Program-made: the position numbers and the translations under genes | Source of the DNA: Alphaproteobacteria bacterium | GTDB lineage: Bacteria > Pseudomonadota > Alphaproteobacteria > UBA828 | Reading direction: 5' to 3' | Length of the DNA stretch: 64,000 bases | Assembly: GCA_963422645.2 (NCBI GenBank) | Contig: CAXXVO010000004.1 | Location: forward strand, 96,001-160,000 | In this document: positions 1 to 64,000 of the stretch, in pieces | Numbering within the stretch: position 1 is the stretch's first letter | How the letters are laid out: every line of letters begins with the position of its first letter | Notes under the pieces: model-generated | What the model was told of the DNA's origin: nothing | Databases searched by the model: none | The model's input: the letters and a program-made list of their open reading frames with translations, nothing else

Positions 1-708
1 GCCCGTCGCTTGCTGGAGATCGACAAGGTGGCGCGCGAGGTCGCGGCGCGGCTGAAGAAGGAAATCAACCACTGGGACCATCGCGCGGAGGACCTGAAGG
101 CGCAGGAGCGGGCCGGCAGGCGGACCCGACTCTCGGCCGCGCAGGCCGCGGTGCGGGCGAACGATCTCGCCGACCGCCTCCAACTGCGCCGCAAGGAGCT
201 CGACCGGGAGCGCGACATCAGCGCCCTTCCGCCGCAGGTGCGCGGCGGCGCCCTGATCGTGCCAGCCGGGCTGCTGCGCGCAGCAGCCGCCGAGTCGGAT
301 CCGGTCCTACCCGAGGCGACGGCCGAAGCCCGGGCTACCGTCGAGCGTCTGGCGATGGAGGCGGTCATGGCAGCGGAACGTCGCTTGGGCCACGAACCGA
401 GGGATGTGAGCGCCGAACGGGTGGGCTACGACATCGAATCGTGCGGAAGCGGCAGCAGGAGGCTCCGCTTCATTGAGGTCAAGGGCCGGGTCCGGGGCGC
501 GGAGACGGTGACGGTCACGCGCAACGAGATCCTCACCGCGCTCAATGCGCCGCACGCCTTCATCCTCGCGATCGTCGAAGTGTCGAACGGCTTCGCAGCG
601 GAGCCGCGTTATGTTCGGCGGCCCTTCGCGCGCGAGCCGGATTTCGGGGCGACGAGCGTGACCTATAAGCTCGCCGACCTGCTGGCACGGAGAACGGAGC
701 CGTCATGA
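1..708 (+). CDS. C-terminus of a large helicase-associated protein with DUF3883 (PD-(D/E)XK-like) nuclease domain; 5' part lies outside the window
   Basis: GYDIES...RFIEVKGR...VTVTRNE motif typical of DUF3883, preceded by a coiled-coil region; context upstream of DUF1156 and DUF499 genes. Confidence 0.85.
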   Translation, partial: ARRLLEIDKVAREVAARLKKEINHWDHRAEDLKAQERAGRRTRLSAAQAAVRANDLADRLQLRRKELDRERDISALPPQVRGGALIVPAGLLRAAAAESDPVLPEATAEARATVERLAMEAVMAAERRLGHEPRDVSAERVGYDIESCGSGSRRLRFIEVKGRVRGAETVTVTRNEILTALNAPHAFILAIVEVSNGFAAEPRYVRRPFAREPDFGATSVTYKLADLLARRTEPS

Positions 709-1679
709 CGACCTACTTCTCGGATCGTGAGTTCGGGTCGAAACCGATGGTGGAGGAAACTGTCAGCCGAGTCGTGTGGCAGGCAATCCTTTCACTGATC
801 AAGACCAGGGCCGATGACGGATCCCTGGCCTACGGCTTCCCTTTGCACTGTCCGGACGGCAACGCTATCGTCAGTACGGATTGGAAAGCCATGTTGAACG
901 CCATTCGCGCGGAGATTGGGGACCTTGCCAACGACGGTCCAGAAGACGGGTTCGACGCCTACTCTTGGACGACTTCGTCGGACAGCCTGCCGAACACCCC
1001 TGCGGTACTGGATCTCCTCGAATTCGTGGCGAGACATGTCGCGCAACCAGCCCGGCGCGGTTGGCATAAGTTTTACTGTCATGATCATTTGAAACTCGAC
1101 AGAGACCAAGGGCTGTGTAAGTTCGTCGAGGACATCAATCGTCTCTTTTCCCGGAACGGCCTTGCATACAGGCTGACCGATGCGGGCGTCATCGAAAGAA
1201 CGGTGTCGGCGCCAATGGCGGAACTGCTGAAGCAGTCGGGGTTCTCCACAGGGGACCGGGATCTCGACGGCCTTCTCGATACTGCCGTCGAGCGCTTTCT
1301 GTTGCCGAAGCCGGAGGCGCGGCAGGACGCCATGGAAAAGCTCTGGGACGCCTTCGAGCGCCTCAAGACCATTGAAGATCCAGGAGACAAGAAAGCGGGG
1401 GCGACCTCGCTGATCGATAGAACGACCGCCTGTGACGCCGCCGTGTTTCGTTTGGCCGTTACGGAAGAGTTTCAGGCGTTGACCCGGATGGGCAATGAAC
1501 TGCGCATTAGGCATTCGGAGGTTGGAAAGGAGCCGGTAGGAGACAATGGGGAGAAGGACTACCTGTTCATGCGACTTTTCTCGCTCATCTGGTTCATGCT
1601 GAAGGGGACGGAACGGCTTTCCAATGTGCGGAATGACCATTCCGACGATGATGAAGCGCCATTTTGGTGCGATCGATGA
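705..1679 (+). CDS. AbiJ-like abortive infection protein (N-terminal domain plus HEPN-like C-terminus)
   Basis: N-terminal YFSDRE; C-terminal EKLWDAFERLKT...GNELRIRH; ATGA overlap with upstream stop; visibly lower GC than neighbours. Confidence 0.65.
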   Translation: MTTYFSDREFGSKPMVEETVSRVVWQAILSLIKTRADDGSLAYGFPLHCPDGNAIVSTDWKAMLNAIRAEIGDLANDGPEDGFDAYSWTTSSDSLPNTPAVLDLLEFVARHVAQPARRGWHKFYCHDHLKLDRDQGLCKFVEDINRLFSRNGLAYRLTDAGVIERTVSAPMAELLKQSGFSTGDRDLDGLLDTAVERFLLPKPEARQDAMEKLWDAFERLKTIEDPGDKKAGATSLIDRTTACDAAVFRLAVTEEFQALTRMGNELRIRHSEVGKEPVGDNGEKDYLFMRLFSLIWFMLKGTERLSNVRNDHSDDDEAPFWCDR

Positions 1680-1710
1680 CGATGGCGCATGAACCGGGAA
1701 CAAACCGCAC

Positions 1711-4577
1711 GTGAACAAATCCCATCGCAAGAAGCTCATCGAGGTGGCGTTGCCGCTCGCCGCGATCAACGAGGCGGCGGCGAAGGAAAAGTCGATCCGC
1801 CACGGCCATCCCTCGACCCTGCATCTGTGGTGGGCGCGCCGTCCGCTCGCGGCGTGTCGGGCGGTGCTGTTCGCGCAGCTCGTGGACGATCCGTCCTCGG
1901 TGCCGGAAGAGTTCTCCGACGCGGCCGCGCAGGCGAAGGAGCGCCGCCGCCTGTTCGACATCATCGAAGAACTGGTGCTGTGGGAGAATTCCAACAATGA
2001 GCGCGTCATCGCTAATACGCGGCGCGAGATCGCGCGCTCGGTCGCCCGCACCCTCGGCGAGGCCCCGCCGCAAGGCAGGGTGGATGTCGATGTTTTTCTC
2101 GCGGAGAAGGCGCCGCCGGTGGCCGACCCGTTCTGCGGCGGCGGCTCGATCCCGCTCGAGGCGCAGCGGCTGGGCCTGCGCGCGCACGGCTTGGATCTCA
2201 ACCCCGTGGCGGTGCTGATCGCCAAGGCGCTGGTCGAGATCCCGCCCCGCTTCGCCGACCTCCCGCCGGTCAACCCGGACGCGCAGGCGACGCTCGCCGG
2301 CGGCGCGGACTGGGACGGCAACGGCGCGCGGGGCTTGGCCGAGGATGTGCGCTTCTACGGCCGATGGATGCGCGACGAGGCGGAGAAGCGGATCGGTCAT
2401 CTATACCCCAAGGCGCGGCTGCCCGACGGCTCTGAAGCCACGGCGATCGCGTGGCTGTGGGCGCGCACCGTGGCAAGCCCCAACCCGGCGGCGCGCGGCG
2501 TGCACGTGCCGCTCGCGAGCTCCTTCGTGCTGTCTTCGAAGAAGAGAAGGGAATCCATCGTGGTGCCGGAAGTCGAGGCGGGCCGGTATCGCTTCACCGT
2601 CAAGTCCGGCAATATCGGCCCGGAGGCACTGGCGCGAGCCAGGGCGGGGACCAAGAACGGGCGAGGCGCCAATTTTACCTGCCTGCTTTCGGGGGCGCCG
2701 ATCCCGGCTGCGCACATCAAGGCCGAAGGGGTGGCCGGGCGCATGGGCGCGCGGCTCATGGCGGTGGTGGCGCAGGGCAGAGGCGGGCGCGTCTACGTGG
2801 CGCCCACCGAAGAGATGGAGCGGGCGGCGCGGAAGGCGAGGCCGGAATGGAAGCCCGACGGTGACGTACCCCGAAAGCTGACCGGTGGAACGTGCTATGG
2901 CTATGGCCTGACGACCTTCGCCGACCTGTTCACCGACCGGCAGTTGGTGGCATTGGGAACGTTTTCCGATCTGGTGGCGGAAGCGCGCGAGAAGGTGAAG
3001 GCGGCGTGGGCGAGTGCGCACCCAAGTATGCGCCCAGGCGGCGGTGCAGAAGCCTATGCCGACGCGGTGGCTACCTGTTTGGGGCTGAGCGTCAGCAAGC
3101 AGGCCAATCGGTCGTCGAATCTGAACTTCTGGGATCCCGGTGGAGCCATGGTGCAACAGGTATTCGCGCGGCAGGCGCTTCCGATGGTATGGGATTTCTG
3201 CGAAGCCAACCCATTCAGCGGATCGAGCGGAAGTTTTGTCGGCAGGTCGGCTATCTCGCGAACGTGGTGGCGGCGTCCCCGCAGAGTGTTCCGGGCGGTT
3301 CCGCGAGACTGGCGGATGCGGCATCGGACGGCGGGGCGCAACCGTCCCGGGTCGTGGCGACCGACCCGCCCTATTACGACAATATCGGCTACGCCGATCT
3401 TTCCGACTTCTTCTATGTCTGGCTGCGTCGATCGCTCGGCGCCGTCTACCCCGATCTGTTCAGGACTCTCCTGACTCCAAAATCCGCTGAACTGGTCGCT
3501 ACGCCATACCGCTTCGATGGCGACCGGGACGAAGCCCGGAAATTTTTCGAGACCGGCCTCGGCCGCGCGATGGCGCACATGCGAGCAGTGCAAGCGCTAC
3601 ATTATCCGATGACCCTCTTTTACGCCTATAAGCAGGCGGAGACGAAGCGCGATGGCGAAGGCAATGGATCGACGGTCTCCACCGGTTGGGAAACCATGCT
3701 GACCGGCGTTATCGACGCAGGCTTCACAGTCGATGGAACCTGGCCCATTCGGACCGAACTGGCAGGTAATCTGAAAAAGCGGGTGTCCGCCCTTGCCTCG
3801 TCCATCGTACTCGCCTGCCGCCCGCGTCCGGACGATGCGCCGATGGCCACCCGGCGCGACTTCACCGCCGCGCTGAGGCGCGAGCTTCCGCCGGCGATCC
3901 GGCGCATGCAAAACGAGAATATCGCTCCTGTCGATCTCGCCCAGGCGGCGATCGGCCCGGGCATGGCGGTGTTCTCGCGCTACGCCCGGGTGCTGGAGGC
4001 CGACGGCGCGGCGATGCCGGTGCGCCAGGCGCTCGTCGAGATCAATCGGGTGCTCGACGAGACCCTGGCCGAGGCCGAGGGCGACATGGACGCCGATACC
4101 CGATTCTGCGTTGCCTGGTTCGAGCAGCACGGCGCAGCCGAGTGCGCCTACGGCGAGGCGGAGGTGCTGTTCACCGCCAAGAACACGTCGTTTGCGGGCC
4201 TGGAGAAGGCCGGCGTGCTCGTCGGCGGAGGCGGCAAGGTCCGCCTCCGGCGCCGGGACGAACTGGAACCGGACTGGGCCCCGGCGACAGACAAGCGTAT
4301 CGCCGACTGGGAGTGCGTCCAGTATCTGGTGCGGGCGATGGACCCGAAGACCGGCGGCGGGGTCGAGGAAGCGGCGCGCCTCGCCGCCGCCATGGGGCCG
4401 GAGCGCGCGGAGAACGCGCGGGCGCTCGCCTACCGCCTCTATACCGTGTCAGAGCGCAAGGGCTGGACCGACGAGGCGCTCGCCTGCAACATTCTTGTCA
4501 CCTCGTTGCCGGATATCCGCGACGCGATGGCCCGTCTCGCGGCGGGCGCCGGGACCCAGGGCGGGCTTGCACTGTAG
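1711..4577 (+). pseudogene. DUF1156 adenine DNA methyltransferase, split by a single-base frameshift near 3243 (real or sequencing error)
   Basis: ORF 1711-3474 has [19 protein letters not shown] and [10 protein letters not shown]; ORF 2892-4577 has TDPPYYDNI; frames join at ...[15 protein letters not shown]... Confidence 0.85.
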
Positions 4578-4591
4578 CAGAGGGCGATAGC

Positions 4592-7500
4592 GTGACCTCG
4601 AATCATCAGCGCGTGACCGAAGGCCTCGAGATACTGACCGGCGTCCTGGCGCCCTATGTCGGCGGCGAGCTGCGGGCGCGGTTCGGCGACGAGTGGTGGG
4701 ACCGGGGAGTCCTCGGCGTGCTCTACGACCAGCAGAAGCGCGGGCTGCCGCCGGCGGGCGAGGATGACGAGTTGGTCGCGCATCTCGACGCGGCCCGCAG
4801 CCTGATCCTGATGGACGTGCAGTGGAACGAACTGTTCCGGCGCAAGCTCGACCGCGAGCATCGGAACTGGATCAAGGAGCTCGTCGCGACGCGCAACAAG
4901 TGGGCGCACAAGGGTCTGATGGACATGGCCGACGACGACGCCTGGCGGGCGCTCGACACGATGACGCGGCTGGTCGAGCAGATGGACTCGGAGGCGACCG
5001 AGCGCCTGCGCGCGCTCGCGCGCACGGTGCGCTACGGTACCGAGGGTCCGTCGACCGCGGCGCGGGGCGCGGAGGACGCAGACGACGCGGCGCCGCACCG
5101 GGCACGCAGCAAGGGGGTTCTCGCCGTCGTTCCCCGACAGGGGCTGAGACCGTGGCGCGAGATTGCGCGCCCACACCCCGATGTCGCGGCCGGGCGCTAC
5201 CGGCAGGCGGAGTTTGCCGCCGACCTGTCGCAGGTCGCGCGCGGCACGGCGGATGTCGAATACCAGGATCCGGTCGAGTTTTTCGCCCGTACCTATCTGA
5301 CCGAGGGCATGCGCGGGCTGCTGGTGCAGGCACTGAAGCGCTTGGGCGGCAATGGCGGCGAGCCGGTCATCCAGCTCAAGACGGCGTTCGGCGGCGGCAA
5401 AACCCACTCGCTGCTTGCGCTCTGGCACCTGTGCCGGGGCCGCGCGCCGCTCGATCGCGTGCCGCAGGTAGCGGAACTGCTTCGCGAAACGGGTATCGGG
5501 AGCCCGCCCGGGGCGCGCATCGCCGTGATCGTGGGGACTGCGCTCAATCCGGCCCGGGAGCGCAGGCCTCCCAATCTTCAGGGCATCGCGATCCGCACGC
5601 TGTGGGGCGAGATCGGCGCGCAGCTTGCGGAGCAGGCCGGCAACCGGAAGCTCTACGACCATGTGCGGGCCGCCGACCGCAAGGGCGTGCCGCCCGGCTC
5701 CGAAGCGCTGCGCGAATTGTTCGACGCCTGCGGCCCGTGCCTCATCCTGATCGACGAGCTCGTCGCCTATGCGCGCAAGATCCATGGCGCCGAAGGGCTG
5801 CCGGCGGGAAGCTTCGATGCCGTGCAGACTTTCATCCAGGAACTCACCGAGGCGGCGCGCGCGAGTAGGAACACGGCGCTGGTGGCGACGATCCCGGAGT
5901 CCGACATCGAGATCGGCGGCGAGGCGGGGAAGGAGACCCTCGCGCGGATCGAACATACCTTCGGTCGCATGGAGGCGATCTGGAAGCCGGTCGGCTCCGA
6001 GGAGGGCTTCGAGGTGGTGCGCCGGCGGCTCTTCCTGCCGATCGACGACGAGCCGGCGCGCGACGATGTGTGCCGCGCGTTCAGCCAGCTCTACCGCGAC
6101 GAGGGCGACGCGTTTCCGGGCGAATGCCGCGAAACGCGCTATCTTGAGCGGATGAAGTCCTGCTACCCGCTCCATCCGGAGGTGTTCGACCGGCTTTACG
6201 CGGACTGGGCGACCCTCGAGCGCTTCCAGCGCACGCGCGGGGTGCTGCGCCTGATGGCGGCGGTGATCCACGATCTGTGGGTGCGCAACGACGCGAGCCT
6301 GCTGATCCTGCCCGGCGCGCTCGGCCTCGACGCAGTAGCGGTGCGCGAGGAGCTGACGCGCTACCTGCCGGAGGGCTGGCCTTCGGTGCTGGAAAGCGAT
6401 GTGGACGGGCGCAACTCGGGACCGTTACGGATCGATTCCGGGAATCCGCGCTTCGGCCGGACGCTGGCGGCGCGGCGCGTGGCGCGCTCGATCTTCCTCG
6501 GCAGCGCACCGCATGTGGTCCAGCAGCAGGTGCGCGGCGTCGAGGACGTGCGCGTGCGTCTTGGCGCGGTGCAGCCGGGCGAGGCCGTCTCGGTGTTCAA
6601 CGATGCCCTGTCGCAGCTTTCCGAACGGCTGACCTATCTCTACCGCAAGGACCGGCGCTACTGGTACGACACGCGGCCGAACCTGCGGCGAACCGTCGAG
6701 GAGCGCGCGCAGCAAGTTGCGGATGACGAGGTCGAGGGCGAGATCGAGCGGCGGGTGCGCGAGACCGCCCGCCGCGAGCGGGGCGAGTTCCGGGGCGTGC
6801 ACGCCTGTCCGGCGTCGCCCGGTGACGTGCCCGACGAGCAGGAATGCCGACTCGTCGTGTTGCGGCCGGACACGCCCCATCGGAGCTCCGACCCGGAGAG
6901 CGCCGCACTGCAGGCCGCGGGCGACATCCTCGCCTACCGTGGGACGGCGCCGCGCCAGCACCGCAACGCACTCGTGTTTCTCGCCGCGGACCGCGAGGCG
7001 ATGGACGGCCTGCGGCAGGAAACAAGGCGCTTCCTCGCCTGGCAGTCGGTGGTCCGCGACCAGGAGGCGCTCAATCTCGACACGCACCAGAGGCGCGAGG
7101 CGTCCGACGGCGAGAAGGCGAGCGACCGCAATGTCCGCATCCGGTTCGATGAGGCATGGCGTTGGCTCCTGGCGCCGGCGCAGCCGGTCGCGAACGGCGA
7201 TGTCGGCGAGCTCGGTTGGGATATCTTTCGGGCGGCGGGCGCCGGGGAGTCGATCCTGCTCCGGGCGTCCCGGCACGTGCGCGCCGCCGAACACGTCATC
7301 GTCCGCTGGTCGCCGGCGCTGCTCCGGATGGAGCTCGACCGCTGGTTCTGGAACGACCGGGATCACGTCTCGGCGAAGACGGTATGGGATGCGCTCGCTT
7401 CCTATTGTTATCTGCCGCGATTGCGGGATCGGGCGGTTTTCGTCGAGGCAGTCCAGGACGGGATCGCGGGCGGGGAGTACTTTGCATACGCAACCAGCGT

Positions 7501-7969
7501 GTCGGAGAGCGGACGCTACGAGGGGCTGACGTTCGGCGCGCCGGCCGCCGCGGTATATGTCGACGCGGCAAGCATTCTGGTCAAACCGGACGCCGCACGC
7601 GCGCAGATCGAGGCCGAGCGGCTGGAGACGAAACGCCGGGAGCCCGATCCGCATGCGGGATCCGATGCAGGGTCTGGCGGAGTTCGGGAGTCGGACCCGC
7701 CGGAGTATGACCCTGAGCCGCGTCCTTCGCTTCTTCCGCGGCGCTTCTTCGGCACGGTCGCGATCGATCCGGATCGCGCCGGCCGCGACATGGGCAAGGT
7801 TGCCGAAGAGGTCCTGCAACACCTGACGACGATGCCTGGTGGGAAGGTCCGGGTCACGGTCGAGATCGAGGCCGAGACGGCGGAGGGCGTCTCCGGGGAC
7901 GTGCAACGGGTCGTCGACGAGAACTGCCGCACGCTGCGATTCGCCATCCACGGGTTCGAGGAAGCCTGA
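4592..7969 (+). CDS. DUF499 AAA+ ATPase with N-terminal Swt1-like HEPN domain
   Basis: Walker A TAFGGGKTH, Walker B LILIDE, YPLHPE, FQRTRGVLRL; RNKWAH (RxxxxH) near N-terminus; GTG start at 4592 after the methylase stop. Confidence 0.88.
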   Translation: MTSNHQRVTEGLEILTGVLAPYVGGELRARFGDEWWDRGVLGVLYDQQKRGLPPAGEDDELVAHLDAARSLILMDVQWNELFRRKLDREHRNWIKELVATRNKWAHKGLMDMADDDAWRALDTMTRLVEQMDSEATERLRALARTVRYGTEGPSTAARGAEDADDAAPHRARSKGVLAVVPRQGLRPWREIARPHPDVAAGRYRQAEFAADLSQVARGTADVEYQDPVEFFARTYLTEGMRGLLVQALKRLGGNGGEPVIQLKTAFGGGKTHSLLALWHLCRGRAPLDRVPQVAELLRETGIGSPPGARIAVIVGTALNPARERRPPNLQGIAIRTLWGEIGAQLAEQAGNRKLYDHVRAADRKGVPPGSEALRELFDACGPCLILIDELVAYARKIHGAEGLPAGSFDAVQTFIQELTEAARASRNTALVATIPESDIEIGGEAGKETLARIEHTFGRMEAIWKPVGSEEGFEVVRRRLFLPIDDEPARDDVCRAFSQLYRDEGDAFPGECRETRYLERMKSCYPLHPEVFDRLYADWATLERFQRTRGVLRLMAAVIHDLWVRNDASLLILPGALGLDAVAVREELTRYLPEGWPSVLESDVDGRNSGPLRIDSGNPRFGRTLAARRVARSIFLGSAPHVVQQQVRGVEDVRVRLGAVQPGEAVSVFNDALSQLSERLTYLYRKDRRYWYDTRPNLRRTVEERAQQVADDEVEGEIERRVRETARRERGEFRGVHACPASPGDVPDEQECRLVVLRPDTPHRSSDPESAALQAAGDILAYRGTAPRQHRNALVFLAADREAMDGLRQETRRFLAWQSVVRDQEALNLDTHQRREASDGEKASDRNVRIRFDEAWRWLLAPAQPVANGDVGELGWDIFRAAGAGESILLRASRHVRAAEHVIVRWSPALLRMELDRWFWNDRDHVSAKTVWDALASYCYLPRLRDRAVFVEAVQDGIAGGEYFAYATSVSESGRYEGLTFGAPAAAVYVDAASILVKPDAARAQIEAERLETKRREPDPHAGSDAGSGGVRESDPPEYDPEPRPSLLPRRFFGTVAIDPDRAGRDMGKVAEEVLQHLTTMPGGKVRVTVEIEAETAEGVSGDVQRVVDENCRTLRFAIHGFEEA

Positions 7970-10900
7970 GCCGGCCGATTCTGCCTCCGCGCGCGCAATG
8001 ATGAAGGCGGCTTGGCCGACTGCCGTAGCTGTCAGCCGGCACTCCGTGGCACCGCCTTGCGTGAGGGGCCACAGGCAGGGCTGCCCCCGCTCAGATGATC
8101 CACTTGTATCCCGTCGCGCGACACACTATAATTCTATGTGTGTGCAGGTGCATCAGGAGAGCAGGTCACCGTTTCAACCTGAGTGCCTGATTGCGTTGAA
8201 GACGGGATTGGATGCGCCATGACATCGCTACGGAGAAAGCCCCCGATCCATCCGGGAACCCACATCAAGCAATCGATTCTTCCCGCCGAACTCTCGGTGA
8301 CGAAGGCCGCCCGGATGCTTCAGGTTGGCAGACCTGCCTTATCCAATCTGCTGAACGGCAGAGCCGCGCTTTCCCCCGACATGGCCGTGCGGTTCGAGAA
8401 GGCGTTTCACGCCGACGCCTCAGTGCTTCTTGAAATGCAGGCGCGGTATGATGAATTCGAGGCGCGCGATCGCGAGGACGATATCGTCGTCCGCGCGTAC
8501 ACGCCTGCATTTCTCGGGATTACTGCCCGTCAAGTCGCCGCATGGGCGGATACCATAGATGCGCGTGCACAGCTTCCGGCGCTGCTGCGCACGCTGGTGC
8601 ACACGACTGGCAGCAATCTGACTGCGGTCGATTTTCCAGCCTTCGACAATTCCCAGCGGAAGGGCTGGGACGGTCAGGTCACATCCGGATCGGCGACACC
8701 GTGGATACCGCGTGGCCAATCCGGCTGGGAGTTCGGATGCGTCAAGACACCCAAATCCAAGGCGGAGAAGGACTATCGAGCCCGTACCGCCAATGTTCCC
8801 TCGACGGAACGGAAATCCACGACGTTCGTGTTCGTAACGCCGAGAAACTGGACCGGCAAAGACAAGTGGGCCAAGGACAAGAGAGCATTGGGAGAATGGA
8901 AGGATGTGCGCGCCTTCGACGCCAGCGACCTGGAACAATGGCTGGAACAGTCGATCCCGGCGCAGACCCGAATGCGCGAGTTCCTGGGAGGTGCAGGTCA
9001 GGAGGTCACAACGCTGAATCAGATATGGCTTGAGTGGGCGGCCGTCACCGAGCCCGATCTGCCGAAAGAGCTGTTCGCTCCTGCCGCCGAACGACATCGG
9101 GAACAGCTCGAGACATGGCTGAAAGCACCTCCAGCCAGTCCCTTCGTCGTCACCGCCGACTCGACCCTGGAGGCGCTGGCCTTCCTGAGCTGCGCGCTGG
9201 AACGGTTGGAAGAGACATGCCCCAGTGTCTATGAGCGGGCCGTCGCTATTCGCTCGCTTGAGTCCTTCAAGACCATCGCCAGGATATCATCGGACTTCAT
9301 TGCGATAGTGGCCTCCTCCGAGGTTGAGAAGGCTCTCGCAGGACTGCAGAGGAAAACTCACACCATCATCGTGCGCGGACGCAATACGGTGAGAAACGAC
9401 GCGAACATCGCGCTCGACCTGCTCGGCCATGAGCCGTTCCGCGAGGCCCTACGCGGTATCGGGCTCAAAGACCCCCGGATAGACCGGCTCGCACGGGAAT
9501 CTGCACGCTCGCCAACTATCCTCCGGCGTCGCCTCGCCCAGGTTGAGGCCGTCAAGATCCCGCCCTGGGCCAATGACAACAATGTCGCGCAGGCCCTGAT
9601 CCCGTTCATATTCGTTGGCGCGTGGGATTCCGGCGCCGATGCGGACAAGGAAATACTGCGCCGCCTGATCGACAACCCCTGCGAAAACGCGGAGAAAACG
9701 ATCGCTCAGCTCCAGACAACGGACGAACCGCCGATCTGGTCGATCGACAATTTCCGCGGGGTCGTCTCCAAGATTGATGCGCTTGATGCCACGCACCGAG
9801 CCCTCACCAAGAAGGACTTGGAGAACTTCCTGTTCGTCGCTGAAATCGTTCTGTCTGAACAAGACCCCGCGTTGGAGCTCCCGGAGGACCAGCGGTGGGC
9901 GGCGAACCTCTACGGAAAGAGCCGGGATCATTCGTCCGCCCTGCGTCAGGGCATCTGCGATACGCTCGTGCTTCTGGCCGTGCACGGTAATGTCCTTGTC
10001 GGTGAGCGCCTCGGGATCGACCTTGAGGCCGCTGTTGGTGGCGTCATCTGCCGCCTGCTGAGCCCTTCAGCCACGTCGACGTGGCTATCTCAGAAGAACG
10101 ATCTGCCACAATACGCCGAGGCCGCGCCGGATGCGTTTCTTGGCATCATCGAAGCAGACCTCGACAGCGAGGACCCGAAGATTGCCGCGTTGTTCGCGCC
10201 CGCGGATACCGGGATTTTCGGCGAATGTCCGCGCTCGGGCATGCTGCGGGCGCTCGAATTGCTGGCCTGGAAGCCGGAACGGCTGGTCCGCGTCACGTCT
10301 ATTCTCGCAAGACTGTGCGCGTGGCAGATCGATGACAACTGGGCCAACAAGCCCATGGACACGCTCAAATCGATCTTCCGGGTCTGGATGCCTCAGACGG
10401 CCGCTTTACTCGACCAGCGCAACCGGGCGCTCGAACGGCTCACCAACAAGTGCCCGAAGGTCGGCTGGCAGGTTTGTGTCGATCAATTCAATCCGGGTTC
10501 AACCATCGGGGATTACAGTACTAAGCCGCGCTGGCGCACCGACGCTAATGACACGGAAGAGGTCATTACACGCGGCATAGCGTGGGACGAAGCGTGGGCC
10601 GGTCGACGTAGGGCAATAGAACTTGCACTCGACTGGTCCGCGCACGACGAGCACTCGCTCGGCGATTTGGTCGGGCGCCTCAAGGCGCTAGGTCCTGACC
10701 ACCGCAAGCGAGTGTGGGAGCTTGTTGGCGCCTGGAATGACACTGGTCCTACCGACAGCCAAAAGACGGCGTTGCGTGAGCAGATACGGTGCAGCGCCCT
10801 AACCCGGCGCAGCCGGCGCCGCGGTATTGACGACGTCGAGAGGAAACGCGCCGGAAATGCCTATGCGCTGCTCGAATCCCGGGACGCCGTAACGCGTCAT

Positions 10901-11418
10901 CAGTGGCTTTTTCTCAGCGAGTGGGTGGATGAATCGGCCAACGAGCTTGAAGACGAAGAGTTCGATTACCGGAAGAGAGAGGAGCGCGTCGCTCGCCAGC
11001 GACGTGACGCCTTGCAGGAGGTGTGGGGGCAATCAGGGCTGGACGGAATCAAGGAGCTGTGCCGATCCGGCGACGCTTCTTGCGTGGTGGGGTGGCACAT
11101 GACCGAAATCTGCACCGGGGTTCGGCAGGCGTCGGATTTTCTCAAGGACATTGTGGCCGAGCAGTCAGACGAGCTACGGGACAAGTGCGAGCAGTGCATC
11201 ACCGGTTTTCTGGCCAGGCTCGATATGCCAGACCGCCACGCCACTCTCGTAGAACTGCTCGCGCGCCTGGGCTCCGATGAGAATGCGTGTATTCGCCTCC
11301 TGCGCTGCGCGCCTTTCGACAGCGGCACCTGGCAACACGTTGACCGGCTTCCCAATGGCCTGAAGCGGCGATATTGGGAGGAGGTGAATCCCCGCTGCGG
11401 GCTCCATGATGCTCCTGA

Positions 11419-13577
11419 CCCAGGTTGGCACTTTTTGTGTTCTGCTGTCGTTTATCGCTTTGATATGGCGCAATATTTTTCTCTGCCGATTCCAACATGG
11501 CACTACATTTTGTGAGATTCTGTCAGCTCGTCAGGCGGGTCCTCGTGCGGTGGATGGCGGGGTCAACACCCGCCGCCGAGGAGATTTGGGCGACCTCGGC
11601 GGCCGGGCGCGTGTCCTGGCGGTTGACGATCAAGGTGCCGTCGGTCTGGCGCAGTCGCGTGGTGATCCGCACCCAGGTCCGCATGCCCTCGCGGATCGAT
11701 GCCCAGCACTTGTGGATGCCCCGCGCGGCCAGTCGGGTACGGATCAGATGCACGGCGTGATAGGCCAGCACGGCGATCAGCAGGTGGGCCGCGATGCGAC
11801 GGTCGAGCTGGTGCCAGATCGGGCGAAGGCCGAGCTCGGATTTCAGGCTGCGGAAGGTGGCCTCGATGTCGGTGATGCGCCAGTAGGTCCGCAGGATCGT
11901 CTCGATATCCCAGTCGACGTGGCTGGTGCGCAGCACATAGGCGCCGGCGCCCTCGTCGGCCTCGTCGTATTGCGGCCTGCGCTTGAAGCGCACGGCGGCG
12001 GCGTTGGGGCCGGTTTTCGCCTTCTCGACCGTGACCTCGTAGTGTCTGGCGACGGTGGAGAAGCGCTGCTTGAGACGGCCAATGCTCTCCAGCACCCTGT
12101 CGTAGCGCTTGAGGCGGCCCTTGACCGGCAGGCCGCTATGGAGCCTTTCCAGCGCCGCCTCGAAGCGGTTCCGCCTGAGGCCGATGATCGCGTTCTCGGC
12201 CTTCTTCTTGCCCTCGCTGACGACGTAGAGCCGCGCCTCGCCGTCCTCGCTGGCAAGCCGCCAGGCGCGCACCTCGTGCCGCGCGCTGGTGATCAGCAGA
12301 GCCTCGGGCCCGCCCTCGGGCAGCGGCGGCCTGGCGCCGCGGCTGACCGCGATCCAGTCGTAGCCCTGCTCGCCCAGCCACGCGACGTTCTCCTCGGTGG
12401 CGATGCCCGCGTCCATGACCACCGTGGGCTTCGGCGCCGTGCCGCCGCACACCGCCTCGAGCCTGACCAGCGCGTCCTCCAGCGTGCCCGGCTCGCTCAC
12501 GTTGCCCGGCAGGATCTCGCAACTGCGCGGGAAGCCTGCGCCGTCGAGCGCCAGCGCCAGCGTGATCAGCGGACAGTCGTCGCGCTTCTGCTTGGAGCGC
12601 CCGAACCTGGGAAGCTGGCCGTGGGTGTGGCCGTGGTAGTGGACATTGGTGAGATCGTAAAAGGCGATCGTTTCGGGCAGGTCGAGCAGCGCGCGCTCGC
12701 GGTTGAACAGCTCCCGCTGAATGGCGGCCCGGTGGCGCCAGAGCAGGTCGCCGATGCGGTAGAGCGTCTTGCGCCGCAGCGCCTTGCGGTCGCCCTCCAG
12801 CCCCAGGAGCTCGGCGGTCGCGCTGTCGCGGCGCAGCCAGCGGCTGGTGTCACGCTCGCTGGCGGGATGGACCATCCTGGCGACGATCAGCGCGCTGGCG
12901 ATGCGCCCGTCGCGGCCCTTGATATCGAGGCCGTGGAGGATGTCGGCGAAGCCGAGGTCGTCGAGGGCCTTGAGGCACAGGCGCTCGCAGCCGACCGTGC
13001 GCGGGTTCTCGTGCTCCAGGGTATCGAGGTCGACGGTGGCGATGTCGGGCTTGCGCGCCTCTTCCTGTATCGCCTCGGGGCGGAACCCCCTGGCCCTGAG
13101 CTTGGCGACGATGTCCTCGGCTGCGGCCTGCACGTCCGGCGCGGCTTCGAGCAGCGGCGGGCGGCCGTTGAGCAGCGCCTCGGCGAGTCCGGCAACTTCG
13201 CGCCATTTCTCCTTCGGCACCGGATAGTCGGTGCCGAGGTTGAGAAGCGTGCGCTGCCTGACCTTGTCGCCGATGCGCTGCGAGAGCACGAGGCGATGGC
13301 TGCGGACCGGCTTGCCTTCGGTAGTGTGGGTCTTGGTTGCCCTGATGAACATGTCGCCCGGCACGTTTTGGTCGTGGCGGGTTCAGATATGTCGGCTTTG
13401 GTGGTGGGGTCAAGGGAAATCCTGCAAACCCACCATTCCCTGGCACTACAAAGGGAGTTCGAGACGGCAATCGCAAATGTAGGGGCGTGCCCTTCTCGTC
13501 AACGCTATATCTGGTGTGTCAGCCGGAAAAACCTGGCCAATTCGGCCCCGAACAAACGGAAAAAGTGCCAACTTGGG
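11419..13577 (-). mobile_element. IS1634-family insertion sequence, complete
   Basis: Terminal IRs CCCAGGTTGGCACTTTTT / AAAAAGTGCCAACTTGGG (1 mismatch); flanking direct repeat CTGA at 11415-11418 and 13578-13581. Confidence 0.9.
11523..13352 (-). CDS. IS1634-family DDE transposase
   Basis: VRQRTLLNLG, FYDLTNVHY, FGRSKQKRDD, VVMDAGI, IEATFRSLKSELGLRPIWHQ. Confidence 0.88.
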   Translation of the reverse strand: MFIRATKTHTTEGKPVRSHRLVLSQRIGDKVRQRTLLNLGTDYPVPKEKWREVAGLAEALLNGRPPLLEAAPDVQAAAEDIVAKLRARGFRPEAIQEEARKPDIATVDLDTLEHENPRTVGCERLCLKALDDLGFADILHGLDIKGRDGRIASALIVARMVHPASERDTSRWLRRDSATAELLGLEGDRKALRRKTLYRIGDLLWRHRAAIQRELFNRERALLDLPETIAFYDLTNVHYHGHTHGQLPRFGRSKQKRDDCPLITLALALDGAGFPRSCEILPGNVSEPGTLEDALVRLEAVCGGTAPKPTVVMDAGIATEENVAWLGEQGYDWIAVSRGARPPLPEGGPEALLITSARHEVRAWRLASEDGEARLYVVSEGKKKAENAIIGLRRNRFEAALERLHSGLPVKGRLKRYDRVLESIGRLKQRFSTVARHYEVTVEKAKTGPNAAAVRFKRRPQYDEADEGAGAYVLRTSHVDWDIETILRTYWRITDIEATFRSLKSELGLRPIWHQLDRRIAAHLLIAVLAYHAVHLIRTRLAARGIHKCWASIREGMRTWVRITTRLRQTDGTLIVNRQDTRPAAEVAQISSAAGVDPAIHRTRTRLTS

Positions 13578-14517
13578 CTGAGATAGCCACGTTCATTGAC
13601 GAACTGCTCAAAGTAGATCGGCCGCGCGCCGCATTCCACGCCGCCCGCATGAATTGGCAAATCGTCGATTCTCCCCGGCTGATACGTCTGTTGACGGAAG
13701 TTGCGACCAATGGCGCGGAACCTTCGAGCGACTACAGACTTGATGGCCGCTCTGTTTCGGAAGCACTCGATACGCTCGAACAACGGGGCGATACGTCTCC
13801 TGACGACCTTGCCCGGCTCGAGTATATGTTTATCGGGGCGCTTGACCGTACCGAGCACGGAATTCGAAATCTGGAGGCGCAACTCTCGGAGACGCCGGCA
13901 CTGTTCATACATGCGCTCGCACATGCCTTTAGGCGCGACGATGGCGGAGAAGACCCTGCAGAATGGCGGCTATCGAATTCTGAAAACCGCTCCGCTATCG
14001 CGCACGCCTGCTACGTGCTCCTCACCACTGCCAGCCGAATTCCCGGAACCCAGGCCGATGGCAGCATTGATCTCAAGAGGCTAAGGGATTGGCTGAAGCA
14101 ATTGCGCGCACTCACCCGCGAACATGGCCGCGCAGAAATCGGCGATGAAATGATTGGTCGACTGCTTTCCCATTGCCCGCCCGGCGATGACGGCATTTGG
14201 CCGTGCGAGCCCGTGCGCGAGGCCATAGACGATATCGGATCTCAGAAAATCGCGATCGGCATGATCTTCGGTATCCACAGCGCTCACGGGGCGACTTGGC
14301 GAGGCGAGGGCGGAGCCCAGGAACGCAAGCTCTCAGAACAGTATCGAAACTGGTCCGGAGAGGTGGCTTTTGAACACCCTTTCACCGCGAACATGCTTGA
14401 GCAAATCGCAGTCAGCTACGACCGGGATGCGAAATGGTGGGACAATCAGGATGGTGTTCGCGAGCGTTTGGGACACTGACGGCAATGAGGCAGAGAGTGC
14501 TCCTCTGAGCAGACTTT

Positions 14518-15245
14518 ATAACTGTCCAGGTTGTCTGATTTGTCATTTTGGGCCAGTGAGTTGAGGCGCGATTCGCACGAAACTGACGGGAGGGCTTGAC
14601 GGGAATGTCGGGAAATGACTCAACAATGACATGAGCAATCCCGAGTCGCCACACGGCCCTTCGTCGGGGGCATCGCCCGAAACGCCCGCGCAGAAAAACG
14701 CCCATCCGGAGGAGGAGAACGCCTGGCTTCGGCAGCAGAACACGCGCCTGGAAGAGCAGGTCGCGCGTCTTGTCGAGCGCATCGAGGAGTTGGAGCGCCG
14801 CCTCGGCCTGAACAGCGGCAAGCCGCCTTCGAGCGATGGGCTGAAGAAGCCGAATTCGAAGCGGCGAACCCGAAGCCTGCGCGGCAAATCGGGCCGCAAT
14901 CCCGGTTGGCAGCCCGGCCACAAGGGCAAGACGCTGCGCCGCGCCGATCACCCGGACCGGGTGAAGGACCATGTGCCTTCTTCCTGCAAGGGATGCGGTT
15001 CACCCCTGTTGGATGCGGCCAGGGCGGAAACGCCGGTCGCCCGCCAGCCAGGTGGTCGATCTGCCCGAGCCGCGTCCGCTGGAGGTGACCGGGCACCGGG
15101 CGCATGCCAGGTGCTGTGGGCATTGCGGGACGGTGACCCGGGCGGCGTTCCCCGACGGGGTGTCGGCGCCGGTGCGGTACGGCCTGCGCATTGCCGGGGT
15201 GGCGGTCTGTCTTCAACACGCCCACTTCCTGCCGGGGGATCGGCA
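14518..15245 (+). mobile_element. Degenerate, truncated IS66-family element (left end plus 5' part of transposase)
   Basis: Begins ATAACTGTCCAGGT; closely matches the start of the element at 41189; 4-nt duplication (CGCCAGCCAG) frameshift near 15045; similarity stops near 15245. Confidence 0.85.
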
Positions 15246-15339
15246 GTTCCCTCGTGAAAACTCACCCAACAGGTGGTATTGGCGTCGAGCGTTGTGCAGT
15301 CGCCGGGGGCGTGCAGGGTGCACGTCGCATTTATGAGAT

Positions 15340-16683
15340 TCACGGTATTGCGCCGGCGCGGCGCTCCCAGAAGTCGTCGAAGCGGTTGCTCTCGACGGCG
15401 CATCGCAGTGCGATGATGGCGTTGGCGCCGTCGACGGTCCAGCGCATGCCGCCCTGCTTCAGGCGGGCGCCGACGATGTTCTTGCAGCCCCCCTCGACCA
15501 CGCCGCTGGCGACACACAGGCCCATTGCCCTGAACTTCGGGTAGTTCATGCGGGCGCGGTTGGTAGAGAAGTACTCGGCGTTCTTTCGGGCCTCCTCGCA
15601 GGTCTCGGCATGACTGCGCAGGGTGGCGATCACTTCGCCAACGCGGCCCTCATCGAGCTCCTCGCGCCGCTTCCTGGCCCATCGCTGGCCGATCTCGCTC
15701 CCGATCCCGTAGATGCCTTTGGCGACCTCGAACAGATGGCCCTTGGCGTGGAAGATGTCGACGATCCGGATGGCGTCGGGGAAGTGCTCGTCGGCGAAGT
15801 TCCAGATCCACGGCGCGCCGTCGCCGAGGATGACCCGGCGCTCAGCGGTGTCGAAGCCGCGGCGTTCGGCCTCGCGCAGGATGCGCTTGGCGAAGGGTGC
15901 GGGCTCGGTGTCGGTATCACGGGTGGCGATGGTCTCGATGGCGGCGTTGTAGGTGGCGGAGCCGGGATCGCGCACGGGATGCCCCTCGTTGTCGGTGGTT
16001 TCCGCCGACCACACGACGGCGAGCTTGGCCTCGCGGGTCTTGGCGCTGCCGTCGGGCTGCTTGCCCTGGCTGCCCTCGACCTCGGCCTTGCGCGCCGGCA
16101 CGCCGGTACCGTCGAGACCAAGATACAGGGTGGCGGCATCGCAGGGCTCGGGTTCGATGACGCGGCATTCGTCCCCGGCGATCTCACGCCCGAGCGCCTC
16201 GGCGTGGCGTTCCACCGTCTTGGGGGCAACAGCGAGGCCGGCCAGTTCGTGCAACAGGGCGCTGGAGCCCTCGAAGCTGGTCCTGGCCGCGGCGATGCCG
16301 ATCATGCGCAGCGCCGCCGGCGACAGGAAGGTGTCTTCCATGCCGAGCGTGCGGTCGCGCGGGCTGAAGCCATTGTGACAACGCTCGCAGTGATACCAGG
16401 CGCGTTCCAGCGTCAGAGGGCCGAGAGCGGTGGTGAAGACCTTGGGCCTGCGCCCGGCGAAGCGTGCCTCGCCGCCGCACCCGCACGACAGGCGCGGTCC
16501 CCGGTCGTCGGAATGGTCGGCATTGAGCCTGTGGGCGACGGCCTGCCCCATGATCTGCAATGCCACCCGCCGGGCTTCGGTCTCGATCGCCTGGAAGTCA
16601 TCGACGACACCCTCGCCGATCAGCCGCTCGACCTCGGCCTCGACCTCCTCCGCGATCGCTGAGTGGAGACCCCCCTTTTTCCC
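15340..16683 (-). CDS. ISKra4-family transposase (orfB, probably fused to orfA by -1 frameshift)
   Basis: LYLGLDGTGVP, LGDGAPWIWN, VDIFHAKGHL, GLCVASGVVEGGCK, RLKQGGMRW. Confidence 0.82.
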   Translation of the reverse strand, partial: GKKGGLHSAIAEEVEAEVERLIGEGVVDDFQAIETEARRVALQIMGQAVAHRLNADHSDDRGPRLSCGCGGEARFAGRRPKVFTTALGPLTLERAWYHCERCHNGFSPRDRTLGMEDTFLSPAALRMIGIAAARTSFEGSSALLHELAGLAVAPKTVERHAEALGREIAGDECRVIEPEPCDAATLYLGLDGTGVPARKAEVEGSQGKQPDGSAKTREAKLAVVWSAETTDNEGHPVRDPGSATYNAAIETIATRDTDTEPAPFAKRILREAERRGFDTAERRVILGDGAPWIWNFADEHFPDAIRIVDIFHAKGHLFEVAKGIYGIGSEIGQRWARKRREELDEGRVGEVIATLRSHAETCEEARKNAEYFSTNRARMNYPKFRAMGLCVASGVVEGGCKNIVGARLKQGGMRWTVDGANAIIALRCAVESNRFDDFWERRAGAIP

Positions 16684-17039
16684 GGCGTGGCCGGCTTGTC
16701 CGCATCCAGCCGTGCATCGCATATCCGGCCGCTGACCTCGACCAGCTCGCGCACCAGTCCGCGAAGCCGCTGGTATTCTCCGATCTGAGCCCGCGTTCGT
16801 TCGACGGCATCGGAGGGAATGGTGCGGCCTCGGGACTTGCCTGTATTCCTGTCCAACCAGGTCAGCAGCCAATAGGGGCCATGACCCTGCGCGCCCTCAA
16901 CCGCACAATGACAGTTGGGTTTGCCGCATTTCCGGTACTGTGATCTGAGCGATCCTTGGCGGAGATCACCGATGTCTACAAGCTCTCGCAGCAGCTGGCC
17001 GCGCTGCTCGACGAGGTGGTCGTGATCGCCGGTCGCCAT
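16620..17039 (-). CDS. ISKra4 orfA (DUF6788-like Cys/His protein)
   Basis: GSL...RKCGKPNCHC...HGPYW motif; overlaps orfB across GGGAAAAAGGGGGG. Confidence 0.7.
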   Translation of the reverse strand: MATGDHDHLVEQRGQLLRELVDIGDLRQGSLRSQYRKCGKPNCHCAVEGAQGHGPYWLLTWLDRNTGKSRGRTIPSDAVERTRAQIGEYQRLRGLVRELVEVSGRICDARLDADKPATPGKRGVSTQRSRRRSRPRSSG

Positions 17040-17098
17040 GCCCGCCTCCATCTGTCTCCCGATACAAGAAACAGAAATCGTAGCGAAAACATGGCGTG

Positions 17099-17182
17099 TA
17101 CGAAGTCCGGGACGAGGAGCTTGTCGTGCTGGTGGTTCGTGTCGCGCACCGGCGAGACGCCTATCGGCGGACACCACGATGA
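17099..17182 (+). pseudogene. 3' remnant of a RelE/StbE-family toxin gene
   Basis: Manual translation YEVRDEELVVLVVRVAHRRDAYRRTPR* matches the RelE C-terminal pattern; starts at the ISKra4 junction. Confidence 0.65.
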
Positions 17183-17398
17183 TTGTCCCCGGAGAAGCGC
17201 CCCTCGGCATGGTTTGCGGCAATCCGGCATCAACATTCTTGATCGTCGGCACCTGCGGCCATGCGCTGCACTGCGATGCAGGGATGCCCATATGTCCCTC
17301 TAACTCGTTGATACTAAGGATTAAAACCCTTGACATTGCCCTAATCGTCCCAAAGATCGTCTCCCATGCGGGTCGGTGTTGCGGGGAGGCGGGGCGTT

Positions 17399-17599
17399 AT
17401 GGGAAGAAACGGAAGCGGACGGTCCAGGGACCGCGGTGCCGCCAACGACAACGGCGCGGCGGAGGCCCGGGTCCGGTCCGCCGTGCTGACCATCGCGCGC
17501 CTGCTCGGGCGCCAGATCGCCCGCGAGCAGTTCGAGCGACAGGCTTCGGCCAACGACAATACGCCGGTCAAGGAGACCGGAGACCGACAGGAGCGATGA
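17399..17599 (+). CDS. Small hypothetical protein directly upstream of the serine recombinase
   Basis: 66-aa ORF with LTIARLLGRQIARE helix and two ANDN motifs; stop 1 nt before the recombinase ATG. Confidence 0.6.
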   Translation: MGRNGSGRSRDRGAANDNGAAEARVRSAVLTIARLLGRQIAREQFERQASANDNTPVKETGDRQER

Positions 17600-17600
17600 C

Positions 17601-19280
17601 ATGATCCGCGCCGCCCTCTACGCGCGCTACTCCTCGGACCTTCAGAGCGCGGCCTCGATCGAGGACCAGTTCCGGATCTGCCGGGAGCACGCGGAGCGGG
17701 CGGGCTGGACGGTCGTGGACACCTACCGCGATGCGGCCATCTCCGGCGACAGCATGATCCTGCGCCCCGGTATCCAGGCGCTGCTGGCGGATGCCCGCTC
17801 GGGCGCGTTCGACGTCGTCGTGGCGGAAGCCCTGGACCGGATGAGCAGGGACCAAGCCGACGTCTCGGCGTTGTTCAAGCACCTTCAGTTCGCCCGCGTA
17901 ATGATCGTCACCTTGTCCGAAGGCGAGGTCAACGAACTCCACGTCGGCCTGAAGGGCACGATGAACGCCTTGTTCCTGAAGGACCTCGCGGCCAAGACCC
18001 ACCGCGGGTTGCGCGGCCGGGTCGAGAAGGGCCGCTCCGGCGGCGGGCTGTGCTACGGCTACGATGTCGTCACGACCTTCGATGCCGCCGGCGAGCCGGT
18101 GCGGGGTGAGCGCACGATCAACGATGCCGAAGCCAACGTCGTGCGGCGCGTATTCCGGGACTTCGCCTCGGGCGTCAGCCCACGGACGATCGCCAGGCGC
18201 CTCAACGCCGAGAAATTCTCCTGCCCCTCGGGCAAGCTCTGGACGGACTCCACCATCCGCGGCCAAGTCAAGCGCGGCACCGGGCTGATCAACAATGAGC
18301 TCTACATCGGGCGCCTGGTCTGGAACCGGCTGCGCTACGTCAAGAACCCGGAGACCGGCAAGCGGGTTTCGCGGATCAATCCGCGCGAGGAGTGGATAAT
18401 CACCGAGGTTCCCGAGCTCCGCATCATCGACGATGAGCTCTGGCAGGCGGTGAAGGACCGGCAGGAAGAACTGACCGCAAAATACGCGACCGTCATCGAG
18501 GCCACGCGCAGTGCGCGCGCCAATCGCCTGAACGGCACCCACCGGCCCCGCCACTTGCTCTCGGGCCTCCTGGAATGCGGCGTCTGCGGCGGTCCCTATT
18601 CCATGCGCGGGCAGGACCGCTACGGCTGCTCCAACCACGTCATGAACGACAGTTGCTCGAACAGCCGGGGTATTCGCCGCACCGAACTCGAGGAGCGCGT
18701 CCTGGTCGGTCTCAAGGACCACCTGATGGCGCCCGAGGCTGCCGACGCGGCGGTGCGCGCGTGGGCGGAGGAGACCAACCGGCTCAACCGCGAGCGCAGT
18801 GCCTCAAGCGAGGCGGAACGCAAGGAGCTCGCAGACATCGAGAAGAAAATCGACGGCGTCGTCGACGCCATCCAGGATGGCGCCTACAGTGCCGTGCTCA
18901 AGGAACGGCTGCACAAGCTCGAAGTTCGAAAGGCGGAGCTGAATGATCGCCTTGCAACCGCGCCTCTCGAACTCCCGGACATCCACCCGAACGTCTCCGG
19001 CGTCTATCGCCGCAAGGTGGGGCGTCTCGCCAAAGCCCTTGGCAAGCCGGAAGAGCGCGATGCAGCCGCGGCTGCGATCCGGGGATTGATCGACGGGATC
19101 GTTCTGACGCCCGGCGGAAAGCGCGGCGAACTCCAAGTCACGCTACGTGGTGAGCTCGGCAGGATTCTGGAGTGGACGGAAACCGGAACCGAAAAGGAAA
19201 AGACCGACATGCCCATCTCGGGAATGTCGGTCTCGGTGGTTGCGGGGGTAGGATTTGAACCTACGACCTTCAGGTTATGA
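17601..19280 (+). CDS. Large serine recombinase (island integrase)
   Basis: YARYSS catalytic motif, EALDRMSR, recombinase domain, CGVCG...YGC...C zinc ribbon; C-terminus VVAGVGFEPTTFRL is encoded by the tRNA antisense. Confidence 0.92.
   Translation: MIRAALYARYSSDLQSAASIEDQFRICREHAERAGWTVVDTYRDAAISGDSMILRPGIQALLADARSGAFDVVVAEALDRMSRDQADVSALFKHLQFARVMIVTLSEGEVNELHVGLKGTMNALFLKDLAAKTHRGLRGRVEKGRSGGGLCYGYDVVTTFDAAGEPVRGERTINDAEANVVRRVFRDFASGVSPRTIARRLNAEKFSCPSGKLWTDSTIRGQVKRGTGLINNELYIGRLVWNRLRYVKNPETGKRVSRINPREEWIITEVPELRIIDDELWQAVKDRQEELTAKYATVIEATRSARANRLNGTHRPRHLLSGLLECGVCGGPYSMRGQDRYGCSNHVMNDSCSNSRGIRRTELEERVLVGLKDHLMAPEAADAAVRAWAEETNRLNRERSASSEAERKELADIEKKIDGVVDAIQDGAYSAVLKERLHKLEVRKAELNDRLATAPLELPDIHPNVSGVYRRKVGRLAKALGKPEERDAAAAAIRGLIDGIVLTPGGKRGELQVTLRGELGRILEWTETGTEKEKTDMPISGMSVSVVAGVGFEPTTFRL
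19192..19233 (-). terminator. Rho-independent terminator-like hairpin downstream of the tRNA fragment
   Basis: AGACCGACAT...ATGTCGGTCT stem followed on the minus strand by TTTCCTTTTC. Confidence 0.5.
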
Positions 19281-19281
19281 G
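19237..19281 (-). other. 3' half of tRNA-fMet(CAT); attachment-site remnant
   Basis: Minus strand CTCATAACCTGAAGGTCGTAGGTTCAAATCCTACCCCCGCAACCA = anticodon loop, T arm, acceptor 3' strand and CCA; 5' half absent. Confidence 0.9.
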
Positions 19282-20544
19282 GACCCGACCGCCGCCCATT
19301 CGCCGCAGATACGCTCGGAGTCTGCACTTATCATTAAGGCCTCGATGCAATCCGCTATGCGCTGAGCCGGCCCGCGCAGCTGCCCGATCGTCCAGTCGGC
19401 GGCGTACCCCTCGGTAACGTCGTTGGGCGGCGCGTGGTTGACCAGCCGCTTGGTCAGGGCGTGCGGGAGCATCAACTCGCGCTCGGCCACCGTGATGAAG
19501 CAGTTGCGCAGCCCGTGGAACCAGAATTTTGCGCCACCTGCCTCGCTGATGCGGCGATGGAAATAGGTCAACTTCACGAAATAGCCCGTGCGGCTGGAGG
19601 CAGAGGAAAACACCCAACCGCCCGGCAGGTGGCCGCTCTCGGCCCACCGGCGATCGAGAATGGCTGCCAGCTGCCGGGTGATGGGCAGCTCCAGCGGCGC
19701 CCCGGTCTTGGTCTCGTCCACGCGGAAGACGAGCGCCTCCCTGTCCACACGCTCCCATCGGAGCGGCAGCACCTCGCCGAGCCGCATGCCGGTGTACATG
19801 CCGAACCAGAACACGTCGCGAAGGGCGGGGTTGCTCACTACGGCCTCGATCCCCTTCCGCCAGCACGGAAGGACCTCCGCCGGTGGCGGGATCTTGCGGC
19901 GCGGCTTGGGATGGAACCTCCCGCCGCCTGCGAGCCAGAGGTCGACCGGATTGGCCAGTCCCTCGATGTCCACGCAGGGCCGGCGATAGACCGAGCGCAA
20001 GAGCGAGATGCACTGGTTGGCCGTCGCCCAGCCATGCTTCTCGGTGATGCGGTTGAAACGGTCCTCCACGTCGCTCCGGGTAATGGCGTCGAGGGGACGG
20101 GCAAGCCAGTCGGCGAGCGGCCGCTCGAAGCGGTCGCGGTAGGACTCGTTGGTGCTCGCCTTGCGCTTGGGATTGGCCCTCATGTACTGCTCGAAGGCCT
20201 GCCTGAGCGGGGGCATGCGCCGGCTCCTCGCGCGCTCGGCCGCCGGGTCCTCGCCCATGGCGACCATGCCGAGCAGCCTGTGGGCCTCGCGCCGCGCCTG
20301 CTCGGCCGCCATCCTGTCACAGCGTCCGATGACGAGGCGCTTGTTGGGCGCCATCCTGCCGCCCGCGCCCAGGCGGTAGTTGACGATGTAGGACTTGACG
20401 CCCGGAGGGGTGCACGAGGACGCCATAGCCTGTCAGCTTGTCATCCCAGGCGATCCATGGCTTGTTGGCGGGCTCGAGGCTGTCGATGGCGCGCTTGGCG
20501 ATGGTGAGCTTGACGCGCGCGACGCGCTTCCCGGGATTTGGCAT
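19275..20544 (-). pseudogene. Tyrosine integrase with arm-binding N-terminal domain; frameshift near 20402
   Basis: WDDKLTGYGVLVHPSG / VKSYIVNYR split by an extra G; catalytic GMRLGE, HGLRNCF, NH...VTEGY intact. Confidence 0.85.
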
Positions 20545-20734
20545 GCGGGCATGATGGCATGGCTTGGGATCGCAATCAACACCAACCACAACACATGAGA
20601 GTAACTTCAGGGGTGTTCCTGACCTCTCCTGGCCTTTCAGGATCGTCGGATATCGGCCAAAACCCAATGTTACAGCGGTATCCGAGTACTCCTAAGCAAG
20701 TACGAGCATCAGCAGGAACAAGACGTAACTGTTG

Positions 20735-20994
20735 TTTCTCACCAGGGTCACGGCCTGCGTCGCACCCAGGCGTTCGATCCGCCAGGAGCGGGCCGAAAAG
20801 CGTATCAGGGAATACGGTTGAGGCCCGCGACGCCGCGGGCGGGCGCCTGGGCGCGACCCGAAGGGCGGCGCTCTCCGGCCTACAGAGTGCGTCAAGCCAC
20901 TCGCCCGATGTCCCCGCATCGCGCTTCGCGGCTTTCCTGCTCTGTAGGCCGGAGAGCGCCGCGCAGACCATGACTCTGGTGAGAAATGCGGGTT
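20735..20994 (+). repeat. Structured MITE-like repeat, copy 1 (left TIR clipped by ~8 nt)
   Basis: Aligns over its full length with 51248-51514; TIR TTTCTCACCAGGGTCA / TGACTCTGGTGAGAAATGCGGGTT; perfect 23-bp internal stem 20865-20887/20940-20962. Confidence 0.88.
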
Positions 20995-21523
20995 AGGCGG
21001 CGAAGGTGCCGAAGGCGCCGCGGGAGTAGAGCAGGGGTTCCTGTGCCGCATCGGTGCGCACCGCCTGCACGCGGCCGGTGAGCACCGTGTGGGTCTCGGC
21101 CCGGAGCGTCTGGCCGAGCAGACAGTCGAAGCTCGCGAGCGCGTCCATCAGCACCGGCGCGCCGGTTGCGAGCGTGCCCCAGTCGCCCGTGGTAAAGCGC
21201 TCGGGCACCCTGGACGAGGTCGAGAACTGGGCTGCCAGGTCGAGGTGCTGCGCGCCCAGCACGTTGACGCAGAAGACCCGGCTCTGCAGCGTCGGGTCGT
21301 GAGCGCCCGCCTCGCGGTTGACGCAGGCGAGCAGCAAGGGCGGGTCGGCACTCAGCGAGCAGACGGCGGTGGCGGTCAGCCCGGTGCGCTGCTCGCCGAT
21401 GGAGGTGGTCACGATGGTGACGCCCGCCGCCAGCTGGCGCATGCCCTCCCTGAAGTCGCCGGAATCGACCGCCACCACGGGTGCGGCCAGGGAATCGAAA
21501 TCAAAATCGTCAAGCAGCGACAT
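20993..21523 (-). CDS. Flavin reductase family protein
   Basis: FREGMRQLAAGVTIVTT, GLTATAVCSLSADPP, TGAPVL, THTVLTG. Confidence 0.9.
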   Translation of the reverse strand: MSLLDDFDFDSLAAPVVAVDSGDFREGMRQLAAGVTIVTTSIGEQRTGLTATAVCSLSADPPLLLACVNREAGAHDPTLQSRVFCVNVLGAQHLDLAAQFSTSSRVPERFTTGDWGTLATGAPVLMDALASFDCLLGQTLRAETHTVLTGRVQAVRTDAAQEPLLYSRGAFGTFAA

Positions 21524-21651
21524 AAAGCCCTCTCCCGGCGCGGCACTTACTGTCCCCCAAGGCGCCGCCCGCACATTATGAAGATCGCCGCCGCAGGGGT
21601 CCACGGCACCGGCGGCGCTGCCCTTCGACCTCGCCCTTTGCCCGACCGAAC

Positions 21652-22407
21652 TCAGTGGAAGTAGGCGCCGCCATCGACGACGAGCGTTTGCCCCGTGACG
21701 AAGGCCGAGTCCTGCGACGCGAAGAAGATCACCGCGCCCACGATGTCGTCCGGGTGCTGATCCCGTTGGATGACCCGCGCCTGCCGCGAGATCTCCTGCA
21801 GCTTTTCCAGCTGATGGGGATTCTCGAGCACGCCTTCGGACAAGGTGAAGCCGGGCGCCACCGCGTTGACCCGGATGTCGGCGGCGCCGAGTTCCTTGGC
21901 CAGGGCCTTGGTCATCGCGTTGACGGCGCCCTTGCTCGCCACGTAGTGCAGCATGAAGGGAACACCCTTGAAGGGCGTCCCGGACGAGAGGTTGACGATC
22001 GAGCCTCCGCCCTGCCGACGCATCGCGGGGACGACCGCGCGGGTCGCCATCGCCTGCCCGATGACGTTCACCTCGAGCACGCGCCGCCACTCGTCGATGT
22101 CCAGGTCCTCGAAGGGCGTCATCTGCAGCGAGGAGTAGATCCCGGCGTTATTGACCAGCACGTCGATACGGCCGAACGCCTCCAGAGCGGTATTCGCCAT
22201 CGCCTCGGTGTCGCCTTGGCTCGACACGTCGCAGGGGACGCCAATGACGCTGTTCCGCGCGTTGTCGAGCGCCTTCGCGGCCTCCGCTGCGCCCTCGCGG
22301 TCGGCGATGACCACGCTCGCCCCTTCCGCGAGGAGAGCCTGCACGATCGCCTGTCCGATCCCCATCGCCCCGCCGGTGACAATCGCGACCTTCCCGCTGC
22401 AACGCAT
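21652..22407 (-). CDS. SDR-family oxidoreductase
   Basis: TGGAMGIG, NNAG, YVASKG. Confidence 0.93.
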   Translation of the reverse strand: MRCSGKVAIVTGGAMGIGQAIVQALLAEGASVVIADREGAAEAAKALDNARNSVIGVPCDVSSQGDTEAMANTALEAFGRIDVLVNNAGIYSSLQMTPFEDLDIDEWRRVLEVNVIGQAMATRAVVPAMRRQGGGSIVNLSSGTPFKGVPFMLHYVASKGAVNAMTKALAKELGAADIRVNAVAPGFTLSEGVLENPHQLEKLQEISRQARVIQRDQHPDDIVGAVIFFASQDSAFVTGQTLVVDGGAYFH

Positions 22408-22443
22408 CGTCTGTTTCCTTCCGCTTCCCCTGCATCCCGCCGA

Positions 22444-23094
22444 CTATGCCAAACCGAGTTCGATCGGTCTCTCGGCGTACACCCGATATGTCTGCGACTT
22501 CGGCTTGTCCCGGTCCTCAATGTTGACGTAGCGGATGGACGACGCGCCGAGCAGCGATCGCGGCAGGACCATGGTTCGAATGAAGCGGCTGGGAACGTCG
22601 TTCGACGCTTGCGCGAAGACGGGTTCCGGTCCGCTCTCGAACCAAGCGCCGCCGGGACCGTAGGCAGAGGACCGGCCTTCCGTATCGATTCTTATCACTC
22701 CCTCTCGCAGGCATCGGATTCCGGGCCCTTGATGCGTGTGAAGAAGGGCCGTCCCCCCGGGCGGGAAGGCGACACTATCGAGCCGGATCAAGAGGTTGTC
22801 GGCGATCGCGGCCGGCTCGACCCGGCCGGCAAGACGAAGGCTCGTCCGATGAGTGTAGAGGTCAGCGTCCGCATCGGCAGGCCCGACCTCCCATCGCCAG
22901 ACCGTGGCGCCGTCTCCGCCTGCGCGCACCGTCGCCGCGTCCGTCGAGACGAGTCCTCCATCCAAGGGGACATCCTCTCCACTCACGGAGACGCTGCCGG
23001 CCGAGACGTAGATCGCCCACGGTGCAGGAGCCTCGAAGCGGACCTCCTCGCCGCCGAACAGGGTGTCCTCGAACAGGCGCAACTCATAAGGCAT
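22444..23094 (-). CDS. Cupin-domain protein
   Basis: FPPGG...HTHQGPGIRCL.EG cupin motif. Confidence 0.7.
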   Translation of the reverse strand: MPYELRLFEDTLFGGEEVRFEAPAPWAIYVSAGSVSVSGEDVPLDGGLVSTDAATVRAGGDGATVWRWEVGPADADADLYTHRTSLRLAGRVEPAAIADNLLIRLDSVAFPPGGTALLHTHQGPGIRCLREGVIRIDTEGRSSAYGPGGAWFESGPEPVFAQASNDVPSRFIRTMVLPRSLLGASSIRYVNIEDRDKPKSQTYRVYAERPIELGLA

Positions 23095-23160
23095 TCGTTG
23101 TGACCTCACAGACGTAGTGGAGACACCCAGAGGGCCCGGCCCAACAAGACCTGCGGCGCA

Positions 23161-23805
23161 TCAGTAGGCGACCGGGAGCGGGTCCAGGCTCCGCCACAGG
23201 TGCCAGACCGCCACCGAGCGCCAAGGCCGCCAACATTCCGCATGGGCCTCGATCGCGTCCGGGTCCATCGAGCTGCCGTCGCCGTAGTGCTTGCCCATGG
23301 CCCGGCGCACGCCGATGTCGGCAAGCGGCAGCACGTCCGGCCGCTGCAGGTAGAAGATCAGCACCATCTCGGCGGTCCATCGCCCCACCCCCCGCAGCGC
23401 AATCAGATCGTCGATCACCGCCTCGTCGTCAGCGCCCTGCCAGCGCTCCGGGTCGATGGTCCCGGAGACGAAAGCGATCGCGATGTCGCGCAGGTAGCCC
23501 GACTTCTGGCGGGTGAGACCGGCGCCGCGCAGCTCATCTTGCGTGCAGGCCGCGACCTCGGGCGGCGCGACGGTGCCGACGCAGGCTTCGAGCCGCGCCC
23601 AGATGCTGTCCGCCGCGCGCACCGAGATCTGCTGGGCCACGATGGAGCGTGCGAGGGTGAGGAAGAGGTCGCCCTGGCCGACCAGACCCTCGCCCTCGTA
23701 GCGCGCCATGAGCGCCGCCATCGCCGGGTCGGCGGCGGCGAGCGCGGCCCGCGCCTCCTGCCAATAGGCCGGTTGCCCCACCGGCCCGCTCGCCCATCGC
23801 GGCAT
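23161..23805 (-). CDS. alkA: DNA-3-methyladenine glycosylase II (AlkA-like, HhH-GPD)
   Basis: SIVAQQIS, LRGVGRWTAEM, DVLPLADIG, WRPWRS. Confidence 0.85.
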   Translation of the reverse strand: MPRWASGPVGQPAYWQEARAALAAADPAMAALMARYEGEGLVGQGDLFLTLARSIVAQQISVRAADSIWARLEACVGTVAPPEVAACTQDELRGAGLTRQKSGYLRDIAIAFVSGTIDPERWQGADDEAVIDDLIALRGVGRWTAEMVLIFYLQRPDVLPLADIGVRRAMGKHYGDGSSMDPDAIEAHAECWRPWRSVAVWHLWRSLDPLPVAY

Positions 23806-23838
23806 GGCGCCTGCTCTCCCCTTCCCTTGAGCCCCGGA

Positions 23839-24774
23839 TCAACGCCGGGCGAAGCTCGGCATCGGCTCCTCGATGCCTTCGGGGTCGGCGTGGATGAAGA
23901 CCTCCGCGTGGGGGAAGGCCTCGCGGATACGGTCCTCGACGGCGTCGGAAATCTCGTGGGCGCGGAGCAGCGTGAGCGAGCGGTCCATCTCGACATGGAC
24001 CTGGATGAAGGAACTGATGCCTGCGCGGCGGGTCCTGAGGTCGTGGCAGTCCAGCACCTCCGGGTGCTCCAGCACGATCTGGAGGATGCGCGCGCGGTCC
24101 TCCTCCGGGAGCTCATGGTCCATCAGCTGCTCGATCGCGCTCCGCCCGACCCGGTACGCGGCATGGATGATGACGCCCGCGATCACGATGGCGATGATCG
24201 GGTCGGCCAGACCCCAGCCCAGGGTCAGCGCCAGCGCCAGCGCCGCGATCACGCCGATGTTCGTCAGGATGTCGGAGGCATAGTGCAGCGAATCGGCCTT
24301 GATCGCGGTCGAGCCGGTGAGCCGCACCACCCGGCGCTGATAGGTCACCAGCGCCGCGGTGACGAGGGTGGCGAAGACCATGACCCCGATCCCTACCGGC
24401 GCGCGCTCGATCGGTTCCGGCTCCATAATTCGACCGACCGCCTCGACGATGAGGAAGATCCCAGACGCGCTAATGAAGAGCGCCTGTCCGAGGCCCGCCA
24501 ACGGCTCCGCCTTGCCGTGGCCGAAGCGATGCTCGCGGTCCGCCGGCTGGAGCGCCTGGCGTACGGCGAACAAATTGATGAGCGAGGCGAGCACGTCCAT
24601 CACCGAATCGGCGAGCGACGAGAGCAGGCTCACGGAATCGGTCACGAGCCAGGCGCCGAGCTTGGCGGCGATCATCAAGGCGGCGGCGGCGACCGCAACA
24701 TTGGTTGCGCGGCGCATCAGCTGGTGTGCGCGTTCGGGCTCGACTTGGGGTCCGCTCAGGGTCTCGGGTTTCAC
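23839..24774 (-). CDS. fieF: Cation diffusion facilitator (FieF-like); start uncertain
   Basis: SLADSVMD, HRFGHGKAE, ADSLHYASD, HDLRTR. Confidence 0.85.
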   Translation of the reverse strand: MKPETLSGPQVEPERAHQLMRRATNVAVAAAALMIAAKLGAWLVTDSVSLLSSLADSVMDVLASLINLFAVRQALQPADREHRFGHGKAEPLAGLGQALFISASGIFLIVEAVGRIMEPEPIERAPVGIGVMVFATLVTAALVTYQRRVVRLTGSTAIKADSLHYASDILTNIGVIAALALALTLGWGLADPIIAIVIAGVIIHAAYRVGRSAIEQLMDHELPEEDRARILQIVLEHPEVLDCHDLRTRRAGISSFIQVHVEMDRSLTLLRAHEISDAVEDRIREAFPHAEVFIHADPEGIEEPMPSFARR

Positions 24775-24990
24775 GCCGGGCGCGCTCCGCGCATCTTGGC
24801 CAGGGACCGCACCGAGAGTGCGCATGCTCCGCACGCCGCTCGCGCGACGTACGTCGTTGGCCGGTGCTTATAGCACAGCCACGACGAAGAGCTGCACTTC
24901 AGCGCATGAACGACGGCGGCTCCTTGCGGCGCCGCGGGTTTCGTGTAGGATGCCACAATACGCGGGAAATCAAGACAATACGAGGATTCG

Positions 24991-25806
24991 ATGGCGGATG
25001 CTTCGCCTTTAATGGCGGGCAAGCGCGGCATCGTGATGGGCGTTGCGAACGCGCGCTCCCTCGCTTGGGGCGTGGCTCACTCCCTCGCCGACCATGGTGC
25101 CGAGCTGGCCTTCACCTTCCAAGGCGACGCGATCGAGAAGCGGCTCAGGCCGCTCGCCGAATCGGTGGGCTCCGACTTTGTGCTCCCCTGCGACGTGACC
25201 GACGAGGCGAGCGTCGATGCCACCTTCGAGGCAATCGCCGAGCGCTGGGGCCACCTCGACTTCCTCGTCCACGCCATCGCCTATTCCGACAAGGAAGAGC
25301 TGAAAGGGCGCTATCTAGACACCACGCTCGAGAACTTCCAGACCACGCTTCAGATCTCGTGCTACTCGTTCACGGCGCTCTGCCAGCGCGCCGTGCCGCT
25401 GATGGGCGATGAGGGAGGCAGCCTGCTCACGCTCACCTACATGGGTGCCGAGCGCTGGGTGCCGCACTACAACGTGATGGGCGTCGCCAAGGCCGCGCTG
25501 GAGGCGAGCGTGCGCTATCTCGCCGCCGACCTGGGCGATCGCAACATCCGGGTCAACGCGATTTCTGCCGGCCCGGTCAAGACCTTGGCTGCCTCGGGCA
25601 TCGGTGATTTCCGCTACATCATGAAGTGGAACGAGTACAACGCCCCACTCAGGCGCAACGTCACCATCGACGAAGTGGGCGGTGCCGCCACCTATCTGTT
25701 GAGCGAGCTGGGCCGCGGCGTCACCGGCGAGGTTCATCACGTGGACTGCGGCTACCACATCGTCGGCATGAAGCGGCCGGACGCGCCCGACATCTCGGTC
25801 GTCTAG
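24991..25806 (+). CDS. fabI: Enoyl-ACP reductase
   Basis: [33 protein letters not shown]. Confidence 0.96.
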
Positions 25807-25823
25807 GTCCGCCACCCTCTAAC

Positions 25824-26894
25824 ATGGCCAGCAACAGCTTCGGCCTGCTCTTCCGGGTCACGACCTGGGGCGAGAGCCACGGGCCGGCCATCGGCTGCGT
25901 CGTCGACGGCGTGCCGCCGCGCTTGGCTCTTTCCGAAGCCGACATCCAGCCCGCTCTCGACCGGCGCCGGCCAGGCACCTCTCGCTTCGTCACGCAGCGG
26001 CGCGAGTCGGATAGCGTGCGCATCCTCTCCGGCGTATTCGAGGGCCAGACCACCGGCACGCCCATCGCACTCGTAATCGAGAACGAGGACGCGCGGAGCC
26101 GCGACTACGGCCCGATCAAGGAGACCTATCGTCCCGGCCACGCCGATTTCACCTATGACGCGAAGTACGGCATCCGCGATTACCGGGGCGGCGGGCGGGC
26201 CAGTGCGCGCGAGACCGCCATGCGCGTCGCCGCCGGCGCCATCGCGCAGAAGGTTCTCGGTGACGGGGTGACGATCCGGGGCGCGGTCATCCAGGTCGGC
26301 GAGCATGCCGTCGACCGCGCGCGCTGGGACTGGGCCGAGACGGCGCAGAACCCCTTCTTCTGCCCCGATGCCGCCAGCGTGGCGGTCTGGGAGCAGGCGC
26401 TCGATGCCGCCCGCAAGGCCGGCACCTCCCTCGGCGCCATCGTCGAGGTGGAGGCCGACGGCGTGCCGGCAGGCCTGGGCGCGCCGGTCTATGGCAAGAT
26501 CGACGCCGACCTTGCCGCCGCCATGGTGAGCATCAACGCAGTCAAGGGGGTCGAGATCGGCGCAGGCTTCGCCGCCGCCGCCATGAGCGGCGACGTGAGC
26601 GGCGACGAGATCCGCATGGAGGAGGGCGCTCCCCGCTTCCTCACCAACAATGCCGGCGGCGTGCTCGGCGGCATCACCACCGGCCAGCCGGTCGTGGCCC
26701 GCTTCGTGGTCAAGCCCACAAGCTCGATCCGCACGCCCCGCCGTACCATCACAGCCAGGGGCGAGGAGACCGAGGTCTCCACCGCAGGCCGGCACGATCC
26801 CTGCGTCGGCATCCGCGCGGTGCCGGTGGGCGAGGCGATGATGGCCTGCGTGCTGGCCGATCATCTGCTGCGCCACCGCGCCCAGTGCGGTTAG
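25824..26894 (+). CDS. aroC: Chorismate synthase
   Basis: [31 protein letters not shown]. Confidence 0.97.
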
Positions 26895-26931
26895 GGCGCC
26901 GCACGACGTCCACCGCCAAGGGGAGAGAGCC

Positions 26932-27522
26932 ATGCCGGCCAAGCAAGCGGCCCGCAAGGCGGAGCGTGTCCACGCGCTGCGCCTGCCCGATCAGCGCAAG
27001 AACCCGCCGGAAATCCGCGCCATCTTCGCGCGCTGCCTGGAGAAGATCGGCTTCGTGCCCAACGTGCTCTACTCCTACACGCTCCGGCCCCGCAAGTTCG
27101 AGCTCTTCCGCCGCTACAACAACGAGCTGATGCTGGGCGAGTCCGGCCTCTCCGCCCTGGAGCGGGAGATGATCGCGGTCGTCGTCTCCTGCGTGAACCA
27201 TTGCCACTACTGCCTGGTGGCGCACGGGGCGCAGGTCCGCCTCCTCGCGGGCGATCCGGTCCTGGGCGACCAGCTCGTCGCCAACTACCGCGCGGCGCCG
27301 CTCTCCCGCCGCCAGCGCGCGATGCTGGACTTCACCTGGAAGCTCAGCGAGAGCCCGGATTCCGTGGGCGCCGCCGACCGCGCGGCGCTCAGGAAGGCCG
27401 GCTTCAGCGACGAGGACATCTTCGACATCGCCGAGGTCGCGGGCTTCTACAACATGACCAACCGGCTCGCCGCCGCCATCGATATGCGCCCCAACCGGGA
27501 GTACTACAGTTTGGGGCGCTGA
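26932..27522 (+). CDS. Peroxidase-related AhpD/CMD-family protein
   Basis: GFVPNV, EREMIAVVVS..NHCHYCLVAHG, NMTNR. Confidence 0.88.
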   Translation: MPAKQAARKAERVHALRLPDQRKNPPEIRAIFARCLEKIGFVPNVLYSYTLRPRKFELFRRYNNELMLGESGLSALEREMIAVVVSCVNHCHYCLVAHGAQVRLLAGDPVLGDQLVANYRAAPLSRRQRAMLDFTWKLSESPDSVGAADRAALRKAGFSDEDIFDIAEVAGFYNMTNRLAAAIDMRPNREYYSLGR

Positions 27523-27531
27523 AGACACGCC

Positions 27532-27563
27532 AAGGGCCTGCCCCGATGCGAGGCAGGCCCTTT
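27532..27563. terminator. Bidirectional terminator hairpin between convergent genes
   Basis: AAGGGCCTGCC...GGCAGGCCCTTT. Confidence 0.7.
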
Positions 27564-27586
27564 CGCGTGTCGAAGTTCTTTCCGGG

Positions 27587-28492
27587 CTAGGCGTGCGCCA
27601 CTGACGCGGCCTCTTCCCGCTGCTTGCGGTGCGCGGCGCGCATGGCCTTCTGCAACTTCTTGAAGGCCCGCTCCTCGATCTGGCGGATGCGCTCGCGCGA
27701 GACGCCGTATTCCTGGCTCAGCTCCTCGAGCGTCTTTGGCTCTTCCTTCAGGCGCCGCTCGGTCAGGATGTGCTGCTCGCGGTCGGTGAGCACCTCGAGC
27801 GAGTCCGCGAAGAGCTGCCTGCGGTGGTCGAGCTCGTTCGCTTCCAGAACGGTGGTCTCCTGGCTCTGGGTGGAGTCTTCGAGCCAGTCCAGCCACTCGC
27901 CGCCACCTTCCTCGCGGACCGGCGCGTTGAGCGACTGATCGGGGCCCATCATCCGCCGGTTCATGGAGACCACGTCGTTCTGCGAAACGTTGAGCGCCGT
28001 CGAGATATGCTCGACCTGCTCGGGCGTCAGGTCGCCTTCGTCGATCGCCTCGATCTCGCCTTTCAGCTTGCGCAGGTTGAAGAAGAGCTTCTTCTGTGCC
28101 GCCGTGGTGCCCATCTTCACCAGCGACCAGGAGTGCAGGACGTATTCCTGCATCGAGGCGCGGATCCACCACATGGCGTAGGTCGCGAGGCGGAAGCCGC
28201 GGTCAGGATCGAAGCGCTTGACCGCCTGCATGAGTCCGATGTTGCCCTCGGAGATCAGCTCGCCCACCGGCAGGCCGTAGCCGCGATAGCCCATCGCGAT
28301 CTTGGCCACCAGGCGCAGGTGGCTGGTCACGAGCCGGTGCGCCGCCTCGGCGTCGTCGTGCTCGCGCCAGCGCTTGGCCAGCATGAACTCCTCCTCGGGC
28401 GTGAGGAGCGGGAATTGGCGGATCTCGCGGAGGTAGCGGGAGACTCCGCTTCCACTCATTGTCGCCGGTATCGGAACGGCGCGCGCTGCCAT
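27587..28492 (-). CDS. rpoH: RNA polymerase sigma-32 factor
   Basis: SHLRLVAKIA, EGNIGLMQAVKRF, RpoH box TTAAQKKLFFNLR, VSRERIRQIE. Confidence 0.96.
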   Translation of the reverse strand: MAARAVPIPATMSGSGVSRYLREIRQFPLLTPEEEFMLAKRWREHDDAEAAHRLVTSHLRLVAKIAMGYRGYGLPVGELISEGNIGLMQAVKRFDPDRGFRLATYAMWWIRASMQEYVLHSWSLVKMGTTAAQKKLFFNLRKLKGEIEAIDEGDLTPEQVEHISTALNVSQNDVVSMNRRMMGPDQSLNAPVREEGGGEWLDWLEDSTQSQETTVLEANELDHRRQLFADSLEVLTDREQHILTERRLKEEPKTLEELSQEYGVSRERIRQIEERAFKKLQKAMRAAHRKQREEAASVAHA

Positions 28493-28579
28493 TGTTCCAT
28501 CCCTCCTCTATTCGAGACGCTTCGGCGTCTCTGGTGCCGCGCCGCACTCTCCTACCACGCCTGCGGCTCCATGAGGGAG

Positions 28580-28608
28580 AAATGGACCCAAAAAAGGGCG
28601 TTTTCAAG
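28580..28608 (-). promoter_or_regulatory. Putative sigma-32-type promoter upstream of rpoH
   Basis: Minus strand CTTGAA-N17-CCATTT, matching the RpoH consensus. Confidence 0.55.
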
Positions 28609-28647
28609 GCAATTCGTCTTATATCAAGGCTTTGTGATTCTTATGTC

Positions 28648-30526
28648 GTAACTGCCCAGGTTCTTGCTGTGAAAATTCTCTGGGATTCGGCACAACGCTA
28701 CCCACGCGACGCCCGTGTGCTCCTCTGGGGTCGCCGGGTTTCACAGCTCACGATGCCCCTCTTGCGGACTGCGACCGGTAAGCTACCCCGATGTGGCCCG
28801 AAGTCCGCCCGCGCGACGGGCACCGATTTTCATTCTATGGGGTGGTCCAGCACGGCGTCGACCATGATCGTTTATGAGAATGGCTCCGCTGTTGGAGAAC
28901 CCGTGCCAGGTGAGCTTACGCGCACTTGACGGTGGCGATGAGCCGATCCGATGGGCTGGTCAGGGCTTCGATGATATTCCAGCCCTGCTTTCTGGCGGTG
29001 GTGATGACGCTGCGCAGGATGGCGAAGTTCTCGGCCCCCTGCGCGGACCGGAAGCCCCCGGAGATCTTCTGGCGCAGCTTCATCATCCGAAGGTCGCGCT
29101 CGGCCTCGTTGTTCGTGAACCCGACCTCGAGGTCGATCAGGAACCGGAGCACCGCGCATTTGTGGTCGCGCAGCCTCAAGGCCGGATTGTGACCGATCCT
29201 TCGCTTCCGGCGCTTCTTCCTCTTGCCAGGCGAGAACGGTGGTTGGCTCTCGTGAAAGGCCAGCGCATCGGCGATGATCTCGTCGTATCGGCGCTCGATC
29301 AGCGCCACAAGCCTCGCCGGAACGGCGATATCCTTGTCCAGCGCGATGCGGGCGGCGCGATTGGCTCGGCGCAGGAGCTGCTGCATCCGCCGGGCCCAAG
29401 CCTCCCCTTCGATGTCCACCAGCGCCTGCAACTCCCGCAGGTGATGGGCGTTGCACAGGCCGTGCTCCACCCCTTCCATCGCGAAGTACGGCTTCCAGTG
29501 ATCGTGCACGACGATGCCGGAGACACCCGAGAGCAGGGCGCCGCGCTTGCCGCTGACCCGGTACGCCGCCAGCAGCGGCGTGCAGATCACATGAAGCCAC
29601 TGCGTCTGACCGCCGATCCGCAAGCCGGTCTCGTCCATGTGTTTCACCCGCGCCGTGCCCGCCGCCAGGTCCTGTATGTGCAAGGCCGCGTCCCGCAGCC
29701 GCTCGGCCGCCCTCTCGCTCATCGTCGCCAACGTCGCAGCCGTCACCGGCGCGCCGAAGAGCTCGGCCATCACCTGCGACAGCCGATCCTCCGGCAGGAA
29801 GTGAGCGTGCTGAAGGTAGACCGCCACCCCGGCAATGCGCGGGCCGTACTGCACCGGCGCCGACACCCCGTCGGGGAACGCCGCCCGGGTCACCGTCCCG
29901 CAATGCCCGCAGCACTTGGCATGCGCCCGGTGCTCGGTCACCTCCAGGGGGCTCGGCTCGGGCAGATCGAACACCTGGCGGGCGACGGGCGTTCCCGCCC
30001 TGGCCGCGTCCGAAAGCGGCGAACCGCATCCCTTGCAGGAAGCCGGGACGTGATCCTTCACCCGATCCGGGTGATCGGCGCGGCGCAGCGTCTTGCCCTT
30101 GTGGCCGGGCTGGCCACCGGGCTTGCGGCCCGATTTGCCGCGCAGGCTTCGGGTTCGCCGCTTCGAATTCGGCTTCCTCAGCCCATCGCTCGAAGGCGGC
30201 TTGCCGCTGTTGAGGCCGAGACGGCGCTCCAACTCCTCGATGCGCTCGACGAGACGCGCGACTTGCTCTTCCAGCCGCGCGTTCTGCTGCCGAAGCCAGG
30301 CATTTTCCTCCCGAAGCCGGGCGTTCTCCTCCTCCAGGCGGGCGATCTTCTGCGCGGGCGTTTCGGGCGCTGCTCCCGTCGAAGGGCCGCGCGGCGACTC
30401 GGGATTGCTCATGTCGTTGTTGAGTCATTTCCCGAAATTCCCGTCAAGCCCTTTCCACCAACTCCGAACGAGAAACGCCTCAATCCACTGGCCCAAAATG
30501 ACAAATCAGACGACCTGGGCAGTTAC
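28648..30526 (-). mobile_element. IS66-family single-gene element, copy A (1879 bp)
   Basis: IR GTAACTGCCCAGGT at both ends; 8-bp TSD CTTATGTC (28640-28647, 30527-30534). Confidence 0.95.
28916..30412 (-). CDS. tnpC: IS66-family transposase
   Basis: NSGKPPSSD, HMDETG, CNAHHLREL, TNNEAERDLR, KISGGFRS. Confidence 0.93.
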   Translation of the reverse strand: MSNPESPRGPSTGAAPETPAQKIARLEEENARLREENAWLRQQNARLEEQVARLVERIEELERRLGLNSGKPPSSDGLRKPNSKRRTRSLRGKSGRKPGGQPGHKGKTLRRADHPDRVKDHVPASCKGCGSPLSDAARAGTPVARQVFDLPEPSPLEVTEHRAHAKCCGHCGTVTRAAFPDGVSAPVQYGPRIAGVAVYLQHAHFLPEDRLSQVMAELFGAPVTAATLATMSERAAERLRDAALHIQDLAAGTARVKHMDETGLRIGGQTQWLHVICTPLLAAYRVSGKRGALLSGVSGIVVHDHWKPYFAMEGVEHGLCNAHHLRELQALVDIEGEAWARRMQQLLRRANRAARIALDKDIAVPARLVALIERRYDEIIADALAFHESQPPFSPGKRKKRRKRRIGHNPALRLRDHKCAVLRFLIDLEVGFTNNEAERDLRMMKLRQKISGGFRSAQGAENFAILRSVITTARKQGWNIIEALTSPSDRLIATVKCA

Positions 30527-31503
30527 CTTATGTCATCGCCCGCATTTGCCGCCGCGATCAGAGCACGCATGTCGGCAGGCAGCGGACTCTCGAAGGCAAG
30601 CGCGGCGCCGCTCACGGGGTGGACGAAACTCAAAGCGGCCGCATGCAGCGCCTGGCGCGGGCAAAGCGCAAGCGCCTCTCGCCCCCGCTCGTCGAGGCCC
30701 CGGTGCCTCGCGCCGCCATAGAGCGCATCGCCCACCAGCGGATGGCCTCGATGCGCCATGTGGACTCTGATCTGGTGGGTGCGCCCGGTCTCCAGCCGGC
30801 ACCCGACGAGGCTCCAGAGCGGATCAAGGGGCTTCAGCACGCGATAGTGCGTGATCGCAGCCTTGCCGCCGCTCTCGCGCACCGCCATCCGCTTGCGGTT
30901 TCGGGGGTCGCGGCCGATGGCGCCCTCGATCCGCGCCTCGGCGGGCCGCGGCACCCCCCAGACCACCGCTCGATAGGTCCGGCTCAGCCGCCGTGTCGCG
31001 AACTGCTCGGACAGCCCCCGGTGGGCGGCGTCGTGCTTGGCTGCCACCATGAGGCCGCTCGTGTCCTTGTCGAGGCGGTGAACGATGCCGGGCCGGCGCA
31101 CGCCGCCGATGCCGGAGAGGCTCGCACCGCAATGGGCGAGCAGCGCGTTGACCAGCGTGCGGTCGGGGTTGCCCGGCGCCGGGTGGACAACGAGGCCCGC
31201 GGGCTTGTCCACCACGATCAGGTGCTCGTCCTCGTAGGCCAACTGGAGCGGGATCGCCTGCGCCTGCGGCGTCTCGTCCACCGGCGGCGGGACCACGAGC
31301 GTCACCACCTGGCCCGGTTTGACCCGATATCCGGGCTCCGTTATCGTCCCGCCCGCGATCGAGACCCGGCCGGTCTCGATCAAGTTCTTGAGCCGCGAGC
31401 GCGACAGCGCCGGCACGTGGTCCGCCAGCAGCCGGTCGAGCCGTGCGCGAGCGTCCGCCCGAGCGACGGAGAATCGGTGGCGCGTTTCGGCGACGGTGCT
31501 CAT
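30523..31503 (-). CDS. rluD: RluA-family 23S rRNA pseudouridine synthase; stop codon supplied by the IS66 end
   Basis: S4 domain, DKPAGLVVHP, RPGIVHRLDKDTSG, TGRTHQIRVH; upstream of rpoH. Confidence 0.92.
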   Translation of the reverse strand: MSTVAETRHRFSVARADARARLDRLLADHVPALSRSRLKNLIETGRVSIAGGTITEPGYRVKPGQVVTLVVPPPVDETPQAQAIPLQLAYEDEHLIVVDKPAGLVVHPAPGNPDRTLVNALLAHCGASLSGIGGVRRPGIVHRLDKDTSGLMVAAKHDAAHRGLSEQFATRRLSRTYRAVVWGVPRPAEARIEGAIGRDPRNRKRMAVRESGGKAAITHYRVLKPLDPLWSLVGCRLETGRTHQIRVHMAHRGHPLVGDALYGGARHRGLDERGREALALCPRQALHAAALSFVHPVSGAALAFESPLPADMRALIAAANAGDDIR

Positions 31504-31517
31504 ATCCGGTACGGGCC

Positions 31518-31877
31518 ATGATCACCTATCTCAAGATCATCGTCATTGTTCTCGGGGTGATGATCGCGGCGGGCCTCGTCGTGATCGGGATCAAGCTCGT
31601 CGAGAAGAGCGGCGAGTTGGCCGAGCTCAGCGAGGATGACGGCGAGACGGTGACGAATGACTGGAGCGCCGACGCCCTGCCCGAGGCTGTGCCAATGGCG
31701 ATCCCCACGCCGGGCGATCTGGGGCTGCCGGCAGGCTCGCAGGTGCGGCGCATGACCGCCGCGGGCCATCGGCTCATCCTCGTGGTGGCCGTGCCGGATG
31801 CGGGCGAGCGGATCGTGATCGTCGATCTGCGCAACGGCGGCATGGTCGCCAGCATCGGGCTTGAGGGGACGCCGTGA
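31518..31877 (+). CDS. Small membrane-anchored hypothetical protein
   Basis: N-terminal hydrophobic helix; stop overlaps the next gene's GTG. Confidence 0.7.
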   Translation: MITYLKIIVIVLGVMIAAGLVVIGIKLVEKSGELAELSEDDGETVTNDWSADALPEAVPMAIPTPGDLGLPAGSQVRRMTAAGHRLILVVAVPDAGERIVIVDLRNGGMVASIGLEGTP

Positions 31878-32323
31878 GCGAGCCCCGGCTCCGGCTCTCG
31901 CCGGCGCAGCTGCAGGCCATCGAGCGGGAAGCGGAGGCGGCTTACCCGGAGGAAGCCTGCGGCCTGCTGGTCGGGCGCGCTGAGCCGGGCGGCGCCTGGC
32001 AGGTGAATGCGGTCGAAGCCAGCGCCAATGTGGCGGAGCCGCCACGCACACGGCGCTTCGAGGTCGATCCCAGGCTCCGGCTCAGGCTGGAGCGTGAGCT
32101 TCGGGAGAGCCCGGACTCGATCATGGGCGTCTATCACTCCCACCCCAACGGCCGGGCCGAACCTTCGGAGACGGATACCTCGATGATCTTCGAGCCCGCT
32201 ATGATCTGGCTGATCACCGCCGTCGCGGACGGCCGGGCGGGCGCGACCATGGCCTACAAGCCGACCGAGGACGGCGCGGCCTTCCAGCCGCTCGGGCTCG
32301 ACCTCGGCGGTGAAGACGCGTGA
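31874..32323 (+). CDS. M67/JAB (Mov34) metallopeptidase
   Basis: YPEEACGLLVG, YHSHP...PSETD JAMM motif. Confidence 0.9.
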   Translation: MSEPRLRLSPAQLQAIEREAEAAYPEEACGLLVGRAEPGGAWQVNAVEASANVAEPPRTRRFEVDPRLRLRLERELRESPDSIMGVYHSHPNGRAEPSETDTSMIFEPAMIWLITAVADGRAGATMAYKPTEDGAAFQPLGLDLGGEDA

Positions 32324-32345
32324 GCCGGTAGGAGGCAAGGAGCAG

Positions 32346-33392
32346 ATGGACTTTCGCAGCGACAACGTGGCCTCCGCCGCACCGGAGATCGTCGATGCCG
32401 TGGCCGAAGCGGCGCGCGGCAGCGCCACGCCCTATGGCGGCGACCCCTGGACCGAGGGCCTGGAGCCTGCCTTCTCCGAGCTCTTCGAGACCCCGGTGCG
32501 GGTCTTCCCGGTGGTGACAGGGACCGCGGCGAACTCCGTGGCGGTCGCGACGCTGACCCCGCCCTGGGGCGTGATCTATGCAGGCCGCGCCGCCCATGTA
32601 GAGAATGACGAATGCGGCGCGCCCGAGTTCATGACCGGCGGCGCCAAGGTCACGGGTATCGAGGAGCGCTTCGGCAAGATCCAGCCCCAGGCGCTGGAGG
32701 CCGCGCTCGCCGCCGCAGGCACCGGCGAAGTGCACTGGTCGCAGCCGGCCTGCCTCAGCCTCACCCAGCCGACCGAGATGGGCCAGATCTACACGCCGGA
32801 CGAGCTTGCGGCGCTCACCGACATCGCGCGCCGACACGACCTCGCGGTCCATATGGACGGCGCCCGCTTCGCCAATGCCGTCGCCGCCAGCGGGGAGAGC
32901 CCGGCCGCGCTCACCTGGCGGGCCGGCGTCGATGCGCTCTCCTTCGGCGCGACCAAGAACGGCGCACTCGCGGCCGAGGCCATCGTGCTCTTTGACGCCG
33001 CCAGCGCGGGCGAGCTCGCCTTTCGTCACAAGCGGGCGGGGCAGCTGCTCTCCAAGATGCGTTTCGTCTCGGCCCAGCTCGCGGCCTATATCCAGGACGG
33101 CCTCTGGCTCAGGCTGGCGGACCAGGCGAACAGCCAAGCGCAGCGGCTGGCCCAAGGCCTGGAGGCGGTGCCCGGCGCCTCGCTCGCGGCGCCGGCAGAG
33201 GCCAACGAGCTCTTCGTCACCCTGCCGCGGGCGGTGATCGACGGACTCGCCGAGGCCGGCGTCCTCTTCTACTCCTGGCCGGAGACCGATCCCGCGACCA
33301 CCACGATCCGCCTTGTCACCCGGCACGACACCGATCCGGCCGAGGTCGATCGGCTGGTCGAGACCGCGCGCAAGCTCGCCGCCGCTGCTTAG
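32346..33392 (+). CDS. ltaE: Low-specificity L-threonine aldolase
   Basis: DFRSDN, TGTAAN, HMDGARFAN, SFGATKNG. Confidence 0.9.
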   Translation: MDFRSDNVASAAPEIVDAVAEAARGSATPYGGDPWTEGLEPAFSELFETPVRVFPVVTGTAANSVAVATLTPPWGVIYAGRAAHVENDECGAPEFMTGGAKVTGIEERFGKIQPQALEAALAAAGTGEVHWSQPACLSLTQPTEMGQIYTPDELAALTDIARRHDLAVHMDGARFANAVAASGESPAALTWRAGVDALSFGATKNGALAAEAIVLFDAASAGELAFRHKRAGQLLSKMRFVSAQLAAYIQDGLWLRLADQANSQAQRLAQGLEAVPGASLAAPAEANELFVTLPRAVIDGLAEAGVLFYSWPETDPATTTIRLVTRHDTDPAEVDRLVETARKLAAAA

Positions 33393-33462
33393 CCTGACGG
33401 CGCCTGTCCGGCCCCAGGGGCCCGCTCCAGGTGAGCCAGCACCACTGAAGGAGTTGAGCCGA

Positions 33463-34596
33463 ATGTCCAATCGGGAACTCGTCGTCGGAACCCTGGGAGC
33501 AGGCTTCATCGGCTCGTTCCATTCCTATTCCTTCGCGATGCAGAAGCTCGTGAAGAACCGGCTCCCCGTCACCATACGACTGAAACAGATCGTCGACCTC
33601 GACGACGCCACCCGGAACGAGGTGCAGGACCGCTTCGGCTACGAGGAGACAGGCGACGACTGGCGGGCGCTGTTCGACGGTTCCGGAATCAACGTCTTCG
33701 TCAACGCGGCGCCGAACAACCTCCACTTGGAACCGACGGTGGAGGCGGCGCGTCGGGGTATCCCGGTGCTTTGCGAGAAGCCGCTCGCCCACGACGCCGA
33801 TGCGTCGCACGAGATTTGGCGCGAGGCCGAAGGGGCCGGGATCGTTCACCAGGCTGCATTCATCCACCGCTTCATCCCGGCCATCCGATACATGCGCGAG
33901 CTGATCCAGGGCGGCACGTTGGGAGAGCCGATACACTTCCGCTCCTGCTACCTGATGTCCGACTATCTAAGGCCGGACCTGCCCATGGCCTGGCGTCTCG
34001 ACAAGGGCGTTGCGGGCACCGGAACCTTCGGCGATCTCGGCTCACACCATATCGACACCGCGCGCTACCTCGTGGGCGAGATCGCCGAGGTGATGGCCAT
34101 CGCCAGGGTCAACGTGCCCGAGGTCGCAGGCCACCGGGTCGAGGTGGACGATGCGTTTGCCTCCATCGTCACCTTCGAGAACGGCATGGTCGGCACCATC
34201 CAGGCATCGCGAGTGGCGGCCGGTTACGGCCACCACGGCAGCATCGAGGTGGACTGCACCGGCGGCTCGCTCCGCTACCAGGTCGGCAAGCTGAACGAGC
34301 TGCAGATTGCGGAGGGCCGCGATCAGGGCTTTCGCACCATCCAGGTGATCAAGCCGGAGCACCCTCTGGCCGACTTCTGGTGGGATGGCGGCGTGCAGGG
34401 CAGCCATCCCATCGGCTGGGTCGAGTGTTTCGTGCATCAGGTCCACCACTTCATCGGCGCGGTGATCGGCCGGCACGAGGTATCCCCCCTTGCCGCAACC
34501 TTTCGGGATGGCTACCGCGTCGCGGAAGTCGTGGATCACATGATCGCGTCATGGGAGTCGGGGCAGCGCATTCCGGTGCGCTATCGGGACATCTAG
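33463..34596 (+). CDS. Gfo/Idh/MocA-family oxidoreductase
   Basis: GAGFIG, CEKPLA, DLGSHHID. Confidence 0.9.
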   Translation: MSNRELVVGTLGAGFIGSFHSYSFAMQKLVKNRLPVTIRLKQIVDLDDATRNEVQDRFGYEETGDDWRALFDGSGINVFVNAAPNNLHLEPTVEAARRGIPVLCEKPLAHDADASHEIWREAEGAGIVHQAAFIHRFIPAIRYMRELIQGGTLGEPIHFRSCYLMSDYLRPDLPMAWRLDKGVAGTGTFGDLGSHHIDTARYLVGEIAEVMAIARVNVPEVAGHRVEVDDAFASIVTFENGMVGTIQASRVAAGYGHHGSIEVDCTGGSLRYQVGKLNELQIAEGRDQGFRTIQVIKPEHPLADFWWDGGVQGSHPIGWVECFVHQVHHFIGAVIGRHEVSPLAATFRDGYRVAEVVDHMIASWESGQRIPVRYRDI

Positions 34597-35642
34597 AGCA
34601 TATCCGTTTTAGACGGAACCATATCCGACGTTTCGGATGTAGTTCTTGCATTCTGCGGGCTCGATGGTGGCGATGAGGTGGCCGAGGTGGCGCCAGGTGT
34701 CCTCGAAGTCGCGCCTCTGCGCGTTGCGCATCCAGTGTTTGATCTTGGCGAAGGCCTGCTCGATGGGGTTGAGGTCGGGTGAGTAGGGCGGCAGGAACCA
34801 GAGGCGGGCTCCGGTGCTGCGGATCGCCTGTCTGACCGCCTTGGCCTTGTGGCTGGCGAGATTGTCGAGGATGACGATGTCGCCGGGCTTGAGGGTGGGG
34901 ACGAGCTGCTGCTCGACCCAGGCCAGGAAGCAGCGGGTGTTGATGGGGCCGTCGAAGACGCAAGGGGCGCTGATCCTGTCTGCGCGCAGGGCGGCGAGGA
35001 AGGTCATGGTGCGCCAGTGGCCATGAGGCGCGTAGCCTTTGAGGCGCTGGCCCTTCTTCGCCCAGCCCCTGAGCGGTGCCATGTTGGTCTTGATCCAGGT
35101 CTCGTCCACGAAGATCAGGCGGTCCGGGTCGAGGTGGCGCTTGAGCGCCTGCCAGCGCGTCCGCTTGCGGGCGACTGCGGACCGCGCCTGCTCAGTCGCG
35201 AACAGAGTTTTTTTTGAAGCTCAGACCCTCGCGCCTGAGGAAGCGCCAGATCGTGTCCCGGCTCACCGCGATCCCCGCAGCGGCCAGCAGGTCCCGAAGA
35301 CGGTCGATCGACAGATGCGGCGTCTCAGCGACCAGTCTGTGAACCAGCTCCCGATGCGGTTCCAGGAGCCAGGGGCGGTAACCGCCGATCCTGCCCGGCG
35401 CCACACTCCCCGTCGACCGGTAGCGCGCAACCCACTTCGGCACCGAGGAGACGCTGACACCGAAGCGCGCCGCCACCTGGCGGATCGGCTCGCCCGCCAA
35501 ATGGGCCCGCACCACGCGCTCACGAAGATCACTCGAATAGGGCTGTGTCATCCATGCTGGCCTCCTTCACCAGTAGCCAGCTTGAATCACATTTCCTAAC
35601 TAATGGGAATTCCTAATGATTCTCTCAATCACGGATATGCTC
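34596..35642 (-). mobile_element. IS630-family element
   Basis: IR GAGCATATCCGT / ACGGATATGCTC with TA on both sides (CTAG context). Confidence 0.9.
34609..35551 (-). CDS. IS630 transposase in two frames joined at an A8 run (35208-35215)
   Basis: orf[13 protein letters not shown]; orf[24 protein letters not shown]; orfB is +1 relative to orfA. Confidence 0.88.
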
Positions 35643-35644
35643 TA

Positions 35645-35860
35645 GTTCTCGGCGAAGCGTGTCGACCCGGTCGATCAGCTCCTTGTATGTGCCGCGCGGC
35701 CGGTTGGTCGTCGAAGTCACCAGCTCGCCGAGCTGGTTCTCGATGGCCTTCGGCAGCGCGCGCCCCCGGCGGCCTCCCAGAACAGTGCCGACCTCCGATT
35801 CCAGAGCGCTGTGAAGGCTTGAGCGGGCGCTATCCGGAAGGGCGAGCGCGCTTGAAGTCG
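35645..35860 (-). pseudogene. Internal fragment of a probable coiled-coil/AAA ATPase gene
   Basis: Coding-like peptide SLHSALESEVGTVLGGRRGRALPKAIENQL...RPRGTYK cut at the IS630 end; family call from memory only. Confidence 0.35.
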
Positions 35861-36060
35861 CCCTTAGCAACCGCGCACATTCTGCCACTGCACGGGGCTT
35901 CCCCGTTGAATGACGCGCGATCGAGCCCCGAGAATGGACCCGGCCATTTCGTCGCCGCGAGGCGATGGCCCGGCGCCTCAGTGGAACGTCATCTCAGCGA
36001 GCAGCGCGAGCGCCAACCTATTTTCGACGGAATCTCGGTTCTTCATCCGTGTAAGGGAGT

Positions 36061-36525
36061 ATGAAGAACAGGAGAAAGCGAATGAAGCACATCCATGTAC
36101 TGACGTTGAGCGCGATATGCACTGCGCTTCTCGTGACCGCCGCGCCGGGTTTTGCGGATGACGGCCAAGAAAAGGGTCCGCGCGAACGCGGCAAGAGCCG
36201 GACGGTGGTCTTGCTCGATACCGATGGCGACGGCAAGGTGATCGCCGCCGAGATTGCCGCAGAGCAAGAGCGTCTGCTGGCTGCGGCGGACGTCAACGCG
36301 GACGGCAAGTTGTCGGTGGAGGAATTTCGCCGGCGCGGGCGCTGGTTCCGAGAATTGGGCGCGACCACGCTGTTCGACCTGATGGATGCCGATGGCGATC
36401 AAAGTCTGTCGCTGGCAGAAATCCAGGCACCATCGCAGCGGTGGTTGACGCGATACGACACAAACGGCGATGACGCGATCGAACAGAGCGAGCTCCCGCG
36501 CAGGAAGGGACGCCGGCGCCATTAG
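36061..36525 (+). CDS. Exported EF-hand protein
   Basis: Signal peptide; four loops DTDGDGKVIAAE, DVNADGKLSVEE, DADGDQSLSLAE, DTNGDDAIEQSE. Confidence 0.88.
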   Translation: MKNRRKRMKHIHVLTLSAICTALLVTAAPGFADDGQEKGPRERGKSRTVVLLDTDGDGKVIAAEIAAEQERLLAAADVNADGKLSVEEFRRRGRWFRELGATTLFDLMDADGDQSLSLAEIQAPSQRWLTRYDTNGDDAIEQSELPRRKGRRRH

Positions 36526-36589
36526 CACACGCAGCAGCCGCGCGGGCCGGTCCCTCCATGCGAGAGATGGGGGCCGGCCCGGACTTTCG

Positions 36590-37162
36590 GTGGCGGGCGG
36601 AGGTTTGTCGCAGGCCGGTGACGACACGCTGATCGCGCTCGCGGCGAGCGGCAATCAGGCGGCATGGGCCGCCATCGTGGAGCGGCATCTGTCATCGCTC
36701 GTCGGCTACTCCTGGTACGTGCTGCAAGAGTCGGGCGAGGCTGAGGATGTCGCTCAGGAAGCCTTTGTTCGCTTGCTGGGCAAGGCACCGGATTGGCGTC
36801 CCGGCGAGGCGAGCCTTTCAACGTGGCTCCACCGGGTGGTGACCAATCTCTGCATCGACCGCAAACGATCATTGCGACGCTTTATCAACGATGCGTGCGC
36901 AAGGTTGGAGACTGTCCCGGAACGAGGTTCGCTTGAAGCAGATGTAAGCCGCGCAAAGTCGGTGGAACGCGCCCTCGCCAAACTGAAGCCCCGTCAGCGG
37001 GCCGCGATCGTGCTCGCGCACTACCAGGGCTTCAGCAATCCGGAAATCGCCCAAATCATGGGCAGCAGCGTAGAAGCGGTCGAATCGCTGCTCGCCCGGG
37101 CTCGGCGCTCGCTGCGCGAGACCCTCGGCCCCGTTGTTGCCGAACTCCTGGAGTCGTCATGA
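36590..37162 (+). CDS. ECF sigma factor (start uncertain)
   Basis: AEDVAQEAF, STWLHRVVTNLCID, SNPEIAQIMG...VESLLARARR. Confidence 0.9.
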   Translation: MAGGGLSQAGDDTLIALAASGNQAAWAAIVERHLSSLVGYSWYVLQESGEAEDVAQEAFVRLLGKAPDWRPGEASLSTWLHRVVTNLCIDRKRSLRRFINDACARLETVPERGSLEADVSRAKSVERALAKLKPRQRAAIVLAHYQGFSNPEIAQIMGSSVEAVESLLARARRSLRETLGPVVAELLESS

Positions 37163-37758
37163 CCAAGCCAACTGCAGATGACGGTTCTCGACCGGCCACG
37201 CTTGATCGGCTGGCCGAAGTGCTCGACCGCTACGGCGCCAGCCAAACGCACTGGCCGGCGCAGGACCGCCACGCACTGGAGCCATTGATATTGCGCTCAG
37301 CGCGCGCGCAGGCTCTGGTGCGTGCGGCCGAGACATTGGAAGAGGCACTCGACGCGGTTCGACCGCCCGAGCCCTCCGACGCGCTCATCGGGAGGGTTCT
37401 CGGCACGCACGCACCGCGGGGAGCCGCGAAGCACCGACCGGCTCGTCGGCTGGCGAACTGGATCCTTCAGCTCGGCCCGGCACCCGCTGCCGCTGCATCC
37501 GCACTGGCTGCTGCCGCGGTTACTATTGTTGCGATGTCCTATCTTCAATCCGATGCCGCGCCACCGTCACGACTGGTTCTCGAACCCGAAGCTGCCGTGG
37601 TCGAAATCGACCTCGTGGGCGAGGTCGAACAATCGGTATCGGATGTGGAATCGGACGCGGGAGATGTCGAAGAAATCCAGATCGAATTGACCGAGGTCTT
37701 CATGGTAGCGCTGGAGGTTGAAGGAAGCGACGAGTTGAGCCAGCTGTCTCTCGAGTGA
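37159..37758 (+). CDS. Putative membrane-anchored anti-sigma factor
   Basis: ATGA overlap with the ECF gene; LDRYGA...WP N-terminus; one TM segment; acidic C-terminus. Confidence 0.65.
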   Translation: MTKPTADDGSRPATLDRLAEVLDRYGASQTHWPAQDRHALEPLILRSARAQALVRAAETLEEALDAVRPPEPSDALIGRVLGTHAPRGAAKHRPARRLANWILQLGPAPAAAASALAAAAVTIVAMSYLQSDAAPPSRLVLEPEAAVVEIDLVGEVEQSVSDVESDAGDVEEIQIELTEVFMVALEVEGSDELSQLSLE

Positions 37759-37789
37759 GTGGAAAGACCGCTCGCTACGGCGGCGCCAG

Positions 37790-37910
37790 CACAGCCAGTA
37801 TCTATCGCCACCGGCAGCAACGAAGGGCTCGGTTTCGAAACCTGCCGACAGCTTTGTCAAGCCGGATGTACGGTCATGCTCACCGCACGCGACACCGAGC
37901 GCGGTCACCG
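37790..37910 (+). pseudogene. 5' fragment of an SDR oxidoreductase
   Basis: IATGSNEGLGFETCRQL...VMLTARDTERG only. Confidence 0.6.
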
Positions 37911-37989
37911 TCGCCGAGTAGTCCGAAAGCCGTTGGCGCACCGGGAGTCAGATCATCCGAGCGAGCACTGTCGCGATACCGAGAAAACT

Positions 37990-38200
37990 GAATAAAGCCG
38001 GCCACGTCCGTTACGGTGGTAAGAATGATCGAAGACGATTGAGCGGGATCCTGACGAAGCATCGTCAGCACGATCGGGATCGCCGATCCGGCAATGCCGG
38101 CGACGATCATCGAGAGAACCCGCGAGATCGCGATGGTCAGGGCGAGGCCGTAGGAATCGCTCCACACCAGGACACAGACGGCAGTCGTCAGCGCCTGTCC
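37990..38200 (-). pseudogene. 3' fragment of an MgtE-type Mg2+ transporter
   Basis: DPAQSSSIILTTVTDVAGF membrane-domain motif; remainder absent. Confidence 0.7.
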
Positions 38201-38824
38201 ACGACCAGCACCAGCCGCGCATTTCTGCTGGACTACCCGGTATCGAGCGCTGGCGGTGTTGACGGATCCCGTGCGCGGGTCCCTCGCGTCCGAGCCGAAT
38301 GCGGAGGCGAGCGCCGACAACGGCATTCCGCCCGCACCTGTGGTGGCGGCGGAACTGGGCGATTTCGGGCCGGCCGTCGCGGCGCCCAAGGGTGGGACGC
38401 CAAGCTCCAGAGCCAGATTCGTGCTGCGTGAGTCACCGCAAACACCAAAATGCACATCCTCCACGGCGGGTACCCAGACCCCGCCGAAGAACCTTTTCAA
38501 ATGGTGGGGAGTCCCCCCCGTTCGAACAAACCAGAAATGTGCTATCTCCATGACTACGACGTGCAAACTTGGCCTTGCAATATACCTATCAACTCACCAT
38601 ATACTTAGTTATGGATAATTGGTTCCGATGATATTGAAAATGCATTTTCATGTCTTTGGGTAACTGCCCAGGTACCCCCTCTCTCTTATGGAACAAGCCA
38701 GTTCCTTTTGCGTCAACGCCCCCACGCCGCGGGGGTGCCTACTCTCTTGAGCGCGAGAGGATGATGAACGCCGCGTCGCGAACAAGATGAGAGGACAGCG
38801 ATACTCAGGATGAGCCGGAGAAGT

Positions 38825-40366
38825 TCAGGAGCGCAGTATAGGGATCAGCTGCATCGGTTCCGGGTGCGCCAGGATTTGCAGGATGTTCCAGCCTTGCTTT
38901 CGAGCGGTGACGATGACGCTGCGCATTCCGGCGAAGTTGCAGGCGCCTTGCAGGGAGCGGAAGCCGCCTGAGATCTTCTCATGCACTTTGTTCATACGGA
39001 TGTCACGCTCCGCCTCGTTATTCGTGAACGGCGTGCGCAGGTCGGTGAGGAAGCGCAGGCAGCCCTCCTTATGCTTTTGAAGGCGGCGCGCGAGGTTGTG
39101 GCCGATGCGGCGTTTCTTTCGCCCTCGCTTTGCGATCTGGAGCGGCGGTTGGGCCTCATGGAAGGCGATGGCTTCTTCGAGGATACGGTCCCATGCCCTT
39201 GAGATGCGGGCCACCAGGGAGGCGGGGACTTGACGGTCTTTCTCACGGGCGAAGCGGGCGGCCCTGCGCGCGCGCTGAAGCAGGCGGTGCATGCTCGCCG
39301 CCCATTCCTCCTTCTCGATGTCGATCAGGGCCTGGAGTTCGCGCAGGTGATGTGCGTTGCAGGCGCCGTGGCGGACGCCCTTGATGGTGAAGTAGGGGGC
39401 GAAGTCGTCGTGGACGAGGATGCCTTTCAGGTTCTTTTCGACACCGCGCGCGCTCACCTCGCCGATGCGCAGGACGGTGAGCAACGGGGTGCACAGCACA
39501 TGGAGCCAGCGGGTACGGGCGGCGATACGCAGGCCGGTCTCGTCGAGGTGCTTGACCGGCGCCTGCGTGCGGATCAGATCGGCGACATGGTCGAGGAAGC
39601 CCTCGAAGCGCTGCGCTGTGCGCCGGCCCATGGCGGCGATCGTGGCAGTGGAGATGGACACCGCGAAGATGTCGCTCATGAGTTCGGCCAGACGCTTCTC
39701 GGGCACGAACTGGGCGTACAGCAGGTAACTCACCCAAGCGGTGATGCGAGGGCCGTACTGGACCGGGGCGGTGACGCCCGGCGGGAAGGCGGCTCGTGTC
39801 AGCGTGCCGCATGCGCCGCAGAGGCAGCGATGGGCGCGGTGTTCGGTGACCTCGAGAGGCTGCGGCTCGGGTACGTCGAAGACCTGCCGACAGGCGGGCG
39901 CGCCTTGCCGGTCGGCGTCCGAGAGCTCGACGCCACAGCCGGAACAGGTGGAGGGGTGGTGATCGACGACACGGTCCGGGCTGTCGCTCCGCGCGAGGGT
40001 GGTTCCCTTGTGGCCGGGCTGGCCGCCACTGGGCCCGCCGGACTTTCCGCGCTGGCTTTGGGTGCGCCTCTGGGCTCCGCTTTTCTTCTTGAGCCCGTCG
40101 CTGGCGGGGGGCTTGCTGCTTGTGGTGCTGTTGAGGGCCGCGCTGCGCTCGAGTTCGGCGATGCGCTCGCGCAGGGCCGCGTTCTCCTGCTCGAGTGCGG
40201 CATTTTCCCGGGCGAGCGCGGTGGCTGATCGCAGCAGCCCCTGCCCCCATTCCCGGACGGCAACGACGACAGTGGTTGCGAGGGATGATGGCTCGAGAAG
40301 CTCCTTCAGGCAGCAGAAGGCCTCGTTACGGGCGGCGAGGTCTTCGTGCCAGTGCGACACCGTCAC
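38825..40366 (-). CDS. tnpC: IS66-family transposase
   Basis: SSKPPASD, HLDETG, CNAHHLREL, TNNEAERDIR; GTG start overlaps the methylase TGA. Confidence 0.9.
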   Translation of the reverse strand: MTVSHWHEDLAARNEAFCCLKELLEPSSLATTVVVAVREWGQGLLRSATALARENAALEQENAALRERIAELERSAALNSTTSSKPPASDGLKKKSGAQRRTQSQRGKSGGPSGGQPGHKGTTLARSDSPDRVVDHHPSTCSGCGVELSDADRQGAPACRQVFDVPEPQPLEVTEHRAHRCLCGACGTLTRAAFPPGVTAPVQYGPRITAWVSYLLYAQFVPEKRLAELMSDIFAVSISTATIAAMGRRTAQRFEGFLDHVADLIRTQAPVKHLDETGLRIAARTRWLHVLCTPLLTVLRIGEVSARGVEKNLKGILVHDDFAPYFTIKGVRHGACNAHHLRELQALIDIEKEEWAASMHRLLQRARRAARFAREKDRQVPASLVARISRAWDRILEEAIAFHEAQPPLQIAKRGRKKRRIGHNLARRLQKHKEGCLRFLTDLRTPFTNNEAERDIRMNKVHEKISGGFRSLQGACNFAGMRSVIVTARKQGWNILQILAHPEPMQLIPILRS

Positions 40367-41028
40367 GTGTCTTCGGCCTCGACGGCCATCATGGCGGCGA
40401 GCACGGCGAGGCGTTCGCCCGGCGGCAAGGCCTGGTAGCGCCGGCCCCAGTTGGCTGCCTTGCGCTTGATGCGCTGGCGGTCGGTGAAGTTCCGGCCTGC
40501 GTGGCTGGCCCAATGCATCCGGTCGGGGGCGTAGTTGAACCAGACGACCTCGGTTCGCACCAGACCCTGGGTCGTGACCTGCAGCGCCAGCCGGCGCCAT
40601 CCCGCCAGCACCTCGTCATAGAGCGCCGACGGATGGCCCGAGATCATGACCTGGCAGGGCAGAGCCTTGAGCAGCGCGAGAAGCGCGACGTGGCCGGCCT
40701 CCTCGTACTCGAAGCGGTAGCGCTGCGCCGAGCGGCGGGTCGCGTGCAGATAGGGCGGATCGCTGTAAACCAGCTCCGGGCCCAGGAACGGGAACGAGGC
40801 CAGGAAGTCATGGGCACAGCCGTGAACCAGATCGACCGGGTAGTCGCAGACGAAGGCCTCGAGCGCCTGCGCATCGCGGTCGATGCCGATCGAACGCACG
40901 GCCGGCGGCTTGCGCTTCGTCAGCGCCCCGCCCCCAAGGTGGCTCTCGATGTAGACGGAGTGCGGCGGCATCAGCGCAATCAGCGCTTGGCACAGACCTG
41001 CTGTCGCCTTCGAGCCGAAATACCCCAT
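40363..41028 (-). CDS. Dam/D12-like N6-adenine DNA methyltransferase
   Basis: YFGSK, YIESHLGGGA (motif I variant), VYSDPPY (motif IV), VMISG, RTEVVWFNY. Confidence 0.85.
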   Translation of the reverse strand: MGYFGSKATAGLCQALIALMPPHSVYIESHLGGGALTKRKPPAVRSIGIDRDAQALEAFVCDYPVDLVHGCAHDFLASFPFLGPELVYSDPPYLHATRRSAQRYRFEYEEAGHVALLALLKALPCQVMISGHPSALYDEVLAGWRRLALQVTTQGLVRTEVVWFNYAPDRMHWASHAGRNFTDRQRIKRKAANWGRRYQALPPGERLAVLAAMMAVEAEDT

Positions 41029-41188
41029 GGACCGCTCCCGTCACGCGAGAGAGCAGTCCATAGTCCCGCAACTCTATGAGGTCAAGAACCAATCGCGGTG
41101 GCAGAACCAGGCCGCGGCCGCCGCCATAATCACCGTCCTCAACTCAGGATTGGGGTACCTGGGTAGTTACGTCTTTGGTGAGATTTTC

Positions 41189-43067
41189 GTAACTGCCCAG
41201 GTCGTCTGATTTGTCATTTTGGGCCAGTGGATTGAGGCGTTTCTCGTTCGGAGTTGGTGGAAAGGGCTTGACGGGAATTTCGGGAAATGACTCAACAACG
41301 ACATGAGCAATCCCGAGTCGCCGCGCGGCCCTTCGACGGGAGCAGCGCCCGAAACGCCCGCGCAGAAGATCGCCCGCCTGGAGGAGGAGAACGCCCGGCT
41401 TCGGGAGGAAAATGCCTGGCTTCGGCAGCAGAACGCGCGGCTGGAAGAGCAAGTCGCGCGTCTCGTCGAGCGCATCGAGGAGTTGGAGCGCCGTCTCGGC
41501 CTCAACAGCGGCAAGCCGCCTTCGAGCGATGGGCTGAGGAAGCCGAATTCGAAGCGGCGAACCCGAAGCCTGCGCGGCAAATCGGGCCGCAAGCCCGGTG
41601 GCCAGCCCGGCCACAAGGGCAAGACGCTGCGCCGCGCCGATCACCCGGATCGGGTGAAGGATCACGTCCCGGCTTCCTGCAAGGGATGCGGTTCGCCGCT
41701 TTCGGACGCGGCCAGGGCGGGAACGCCCGTCGCCCGCCAGGTGTTCGATCTGCCCGAGCCGAGCCCCCTGGAGGTGACCGAGCACCGGGCGCATGCCAAG
41801 TGCTGCGGGCATTGCGGGACGGTGACCCGGGCGGCGTTCCCCGACGGGGTGTCGGCGCCGGTGCAGTACGGCCCGCGCATTGCCGGGGTGGCGGTCTACC
41901 TTCAGCACGCTCACTTCCTGCCGGAGGATCGGCTGTCGCAGGTGATGGCCGAGCTCTTCGGCGCGCCGGTGACGGCTGCGACGTTGGCGACGATGAGCGA
42001 GAGGGCGGCCGAGCGGCTGCGGGACGCGGCCTTGCACATACAGGACCTGGCGGCGGGCACGGCGCGGGTGAAACACATGGACGAGACCGGCTTGCGGATC
42101 GGCGGTCAGACGCAGTGGCTTCATGTGATCTGCACGCCGCTGCTGGCGGCGTACCGGGTCAGCGGCAAGCGCGGCGCCCTGCTCTCGGGTGTCTCCGGCA
42201 TCGTCGTGCACGATCACTGGAAGCCGTACTTCGCGATGGAAGGGGTGGAGCACGGCCTGTGCAACGCCCATCACCTGCGGGAGTTGCAGGCGCTGGTGGA
42301 CATCGAAGGGGAGGCTTGGGCCCGGCGGATGCAGCAGCTCCTGCGCCGAGCCAATCGCGCCGCCCGCATCGCGCTGGACAAGGATATCGCCGTTCCGGCG
42401 AGGCTTGTGGCGCTGATCGAGCGCCGATACGACGAGATCATCGCCGATGCGCTGGCCTTTCACGAGAGCCAACCACCGTTCTCGCCTGGCAAGAGGAAGA
42501 AGCGCCGGAAGCGAAGGATCGGTCACAATCTGGCCTTGAGGCTGCGCGACCACAAATGCGCGGTGCTCCGGTTCCTGATCGACCTCGAGGTCGGGTTCAC
42601 GAACAACGAGGCCGAGCGCGACCTTCGGATGATGAAGCTGCGCCAGAAGATCTCCGGGGGCTTCCGGTCCGCGCAGGGGGCCGAGAACTTCGCCATCCTG
42701 CGCAGCGTCATCACCACCGCCAGAAAGCAGGGCTGGAATATCATCGAAGCCCTGACCAGCCCATCGGATCGGCTCATCGCCACCGTCAAGTGCGCGTAAG
42801 CTCACCTGGCACGGGTTCTCCAACAGCGGAGCCATTCTCATAAACGATCATGGTCGACGCCGTGCTGGACCACCCCATAGAATGAAAATCGGTGCCCGTC
42901 GCGCGGGCGGACTTCGGGCCACATCGGGGTAGCTTACCGGTCGCAGTCCGCAAGAGGGGCATCGTGAGCTGTGAAACCCGGCGACCCCAGAGGAGCACAC
43001 GGGCGTCGCGTGGGTAGCGTTGTGCCGAATCCCAGAGAATTTTCACAGCAAGAACCTGGGCAGTTAC
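41189..43067 (+). mobile_element. IS66-family element, copy B (1879 bp), near-identical to copy A
   Basis: IR GTAACTGCCCAGGT; 8-bp TSD AGATTTTC; transposase differs from copy A at one residue (HNLAL vs HNPAL). Confidence 0.95.
41303..42799 (+). CDS. tnpC: IS66-family transposase
   Basis: Same motifs as copy A. Confidence 0.93.
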   Translation: MSNPESPRGPSTGAAPETPAQKIARLEEENARLREENAWLRQQNARLEEQVARLVERIEELERRLGLNSGKPPSSDGLRKPNSKRRTRSLRGKSGRKPGGQPGHKGKTLRRADHPDRVKDHVPASCKGCGSPLSDAARAGTPVARQVFDLPEPSPLEVTEHRAHAKCCGHCGTVTRAAFPDGVSAPVQYGPRIAGVAVYLQHAHFLPEDRLSQVMAELFGAPVTAATLATMSERAAERLRDAALHIQDLAAGTARVKHMDETGLRIGGQTQWLHVICTPLLAAYRVSGKRGALLSGVSGIVVHDHWKPYFAMEGVEHGLCNAHHLRELQALVDIEGEAWARRMQQLLRRANRAARIALDKDIAVPARLVALIERRYDEIIADALAFHESQPPFSPGKRKKRRKRRIGHNLALRLRDHKCAVLRFLIDLEVGFTNNEAERDLRMMKLRQKISGGFRSAQGAENFAILRSVITTARKQGWNIIEALTSPSDRLIATVKCA

Positions 43068-43506
43068 AGATTTTCTTCACCGAAATATGCTTTGCTGTTG
43101 CATCGCACTGGCAGAATGCGTAAGCCTGCACCGACAGCGGAGTTGCCGGCCGCACAGCTCGAGATGAAGCCGGTCCACGCAGTGTCTGCGACAAAGTCTT
43201 GACTTTCGACGGCGAGGAGGGCGCAGCGCCTTTCTCGCTTACCAACACAAAGACCGCGGCGACATGGGTTGAATTTGATGCAGCCCCTGGTGCTTCTGGC
43301 GTTCTTCACACAGCCGACGTCTGCCCCCATGATTGATCGGCACCTCAATCCAGGCGGCCCAGAAATCTAGGTGGCATTGACCACAGCGCTGGCTCGGACG
43401 GCGGCGCGACCACGTTCAGGTCAATGTGGCTAAACGGTATGCGAAGGATCCGAAGTGGCCTTCGTGATCCGTTCGCCAGTTCGCAATTTTACTCAAGGAG
43501 TCTCGA

Positions 43507-44690
43507 TGTCCATTGTTCCGTTGGAGAAATCGCCAAATGCGTTCGCCGCCGCTCCACACTCTCCCGGTATTAATCGTCCCGCAACGATCCCATTCCATGA
43601 GCGGAAGCGGACTGCGACGGCGGTCATCTATTGTGAGGAGAACTTCGGTGAAATCGACGGTAAGACGGCCAACGGGCTCATCCGTCATTCAGAGAAGTAC
43701 GAAATCCTCTCGGTGATCGACAGCAAGCAGGCTGGACTCGACACTGGCGAAGTGCTCGGCGGGAAGGCCAACACCATCCCGATTTGCCGCGATCTCACCG
43801 ACGCCCTGTCTCGCACCGTGCACATCCCTGACTACTTCATCTTCGGGATGGCGCCCAAGAGTGGAATGTTGTCGACAGGTGAGCGAGGCATCGTGCTCGA
43901 AGCCCTGGCACGCGGAATGAATGTCGTGAGTGGTCTCCATGAATTCCTGACCGACGACCCGGAGTTCGTGGCCGCGGGCATCGCTAATAACGTCGTGATC
44001 CTTGACATGCGAAAACCGCGAGCCAAAAAAGATTTGCGGATGTTCGACGATCGAATTGTCGAAGTCACCTGCCCGCGAATTACCGTGCTCGGAACCGACA
44101 GCGCCATCGGCAAGCGCACCACCGCCACGATCCTGACTCGTGTTCTCAACGATCACGGCCTGAAAGCCGTCATGGTGAGCACTGGCCAGACCGGCTTGAT
44201 GCAAGGGGCCCGCTACGGTGTCGCGCTCGATGCCATTCCGTCGCAGTTCTGCTCCGGTGAGTTGGAGGCGACCATCATCGAGGCGTTCCAGGAAGAGAGT
44301 CCGGATGTGATCATCGTCGAAGGTCAAGGCGCACTGAGTCATCCGGCCTTCAGCTCCTCGGCACTCATTTTGAGGGGCAGCAGACCCACCGGAGTCATTC
44401 TGCAGCATGCCCCGGGGCGGCGTCATCGCTGCGACTTCGAACAGATGACGATGCCATCGCCGGCCAGCGAAATCAATCTGATCCAGACCTTCTCCGATAC
44501 GAAGGTCATCGGCCTCACGATCAACCACGAGAACATGACACAAGAAGCGGTCAGTGCCGCCATTATCCAGTACGAGGGTGAACTGGGAATTCCGGTCACG
44601 GACGTCTTGAGCCGCCCGCCCGAACGGTTGCTGGACATGGTCCGCCCGGCGATTCCTACACTTGCGGAGATGCGGACGGCCGCGGGCTGA
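43507..44690 (+). CDS. DUF1611-family P-loop protein
   Basis: GKTANGLIR, SGLHEFL, GTDSAIGKRTT, TGQTG, EGQGALSHP. Confidence 0.85.
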
Positions 44691-45802
44691 TGGCCGCACC
44701 GCGGTTGGAGATCGACCTCGAAAAGATCCGCCATAATGCTTCCACACTCGTCAAGCGGCTGAGACTCCGTGGCATATCCGTCACCGGAGTTACCAAAGCA
44801 ACTTTAGGGTCACCGGAGATTGCCGGCGTGTTGCTTCAGTCAGGCGTACGGGCGATCGGCGACTCCCGCATTGAGAACATCGAAACGCTGCGTGGAGCGG
44901 GGATATTGGCGCCAATGACACTGATCCGCTCTCCGATGATGAGTCAGGTCGATCGGGTCGTGGCGCATGCCGATATCAGTTTCAATACGGAGCTGGAGGT
45001 TATCGGCAAGCTCTCCGATGCCGCCTATGGGTCGGGGCGGACGCATGGGATCGTGCTCATGGTTGAGCTTGGAGATCTCAGGGAGGGGATCATGCCGGAG
45101 GATCTCCTCGGCGCCGTGCGTGAAACGCTTCGCTGCAGGAATATCGTGCTGAAGGGTATCGGCACGAACCTCGCTTGCCGGAGCGGTGAGCGCGCCGATG
45201 CTGGAAACATGGCAAAACTATCTGCCCTCGCCGAGTCCATTGATGCGGCCTTCGGTCTCACCCTCGATATCGTCTCCGGGGGGAATTCCGGCAATCTTCA
45301 GTGGGCGTTCAGCGCGGCGGGCACCGGAAGGATCAACGATCTTCGTCTCGGTGAGTCAATCCTGCTCGGCGTGGAGCCTCTCCATCGCCAACCGATCCAT
45401 GGACTCTACACCGATGCCATCACACTCGTCGGGGAAGTGATCGAGTCCAAGGTAAAACCGTCGCAACCATGGGGCGATATAGGCCAAACTGCGTTTGGTG
45501 CCAAGCCGGCTGTCAAGGATCGCGGATTTGTCTCTCAGGCAATTTTGGCAGTCGGACATCAGGATACCGATCCAGAAGGCCTCACCGCGTCCTCTGGAAT
45601 CGAGATTGTCGGGGCCAGCAGTGACCATCTCATTTTGAACTCGGGCAAGAACAAAGCGACCGTTGGTTCCGAGATCACGTTCCAACCCAACTACAGCGCA
45701 GTGGTTCGCGCCATGACATCACCTTTTGTCGCCAAGGTTTTAAAGGCGCGAATGCACAATGCCGGAGCAAACCAGCGCAAACAGAAGCAGGCCGTTTTAT
45801 AG
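44690..45802 (+). CDS. Alanine/ornithine racemase-family PLP enzyme
   Basis: GVTKA (PLP lysine), GDSRIEN, GDLREG, SGGNS, GASSDH; TGATG overlap with the upstream gene. Confidence 0.88.
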   Translation: MAAPRLEIDLEKIRHNASTLVKRLRLRGISVTGVTKATLGSPEIAGVLLQSGVRAIGDSRIENIETLRGAGILAPMTLIRSPMMSQVDRVVAHADISFNTELEVIGKLSDAAYGSGRTHGIVLMVELGDLREGIMPEDLLGAVRETLRCRNIVLKGIGTNLACRSGERADAGNMAKLSALAESIDAAFGLTLDIVSGGNSGNLQWAFSAAGTGRINDLRLGESILLGVEPLHRQPIHGLYTDAITLVGEVIESKVKPSQPWGDIGQTAFGAKPAVKDRGFVSQAILAVGHQDTDPEGLTASSGIEIVGASSDHLILNSGKNKATVGSEITFQPNYSAVVRAMTSPFVAKVLKARMHNAGANQRKQKQAVL

Positions 45803-45838
45803 CGTCGGCTATCGACAACTGGTCCGGTTTTGATGCCA

Positions 45839-45915
45839 CTAGCCCGCATTTCTCACCAGGGTCATGGCTGCGCGGCGCTGTCCGGCCGGTAGGGCAGGAG
45901 CGGCGCGCAGCGCAG
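45839..45915 (-). repeat. Partial, inverted third copy of the structured repeat (one end only)
   Basis: CTAGCCCGCATTTCTCACCAGGGTCATGGCTGCGCGGCGCTGTCCGGCC matches the reverse complement of the right end of copy 1. Confidence 0.75.
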
Positions 45916-46270
45916 CGCGCTGCTTCACAGCCCACTTCGCAGCTCGCGTCACCCGGTTCGGTGCCGTCGCGGACGCCGCCCGACCCCGCTTCCCGTCTCG
46001 TCCCGTCATGAAGCATCGACTCCCCAAATTGCAATTTGGCCCCTCCAATGCGACTGCGCAAGGACGGAAAATCGCCAGCGGAGCCGTGGATTGCGGGGCT
46101 TCAGCCGGTTCGGCAACCTTGCAGTGCTTGCGAAAATCCAGGATGACCTACGCCAACCACCCCCATTTGTAGAATTCAGCGTGCTCCGTCAGAAGCTTCG
46201 ATGCCTGACAGCATCTGACGACAGCTACCGCGGTCAGACTGAGGCCGTCACAAATACGAGATCGTGTAAC

Positions 46271-46294
46271 CCCGGAACAAGTCCGGGCATGACG
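46271..46294. repeat. Single CGTC-type REP-like palindrome
   Basis: CCCGGAACAAGTCCGGGCATGACG matches the right arm of the repeat at 60073-60167. Confidence 0.65.
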
Positions 46295-46394
46295 AGTTGG
46301 GGAACGGGCGAGGTGGGCTCTTGTGCCGACGCACCCGGTTGCCGCCCACTCAGACTGCTCCTATATCTCGCCCGACACTAAACCGAGGGCCACG

Positions 46395-46620
46395 ATGGAA
46401 CGGATCGGCGCATCAGAAGCCAGCAGGCACCTGCCCCGCCTGCTCGACCGCGTCGCGCAGGGCGAGAGCCTGACCATCACGCGCCAAGGCAAACCCGACT
46501 GCACCTGGTCCCCGCGTCCCACGACGACGAGCGCGTGCACGAAGTCGCCGCCCGAATTCCCAACGCCGTCGGCACCTCAAGCGCAGACCCGTAAGAGATC
46601 ACATGATCACACTTCGCGTG
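46395..46620 (+). pseudogene. Phd/YefM antitoxin, frameshifted; no toxin gene follows
   Basis: MERIGASEASRHLPRLLDRVAQGESLTITRQGKP, then frame lost. Confidence 0.75.
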
Positions 46621-46687
46621 GGTGGCGGCTTTGCACCGCTACATTGCGCGCGGCCGCCCCAGCACCCTACAATACCCCCTAGTTTCG

Positions 46688-47128
46688 CTACGATGCGGCA
46701 TCATCATCCGGCGGACAAACCGCCCTTGCCCTCAAGGACAGTATCCTTCGAAACGCAGTCCACGCAATTCTCGGCTCACCGCTTGACTCCACCTGTATGT
46801 GAGCGTAGCCCCACTCTCTCCATGGAATTTCCACAAAATTGTCTTCAGTCCGCCATTCCACTTGCACACTAAATTGGCACTTTTCCTTCTCACTTGCTTG
46901 CTCCGCCGCACTATAAAAGTCCTCAACTGCAAAATGCGCTTGTCCATAGCCAACCAAATGCCCTATCCGCAGTTCCTTTAGATCTACACCACGCTCTACC
47001 AGCTTATCTCTATGCCAAACAGACAACTCTGCGTCCTTAAATGCTCCCGGCTTTGGTCGCCCTTCAGCGTCACTCCAATCTTTTCGTCGGACAAATCGAC
47101 ACACAATGTCGAAATTCGTTACTGACAT
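46688..47128 (-). CDS. Hypothetical protein, possible ADP-ribosyltransferase-fold toxin
   Basis: Low-GC ORF; VCRF...PGAF...ELSVW...AH pattern. Confidence 0.6.
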   Translation of the reverse strand: MSVTNFDIVCRFVRRKDWSDAEGRPKPGAFKDAELSVWHRDKLVERGVDLKELRIGHLVGYGQAHFAVEDFYSAAEQASEKEKCQFSVQVEWRTEDNFVEIPWREWGYAHIQVESSGEPRIAWTAFRRILSLRARAVCPPDDDAAS

Positions 47129-47133
47129 AGCAA

Positions 47134-47961
47134 CTAGAGTCTAAGAACCTCGACAAATTCCCTCTCATTCGCGTACGGTATTCGCTTCAGTAGTTGATCG
47201 TTTTCGTCAAATATACTCACATCTATGGACCCCGAGATTGACATTTCTGCCATGATCAAATGACCGCTCTTCAGCCTCATGTAGAAGGACAGTTCGCCAT
47301 CGATGTCCATTGTTATATCGGGCTCAACTGCATATTCGACGGCTACGCGAGCAATTCGTTCGGCACTTTCCACTACGACAGACTCCGGCTTTCTCTCACG
47401 AATTCCAACCGCGAATCCGTTAATTTCCTCCTGCATTGCCCCCGGGATACTAACAGTGACATCCAATATCGAGCTACTCACATTCCATTCTGTGCTCGGC
47501 TGTAAAGGAATTCGCAGAGTGGACCACGTCAAATCGTTTGCTTCATTCGCAGTAGGCCTCTCGAGCTTCAGCCAAGCATTGCTCCATTCGCTTGCGTAAT
47601 CCAAGAAAGTCTTAGCGAAGGGTTCCGAAACTGCTACGTTCAACACGAGAAATTGACGGTCTGGATCGTTACTAGATCCGAAACTCCACCACGCGCCCTC
47701 ACCTCGGCGTCGAGCATTTGATGGTAGCTCGGATGTTCCAACAATATGGGAGAGAGGTGATTGGTTGAGCCCCATCACTATCTTACCAGAATGACTACTG
47801 ATTGGCTTTAACTCCCTATCCGAGACCGTATTATCATAATGGAATGCTGTATTGGAATGTGGCCGCTGCGCAGCAGCAACAATTGCCTCGAACTTCGGTC
47901 CTCCACGGGTTGAATGGTCATGGAGATAGGTTGTTTCTGCGAAGTCGTTTGCGGTTCGCAT
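47134..47961 (-). CDS. Hypothetical protein, possible antitoxin
   Basis: Low-GC ORF 5-6 nt from both neighbours; polar N-terminal half, compact C-terminal domain (EPDITMDIDGELSF). Confidence 0.65.
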   Translation of the reverse strand: MRTANDFAETTYLHDHSTRGGPKFEAIVAAAQRPHSNTAFHYDNTVSDRELKPISSHSGKIVMGLNQSPLSHIVGTSELPSNARRRGEGAWWSFGSSNDPDRQFLVLNVAVSEPFAKTFLDYASEWSNAWLKLERPTANEANDLTWSTLRIPLQPSTEWNVSSSILDVTVSIPGAMQEEINGFAVGIRERKPESVVVESAERIARVAVEYAVEPDITMDIDGELSFYMRLKSGHLIMAEMSISGSIDVSIFDENDQLLKRIPYANEREFVEVLRL

Positions 47962-47967
47962 TTCTAA

Positions 47968-48621
47968 CTACTCGTCTTGCAAAAAACTGTGGGCTTTATC
48001 CCACGCCTCGCTCAAGGAATTGAGAACGTCGGACTTACTTGGCATGGGTTTGCCACCGATGTGCAGGTTTAGTCCCAGGTAGACTTTTGTAGTTTTATCA
48101 TCTCCGAACCGTGGCTCGACTGTGACTGTCCATCGGTGATCGTCTTCTTCAAAAATTAACTTTCCTGAACCACCCACAAGTGTCCATCCCATAGCGCTTT
48201 GTAAGCCAGATGCAAATAACCGATTGGCGAGATATGTTAAAGCAGTCTCTCCAGAATTCTGATCTAATACTAAGTCGACATTGAACCCAAAAGCATCAAG
48301 GGTCTTCTCATTCAGCTTGGAATGTAGAATGGCACAATCAGTGATTTCGGCCAATCGATCCAAGTCGTTGGCTGTCGGATACTCCCTTTCTACAACTGAT
48401 CTAATTGACGAACACTGCAATACAATCCGATCTCTCGGGAGTCGAAGTACTTGTCCTTGGGTGGGTGTCACGCCTGCGCCTGCTCCAATCAGAATCCCCT
48501 CCGGCACGACTTCAGAACCAATAGAATTCTGAAATTCAGCGACGCCTTCTTGAGAGGCGAGCAGCTCGATGCCAACAAATACGACGTTCGCCTTGAGTAC
48601 GTCTTGTACAGTCGCGGACAT
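47968..48621 (-). CDS. Hypothetical alpha/beta protein, reminiscent of TIGR04255-like proteins
   Basis: Low-GC ORF; AFGFNVDL and VYLGLNLH strands followed by helices. Confidence 0.65.
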   Translation of the reverse strand: MSATVQDVLKANVVFVGIELLASQEGVAEFQNSIGSEVVPEGILIGAGAGVTPTQGQVLRLPRDRIVLQCSSIRSVVEREYPTANDLDRLAEITDCAILHSKLNEKTLDAFGFNVDLVLDQNSGETALTYLANRLFASGLQSAMGWTLVGGSGKLIFEEDDHRWTVTVEPRFGDDKTTKVYLGLNLHIGGKPMPSKSDVLNSLSEAWDKAHSFLQDE

Positions 48622-48816
48622 CAGAACCTTCTTCCCGGCGTTGTGAACGCAATAAAAGCGCGCGGTTCAAGGGGTGCGCAAAGGGAAATATCCATCGGTT
48701 GACTCCTAGTGGCTCTGGCAGCCTGGCTAGGGCGTCTGTCCCGCTGAGTACCCATCAAGCTTCAGTGTGGGGAGGTGAGGTTTAGCTTGCAAGGGAATTT
48801 CGGAGGGCTAACCCCC

Positions 48817-51531
48817 TCACCGCGGCGTCAAAACCAGCGTCCCCAGCGCGTCCTCCTCCACACGCGTGCGCTCGGTGAGCATGGGGACGTAGCGGCCGTC
48901 GGCCCAGGCCTCGGCGTAGTCCTCGTAGTTGGAGGAGAGCGGATTGCCGGATTGGCCCGTGCTCTGGATGAAGACCGAGCGCTCGGGCGCGCCGAGGTCG
49001 TAGACCGCGCGGTAGCCCGCGCCGTGGTTCTGGGCGAAGGGGCGCTCCGGGTCGGCCACGTCGAAGCCGCCTGCCTTGATTGTCTCCTTCTCGCCCCCGG
49101 TCGGCATGTTCACCTCGAACCAGGAGCCGATGGCCGGGACCTCGCCCAGGATGCGGCTCTTCATGCGGACCGCGTGGGCCGCGCCCCAGCGCCAGTCCGC
49201 CATGTCGTGGCCGTAGGTGAGGGCGAGGTATTCGAGCGAGACCTTGAGCGCCCGGCTCACGGCCTCGGCGCAGGTCTCCTCCGCGCCCTGGGTGGCCACG
49301 TCGTCGCACCAGCCCGTGCGCTCGCCGAGCGCGCGGTGGATCACCTCGGTGCGGATCTTCCAGTAGTCCTCGAACACGTCGCCCAGCTCGTCGGCGAAGA
49401 GCACGTACATCATCTCCCTCAGCCACGCCATGTAGATGAGCGGCTCGGCGCGCTCGGGCCGCATGCCGTGGTCCCACTTGGCCAGCATGGCGAGCGCGGT
49501 GCGCATGGTGTCGTTCGAGGGCTCGGCGAGGGCGAGCAGCACCGGCGTGAGCCGCGCCGCAGCATACGAGACCAGGTCCTGCTGGATTGCGGCAAAGCTC
49601 GCCACGTCGTGCTTGGGCCGGGCGTCGAGCAGCGCCTCGATCCGCTTTGCCCGGTAGGGCGCGGTCCAGTCGTCGGTGAGGTAGTGGGGATAGTCGTGGG
49701 CGACCATCCGGTTGTTGGCGGTGACGATGCGGCCCGAGGGCGGGTTGTTGTCCCCCGGCAGCGCCTCGAAGGGCACGTGGTCCACCCAGTCGTACGCACC
49801 GGTCCAGCCCGGCACCGGCATGTGGCCCTGGCCCGAAGCGCGGATCGGCACCCGCCCCGGCGCCACGTAGCCGATGTTGCCCTCTGCATCGGCGAAGACG
49901 ATGGTCTGCTGCGGCACGGCGAGTTCGCGCAGCGCCTCGACGAAGCTCTCCCAGTCCTCCGCCCTGGTGGCGCGCACCAGCGCCTGGGCGCTCTTGTCGT
50001 CGTCGGCCAGCGCGGTCCACGAAAACGCGAGCACGTGGCCGGTCTCCAGGTACGCCTCGGTATCCTCCAGCACGTCGGAGATCACCGGCCCGTGGCGCGT
50101 CTCGCGCACCGTGAGCTCGATCGCCTCGCCCCCGCTCACCTCGATGGTCTCGGTGCGGACGTCGAAGGGCAGGCTCCCCTCCGGCGCGAGGTAGCGCCCG
50201 GGATCGTCGGGGTCGATCCGCTCGATGAAGAGGTCCTGGACGTCAGGCCCGGTGTTGGTGAAGCCCCAGGCCAGCGTCCGGGAGCGGCCCAGCAGCGGGA
50301 AGGGCAGCCCCGGCAGCGTCGCGCCCACGACCTCGAACTCCGGCGTCGAGATGTGGGCGAGGTACCAGACACTCGGGACCTCCAGGCGCAGGTGCGGGTC
50401 GTTCGCCAGCAGCGGCTTGCCGGATTCCGTGTGCTCGCCGCTCACCACCCAAGCGTTGGAGCCGAGCCCGGAGGCACGCAGCGCCGGCACGGCGCCCTTC
50501 ACCGCAGCGTCGAGCGCCGCAAAGTCGATGTCGGCGGGCTCGAACGCCGGCGTCTCACCATGCGGCCCCATGGGCGGGTCGTCCGGATGCTGGGCCCAGA
50601 GGTCCCGCAGCTGCGCCCGGTCGAGCGTGCCGGCGAGGCGTGCGCGCAGCAGCTCGTCGCCAAAATTGTCGCCCAGGTCCCAGGCCATGATCTTGAGCCA
50701 GACCAGGCTGTCGGCGGGCCGCCAGGGCTCGGGCTCGTGGCCGAGCAGGATGAACTCGGGCGGCAGCAGCTCGGAATGGGTCTCCAGATAGGCGTTCACG
50801 CCTGCGGCGTAAGCCTCGTAGATCGCCTGTACCTCGGGCGCGAGCACCTCGAAATTTCGCTCGGCGGCGCGATAGAGCCCCAGCGTGCGCAGGAACCTGT
50901 CGGTCTCGATGCCGGGCTCGCCCACCACGGCCGCGAGCCGCGCCTGGCCGATCCTGCGCTGCAGCTCCAGCTGCCAGAGCCGGTCCTGCGCGTGGACGTA
51001 GCCCATGGCGAAGGCGCCGTCCTTCGGAGATTGGGCGAAGATGTGGGGGATCGCATGGGCGTCGCGGACCACCTCCACCGGCGCATCGAGGCCGGCAACC
51101 TCCTCATCGCCGTCGTAGGAGGGGAGCGCGAACCAGGAGCACGAGCCCGCCGCCAGCAGCACGCCGAGCAGCACCAGCGCGCCGGCCGCCGCGCAGTAAG
51201 GTCGAAGTCGCCTGAGTGTGATGCCCTGCCGCCGACCTGCCCTGTCTAACCCGCATTTCTCACCACGGTCACGGCCTGCGTCGCGTCCAGGCGTTCGATC
51301 CGCACGGAGTGGGCCGAAAAGCGTAGCGGGGACTACGGTTAAGGCCCACGACGCCGCGGGCGGGCGCCTGGGCGCGACCCGAAGGGCGACGCTCTCCAGC
51401 CCACAGCGTGCGTCAAGCCCCTCGCCCGATGCCCCACATCGCGCTTCGCGGCTTTCCTGCTCTGTGGGCTGGAGAGCGTCGCGCAGACCATGACCCTGGT
51501 GAGAATTGCGGGTTGAGGCCGCGGCACGCAT
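48817..51531 (-). CDS. Penicillin acylase (S45 Ntn-hydrolase) with an in-frame 89-codon repeat insertion near the N-terminus
   Basis: GYVHAQDRLWQLE, GSNAWVV, LANDPHL, TRHGPV, TANNR, GQSGNP; ATG overlaps the upstream TGA. Confidence 0.92.
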   Translation of the reverse strand: MRAAASTRNSHQGHGLRDALQPTEQESREARCGASGEGLDARCGLESVALRVAPRRPPAASWALTVVPATLFGPLRADRTPGRDAGRDRGEKCGLDRAGRRQGITLRRLRPYCAAAGALVLLGVLLAAGSCSWFALPSYDGDEEVAGLDAPVEVVRDAHAIPHIFAQSPKDGAFAMGYVHAQDRLWQLELQRRIGQARLAAVVGEPGIETDRFLRTLGLYRAAERNFEVLAPEVQAIYEAYAAGVNAYLETHSELLPPEFILLGHEPEPWRPADSLVWLKIMAWDLGDNFGDELLRARLAGTLDRAQLRDLWAQHPDDPPMGPHGETPAFEPADIDFAALDAAVKGAVPALRASGLGSNAWVVSGEHTESGKPLLANDPHLRLEVPSVWYLAHISTPEFEVVGATLPGLPFPLLGRSRTLAWGFTNTGPDVQDLFIERIDPDDPGRYLAPEGSLPFDVRTETIEVSGGEAIELTVRETRHGPVISDVLEDTEAYLETGHVLAFSWTALADDDKSAQALVRATRAEDWESFVEALRELAVPQQTIVFADAEGNIGYVAPGRVPIRASGQGHMPVPGWTGAYDWVDHVPFEALPGDNNPPSGRIVTANNRMVAHDYPHYLTDDWTAPYRAKRIEALLDARPKHDVASFAAIQQDLVSYAAARLTPVLLALAEPSNDTMRTALAMLAKWDHGMRPERAEPLIYMAWLREMMYVLFADELGDVFEDYWKIRTEVIHRALGERTGWCDDVATQGAEETCAEAVSRALKVSLEYLALTYGHDMADWRWGAAHAVRMKSRILGEVPAIGSWFEVNMPTGGEKETIKAGGFDVADPERPFAQNHGAGYRAVYDLGAPERSVFIQSTGQSGNPLSSNYEDYAEAWADGRYVPMLTERTRVEEDALGTLVLTPR
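51248..51514 (+). repeat. Structured MITE-like repeat, copy 2 (complete, 267 bp)
   Basis: ~27-bp imperfect TIR AACCCGCATTTCTCACCACGGTCACGG / CCATGACCCTGGTGAGAATTGCGGGTT; two long internal stems. Confidence 0.9.
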
Positions 51532-52679
51532 CACGAGTCTCCGTCGGCGATCACCGGCCCATGCTCGTCGAGCTCGGGCGCGGGCGGCCGCTCGCTGGGG
51601 TCGGGGTACGCGGACATCTTGATCGGGTTGCCTGCCATCTTCACCTCCCCTGCGACCGGGTCGTGAGCCCGGACCACCATGTTGCGTGCCGCCACTTGCG
51701 GGTCGGCGAGCACGTCATCCACCCGGTTGATCGGCGAGCAGGGCACGCCCGCCTCCTCCAGCACCTTGAGCCAATGCGCGGTCGGGTGCGCCCGCAGAAT
51801 GGCCTCGAACTCCTGCTCCAGCACGTCGGTGTTGGCGTTGCGCGCGGGGTTGTCGACGAAGCGCGCGTCCTCGGCGAAGTCCGGCCGGCCCAACGCGTTG
51901 CAGAGCGTCGCGAAGAGCGCGTTGTTGCCGGCGGAAATCACCACATGGCCGTCGGCGGTCGCGTAGGCCTGGAAGGGCGTGATCGAGGGGTGGCGCGTGC
52001 CCAGCGGCCCCGGCACCTCGCCGGAGGCGAAGTAGCGCGCGAGCGCGTTCTCCAGGATCGCCACCTGGCAATCGAGCATGGAGACGTCGAGCTTCACGCC
52101 CTCGCCCGTCATAGTGCGGCGGTAGAGCGCGCCGTTGACCCCGATCGCCGTGAAGAGCCCGGCCACGATATCGCCGACCGAGCTTCCCACCCGCGCCGGC
52201 GGCCCGCCGGGCTGCCCGGTGAGGCTCATGATGCCGCCCATGGCCTGCACCACCACGTCGTAGGCCGGCCGGCCCGCGTAGGGCCCGGTGTGGCCGAAGC
52301 CCGAGCAGGCGGCGTAGATCAGGCGCGGGAAGCGCTCGTGCAGCGCCTCCCAGCCGTACCCCAGGCGCTCCATGGTGCCGGCGCGGAAGTTCTCGACCAC
52401 CACGTCCGCGCTCGCCAGCAGGTCCTCGAAGACCGCGCGGTCGCCCTCATCCTTGAGGTCGAGGACGATGCTCTCCTTGCCGCGGTTGATCGACATGAAG
52501 TAGGCCGACTTCCCTTCGAGAAAAGGGCCGAAGGCGCGGGAGTCGTCGCCGCCGCCCGGCGTCTCCACCTTGATCACGCGGGCGCCGAGATCGGCCAGCA
52601 CCATGGTGCAATAGGGCCCGGCGAGCACGCGCGTCAGGTCGATCACGGTGACGCCGGCGAGCGGTCCATCCACGGTCAT
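51531..52679 (-). CDS. CaiB/BaiF class III CoA-transferase
   Basis: DLTRVLAGPY, INRGKES, VENFRAG, AYDVVVQAMGG. Confidence 0.93.
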   Translation of the reverse strand: MTVDGPLAGVTVIDLTRVLAGPYCTMVLADLGARVIKVETPGGGDDSRAFGPFLEGKSAYFMSINRGKESIVLDLKDEGDRAVFEDLLASADVVVENFRAGTMERLGYGWEALHERFPRLIYAACSGFGHTGPYAGRPAYDVVVQAMGGIMSLTGQPGGPPARVGSSVGDIVAGLFTAIGVNGALYRRTMTGEGVKLDVSMLDCQVAILENALARYFASGEVPGPLGTRHPSITPFQAYATADGHVVISAGNNALFATLCNALGRPDFAEDARFVDNPARNANTDVLEQEFEAILRAHPTAHWLKVLEEAGVPCSPINRVDDVLADPQVAARNMVVRAHDPVAGEVKMAGNPIKMSAYPDPSERPPAPELDEHGPVIADGDS

Positions 52680-52753
52680 CGCGATGGGTCTCCCTGTCCT
52701 GGAAATCGATTATACACGCCGCGGCCGCGCGGGGCCCGGCAACCGAACGAAGT

Positions 52754-53914
<1,161 letters not shown>

Positions 53915-53970
53915 CTAGGGTCATGCGGCCAGCGGGTCAACCGCTCAGATTGCGCGAGGAAGAAAGAGGC

Positions 53971-56355
53971 ATGGCGGCTGAGAAGACCATCGAGCGTATT
54001 CCCGGGTATTGCGCGCTCTGCACCTCCGTCTGCGGCTGCATCTCGGTGGTGGAAGACGGCCGCCTGGTGGCGGTCGAGCCCGACCCCTCGCACCCCACCG
54101 GCAAGGCGCTCTGCGGCAAGGGCCGGGCAGCGCCGGAGCTGGTCTATCACGAAGACCGCGTGCTGCACCCCTTGCGCCGCGTGTCGCCGAAGGATGCACC
54201 GGGCGAGTGGGAGCGCATCGGCTGGGACGAGGCGCTCGATGAGACCGCACGGCAGCTCAAGCGGCTCGCCGCCGAGAGCGGGCCGGAGAGCGTTGCCTTC
54301 GGCATCACGACGCCGTCCGGCACCGGCATTCAGGACGCCTATCCCTGGATCGAGCGCCTGCGCCACGCCTTCGGCAGCCCCAACGCGCCCTACGGGACGG
54401 AGATCTGCAACTTTCACCGGGACGACATCAACCAGCTGACCTTCGGCGTGGACACGCCGATGCCGGATTTCCAGAACACCGACTGCATCATGCTCTGGGG
54501 GCACAACCCGAGCACCACCTGGCTCGCCTACGCCAGCCGTGTCGCGGAGGCGAAGGCGCGCGGCGCCAAGCTCATCGTCGTCGACCCGCGCCGCGCCGGC
54601 CTCGCGGTCAAGGCGGACGCCTGGTTGCGCGTCAGGCCCGGTAGCGACGGCGCGCTCGCGCTGGGCCTCGCTCACCTGCTCATGGAGGCGGGCGACTACG
54701 ACGCGGCCTTCATGCGGGACTGGACCAACGGACCGCTTCTGGTGCGGGACGACGACGGCACCCCGCTCCCTGCCGACCACGTGAGCCACGGCGCGGATCC
54801 CGCACTCAGGGTCGCGTGGGATGCGGCTGCCGGCGCACCGATGCTCTACGATTCGTCACAAGCCCGCTACGACGGCGGCACACCGGCGCTCGACGGACGC
54901 TACGAGATCGCGGGCGCAGACGGTGCGCCGATCCCCTGCCGCACCGCGTTCGAGCTCTATCGGGAACGCTGCCGTGCATATACGCCGGAGCGGGTCGAGG
55001 AGATCACCTGGGTGCCGGCCGGGCAGCTTCGCGCAGCCGCGCGTCTGATCGCAGAGGCGGGCGCGGTCTCCTGCTACAGCTGGTCCGGCGTTGGCCAGCA
55101 CACCAATGCGAGCCAGACCTCGCGCGCTATCGCGCTCCTCTACGCGCTGACCGGCAGCTTCGATGCACCGGGCGGGAACGTGCTCTTCGACACCATCCCG
55201 GTCAACGACATCCGGGGCCGCGAGATGCTCCCGCCAGCGCAGCTCGCAAGGGCGGTAGGCGGTGCCGGCCGGCCGCTGGGGCCCGAGCAGCAGGGCTGGA
55301 TCACCAGCGACGACCTCTACCGCGCGATCCTCGAGCGCCGGCCTTATCCCATCAGAGGCATGGTGAGCTTCGGCACCAACATCCTGGTGAGCCACGCCGA
55401 CTCAGGCCGCGGCGAGGCGGCGCTGAAGGCGCTCGACTTCGCGGTGCACGTGGACATGTTCATGACTCCCTCGGCCTCTCTTGCCGACATCGTGCTGCCG
55501 GTCAACACGCCCTTCGAGCGCGAGGGGCTGTGCACGGACTTCAAGGTCGGCGCCGACGCGACAGCCTTCGCCCAGCTCCGGCCGCCGGCGGTCGAAGCGC
55601 GGGGCGAGTCGAAGAGCGATGTCTGGATCGCCTTCGAGTTGGCCAAGCGCCTCGGCTTCGCCAATCGGTTCTGGGGCGGCGACATCGACGCCTCCTACCG
55701 GGAGATGCTGGCACCTTCGGGCCTGGAGCTGGAAGATCTGCGACAGTCACCTTCCGGCGTGCGCGTGGACCGCGAGACCCGCTACCGCAAGTACGCCGGC
55801 GGCAAGGGCGGTGAGCCGGGCTTCGCGACGCCCTCGCGCAAGGTGGAGGTCTTCTCGGAGCGGCTCCTCGCCGCCGGCCAGGCGCCGCTGCCGGATCACG
55901 TGGAGCCTGCCATGGGGCCGCTGAGCCGGGCGGACCTTGCCGCGCGCTTCCCCCTGGTGCTGACGTCAGCCAAGTCGGTCCACTACTGCCACAGTCAGCA
56001 CCGGGGCATGCCGTCGCTGCGCCGGCGCGAGCCCGACCCCACGGTCGAGATGCACCCCGAGGCCGCAGCCGCACGCCGCATCGAGAACGGCGACTGGGTG
56101 CGCATCGCGACGCCGCACGGGGCCGCCCGCGCCCGCGCCGCCTTCAAGCCGAGCCTGGACCCCCGCGTGGTCAGCGCGACCCACGGCTGGTGGCAGGCCT
56201 GCGGCGCGCTCGACCTGCCAGGCTACGACGCAACCGGTCCGGAGGGAGCGAACGTCAACGCGGTCATCGGCAACGAGGGGACCGACCCCATCTCCGGCTC
56301 GGTGCCGCACCGCTCCTACCTCTGCGAGATCACGCGCATCGCCGAAGCGGGGTAA
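53971..56355 (+). CDS. Molybdopterin-dependent oxidoreductase (DMSO reductase superfamily)
   Basis: CALCTSVCG...LCGKG Fe-S motif, WGHNP, ADIVLP, HSQHR, VEMHP. Confidence 0.9.
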   Translation: MAAEKTIERIPGYCALCTSVCGCISVVEDGRLVAVEPDPSHPTGKALCGKGRAAPELVYHEDRVLHPLRRVSPKDAPGEWERIGWDEALDETARQLKRLAAESGPESVAFGITTPSGTGIQDAYPWIERLRHAFGSPNAPYGTEICNFHRDDINQLTFGVDTPMPDFQNTDCIMLWGHNPSTTWLAYASRVAEAKARGAKLIVVDPRRAGLAVKADAWLRVRPGSDGALALGLAHLLMEAGDYDAAFMRDWTNGPLLVRDDDGTPLPADHVSHGADPALRVAWDAAAGAPMLYDSSQARYDGGTPALDGRYEIAGADGAPIPCRTAFELYRERCRAYTPERVEEITWVPAGQLRAAARLIAEAGAVSCYSWSGVGQHTNASQTSRAIALLYALTGSFDAPGGNVLFDTIPVNDIRGREMLPPAQLARAVGGAGRPLGPEQQGWITSDDLYRAILERRPYPIRGMVSFGTNILVSHADSGRGEAALKALDFAVHVDMFMTPSASLADIVLPVNTPFEREGLCTDFKVGADATAFAQLRPPAVEARGESKSDVWIAFELAKRLGFANRFWGGDIDASYREMLAPSGLELEDLRQSPSGVRVDRETRYRKYAGGKGGEPGFATPSRKVEVFSERLLAAGQAPLPDHVEPAMGPLSRADLAARFPLVLTSAKSVHYCHSQHRGMPSLRRREPDPTVEMHPEAAAARRIENGDWVRIATPHGAARARAAFKPSLDPRVVSATHGWWQACGALDLPGYDATGPEGANVNAVIGNEGTDPISGSVPHRSYLCEITRIAEAG

Positions 56356-56477
56356 CCCGGCGCGGCCGGCGTAACCGCCAAATGCGCGCCCAGCACGGCG
56401 CTTCCTTGCCGGCCGGCGGCGGGCGCGTATAGTCTGGCTCGGGTCGGAAGAGGGCGCACGAGCACGGAGAGCGCGGC

Positions 56478-57893
56478 TTGCGCTACATCAGCACGCGGCA
56501 GACCGGAGGGCGGACGGTCTCGTTCGAACACGCCCTGCTCCAGGGTCTTGCGCGCGACGGCGGCCTCTACCTCCCCGAGCGCTGGCCGGCCCTCGACAAC
56601 GATGCGCTCGCGGCACTCGGCGGCCGCGCCTATGCCGAGGTCGCCGCCGCCGTCATGGCGGCGTTCACCGGGCGCGCCTTCTCGCGCACGCAACTGGCGG
56701 CGATCGCGGCCGAGAGTTACGCCGATTTCGACCACCCCGCGACGGCGCCGCTGGTGCAGCTCGGCCCCGATCAGTGGCTGCTGGAGCTCTTCCACGGGCC
56801 GACGCTGGCGTTCAAGGACTTTGCGCTCCAGATGGTGGCGCGCCTGCTGGACGCGGTGCTGGCGAAGCGCAGGCGCAGGGCGACGATCCTCGTCGCCACA
56901 TCGGGCGACACCGGGGCTGCGGCGATCGAGGCCTTCCGCGGCCGTGAGGCGCTCTCCGTGGTCGTGCTCCACCCGACGGGCCGGGTCTCCGAGATGCAGC
57001 GCCGCCAGATGACCACGGCGGCCGAGCCCAACGTCCACAACGTCGCCATCTCCGGCACCTTCGACGACTGCCAGGCCCTGGTGAAGGCGCTCTTCGCCGA
57101 CCTCGCACTTCGCGACGAGATCGGGCTCGCTGCGGTCAACTCGATCAACTGGGCGCGCGTCGCGGCGCAGAGCGCCTACTACGTCTACGCGGCGCTGGCC
57201 CTCGGTGCGCCGGGGCGGGCGGTCTCGTTCACCGTGCCCACGGGCAATTTCGGCAACGTCTACGCCGGCTACGCGGCGCGGCAGATGGGCGTGCCCATCG
57301 ACAGCCTCGTGGTGGCGACGAACCGGAACGACATCCTCGCCCGCTTCTTCGAGACCGGCCTCTACCGCAAGGGGACGGTGCACAGGACATTGAGCCCCAG
57401 TATGGACATACAGGTAGCGAGCAACTTCGAGCGTCTGCTGGCCGACCTCTCCGGCCGTGATGGCGATGCCGTGCGCGCGCTGATGGCCGAGCTTGCCGAG
57501 CATGGCGAATTCACCCTGCGCGGGGCCCGGCTCGCGCAGGCCAAGGCCGCTTTCGCAGCCGCGCGCGCCGACGACGATGCCTGCCTCGCGACCATCGCGG
57601 AGGTGTGGCGCGCTTGCGGGCGCATGATCGACCCGCACAGCGCCGCCGGCGTCCACGCCGCCCGCCGCCACGGCGCCGGCGCGGGGCCGATGGTGAGCCT
57701 CGCGACCGCCCATGCCGCCAAGTTCCCCGACGCCATCGAGCGCGCCATCGGCGTGTCCCCGGCACTCCCGCCGAGGCTCGCGGCGCTCGCGGCGAAGCCT
57801 GAACGGGTGACGGAGCTGCCCGTGGATGCGGCCCTGCTCACGCGCTTCATCCGCGACCGGGTCCACGCGCCGCAGCGGGAGCGTGTGGCGTGA
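56478..57893 (+). CDS. thrC: Threonine synthase
   Basis: YISTR, ELFHGPTLAFKD, ATSGDTG, VNSINWAR, VPTGNFGN. Confidence 0.97.
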   Translation: MRYISTRQTGGRTVSFEHALLQGLARDGGLYLPERWPALDNDALAALGGRAYAEVAAAVMAAFTGRAFSRTQLAAIAAESYADFDHPATAPLVQLGPDQWLLELFHGPTLAFKDFALQMVARLLDAVLAKRRRRATILVATSGDTGAAAIEAFRGREALSVVVLHPTGRVSEMQRRQMTTAAEPNVHNVAISGTFDDCQALVKALFADLALRDEIGLAAVNSINWARVAAQSAYYVYAALALGAPGRAVSFTVPTGNFGNVYAGYAARQMGVPIDSLVVATNRNDILARFFETGLYRKGTVHRTLSPSMDIQVASNFERLLADLSGRDGDAVRALMAELAEHGEFTLRGARLAQAKAAFAAARADDDACLATIAEVWRACGRMIDPHSAAGVHAARRHGAGAGPMVSLATAHAAKFPDAIERAIGVSPALPPRLAALAAKPERVTELPVDAALLTRFIRDRVHAPQRERVA

Positions 57894-59149
57894 GCGACCA
57901 GACGACGCGCCTCGCCAACGGGCTCAGGGTGGTCAGCGATCCCGTGGACCATGTGGAGACGGCCTCGATCGGTCTCTGGGTCGATGTCGGCGCGCGCTGC
58001 GAGACCGAGGAGACCAACGGGCTCTCCCACTTGCTGGAGCACATGGCCTTCAAGGGCACCGAGCGGCGCAGCGCCCGCGACATCGCCGAGGAGATCGAGG
58101 CGGTGGGCGGCCATCTCAACGCCTACACGTCCAGGGAGACCACGGCCTACTACGCCAAGGTGATGAAGGAGGACGTGCCGCTCGCGCTCGACCTGCTGGC
58201 CGACATCCTCCAGCACTCGACCTTCGATGCCGAAGAGCTGGAGCGCGAGCGCGCGGTGGTGATCCAGGAAATCGCGCAGGTCAACGACACACCGGACGAC
58301 CTCGTGTTCGACCGCTTCCAGGAGACCGCCTATCCGGACCAGCCCATCGGCCGCACGATCCTCGGCCCGCCCGAGCGCGTGGGCTCCTATTCGCGCGAGG
58401 CGCTCGCGGCCTATATGGGTGCGCATTACCGGGCGGCGCGCATGGTGCTGGTGGGCTCGGGCCGGGTCGATCACGACGCCCTCGTCGCGGCGGCGGAGGC
58501 AGCCTTCACCGCGCTGCCGAAAGGCCCGGTGCCGGCGCCTGCGGCTGCGGTCTATGGCGGCGGCGATTGCCGCGTCGTGCGCGATCTGGAGCAGGCGCAC
58601 CTGATCGTGGGCTTCGACGGTCTCGCCTATGACGACGACGATTTCTACGCGCTCCAGGTGATGTCGACCCTGCTCGGCGGCGGCATGTCGTCGCGGCTCT
58701 TCCAGGAAGTCCGGGAGCGCCGCGGCCTCGCCTATTCTGTCTTCACCTTCGCCTCGAGCTACGCCGACGGCGGCATCTTCGGCGTCTATGCCGGCGCCGG
58801 CGAGGACGAGCTTGCGGAGCTGATCCCGGTGATGGCGGACGAGCTGGTCAACGCGTGCGCCACGGTGGACGACGCGGAGGTCGCCCGCGCCCGTGCCCAG
58901 CTCAAGGCCGGGCTGCTGATGTCCCTCGAAAGCACCCAGGCGCGGGCGGAACGGCTCGGCCGCCACATCCTTCTCTTCGGCCGGCCGCTCACGGTCGCGG
59001 AGCTGATCGAGCGCGTCGATGCGGTCGATCGCGAGGCGGTGCAGCGCACCGCATGCCGCATCCTGCAGGGCGGCCGGCCCACGGTCTCCGCGCTCGGCCC
59101 CATCGCGAGGCTCGAAAGTCATGACTCGATCGCCGCCCGCTTCGCCTGA
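57890..59149 (+). CDS. M16-family (pitrilysin-like) zinc peptidase
   Basis: HLLEH (HxxEH), LNAYTS, GGGMSSRLFQEVRE. Confidence 0.94.
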   Translation: MSDQTTRLANGLRVVSDPVDHVETASIGLWVDVGARCETEETNGLSHLLEHMAFKGTERRSARDIAEEIEAVGGHLNAYTSRETTAYYAKVMKEDVPLALDLLADILQHSTFDAEELERERAVVIQEIAQVNDTPDDLVFDRFQETAYPDQPIGRTILGPPERVGSYSREALAAYMGAHYRAARMVLVGSGRVDHDALVAAAEAAFTALPKGPVPAPAAAVYGGGDCRVVRDLEQAHLIVGFDGLAYDDDDFYALQVMSTLLGGGMSSRLFQEVRERRGLAYSVFTFASSYADGGIFGVYAGAGEDELAELIPVMADELVNACATVDDAEVARARAQLKAGLLMSLESTQARAERLGRHILLFGRPLTVAELIERVDAVDREAVQRTACRILQGGRPTVSALGPIARLESHDSIAARFA

Positions 59150-59420
59150 GCCGATCGAGCGGCCGCCGAATGCCTCGCCCGATGTTCAGCCGGACGCGGA
59201 CGAGACCCTGGACGTGCGCGGCTTGATGTGCCCGCTCCCGGTGCTCAAGGCGCGCAAGGCGCTCAAGCGCCTCGACCCCGGCGGGACGCTCGAGGTGCTC
59301 GCGACCGACCCGGCTGCGGTGATCGACTTCAAGCATTTCTGCGAGACCACGCCCTTCGAGCTGCTGGGCTGGCATGAGGACGCCGGCGTCTACGCGTTCA
59401 GGATCAGGGTACCCGGCTGA
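59121..59420 (+). CDS. tusA: TusA-family sulfur carrier (start uncertain)
   Basis: LDVRGLMCPLPVLK...ATDP...DF..FC. Confidence 0.85.
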   Translation: MTRSPPASPEPIERPPNASPDVQPDADETLDVRGLMCPLPVLKARKALKRLDPGGTLEVLATDPAAVIDFKHFCETTPFELLGWHEDAGVYAFRIRVPG

Positions 59421-60004
59421 TGGCGTTCCTCCGCCCTGCCAGCGATTCGTCGCGCGAGGCGACGGTGGAGACGCGCTCGCTCTACCTCCGGCCGCCGCAG
59501 CTGCGCGATTGGCGGGCCTGGGCCGAGCTCCGTGCGCTCTCGCGCGAGTTCCTCAGCCCCTGGGAGCCGACCTGGTCGAGCGACGCGTTGACCCGCAGCG
59601 CCTTCCGCCGGCGCATCCGCCGCCAGCTGCGCGACGGCCAGGACGATCTGGGCTACGCCTTCCTCCTGTTCCGCCGGCAGGACGACGCGCTGCTCGGCGG
59701 GATGACGCTGAGCAACGTGCAGCGCGGCGCAGCGCAGTCCTGCAGCGTCGGCTACTGGATCGGCCGGCTCCATGCGCGCCAGGGCCACATGGGCGAGGCG
59801 CTCACCGGCCTGCTCGGCCCTTGCTTCGGGCCCCTCGGCCTGCACCGGGTCGAGGCCGCGTGCATGCCCAACAACACCGCGAGCCGGAAGCTGCTTGAGA
59901 AGGCCGGGTTCCGCTGCGAGGGGTACGCGCGCGCCTACCTCAAGATCACCGGCGAGTGGCAGGACCACCTGCTCTACGCGACGATCGCGCCGCGCAGGCC
60001 GTGA
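59420..60004 (+). CDS. rimJ: RimJ-like GNAT N-acetyltransferase
   Basis: FLSPWEP, GYWIG, LHRVEAAC...N.AS, YLKI.GEWQDH. Confidence 0.85.
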   Translation: MAFLRPASDSSREATVETRSLYLRPPQLRDWRAWAELRALSREFLSPWEPTWSSDALTRSAFRRRIRRQLRDGQDDLGYAFLLFRRQDDALLGGMTLSNVQRGAAQSCSVGYWIGRLHARQGHMGEALTGLLGPCFGPLGLHRVEAACMPNNTASRKLLEKAGFRCEGYARAYLKITGEWQDHLLYATIAPRRP

Positions 60005-60072
60005 GCGCGGCGAGATACTTGGGCCGGTAACCGGTTGCCGAAGTTCCTGTCCGATCCCGCACCACACCCTCA

Positions 60073-60167
60073 CGTCATGGCCGGGCTCGTCCCGGCCATC
60101 CACGCACTTGCCCAGCGTCCGCTGGGTCTTGCTCAGAGAGATGCCCGGAACGAGTCCGGGCATGACG
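60073..60167. repeat. Inverted pair of CGTC-type REP-like palindromes between convergent genes
   Basis: CGTCATGGCCGGGCTCGTCCCGGCCATC ... GATGCCCGGAACGAGTCCGGGCATGACG. Confidence 0.8.
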
Positions 60168-60209
60168 GGAGAGGTGGCCTGTCGCACGTCCGTCAAAGAC
60201 GGACCCGGG

Positions 60210-60791
60210 CTAAGCCCGGCCGGCGAAGCCCGAGAGGTTGCCGGGATCGATCCCGAGCCTGCCGACGGCGCGCTCCCACTTGCCGTCCTGGGCCTCGTCG
60301 AAGACCAGCTCCTCGTCGGCCGGCACGGTGAGCCAGCCGTTCTCCTGAATCTCGCGGTCGAGCTGGCCCGGCGCCCAGCCTGCATAGCCCAAAGCCAGCA
60401 TGCTGAGGCGCGGGCCGCTGCCGTCGGCCATGGCCTTCAGCACGTCGACGGTGGCGGTGAGCGCGAAGCCGTCGTCCACCTGCATCGTGGCTTCGTGGGT
60501 GTAGTCGGTGGAATGGAGGACGAAGCCGCGCGCCGCCTCCACCGGGCCGCCGAAATGCACGCGGATGCGCTCGTCCACGGTCTCGGTCTCGATCTCAAGC
60601 TGCTCGAGCAGGTCCGAGAAGCTGAGCGATTCGAGAAGCCTGTTGACGACGAGGCCCATCGCCCCGTCTTCCGAATGAGCGCACATGTAGATGACGGTAT
60701 GCGCGAAGCGCGGGTCCGCCATCGTCGGCATGGCGACCAGCAAATGCCCCTCCAGGTAGGGCCCCGTCCCCTGCTCGCCGCCTGTATCCAT
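60210..60791 (-). CDS. YqgE/AlgH-family protein
   Basis: LLVAMP, GAMGLVVN, GGPV, GYAGWAPGQL..EI.ENGW. Confidence 0.93.
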   Translation of the reverse strand: MDTGGEQGTGPYLEGHLLVAMPTMADPRFAHTVIYMCAHSEDGAMGLVVNRLLESLSFSDLLEQLEIETETVDERIRVHFGGPVEAARGFVLHSTDYTHEATMQVDDGFALTATVDVLKAMADGSGPRLSMLALGYAGWAPGQLDREIQENGWLTVPADEELVFDEAQDGKWERAVGRLGIDPGNLSGFAGRA

Positions 60792-60964
60792 CGCACAATA
60801 TCCCTGAGCCGCCTGGCTCGCCCCGATCATCGCAAAGGGGCAGGGCGGTGACAACCGAATGTCGGCACGCAAGCTCCGGTCATCCCAGGAGAGCGTCGGG
60901 AAATGGTGGGACGTAGGCACCCACTTGGCGCCCCTTGCTGGTCACCGGTGGCCGACAAAATCTC

Positions 60965-60998
60965 TTGTTGGACACTTTTGCGCAAAAGTGTCCAACAA
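60965..60998. repeat. Perfect 34-bp palindrome
   Basis: TTGTTGGACACTTTTGC|GCAAAAGTGTCCAACAA with no spacer. Confidence 0.9.
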
Positions 60999-61024
60999 CG
61001 ATTGTTGTTGGTCATGGATGGCCG

Positions 61025-61582
61025 TCAAATATCCGCCTCGCTTTCAGTGAGCTTCAAAAGATCGGGGAACGCGAGAACGGAAGTCCGGCGGCCACTGCCG
61101 GGGACAACGACGCGTAGAACATCGCCGTCGCAAAGAGCGTCCAGAATGCGCCGCGCCGTCCTCCCGGACATGCCAGCCTCGGCCCCAAAGTCGGAACCGC
61201 TGAAAATCGGGCGTTCGAATATCCAGTCCAGAGAATGGATGGCATAGCGTGAACGGGTCAGCTCCGGCACGCGGCGCTTCATGTCATCATAAAGAGAGAT
61301 GATACCGTTTGCCTTGGTCAGGTTCTCTTCGGCCTGCAATCGCACAGCTTCCAGGAAGAACCGGCACCAGCCGGTCCAGTCGTCATCCCGCGAGACAGCG
61401 AGGAGGCCTTCGTAATAGGCATCGCGGTGAGCCTCGAAGTGGGCGCTGATGTAAAACATCGGTTCTCGAATGAGGCCGTCCTGCCAAAGGAACAACGGCA
61501 CCAGCATGCGCCCCAGGCGCCCGTTGCCATCCAGAAAGGGGTGCAACGCCTCGAACTCGGCATGCAGAATGGCAAGCTTTAT
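61025..61582 (-). pseudogene. Fic-family protein, 5' part removed at an IS66 end
   Basis: HPFLDGNGRLGR Fic motif; the frame runs into GTAACTGCCCAGGT at 61583. Confidence 0.88.
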
Positions 61583-62290
61583 GTAACTGCCCAGGTCTGA
61601 TTCTGCCGAGCACTCGGACGTGATGGATTGATGGTTCTGACCAGCCAGGGGTCAGGCGGCGCTTTCCCGGAGCAGCGCAGGATTTCAGAAGCGCAATACG
61701 GGGATCAGCTGGATTGGATCGGGGTGCGCCAGGGTTTCGAGGACATTCCAGCGCTGTTTTCGAGCGGTGGCGATGACGGATCGCAGGTTTGCGAAGTCGC
61801 GGGCGCCTTGTATCGAGCGGAAGCCGCCTGAGATTTTCTGGCGCAGCTTGCCCATTCGGAGGTCGCGCTCGGCCTCGTTGTTGGAGAAGGGGGTTCGCGG
61901 ATCGGTGAGGAAGCGCAGGCACCCCTCCTTGTACTTCTGGAGTCGGAGGGCGAGGTTGTGACCGATGCGGCGCTTTTGTCGTCCGCGCTTTCCGGTCTGG
62001 AGCGGTGGCATTTCTTCGTGAGAGGCGATGGCACGTTCGAGGATGCGGTCCCAGGCTCGCGAGATGCGGGCCACCAGTGAGGCGGGCACGTCGCGGTCGT
62101 TCTTGTGGGCGAAGCGGGCGGCTCTGTTGGCACGGATGAGGAGCCGGTGCGTGCTCGTTGCCCAGTCTTCCTTCTCGATCTCGATGAGGGCTTGGAGCTC
62201 GCGCAGGTGATGGGCGTTGCAGGCCCCGTGGCGCACGCCCTCGAGAGCGAAGTAGGTGGCGTAGTCGTCATGGATGACGATGCCGGCGGC
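61583..62290 (-). mobile_element. Truncated IS66 remnant (one IR plus 3' part of transposase)
   Basis: IR GTAACTGCCCAGGT; GVRHGACNAHHLREL, SNNEAERDLR; most similar to the transposase at 38825-40366. Confidence 0.87.
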
Positions 62291-62681
62291 CGGACCACGG
62301 TCGTTCAACCGCCAAGATTGATTCCCGCCTGCGAGGTTCCCCGCCCGCGCGGCCCGAACACGGCGCTAAAACCGCGCTCAAGCCATCCCGAAGCACTGGG
62401 TCGCTGACCCATCGCGCATCCCTTCATCGCTCGGCGCACTGAACTCCAACCACCGCCCCCGGTCAAGGCTGAGGGGTCATGGGCATTCTCGCGCGGTATG
62501 CGGGGCAGAGGTCTGGCGGCGAGACCGTCTTGGACCTCGCAATCGCAGGCGCGCGCCTGCTGGAGGGCGCGCATCCGGCAACGTTAGGGCACGCTGGTTC
62601 CGCCGCCGTCGACGGCTTCATCGACGCGCGAGGTTGTTCGCCGGCGCGGGACGCTAGCGGGCTTGAGGTTTTCCCCTTGGA

Positions 62682-63209
62682 TCAGTTGAACGCTTTCGCA
62701 GGTGTCTCGGCTCCCCGGTAGCCCGCGTCGTAGAGTTCCTTGAGCAGGCTGCAGTCGAGCCCGCTCTCGGGCGGAAGCTCGCTCTCCATCAGGCCGAGCT
62801 TGAGCCACCAGTCGTTGATCAGGCGCCAAGAGTCGGCAATGCCGCCGTTGGTCATCCTGTGCCCGGGATCGCCCGGTGCCGCGCCGCAGAATCTTGCGGC
62901 TGTCATGAACGTGCCCAAGTAGAGGCCGTGGGCGCAATACCCGGCGTTCGCACCGAGGATGCTCTCAACGTCCGCCAGACTGAACTGCATCTGCTCGGCG
63001 ACAATCTGGTTGGCCTCGGCGGGGTTCGCCTGCCAGTAGGCCTGGCCGTCGAACAGCGCCTTCAAGAGCTTGACGGCAACGTCGCGGCGGTTGTTGATCA
63101 AGTCGTCCGAGAAGAAGATCGCGTCGGACAAGAGACCCGTCTGCTTGAAGAACGGCGCATTGTCGGGCACGAGCGTCCCCTGCACAATTGGCAGACCTTC
63201 AACTCTCAT
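62682..63209 (-). pseudogene. Probable C-terminal fragment of an ABC substrate-binding protein (NMT1/SsuA-like)
   Basis: D.IFF...KLLKALFDGQAYWQANPAEANQIVAE; no signal peptide or N-terminal lobe. Confidence 0.5.
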
Positions 63210-63237
63210 CCTGCGGGGCCGCGCCCGCGGCCCCTCT

Positions 63238-64000
63238 TCAGGGCACGACGCGTTCCGGGTTTATTTGCAAGTACTCGCGGACGAACTTGCAGGCGGCGTC
63301 GCGGTCGTAATGCTGATAGAGCTCGGCCGAGACGAACGCGCGGGGCGTGGCGTTGGTGTTCTCGAACATCGCGACGCGGCTCGCGTGGCTGCTGCACGCG
63401 AGATCCCAGATGAAATTGAAGACGCGGTTCTTCTCGCGCGCGGTCACGCCGGTTCCCGGCATGAATTCCTCGAGCTTCTTGCCGATTTCGGGGTGCTCCC
63501 ACGCCGCTTTGGGCCAGCGACTGACCATGCCCTGGCCGCAGAGGTCGCTCAGCAGGTGCATGATCCGGGGATACTGCTCGATCGAATAGAGACGAACCGG
63601 CGTCACATAGTCCAGGTTGGGCACGGTCACCCCGTTCCAGACCCCGGCCTCTTCGATCGAGGCGACGATGCCCGCCTTCAGGATGGCCGCGTACTTTATG
63701 ATCTCGCTGACGGACTCGCGCACCGTCGGGATGTTGCCCGTGCCTAGAATGTCGACGATCGTCTGTGCCGCGCCGATGAAGATCTCGGCGCGCACCGCAA
63801 GGCGCGCGAGGATGTGCCAGAACGCGATCGCGCAGCTTTCGTGATAGAGCCCGAGCAGTTCCTTGTTCTTGAAGCTGACGATGTACTCGCGCGGCAGGAA
63901 GACGTGGTCGAAGATCAGGAGGTTGTCGATCTCCTCGCCCTGACTGTCCAGCGGGTGGTCCTCCCACTCGCAATCGGGATCGGTAAGCGGCTCACGCAAG
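63238..64000 (-). CDS. 4-hydroxyphenylacetate 3-hydroxylase-family flavin monooxygenase, C-terminal part (5' end outside the window)
   Basis: HPLDSQGEEIDNLLIFDHVFLP, IWDLACSSHASR..MFE. Confidence 0.85.
   Translation of the reverse strand, partial: LREPLTDPDCEWEDHPLDSQGEEIDNLLIFDHVFLPREYIVSFKNKELLGLYHESCAIAFWHILARLAVRAEIFIGAAQTIVDILGTGNIPTVRESVSEIIKYAAILKAGIVASIEEAGVWNGVTVPNLDYVTPVRLYSIEQYPRIMHLLSDLCGQGMVSRWPKAAWEHPEIGKKLEEFMPGTGVTAREKNRVFNFIWDLACSSHASRVAMFENTNATPRAFVSAELYQHYDRDAACKFVREYLQINPERVVP

Follow-up and report, generated by a model that had tools for sequence, protein, structure and literature searches.

Insertion sequences are usually thought to be self-limited, either by features of the transposase or by host factors. 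The element described here was found in a 64,000-nucleotide stretch of an alphaproteobacterial genome (assembly GCA_963422645.2, contig CAXXVO010000004.1, positions 96,001 to 160,000; the whole of this stretch is referred to as the window). It carries, in front of its transposase gene, a second gene for which a DNA adenine methyltransferase had been predicted. The question raised by this locus is what such a gene does in a mobile element. The original prediction considered shielding of the transposing DNA from restriction, control of transposition by methylation of ends or targets, and alteration of the host methylome.

The segment at 38660-41170 is a complete and recently amplified IS66-family insertion sequence of 2,511 bp, of the tnpC-only type (Table 1). 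Terminal repeats beginning with GTAA and an 8-bp target duplication are the hallmarks of IS66, and both are found in the window element: the inverted repeats, 19 nt in length and complementary at 18 of 19 positions, both begin with GTAACTGCCC, and the 8-bp duplication around the window copy is perfect. According to the list of open reading frames, only two genes lie between the ends, both on the minus strand, the first encoding a Upf31-type protein and the second being tnpC. The canonical tnpA and tnpB genes are absent upstream of tnpC, only two genes fitting between the ends. Since both are missing and the upstream gene has no Pfam match save a weak one to D12, the element was classified as tnpC-only, with an added gene; tnpC-only elements are those which we take to form the ISBst12 group. 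The tnpC product matches PF03050 with an E-value of 1.9e-40 (139.5 bits, cut-off 23.1) and the NCBIfam IS66 model NF033517 with an E-value of 3.2e-85 (286.5 bits, cut-off 180), and DUF6444 and zf-IS66 domains were detected as well.

The two genes are joined by a stop/start overlap, the plus strand reading tcac at 40363-40366, i.e. GTGA on the coding strand. The junction is retained in the relatives L011, L012 and L032, and the tnpC of relatives is homologous from residue 1 onwards, starting right at the upstream gene's stop codon. Coordinates, profiles and the genomic copies reported below all confirm an IS66 element with 19-nt repeats, a perfect 8-bp duplication and two genes forming a unit. 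The predicted coupling through GTGA is likewise seen in the sequence, and with two genes only within the ends there is indeed no nuclease gene. A sister IS66 element, devoid of the methylase gene, is located at 41189-43067, 18 bp from the element; the first 14 nt of the ends are the same.

Table 1. Features of the IS66-family element and of its target duplication, in window coordinates.
Feature	Position	Strand	Basis or remark
Target-site duplication, left copy, GTCTTTGG	38652..38659		identical to 41171-41178
Terminal inverted repeat, tnpC 3' end, GTAACTGCCCAGGTACCCC	38660..38678		19 nt, 95% complementary to 41152-41170
tnpC, IS66-family DDE transposase, 513 aa	38825..40366	-	PF03050, NF033517; GTG start at 40366
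Upf31-type protein, Dam-like methyltransferase fold, 221 aa, first gene of the operon	40363..41028	-	phrog_56, profile, fold, identity to Upf31
Putative operon promoter: -35 TTGACC (41085-41080), 17-nt spacer, -10 TATGGA (41062-41057)	41057..41085	-	conserved layout
Operator-like inverted repeat CATAG-N10-CTATG within the promoter spacer	41059..41078		conservation, genome count
Terminal inverted repeat, promoter end	41152..41170		pairs with 38660-38678
Target-site duplication, right copy, GTCTTTGG	41171..41178		sequence read

A blastn comparison against the same genome detected 36 full-length copies of the element, at 99.5% identity or above, all with identical ends and both genes. The Upf31-type gene is intact in each of them, and tnpC is full-length in 34. 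A perfect 8-bp duplication, each time of a different target, is present in 23 of the 36 copies and absent in 13. So many near-identical full-length copies place the element far beyond chance, and an intact first gene in every copy, together with the individual duplications of 23 of them, indicates that the gene does not represent a one-off capture. Pairwise dN/dS values of the first gene fall between 0.11 and 0.38 in 25 of 27 pairs, the exceptions being L054 versus L084, with a value of 1.4, and one saturated pair; the gene is under purifying selection. A single capture event under relaxed selection, which the original prediction had named as the outcome speaking against it, is contradicted by these values, by the 36 copies and by the presence of relatives in about 41 other assemblies.

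The 221-aa product of the first gene carries ESHLGGGA (motif I) and SDPPYL, in the same order as in Dam, and matches phrog_56 with an E-value of 4.8e-17. Its scores are below the curated cut-offs of both Pfam D12 (PF02086; 12 bits against 22) and TIGR00571 dam (21.1 against 114.85), and for this reason the word 'methylase' is to be taken with a caveat. Kinship to Dam is visible through profile and fold comparison only. With the single protein as query, PDB sequences gave no match up to an E-value of 10; the family profile, by contrast, matched DpnM (5.9e-10) and E. coli Dam (1.7e-6), in two stretches and skipping about 105 residues. Residue 77 of DpnM is followed in the profile alignment by residue 183, which means that the internal DNA-binding domain of the Dam type is missing; in the window protein about 40 residues alone are found between IDRD and DPPY. 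For the AlphaFold2 model of the protein (pLDDT 92.6), which ends in two helices at residues 181-199 and 203-220, the top Foldseek matches were Dam, DpnM and T4 Dam, with TM values of 0.5-0.57 normalised to the query.

The protein is therefore a Dam-like catalytic core lacking the internal DNA-binding domain and equipped with a C-terminal two-helix domain. Residues G32, D90, P91 and P92 are invariant in 48 sequences, which are 39-88% identical to the window protein. The family is large, with 5,554 representatives of 50%-identity clusters at E up to 0.001. The predicted label of DNA adenine methyltransferase holds in part: motif I, DPPY and the Dam-like fold agree with it, while the scores below the D12 and dam cut-offs and the lack of an internal DNA-binding domain do not.

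Over its full length, the window protein is 45% identical to Upf31 of the IncP-1beta plasmid pBP136, and GxK, ETHLGGG and DPPY are common to the two; an alignment of seven sequences including Upf31 contains 47 invariant columns. In the available text of the study describing Upf31 (Elg et al., Mol Biol Evol 2025, PMC11997246), neither GATC methylation nor a SMRT signal is reported for this protein in E. coli ER2796. The same source reports that a 68-bp upf31 promoter region drives reporter expression, that Upf31 lowers the activity of its own promoter (4.76 XylE units without the protein, 0.09 with it), and that its C-terminal domain (aa 173-225) is required for repression. The domain is also needed for the plasmid phenotype and is predicted to interact with KorB (PMC11997246). 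The two C-terminal helices of the modelled window protein correspond to this domain of Upf31, and their residues R184, R189, E205 and R206 are invariant in alignment A4.

The promoter assigned to the operon is putative, and its assignment rests on conservation and on the reporter result for Upf31. It was not listed by a consensus promoter scan of 38600-41250, because the -10 of the window copy ends in A. One half-site of the operator-like repeat overlaps the -10 hexamer, so that its A corresponds to position -11. Of 49 distinct upstream regions taken from relatives, 48 show the arrangement TTGAC-N-CATAG-N10-CTATGG, always with a spacer of ten. The two 5-nt halves are perfectly symmetric in 29 upstream regions, and half-sites have changed in a matched way, to CGTAG/CTACG in L069 and L082 and to TATAG/CTATA in L038. 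In the host genome 59 exact occurrences of CATAG-N10-CTATG were counted, every one in the promoter of this element, and with spacers of 6-9 or 11-15 nt the count drops to 0 or 1. No copy of the motif is contained in the inverted repeats of the element, nor was one read in the sister IS66 at 41189-43067 that lacks the methylase gene. In the upf31 promoter, which reads TTGACAGCATCG-N10-CGAGACTG, a -35 TTGAC is followed by a half-site, N10 and a half-site overlapping the -10. A conserved leader hairpin hiding the ribosome-binding site was discarded as a candidate: RNAalifold gave no consensus structure for 12 sequences, and the MFE z-scores of 48 leaders against shuffled sequences average -0.23, just 3 being below -2. 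Separately, a short stem is visible by eye in many leaders.

Relatives of the first gene were surveyed in the best 80 of at least 393 matching genomic loci, distributed over about 41 assemblies (by accession prefix); metagenomic matches run into the thousands. A transposase gene, or a remnant of one, directly follows the first gene in 78 of these best 80. Partners at these loci are close IS66 transposases (27), distant IS66 transposases (40), members of the IS701 family (8) and a third, DDE_Tnp_1 type (3), counts which are not independent, since best-scoring loci were taken and many are copies in one genome. Transposase identity at the distant-IS66 loci is about 31%, against about 70% for the first gene. 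The eight IS701-family loci belong to four lineages, and NF049999 is above its cut-off in 3 of 4 tested. The third transposase reaches 26.1 bits with Pfam DDE_Tnp_1 (cut-off 23); the name 'ISAs1-like' was rejected for it, as DDE_Tnp_1_assoc stays under its threshold (24.3 against 32.3) and none of the NCBIfam models gave a match.

Each type of partner has inverted repeats and duplications of its own, which enclose both genes: 5-bp duplications (CTTAG, CTCAG, CTAAG, CTGAG, TTCAG) in the IS701-type units, and a perfect 18-nt repeat with an AACGTAA duplication in the third type. Since these ends and duplications surround both genes, nested insertion was rejected as the origin of the non-IS66 partners of these two types; it is true of L057 only, which equals L045 with a DDE_Tnp_1 element after the gene. 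A distant-IS66 tnpC often shares its frame with the first gene, but readthrough was set aside as an explanation, since the spacing between the two is variable and in some cases puts them out of frame. Along the tree of the first gene at least 8-10 changes of partner are seen, and the protein is 66-92% identical across units whose transposases belong to three unrelated families. Promoter and gene form a portable cassette, which in these best 80 loci heads two or more divergent IS66 lineages, IS701 and a third DDE type. The literature search brought up no account of this gene in an insertion sequence, and the available text of the Upf31 paper (PMC11997246) contains no mention of transposases or insertion sequences; a catalogued example may exist in ISfinder, REBASE or TnPedia.

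These associations bear on the view that the gene is a neutral hitch-hiker, without a role in the life of the element. Insertion sequences with passenger genes are a recognised class, the transporter insertion sequences (tIS; PMC9330008, in its available text). Here, the position of the gene directly 5' of, and coupled to, the transposase gene in 78 of the 80 best loci and in three families, its dN/dS well below 1 and its integrity in 36 of 36 copies make a neutral passenger hardly credible. It is also very improbable that the protein acts on transposition directly, by binding the transposase or a host DNA-binding protein through its C-terminal domain. Such a role would agree with the conservation of the C-terminal helices, including their four invariant residues, and with the KorB interaction predicted for the domain of Upf31 that the plasmid phenotype needs (PMC11997246, available text). 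The element, however, contains no KorB-like gene, and a protein which is 66-92% identical in combination with three unrelated transposase families argues against a specific transposase contact.

The function we consider probable is that of a portable autorepressor, by which expression of the transposase is limited. The operon would be transcribed from the promoter whose -35/-10 spacer holds CATAG-N10-CTATG; the Upf31-type protein would bind this operator and silence its own transcription and hence that of the transposase, and repression would in turn limit transposition. As the protein would act in trans, every copy would repress every other, which would result in copy-number control, and a copy newly arrived in a naive cell would fire a single time, until repression is established. 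The mechanism would need nothing from the transposase, so that promoter and gene form a portable cassette, one that now precedes several unrelated DDE transposases. Both autorepression and the absence of detectable methylation are carried over from the available text on Upf31 (PMC11997246), and the suggested repressor function is thus taken from a homologue of 45% identity, which belongs to a different genetic setting and is also proposed to use KorB. The invariant DPPY and SAM-binding glycines count against autorepression, since a pure repressor would not need them; half-sites unlike those of IncP-1beta, and a promoter missed by the consensus scan in the window copy, weigh against it as well. 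Control of transposition is the best supported among the options originally proposed, in the form of control of transposase expression: it is favoured by the autorepression reported for Upf31 and by the same type of promoter, with an operator, in the IS copy. The part of that proposal which involves methylated ends or targets is probably to be replaced by promoter repression.

The same operator might be used in another manner, which appears possible but doubtful. The protein could be an active adenine methyltransferase, having as sole targets the two half-sites of its own operator, including the A at -11; the methyl mark, and not occupancy by the protein, would then keep the promoter off. Replication would generate a hemimethylated site and reopen one of the sister copies, as Dam does with IS10 and IS50. 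The invariance of D90, P91, P92 and G32 in 48 sequences and the purifying selection on the gene are consistent with this, as are the absence of the operator from the rest of the genome and the position of the single A of the CTATG half-site, which is -11 of TATGG(T/A) and, given the inverted layout, occurs once per strand. Were the operator the only target, a SMRT motif search in an operator-less strain, such as that performed for Upf31, would see nothing. On the other side, no methylation was found for Upf31 in the available text of its study (PMC11997246), and repression in trans in the reporter, with its need for the C-terminal domain, fits occupancy; the target-recognition domain of the Dam type is absent in addition. 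A broader version of the idea is put forward as tentatively: a self-contained, portable epigenetic switch, in which binding and methylation by the protein would be confined to the two adenines of its operator, including A-11, and each copy would bear a heritable ON/OFF mark that both replication and transfer to a naive cell would reset. Such a switch would front transposases of at least three families and be kin to regulators of conjugative plasmids and prophages.

Orphan methylases are common in prophage and conjugative-plasmid settings. Relatives of the first gene with about 50% identity are found in prophages, where they adjoin a replication-nickase gene (phrog_91) in 4 of 5 viral loci tested. 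In PLSDB, 150 plasmid records match, 122 of which are typed conjugative; all 150 are below 60% identity, so that no close copy of the protein is present among these plasmids. These locations, the presence of motifs I and IV and the best fold matches, to Dam, DpnM and T4 Dam, are compatible with an ordinary orphan DNA adenine methylase, which would modify host and element broadly, serving as anti-restriction for the vector DNA or altering the methylome. This reading is unlikely: Upf31 is reported to give no signal in GATC digests or SMRT (PMC11997246, available text), the approximately 105 residues which form the DNA-binding domain of DpnM and Dam are missing, and Pfam and TIGRFAM scores are below cut-offs. 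Moreover, an IS integrated in the chromosome gains little by anti-restriction, and an operator travelling with the gene is left unexplained. The originally suggested shielding from restriction and change of the host methylome, while possible, thus found no support.

If the autorepressor interpretation is true, insertion sequences may be controlled by a transposase-independent regulator, whose promoter, operator and gene are swapped as a module between unrelated IS families, plasmids and phages. A function and a natural setting would also be gained for a very large family routinely annotated as 'DNA adenine methylase', of which the one studied member, Upf31, failed to methylate according to the available text (PMC11997246). 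With one promoter and one protein, the cassette would offer a simple system in which to test how a methyltransferase fold was turned into a repressor with sequence specificity. Surveys of methylomes or of restriction-modification, above all those of IS-rich marine and symbiont genomes, should then leave such genes out of the methylase count.

Among known systems, the tnpC-only IS66 elements share with the window element a tnpC of DUF6444/zf-IS66/DDE_Tnp_IS66 composition, GTAAC ends, the 8-bp duplication and the lack of tnpA and tnpB. The window element differs from them by a 666-bp gene with an operator-bearing promoter, inserted between the end and tnpC and joined to the latter by GTGA. The transposase promoters of IS10/Tn10 and IS50/Tn5 are under Dam control. 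The point of control inside the -10 region is a likeness to these elements, and a link to replication may be another if methylation occurs; they rely on the Dam of the host, whereas the window element would bring its own protein, for which methylation is putative.

With Dam, DpnM and T4 Dam (D12), and with Hia5, Hin1523 and Nme1821, the protein has in common a Rossmann-fold core, an FxGxG-type motif I and DPPY (PMC3299994, available text). In Dam and DpnM a DNA-binding domain of about 100 residues is placed between the N-terminal motifs and DPPY, in contrast to about 40 residues in the window protein. Hia5, Hin1523 and Nme1821 are described as non-specific phage enzymes, and Hia5 (281 aa) contains a divergent DNA-binding domain at about residues 80-170 (PMC3299994).

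Upf31 (PMC11997246, available text) resembles the window protein in size (about 221-225 aa), in the Dam-like core and in the C-terminal helical domain, and its promoter has the same -35/half-site/N10/half-site layout. The half-sites differ, being CATAG in the IS element and CAGCATCG in IncP-1beta. While upf31 stands on its own within the accessory region of a conjugative plasmid, with a recombinase gene adjoining on the opposite strand, the window gene is the first cistron of an IS transposase operon. Repeats resembling the operator are spread over the plasmid, whereas the IS operator is found nowhere else in the host genome, and Upf31 is proposed to act with KorB (PMC11997246), for which the IS has no similar gene. 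The tIS (PMC9330008, available text), finally, are similar in that their inverted repeats enclose, and carry along, a gene which does not encode the transposase. The 'passenger' of the window element, by contrast, has a fixed position and a fixed promoter and is common to three IS families, which points to control of the element itself and not to cargo.

The original prediction described an IS66 element bounded by inverted repeats and a perfect 8-bp duplication, with two genes overlapping in the tetranucleotide GTGA. All of these features were confirmed, including the nature of the transposase, which is a clear member of the IS66 family (PF03050, 1.9e-40; NF033517, 286.5 bits, cut-off 180). 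Positions are reported in the table, along with those of a second IS66-family element, carrying tnpC only, which lies 18 bp from the first. The ends of these two neighbours are identical over the first 14 nt (GTAACTGCCCAGGT), and the second is present in 66 full-length copies in the host genome.

Features of the element and its neighbour (window coordinates), and two loci from other genomes (L092, L093; own coordinates)
Feature	Position	Strand	Remarks
IS66-family element	38660-41170		ends are 19-nt inverted repeats, GTAACTGCCCAGGTACCCC and its complement, 18/19 positions matching
8-bp direct repeat	directly outside both element ends		GTCTTTGG, read from the sequence
First gene	40363-41028	minus	221-aa ORF
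tnpC	from GTG at 40366	minus	513 aa; start overlaps the upstream TGA as GTGA
Putative operator half-sites	41059-41063 and 41074-41078		sequence comparison
Second IS66-family element	41189-43067		1,879 bp
tnpC of the second element	41303-42799	plus	498 aa
Relative of the first gene with glycosylase-like gene	L092:1426-2948, L093:716-2292		relative of 250-268 aa; 4-nt overlap; glycosylase-like protein matches PF22175 at 4e-13 and 6e-15

The host genome (5.9 Mb in 23 contigs; the window is C5:96001-160000) was searched with blastn, revealing 105 pieces of the element at 90% identity or more, 36 of which are full-length copies at 99.5% or more. Perfect 8-bp duplications, of differing and mostly AT-rich targets, flank 23 of the 36. 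The other 13 (e.g. C15:1643-4150 and C11:29361-31868) have none, and several of them have one flank in common with another copy, indicative of recombination among copies or of joins made at repeats during assembly; the contamination estimate for this genome is 8.48%. The first gene encodes 221 aa in every full-length copy, differing from the window copy by one amino acid at most, while tnpC is full-length in 34 (512 aa in 28, 513 aa in six) and truncated in two. From the number of copies, their own duplications and their intact genes it follows that the two genes move together, recently and often, as the single unit originally proposed.

Sequence of the second IS66 type was found within 200 nt of an end in 17 of the 36 copies, many of which are located in or beside the first 100 nt or the last few nt of the second element, which makes up only about 2% of the host genome. 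This proximity could reflect targeting of related IS ends, or neutral insertions that survived. Many copies are themselves cut at element positions ~176-438, within the 3' part of tnpC (e.g. C5:164953-167028 and C5:441324-441761), by a different repeated element, with the end sequence CAGACTTCCTGACCTC, for which this stretch appears to be a preferred target.

The first-gene protein scores below the curated cut-offs of the Dam families (Pfam D12, 12 bits against 22; TIGR00571, 21.1 against 114.85), and matches the phage methyltransferase families phrog_56 (4.8e-17) and phrog_1996 (1.5e-12). When 48 relatives were combined into a profile, it matched DpnM at 5.9e-10 and E. coli Dam at 1.7e-6, in each case over two separate stretches, the first containing the N-terminal GxK and ExxxGGGA motifs and the second running from DPPY onward. 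About 105 residues which lie between the two stretches in DpnM, corresponding to its DNA-binding domain, are absent from the family alignment. The AlphaFold2 model (pLDDT 92.6) is composed of a Rossmann-type core followed by long C-terminal helices (181-199 and 203-220), and its top Foldseek matches are Dam, DpnM, T4 Dam and Mcbe1 (TM 0.5-0.57, normalised to the query). DPPY and the SAM-binding glycines are invariant among the relatives aligned, which argues that the protein keeps some catalysis.

The family is very large, including 3,704 proteins at E ≤0.001 in a 90%-clustered collection and 5,554 representatives of 50%-identity clusters at the same threshold, 553 of them below 1e-30. Within an even sample of 401 genomes from the phylum of the host, 15 contain a match at E ≤1e-10, near-full-length in only three, host included. 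In the other two, at 42-45% identity, the relative is coupled, as a two-gene module, to a gene for an Ogg-HhH type DNA glycosylase-like protein, not to a transposase gene; this glycosylase-like gene had no match in PADLOC. Viral contigs of ~30-40 kb (L113-L192) also carry relatives at 46-59% identity; in four of the five loci tested the gene immediately follows one for a replication nickase (phrog_91), and portal and terminase genes lie close by, a gene order also found in P2-like prophages.

Regions 5' of the first gene were compared across all loci. Among 49 distinct upstream sequences, 48 contain a -35 TTGAC followed, after 1-3 nt, by CATAG, exactly 10 nt, and CTATG. The second of these half-sites runs into the -10 hexamer TATGG(T/A), its A falling at position -11. 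The halves are perfectly symmetric in 29 of the 48, some of these with matched changes in the two halves (CGTAG/CTACG in L069 and L082, TATAG/CTATA in L038). Across the host genome there are 59 occurrences of CATAG-N10-CTATG, every one of them in the element's own promoter, and other spacer lengths give one occurrence or none; the half-site is absent from the inverted repeats of the element, and the motif from the neighbouring IS66 element. A simple promoter scan does not list the proposed promoter for the window copy, owing to the final A of its -10.

A scan of one genome per species, with the alignment of the protein as query, matched at least 416 stretches; at least 393 of these passed confirmation, and the 80 best were retained. 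These 80 loci belong to about 41 assemblies from several phyla, often in multiple copies, and in 78 of them a transposase gene or remnant lies 0-70 nt downstream of the first gene; the two exceptions are a locus at a contig edge (L068) and one with another IS inserted directly after the gene (L057). Within the same 80, the partner is an IS66 transposase close to that of the window in 27, a distant IS66 transposase in 40, an IS701-family transposase in eight, from four lineages (300-313 bits in three and 157.7 in the fourth, NF049999 cut-off 170), and a DDE_Tnp_1 transposase in three. In the distant IS66 group the transposase is ~31% identical to that of the window, while the first gene is still ~70% identical. 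Here tnpC often starts 3-36 nt past the upstream stop codon, in frame (L042, L043, L046, L047, L052, L060 and others); in other members it is out of frame. The non-IS66 units are complete elements and did not arise by nested insertion: those of the IS701 type are bounded by ends of their own (CTCGACTTTGT...) and by duplications of 5 bp (CTTAG, CTCAG, CTAAG, CTGAG, TTCAG), and the DDE_Tnp_1 units by perfect 18-nt ends, with a duplication AACGTAA at L054. The IS701-type units also carry 410-555 nt between left end and promoter (L039:3446-4000, L048:3587-4000), far more than the IS66 type.

A quick IQ-TREE phylogeny of the first gene, with two distant relatives as the root, shows at least 8-10 changes of transposase partner; IS701-type partners must have arisen at least twice, on well-supported branches, and the DDE_Tnp_1 partner is nested within a distant IS66 clade with 98% support. 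Of 27 pairs compared for dN/dS of the first gene, a check proposed with the original prediction, 25 give values of 0.11-0.38; one further pair is saturated, and the other (L054 against L084) gives 1.4, the L084 copy looking degraded. That the gene is a neutral passenger is very unlikely.

A search of PLSDB by tblastn matched 150 plasmid records, all below 60% identity, 122 of them typed as conjugative. Among these are plasmids of the IncP-1beta group, which carry the gene under the annotation upf31.0; Upf31 of pBP136 is 45% identical to the window protein over a full-length alignment, with all motifs kept. The Upf31 study (Elg et al., Mol Biol Evol 2025, PMC11997246) presents it as a predicted Dam homologue that represses its own promoter, from 4.76 to 0.09 XylE units, in dependence on a C-terminal domain (aa 173-225), with an inverted repeat at the promoter as proposed operator. 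The study also reports that Upf31 gives no GATC methylation and that SMRT sequencing in ER2796, a methylase-free strain, shows no kinetic signal. It is rather improbable that the protein acts by a methyl mark confined to its operator adenines; DPPY and the glycines point to retained catalysis, and such a mark would be missed by the published SMRT test. A broad orphan methylase is less likely again.

Anatomy, mobility, selection and homology are established by these results. The best-supported interpretation is that promoter, operator and first gene form a portable autorepressor cassette, which would place the transposase under negative feedback; that the window protein represses is inferred from Upf31. 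Because such a protein would act in trans, it could control the copy number of the element and allow a burst of expression upon entry into a naive cell, and, since the mechanism would require nothing from the transposase, it would explain why the cassette has been exchanged between families.

A literature search, with the catalogues ISfinder, REBASE and TnPedia outside its scope, did not find the gene described in insertion sequences, and the terms 'transposase' and 'insertion sequence' are absent from the Upf31 paper (PMC11997246). The present analysis connects the insertion sequence with the Upf31 experiments, delimits the non-IS66 units and their duplications, shows that the operator is unique to the element across the genome, and reveals a common operator layout: the upf31 promoter, TTGACAGCATCG-N10-CGAGACTG, is arranged in the same way as that of the insertion sequence.
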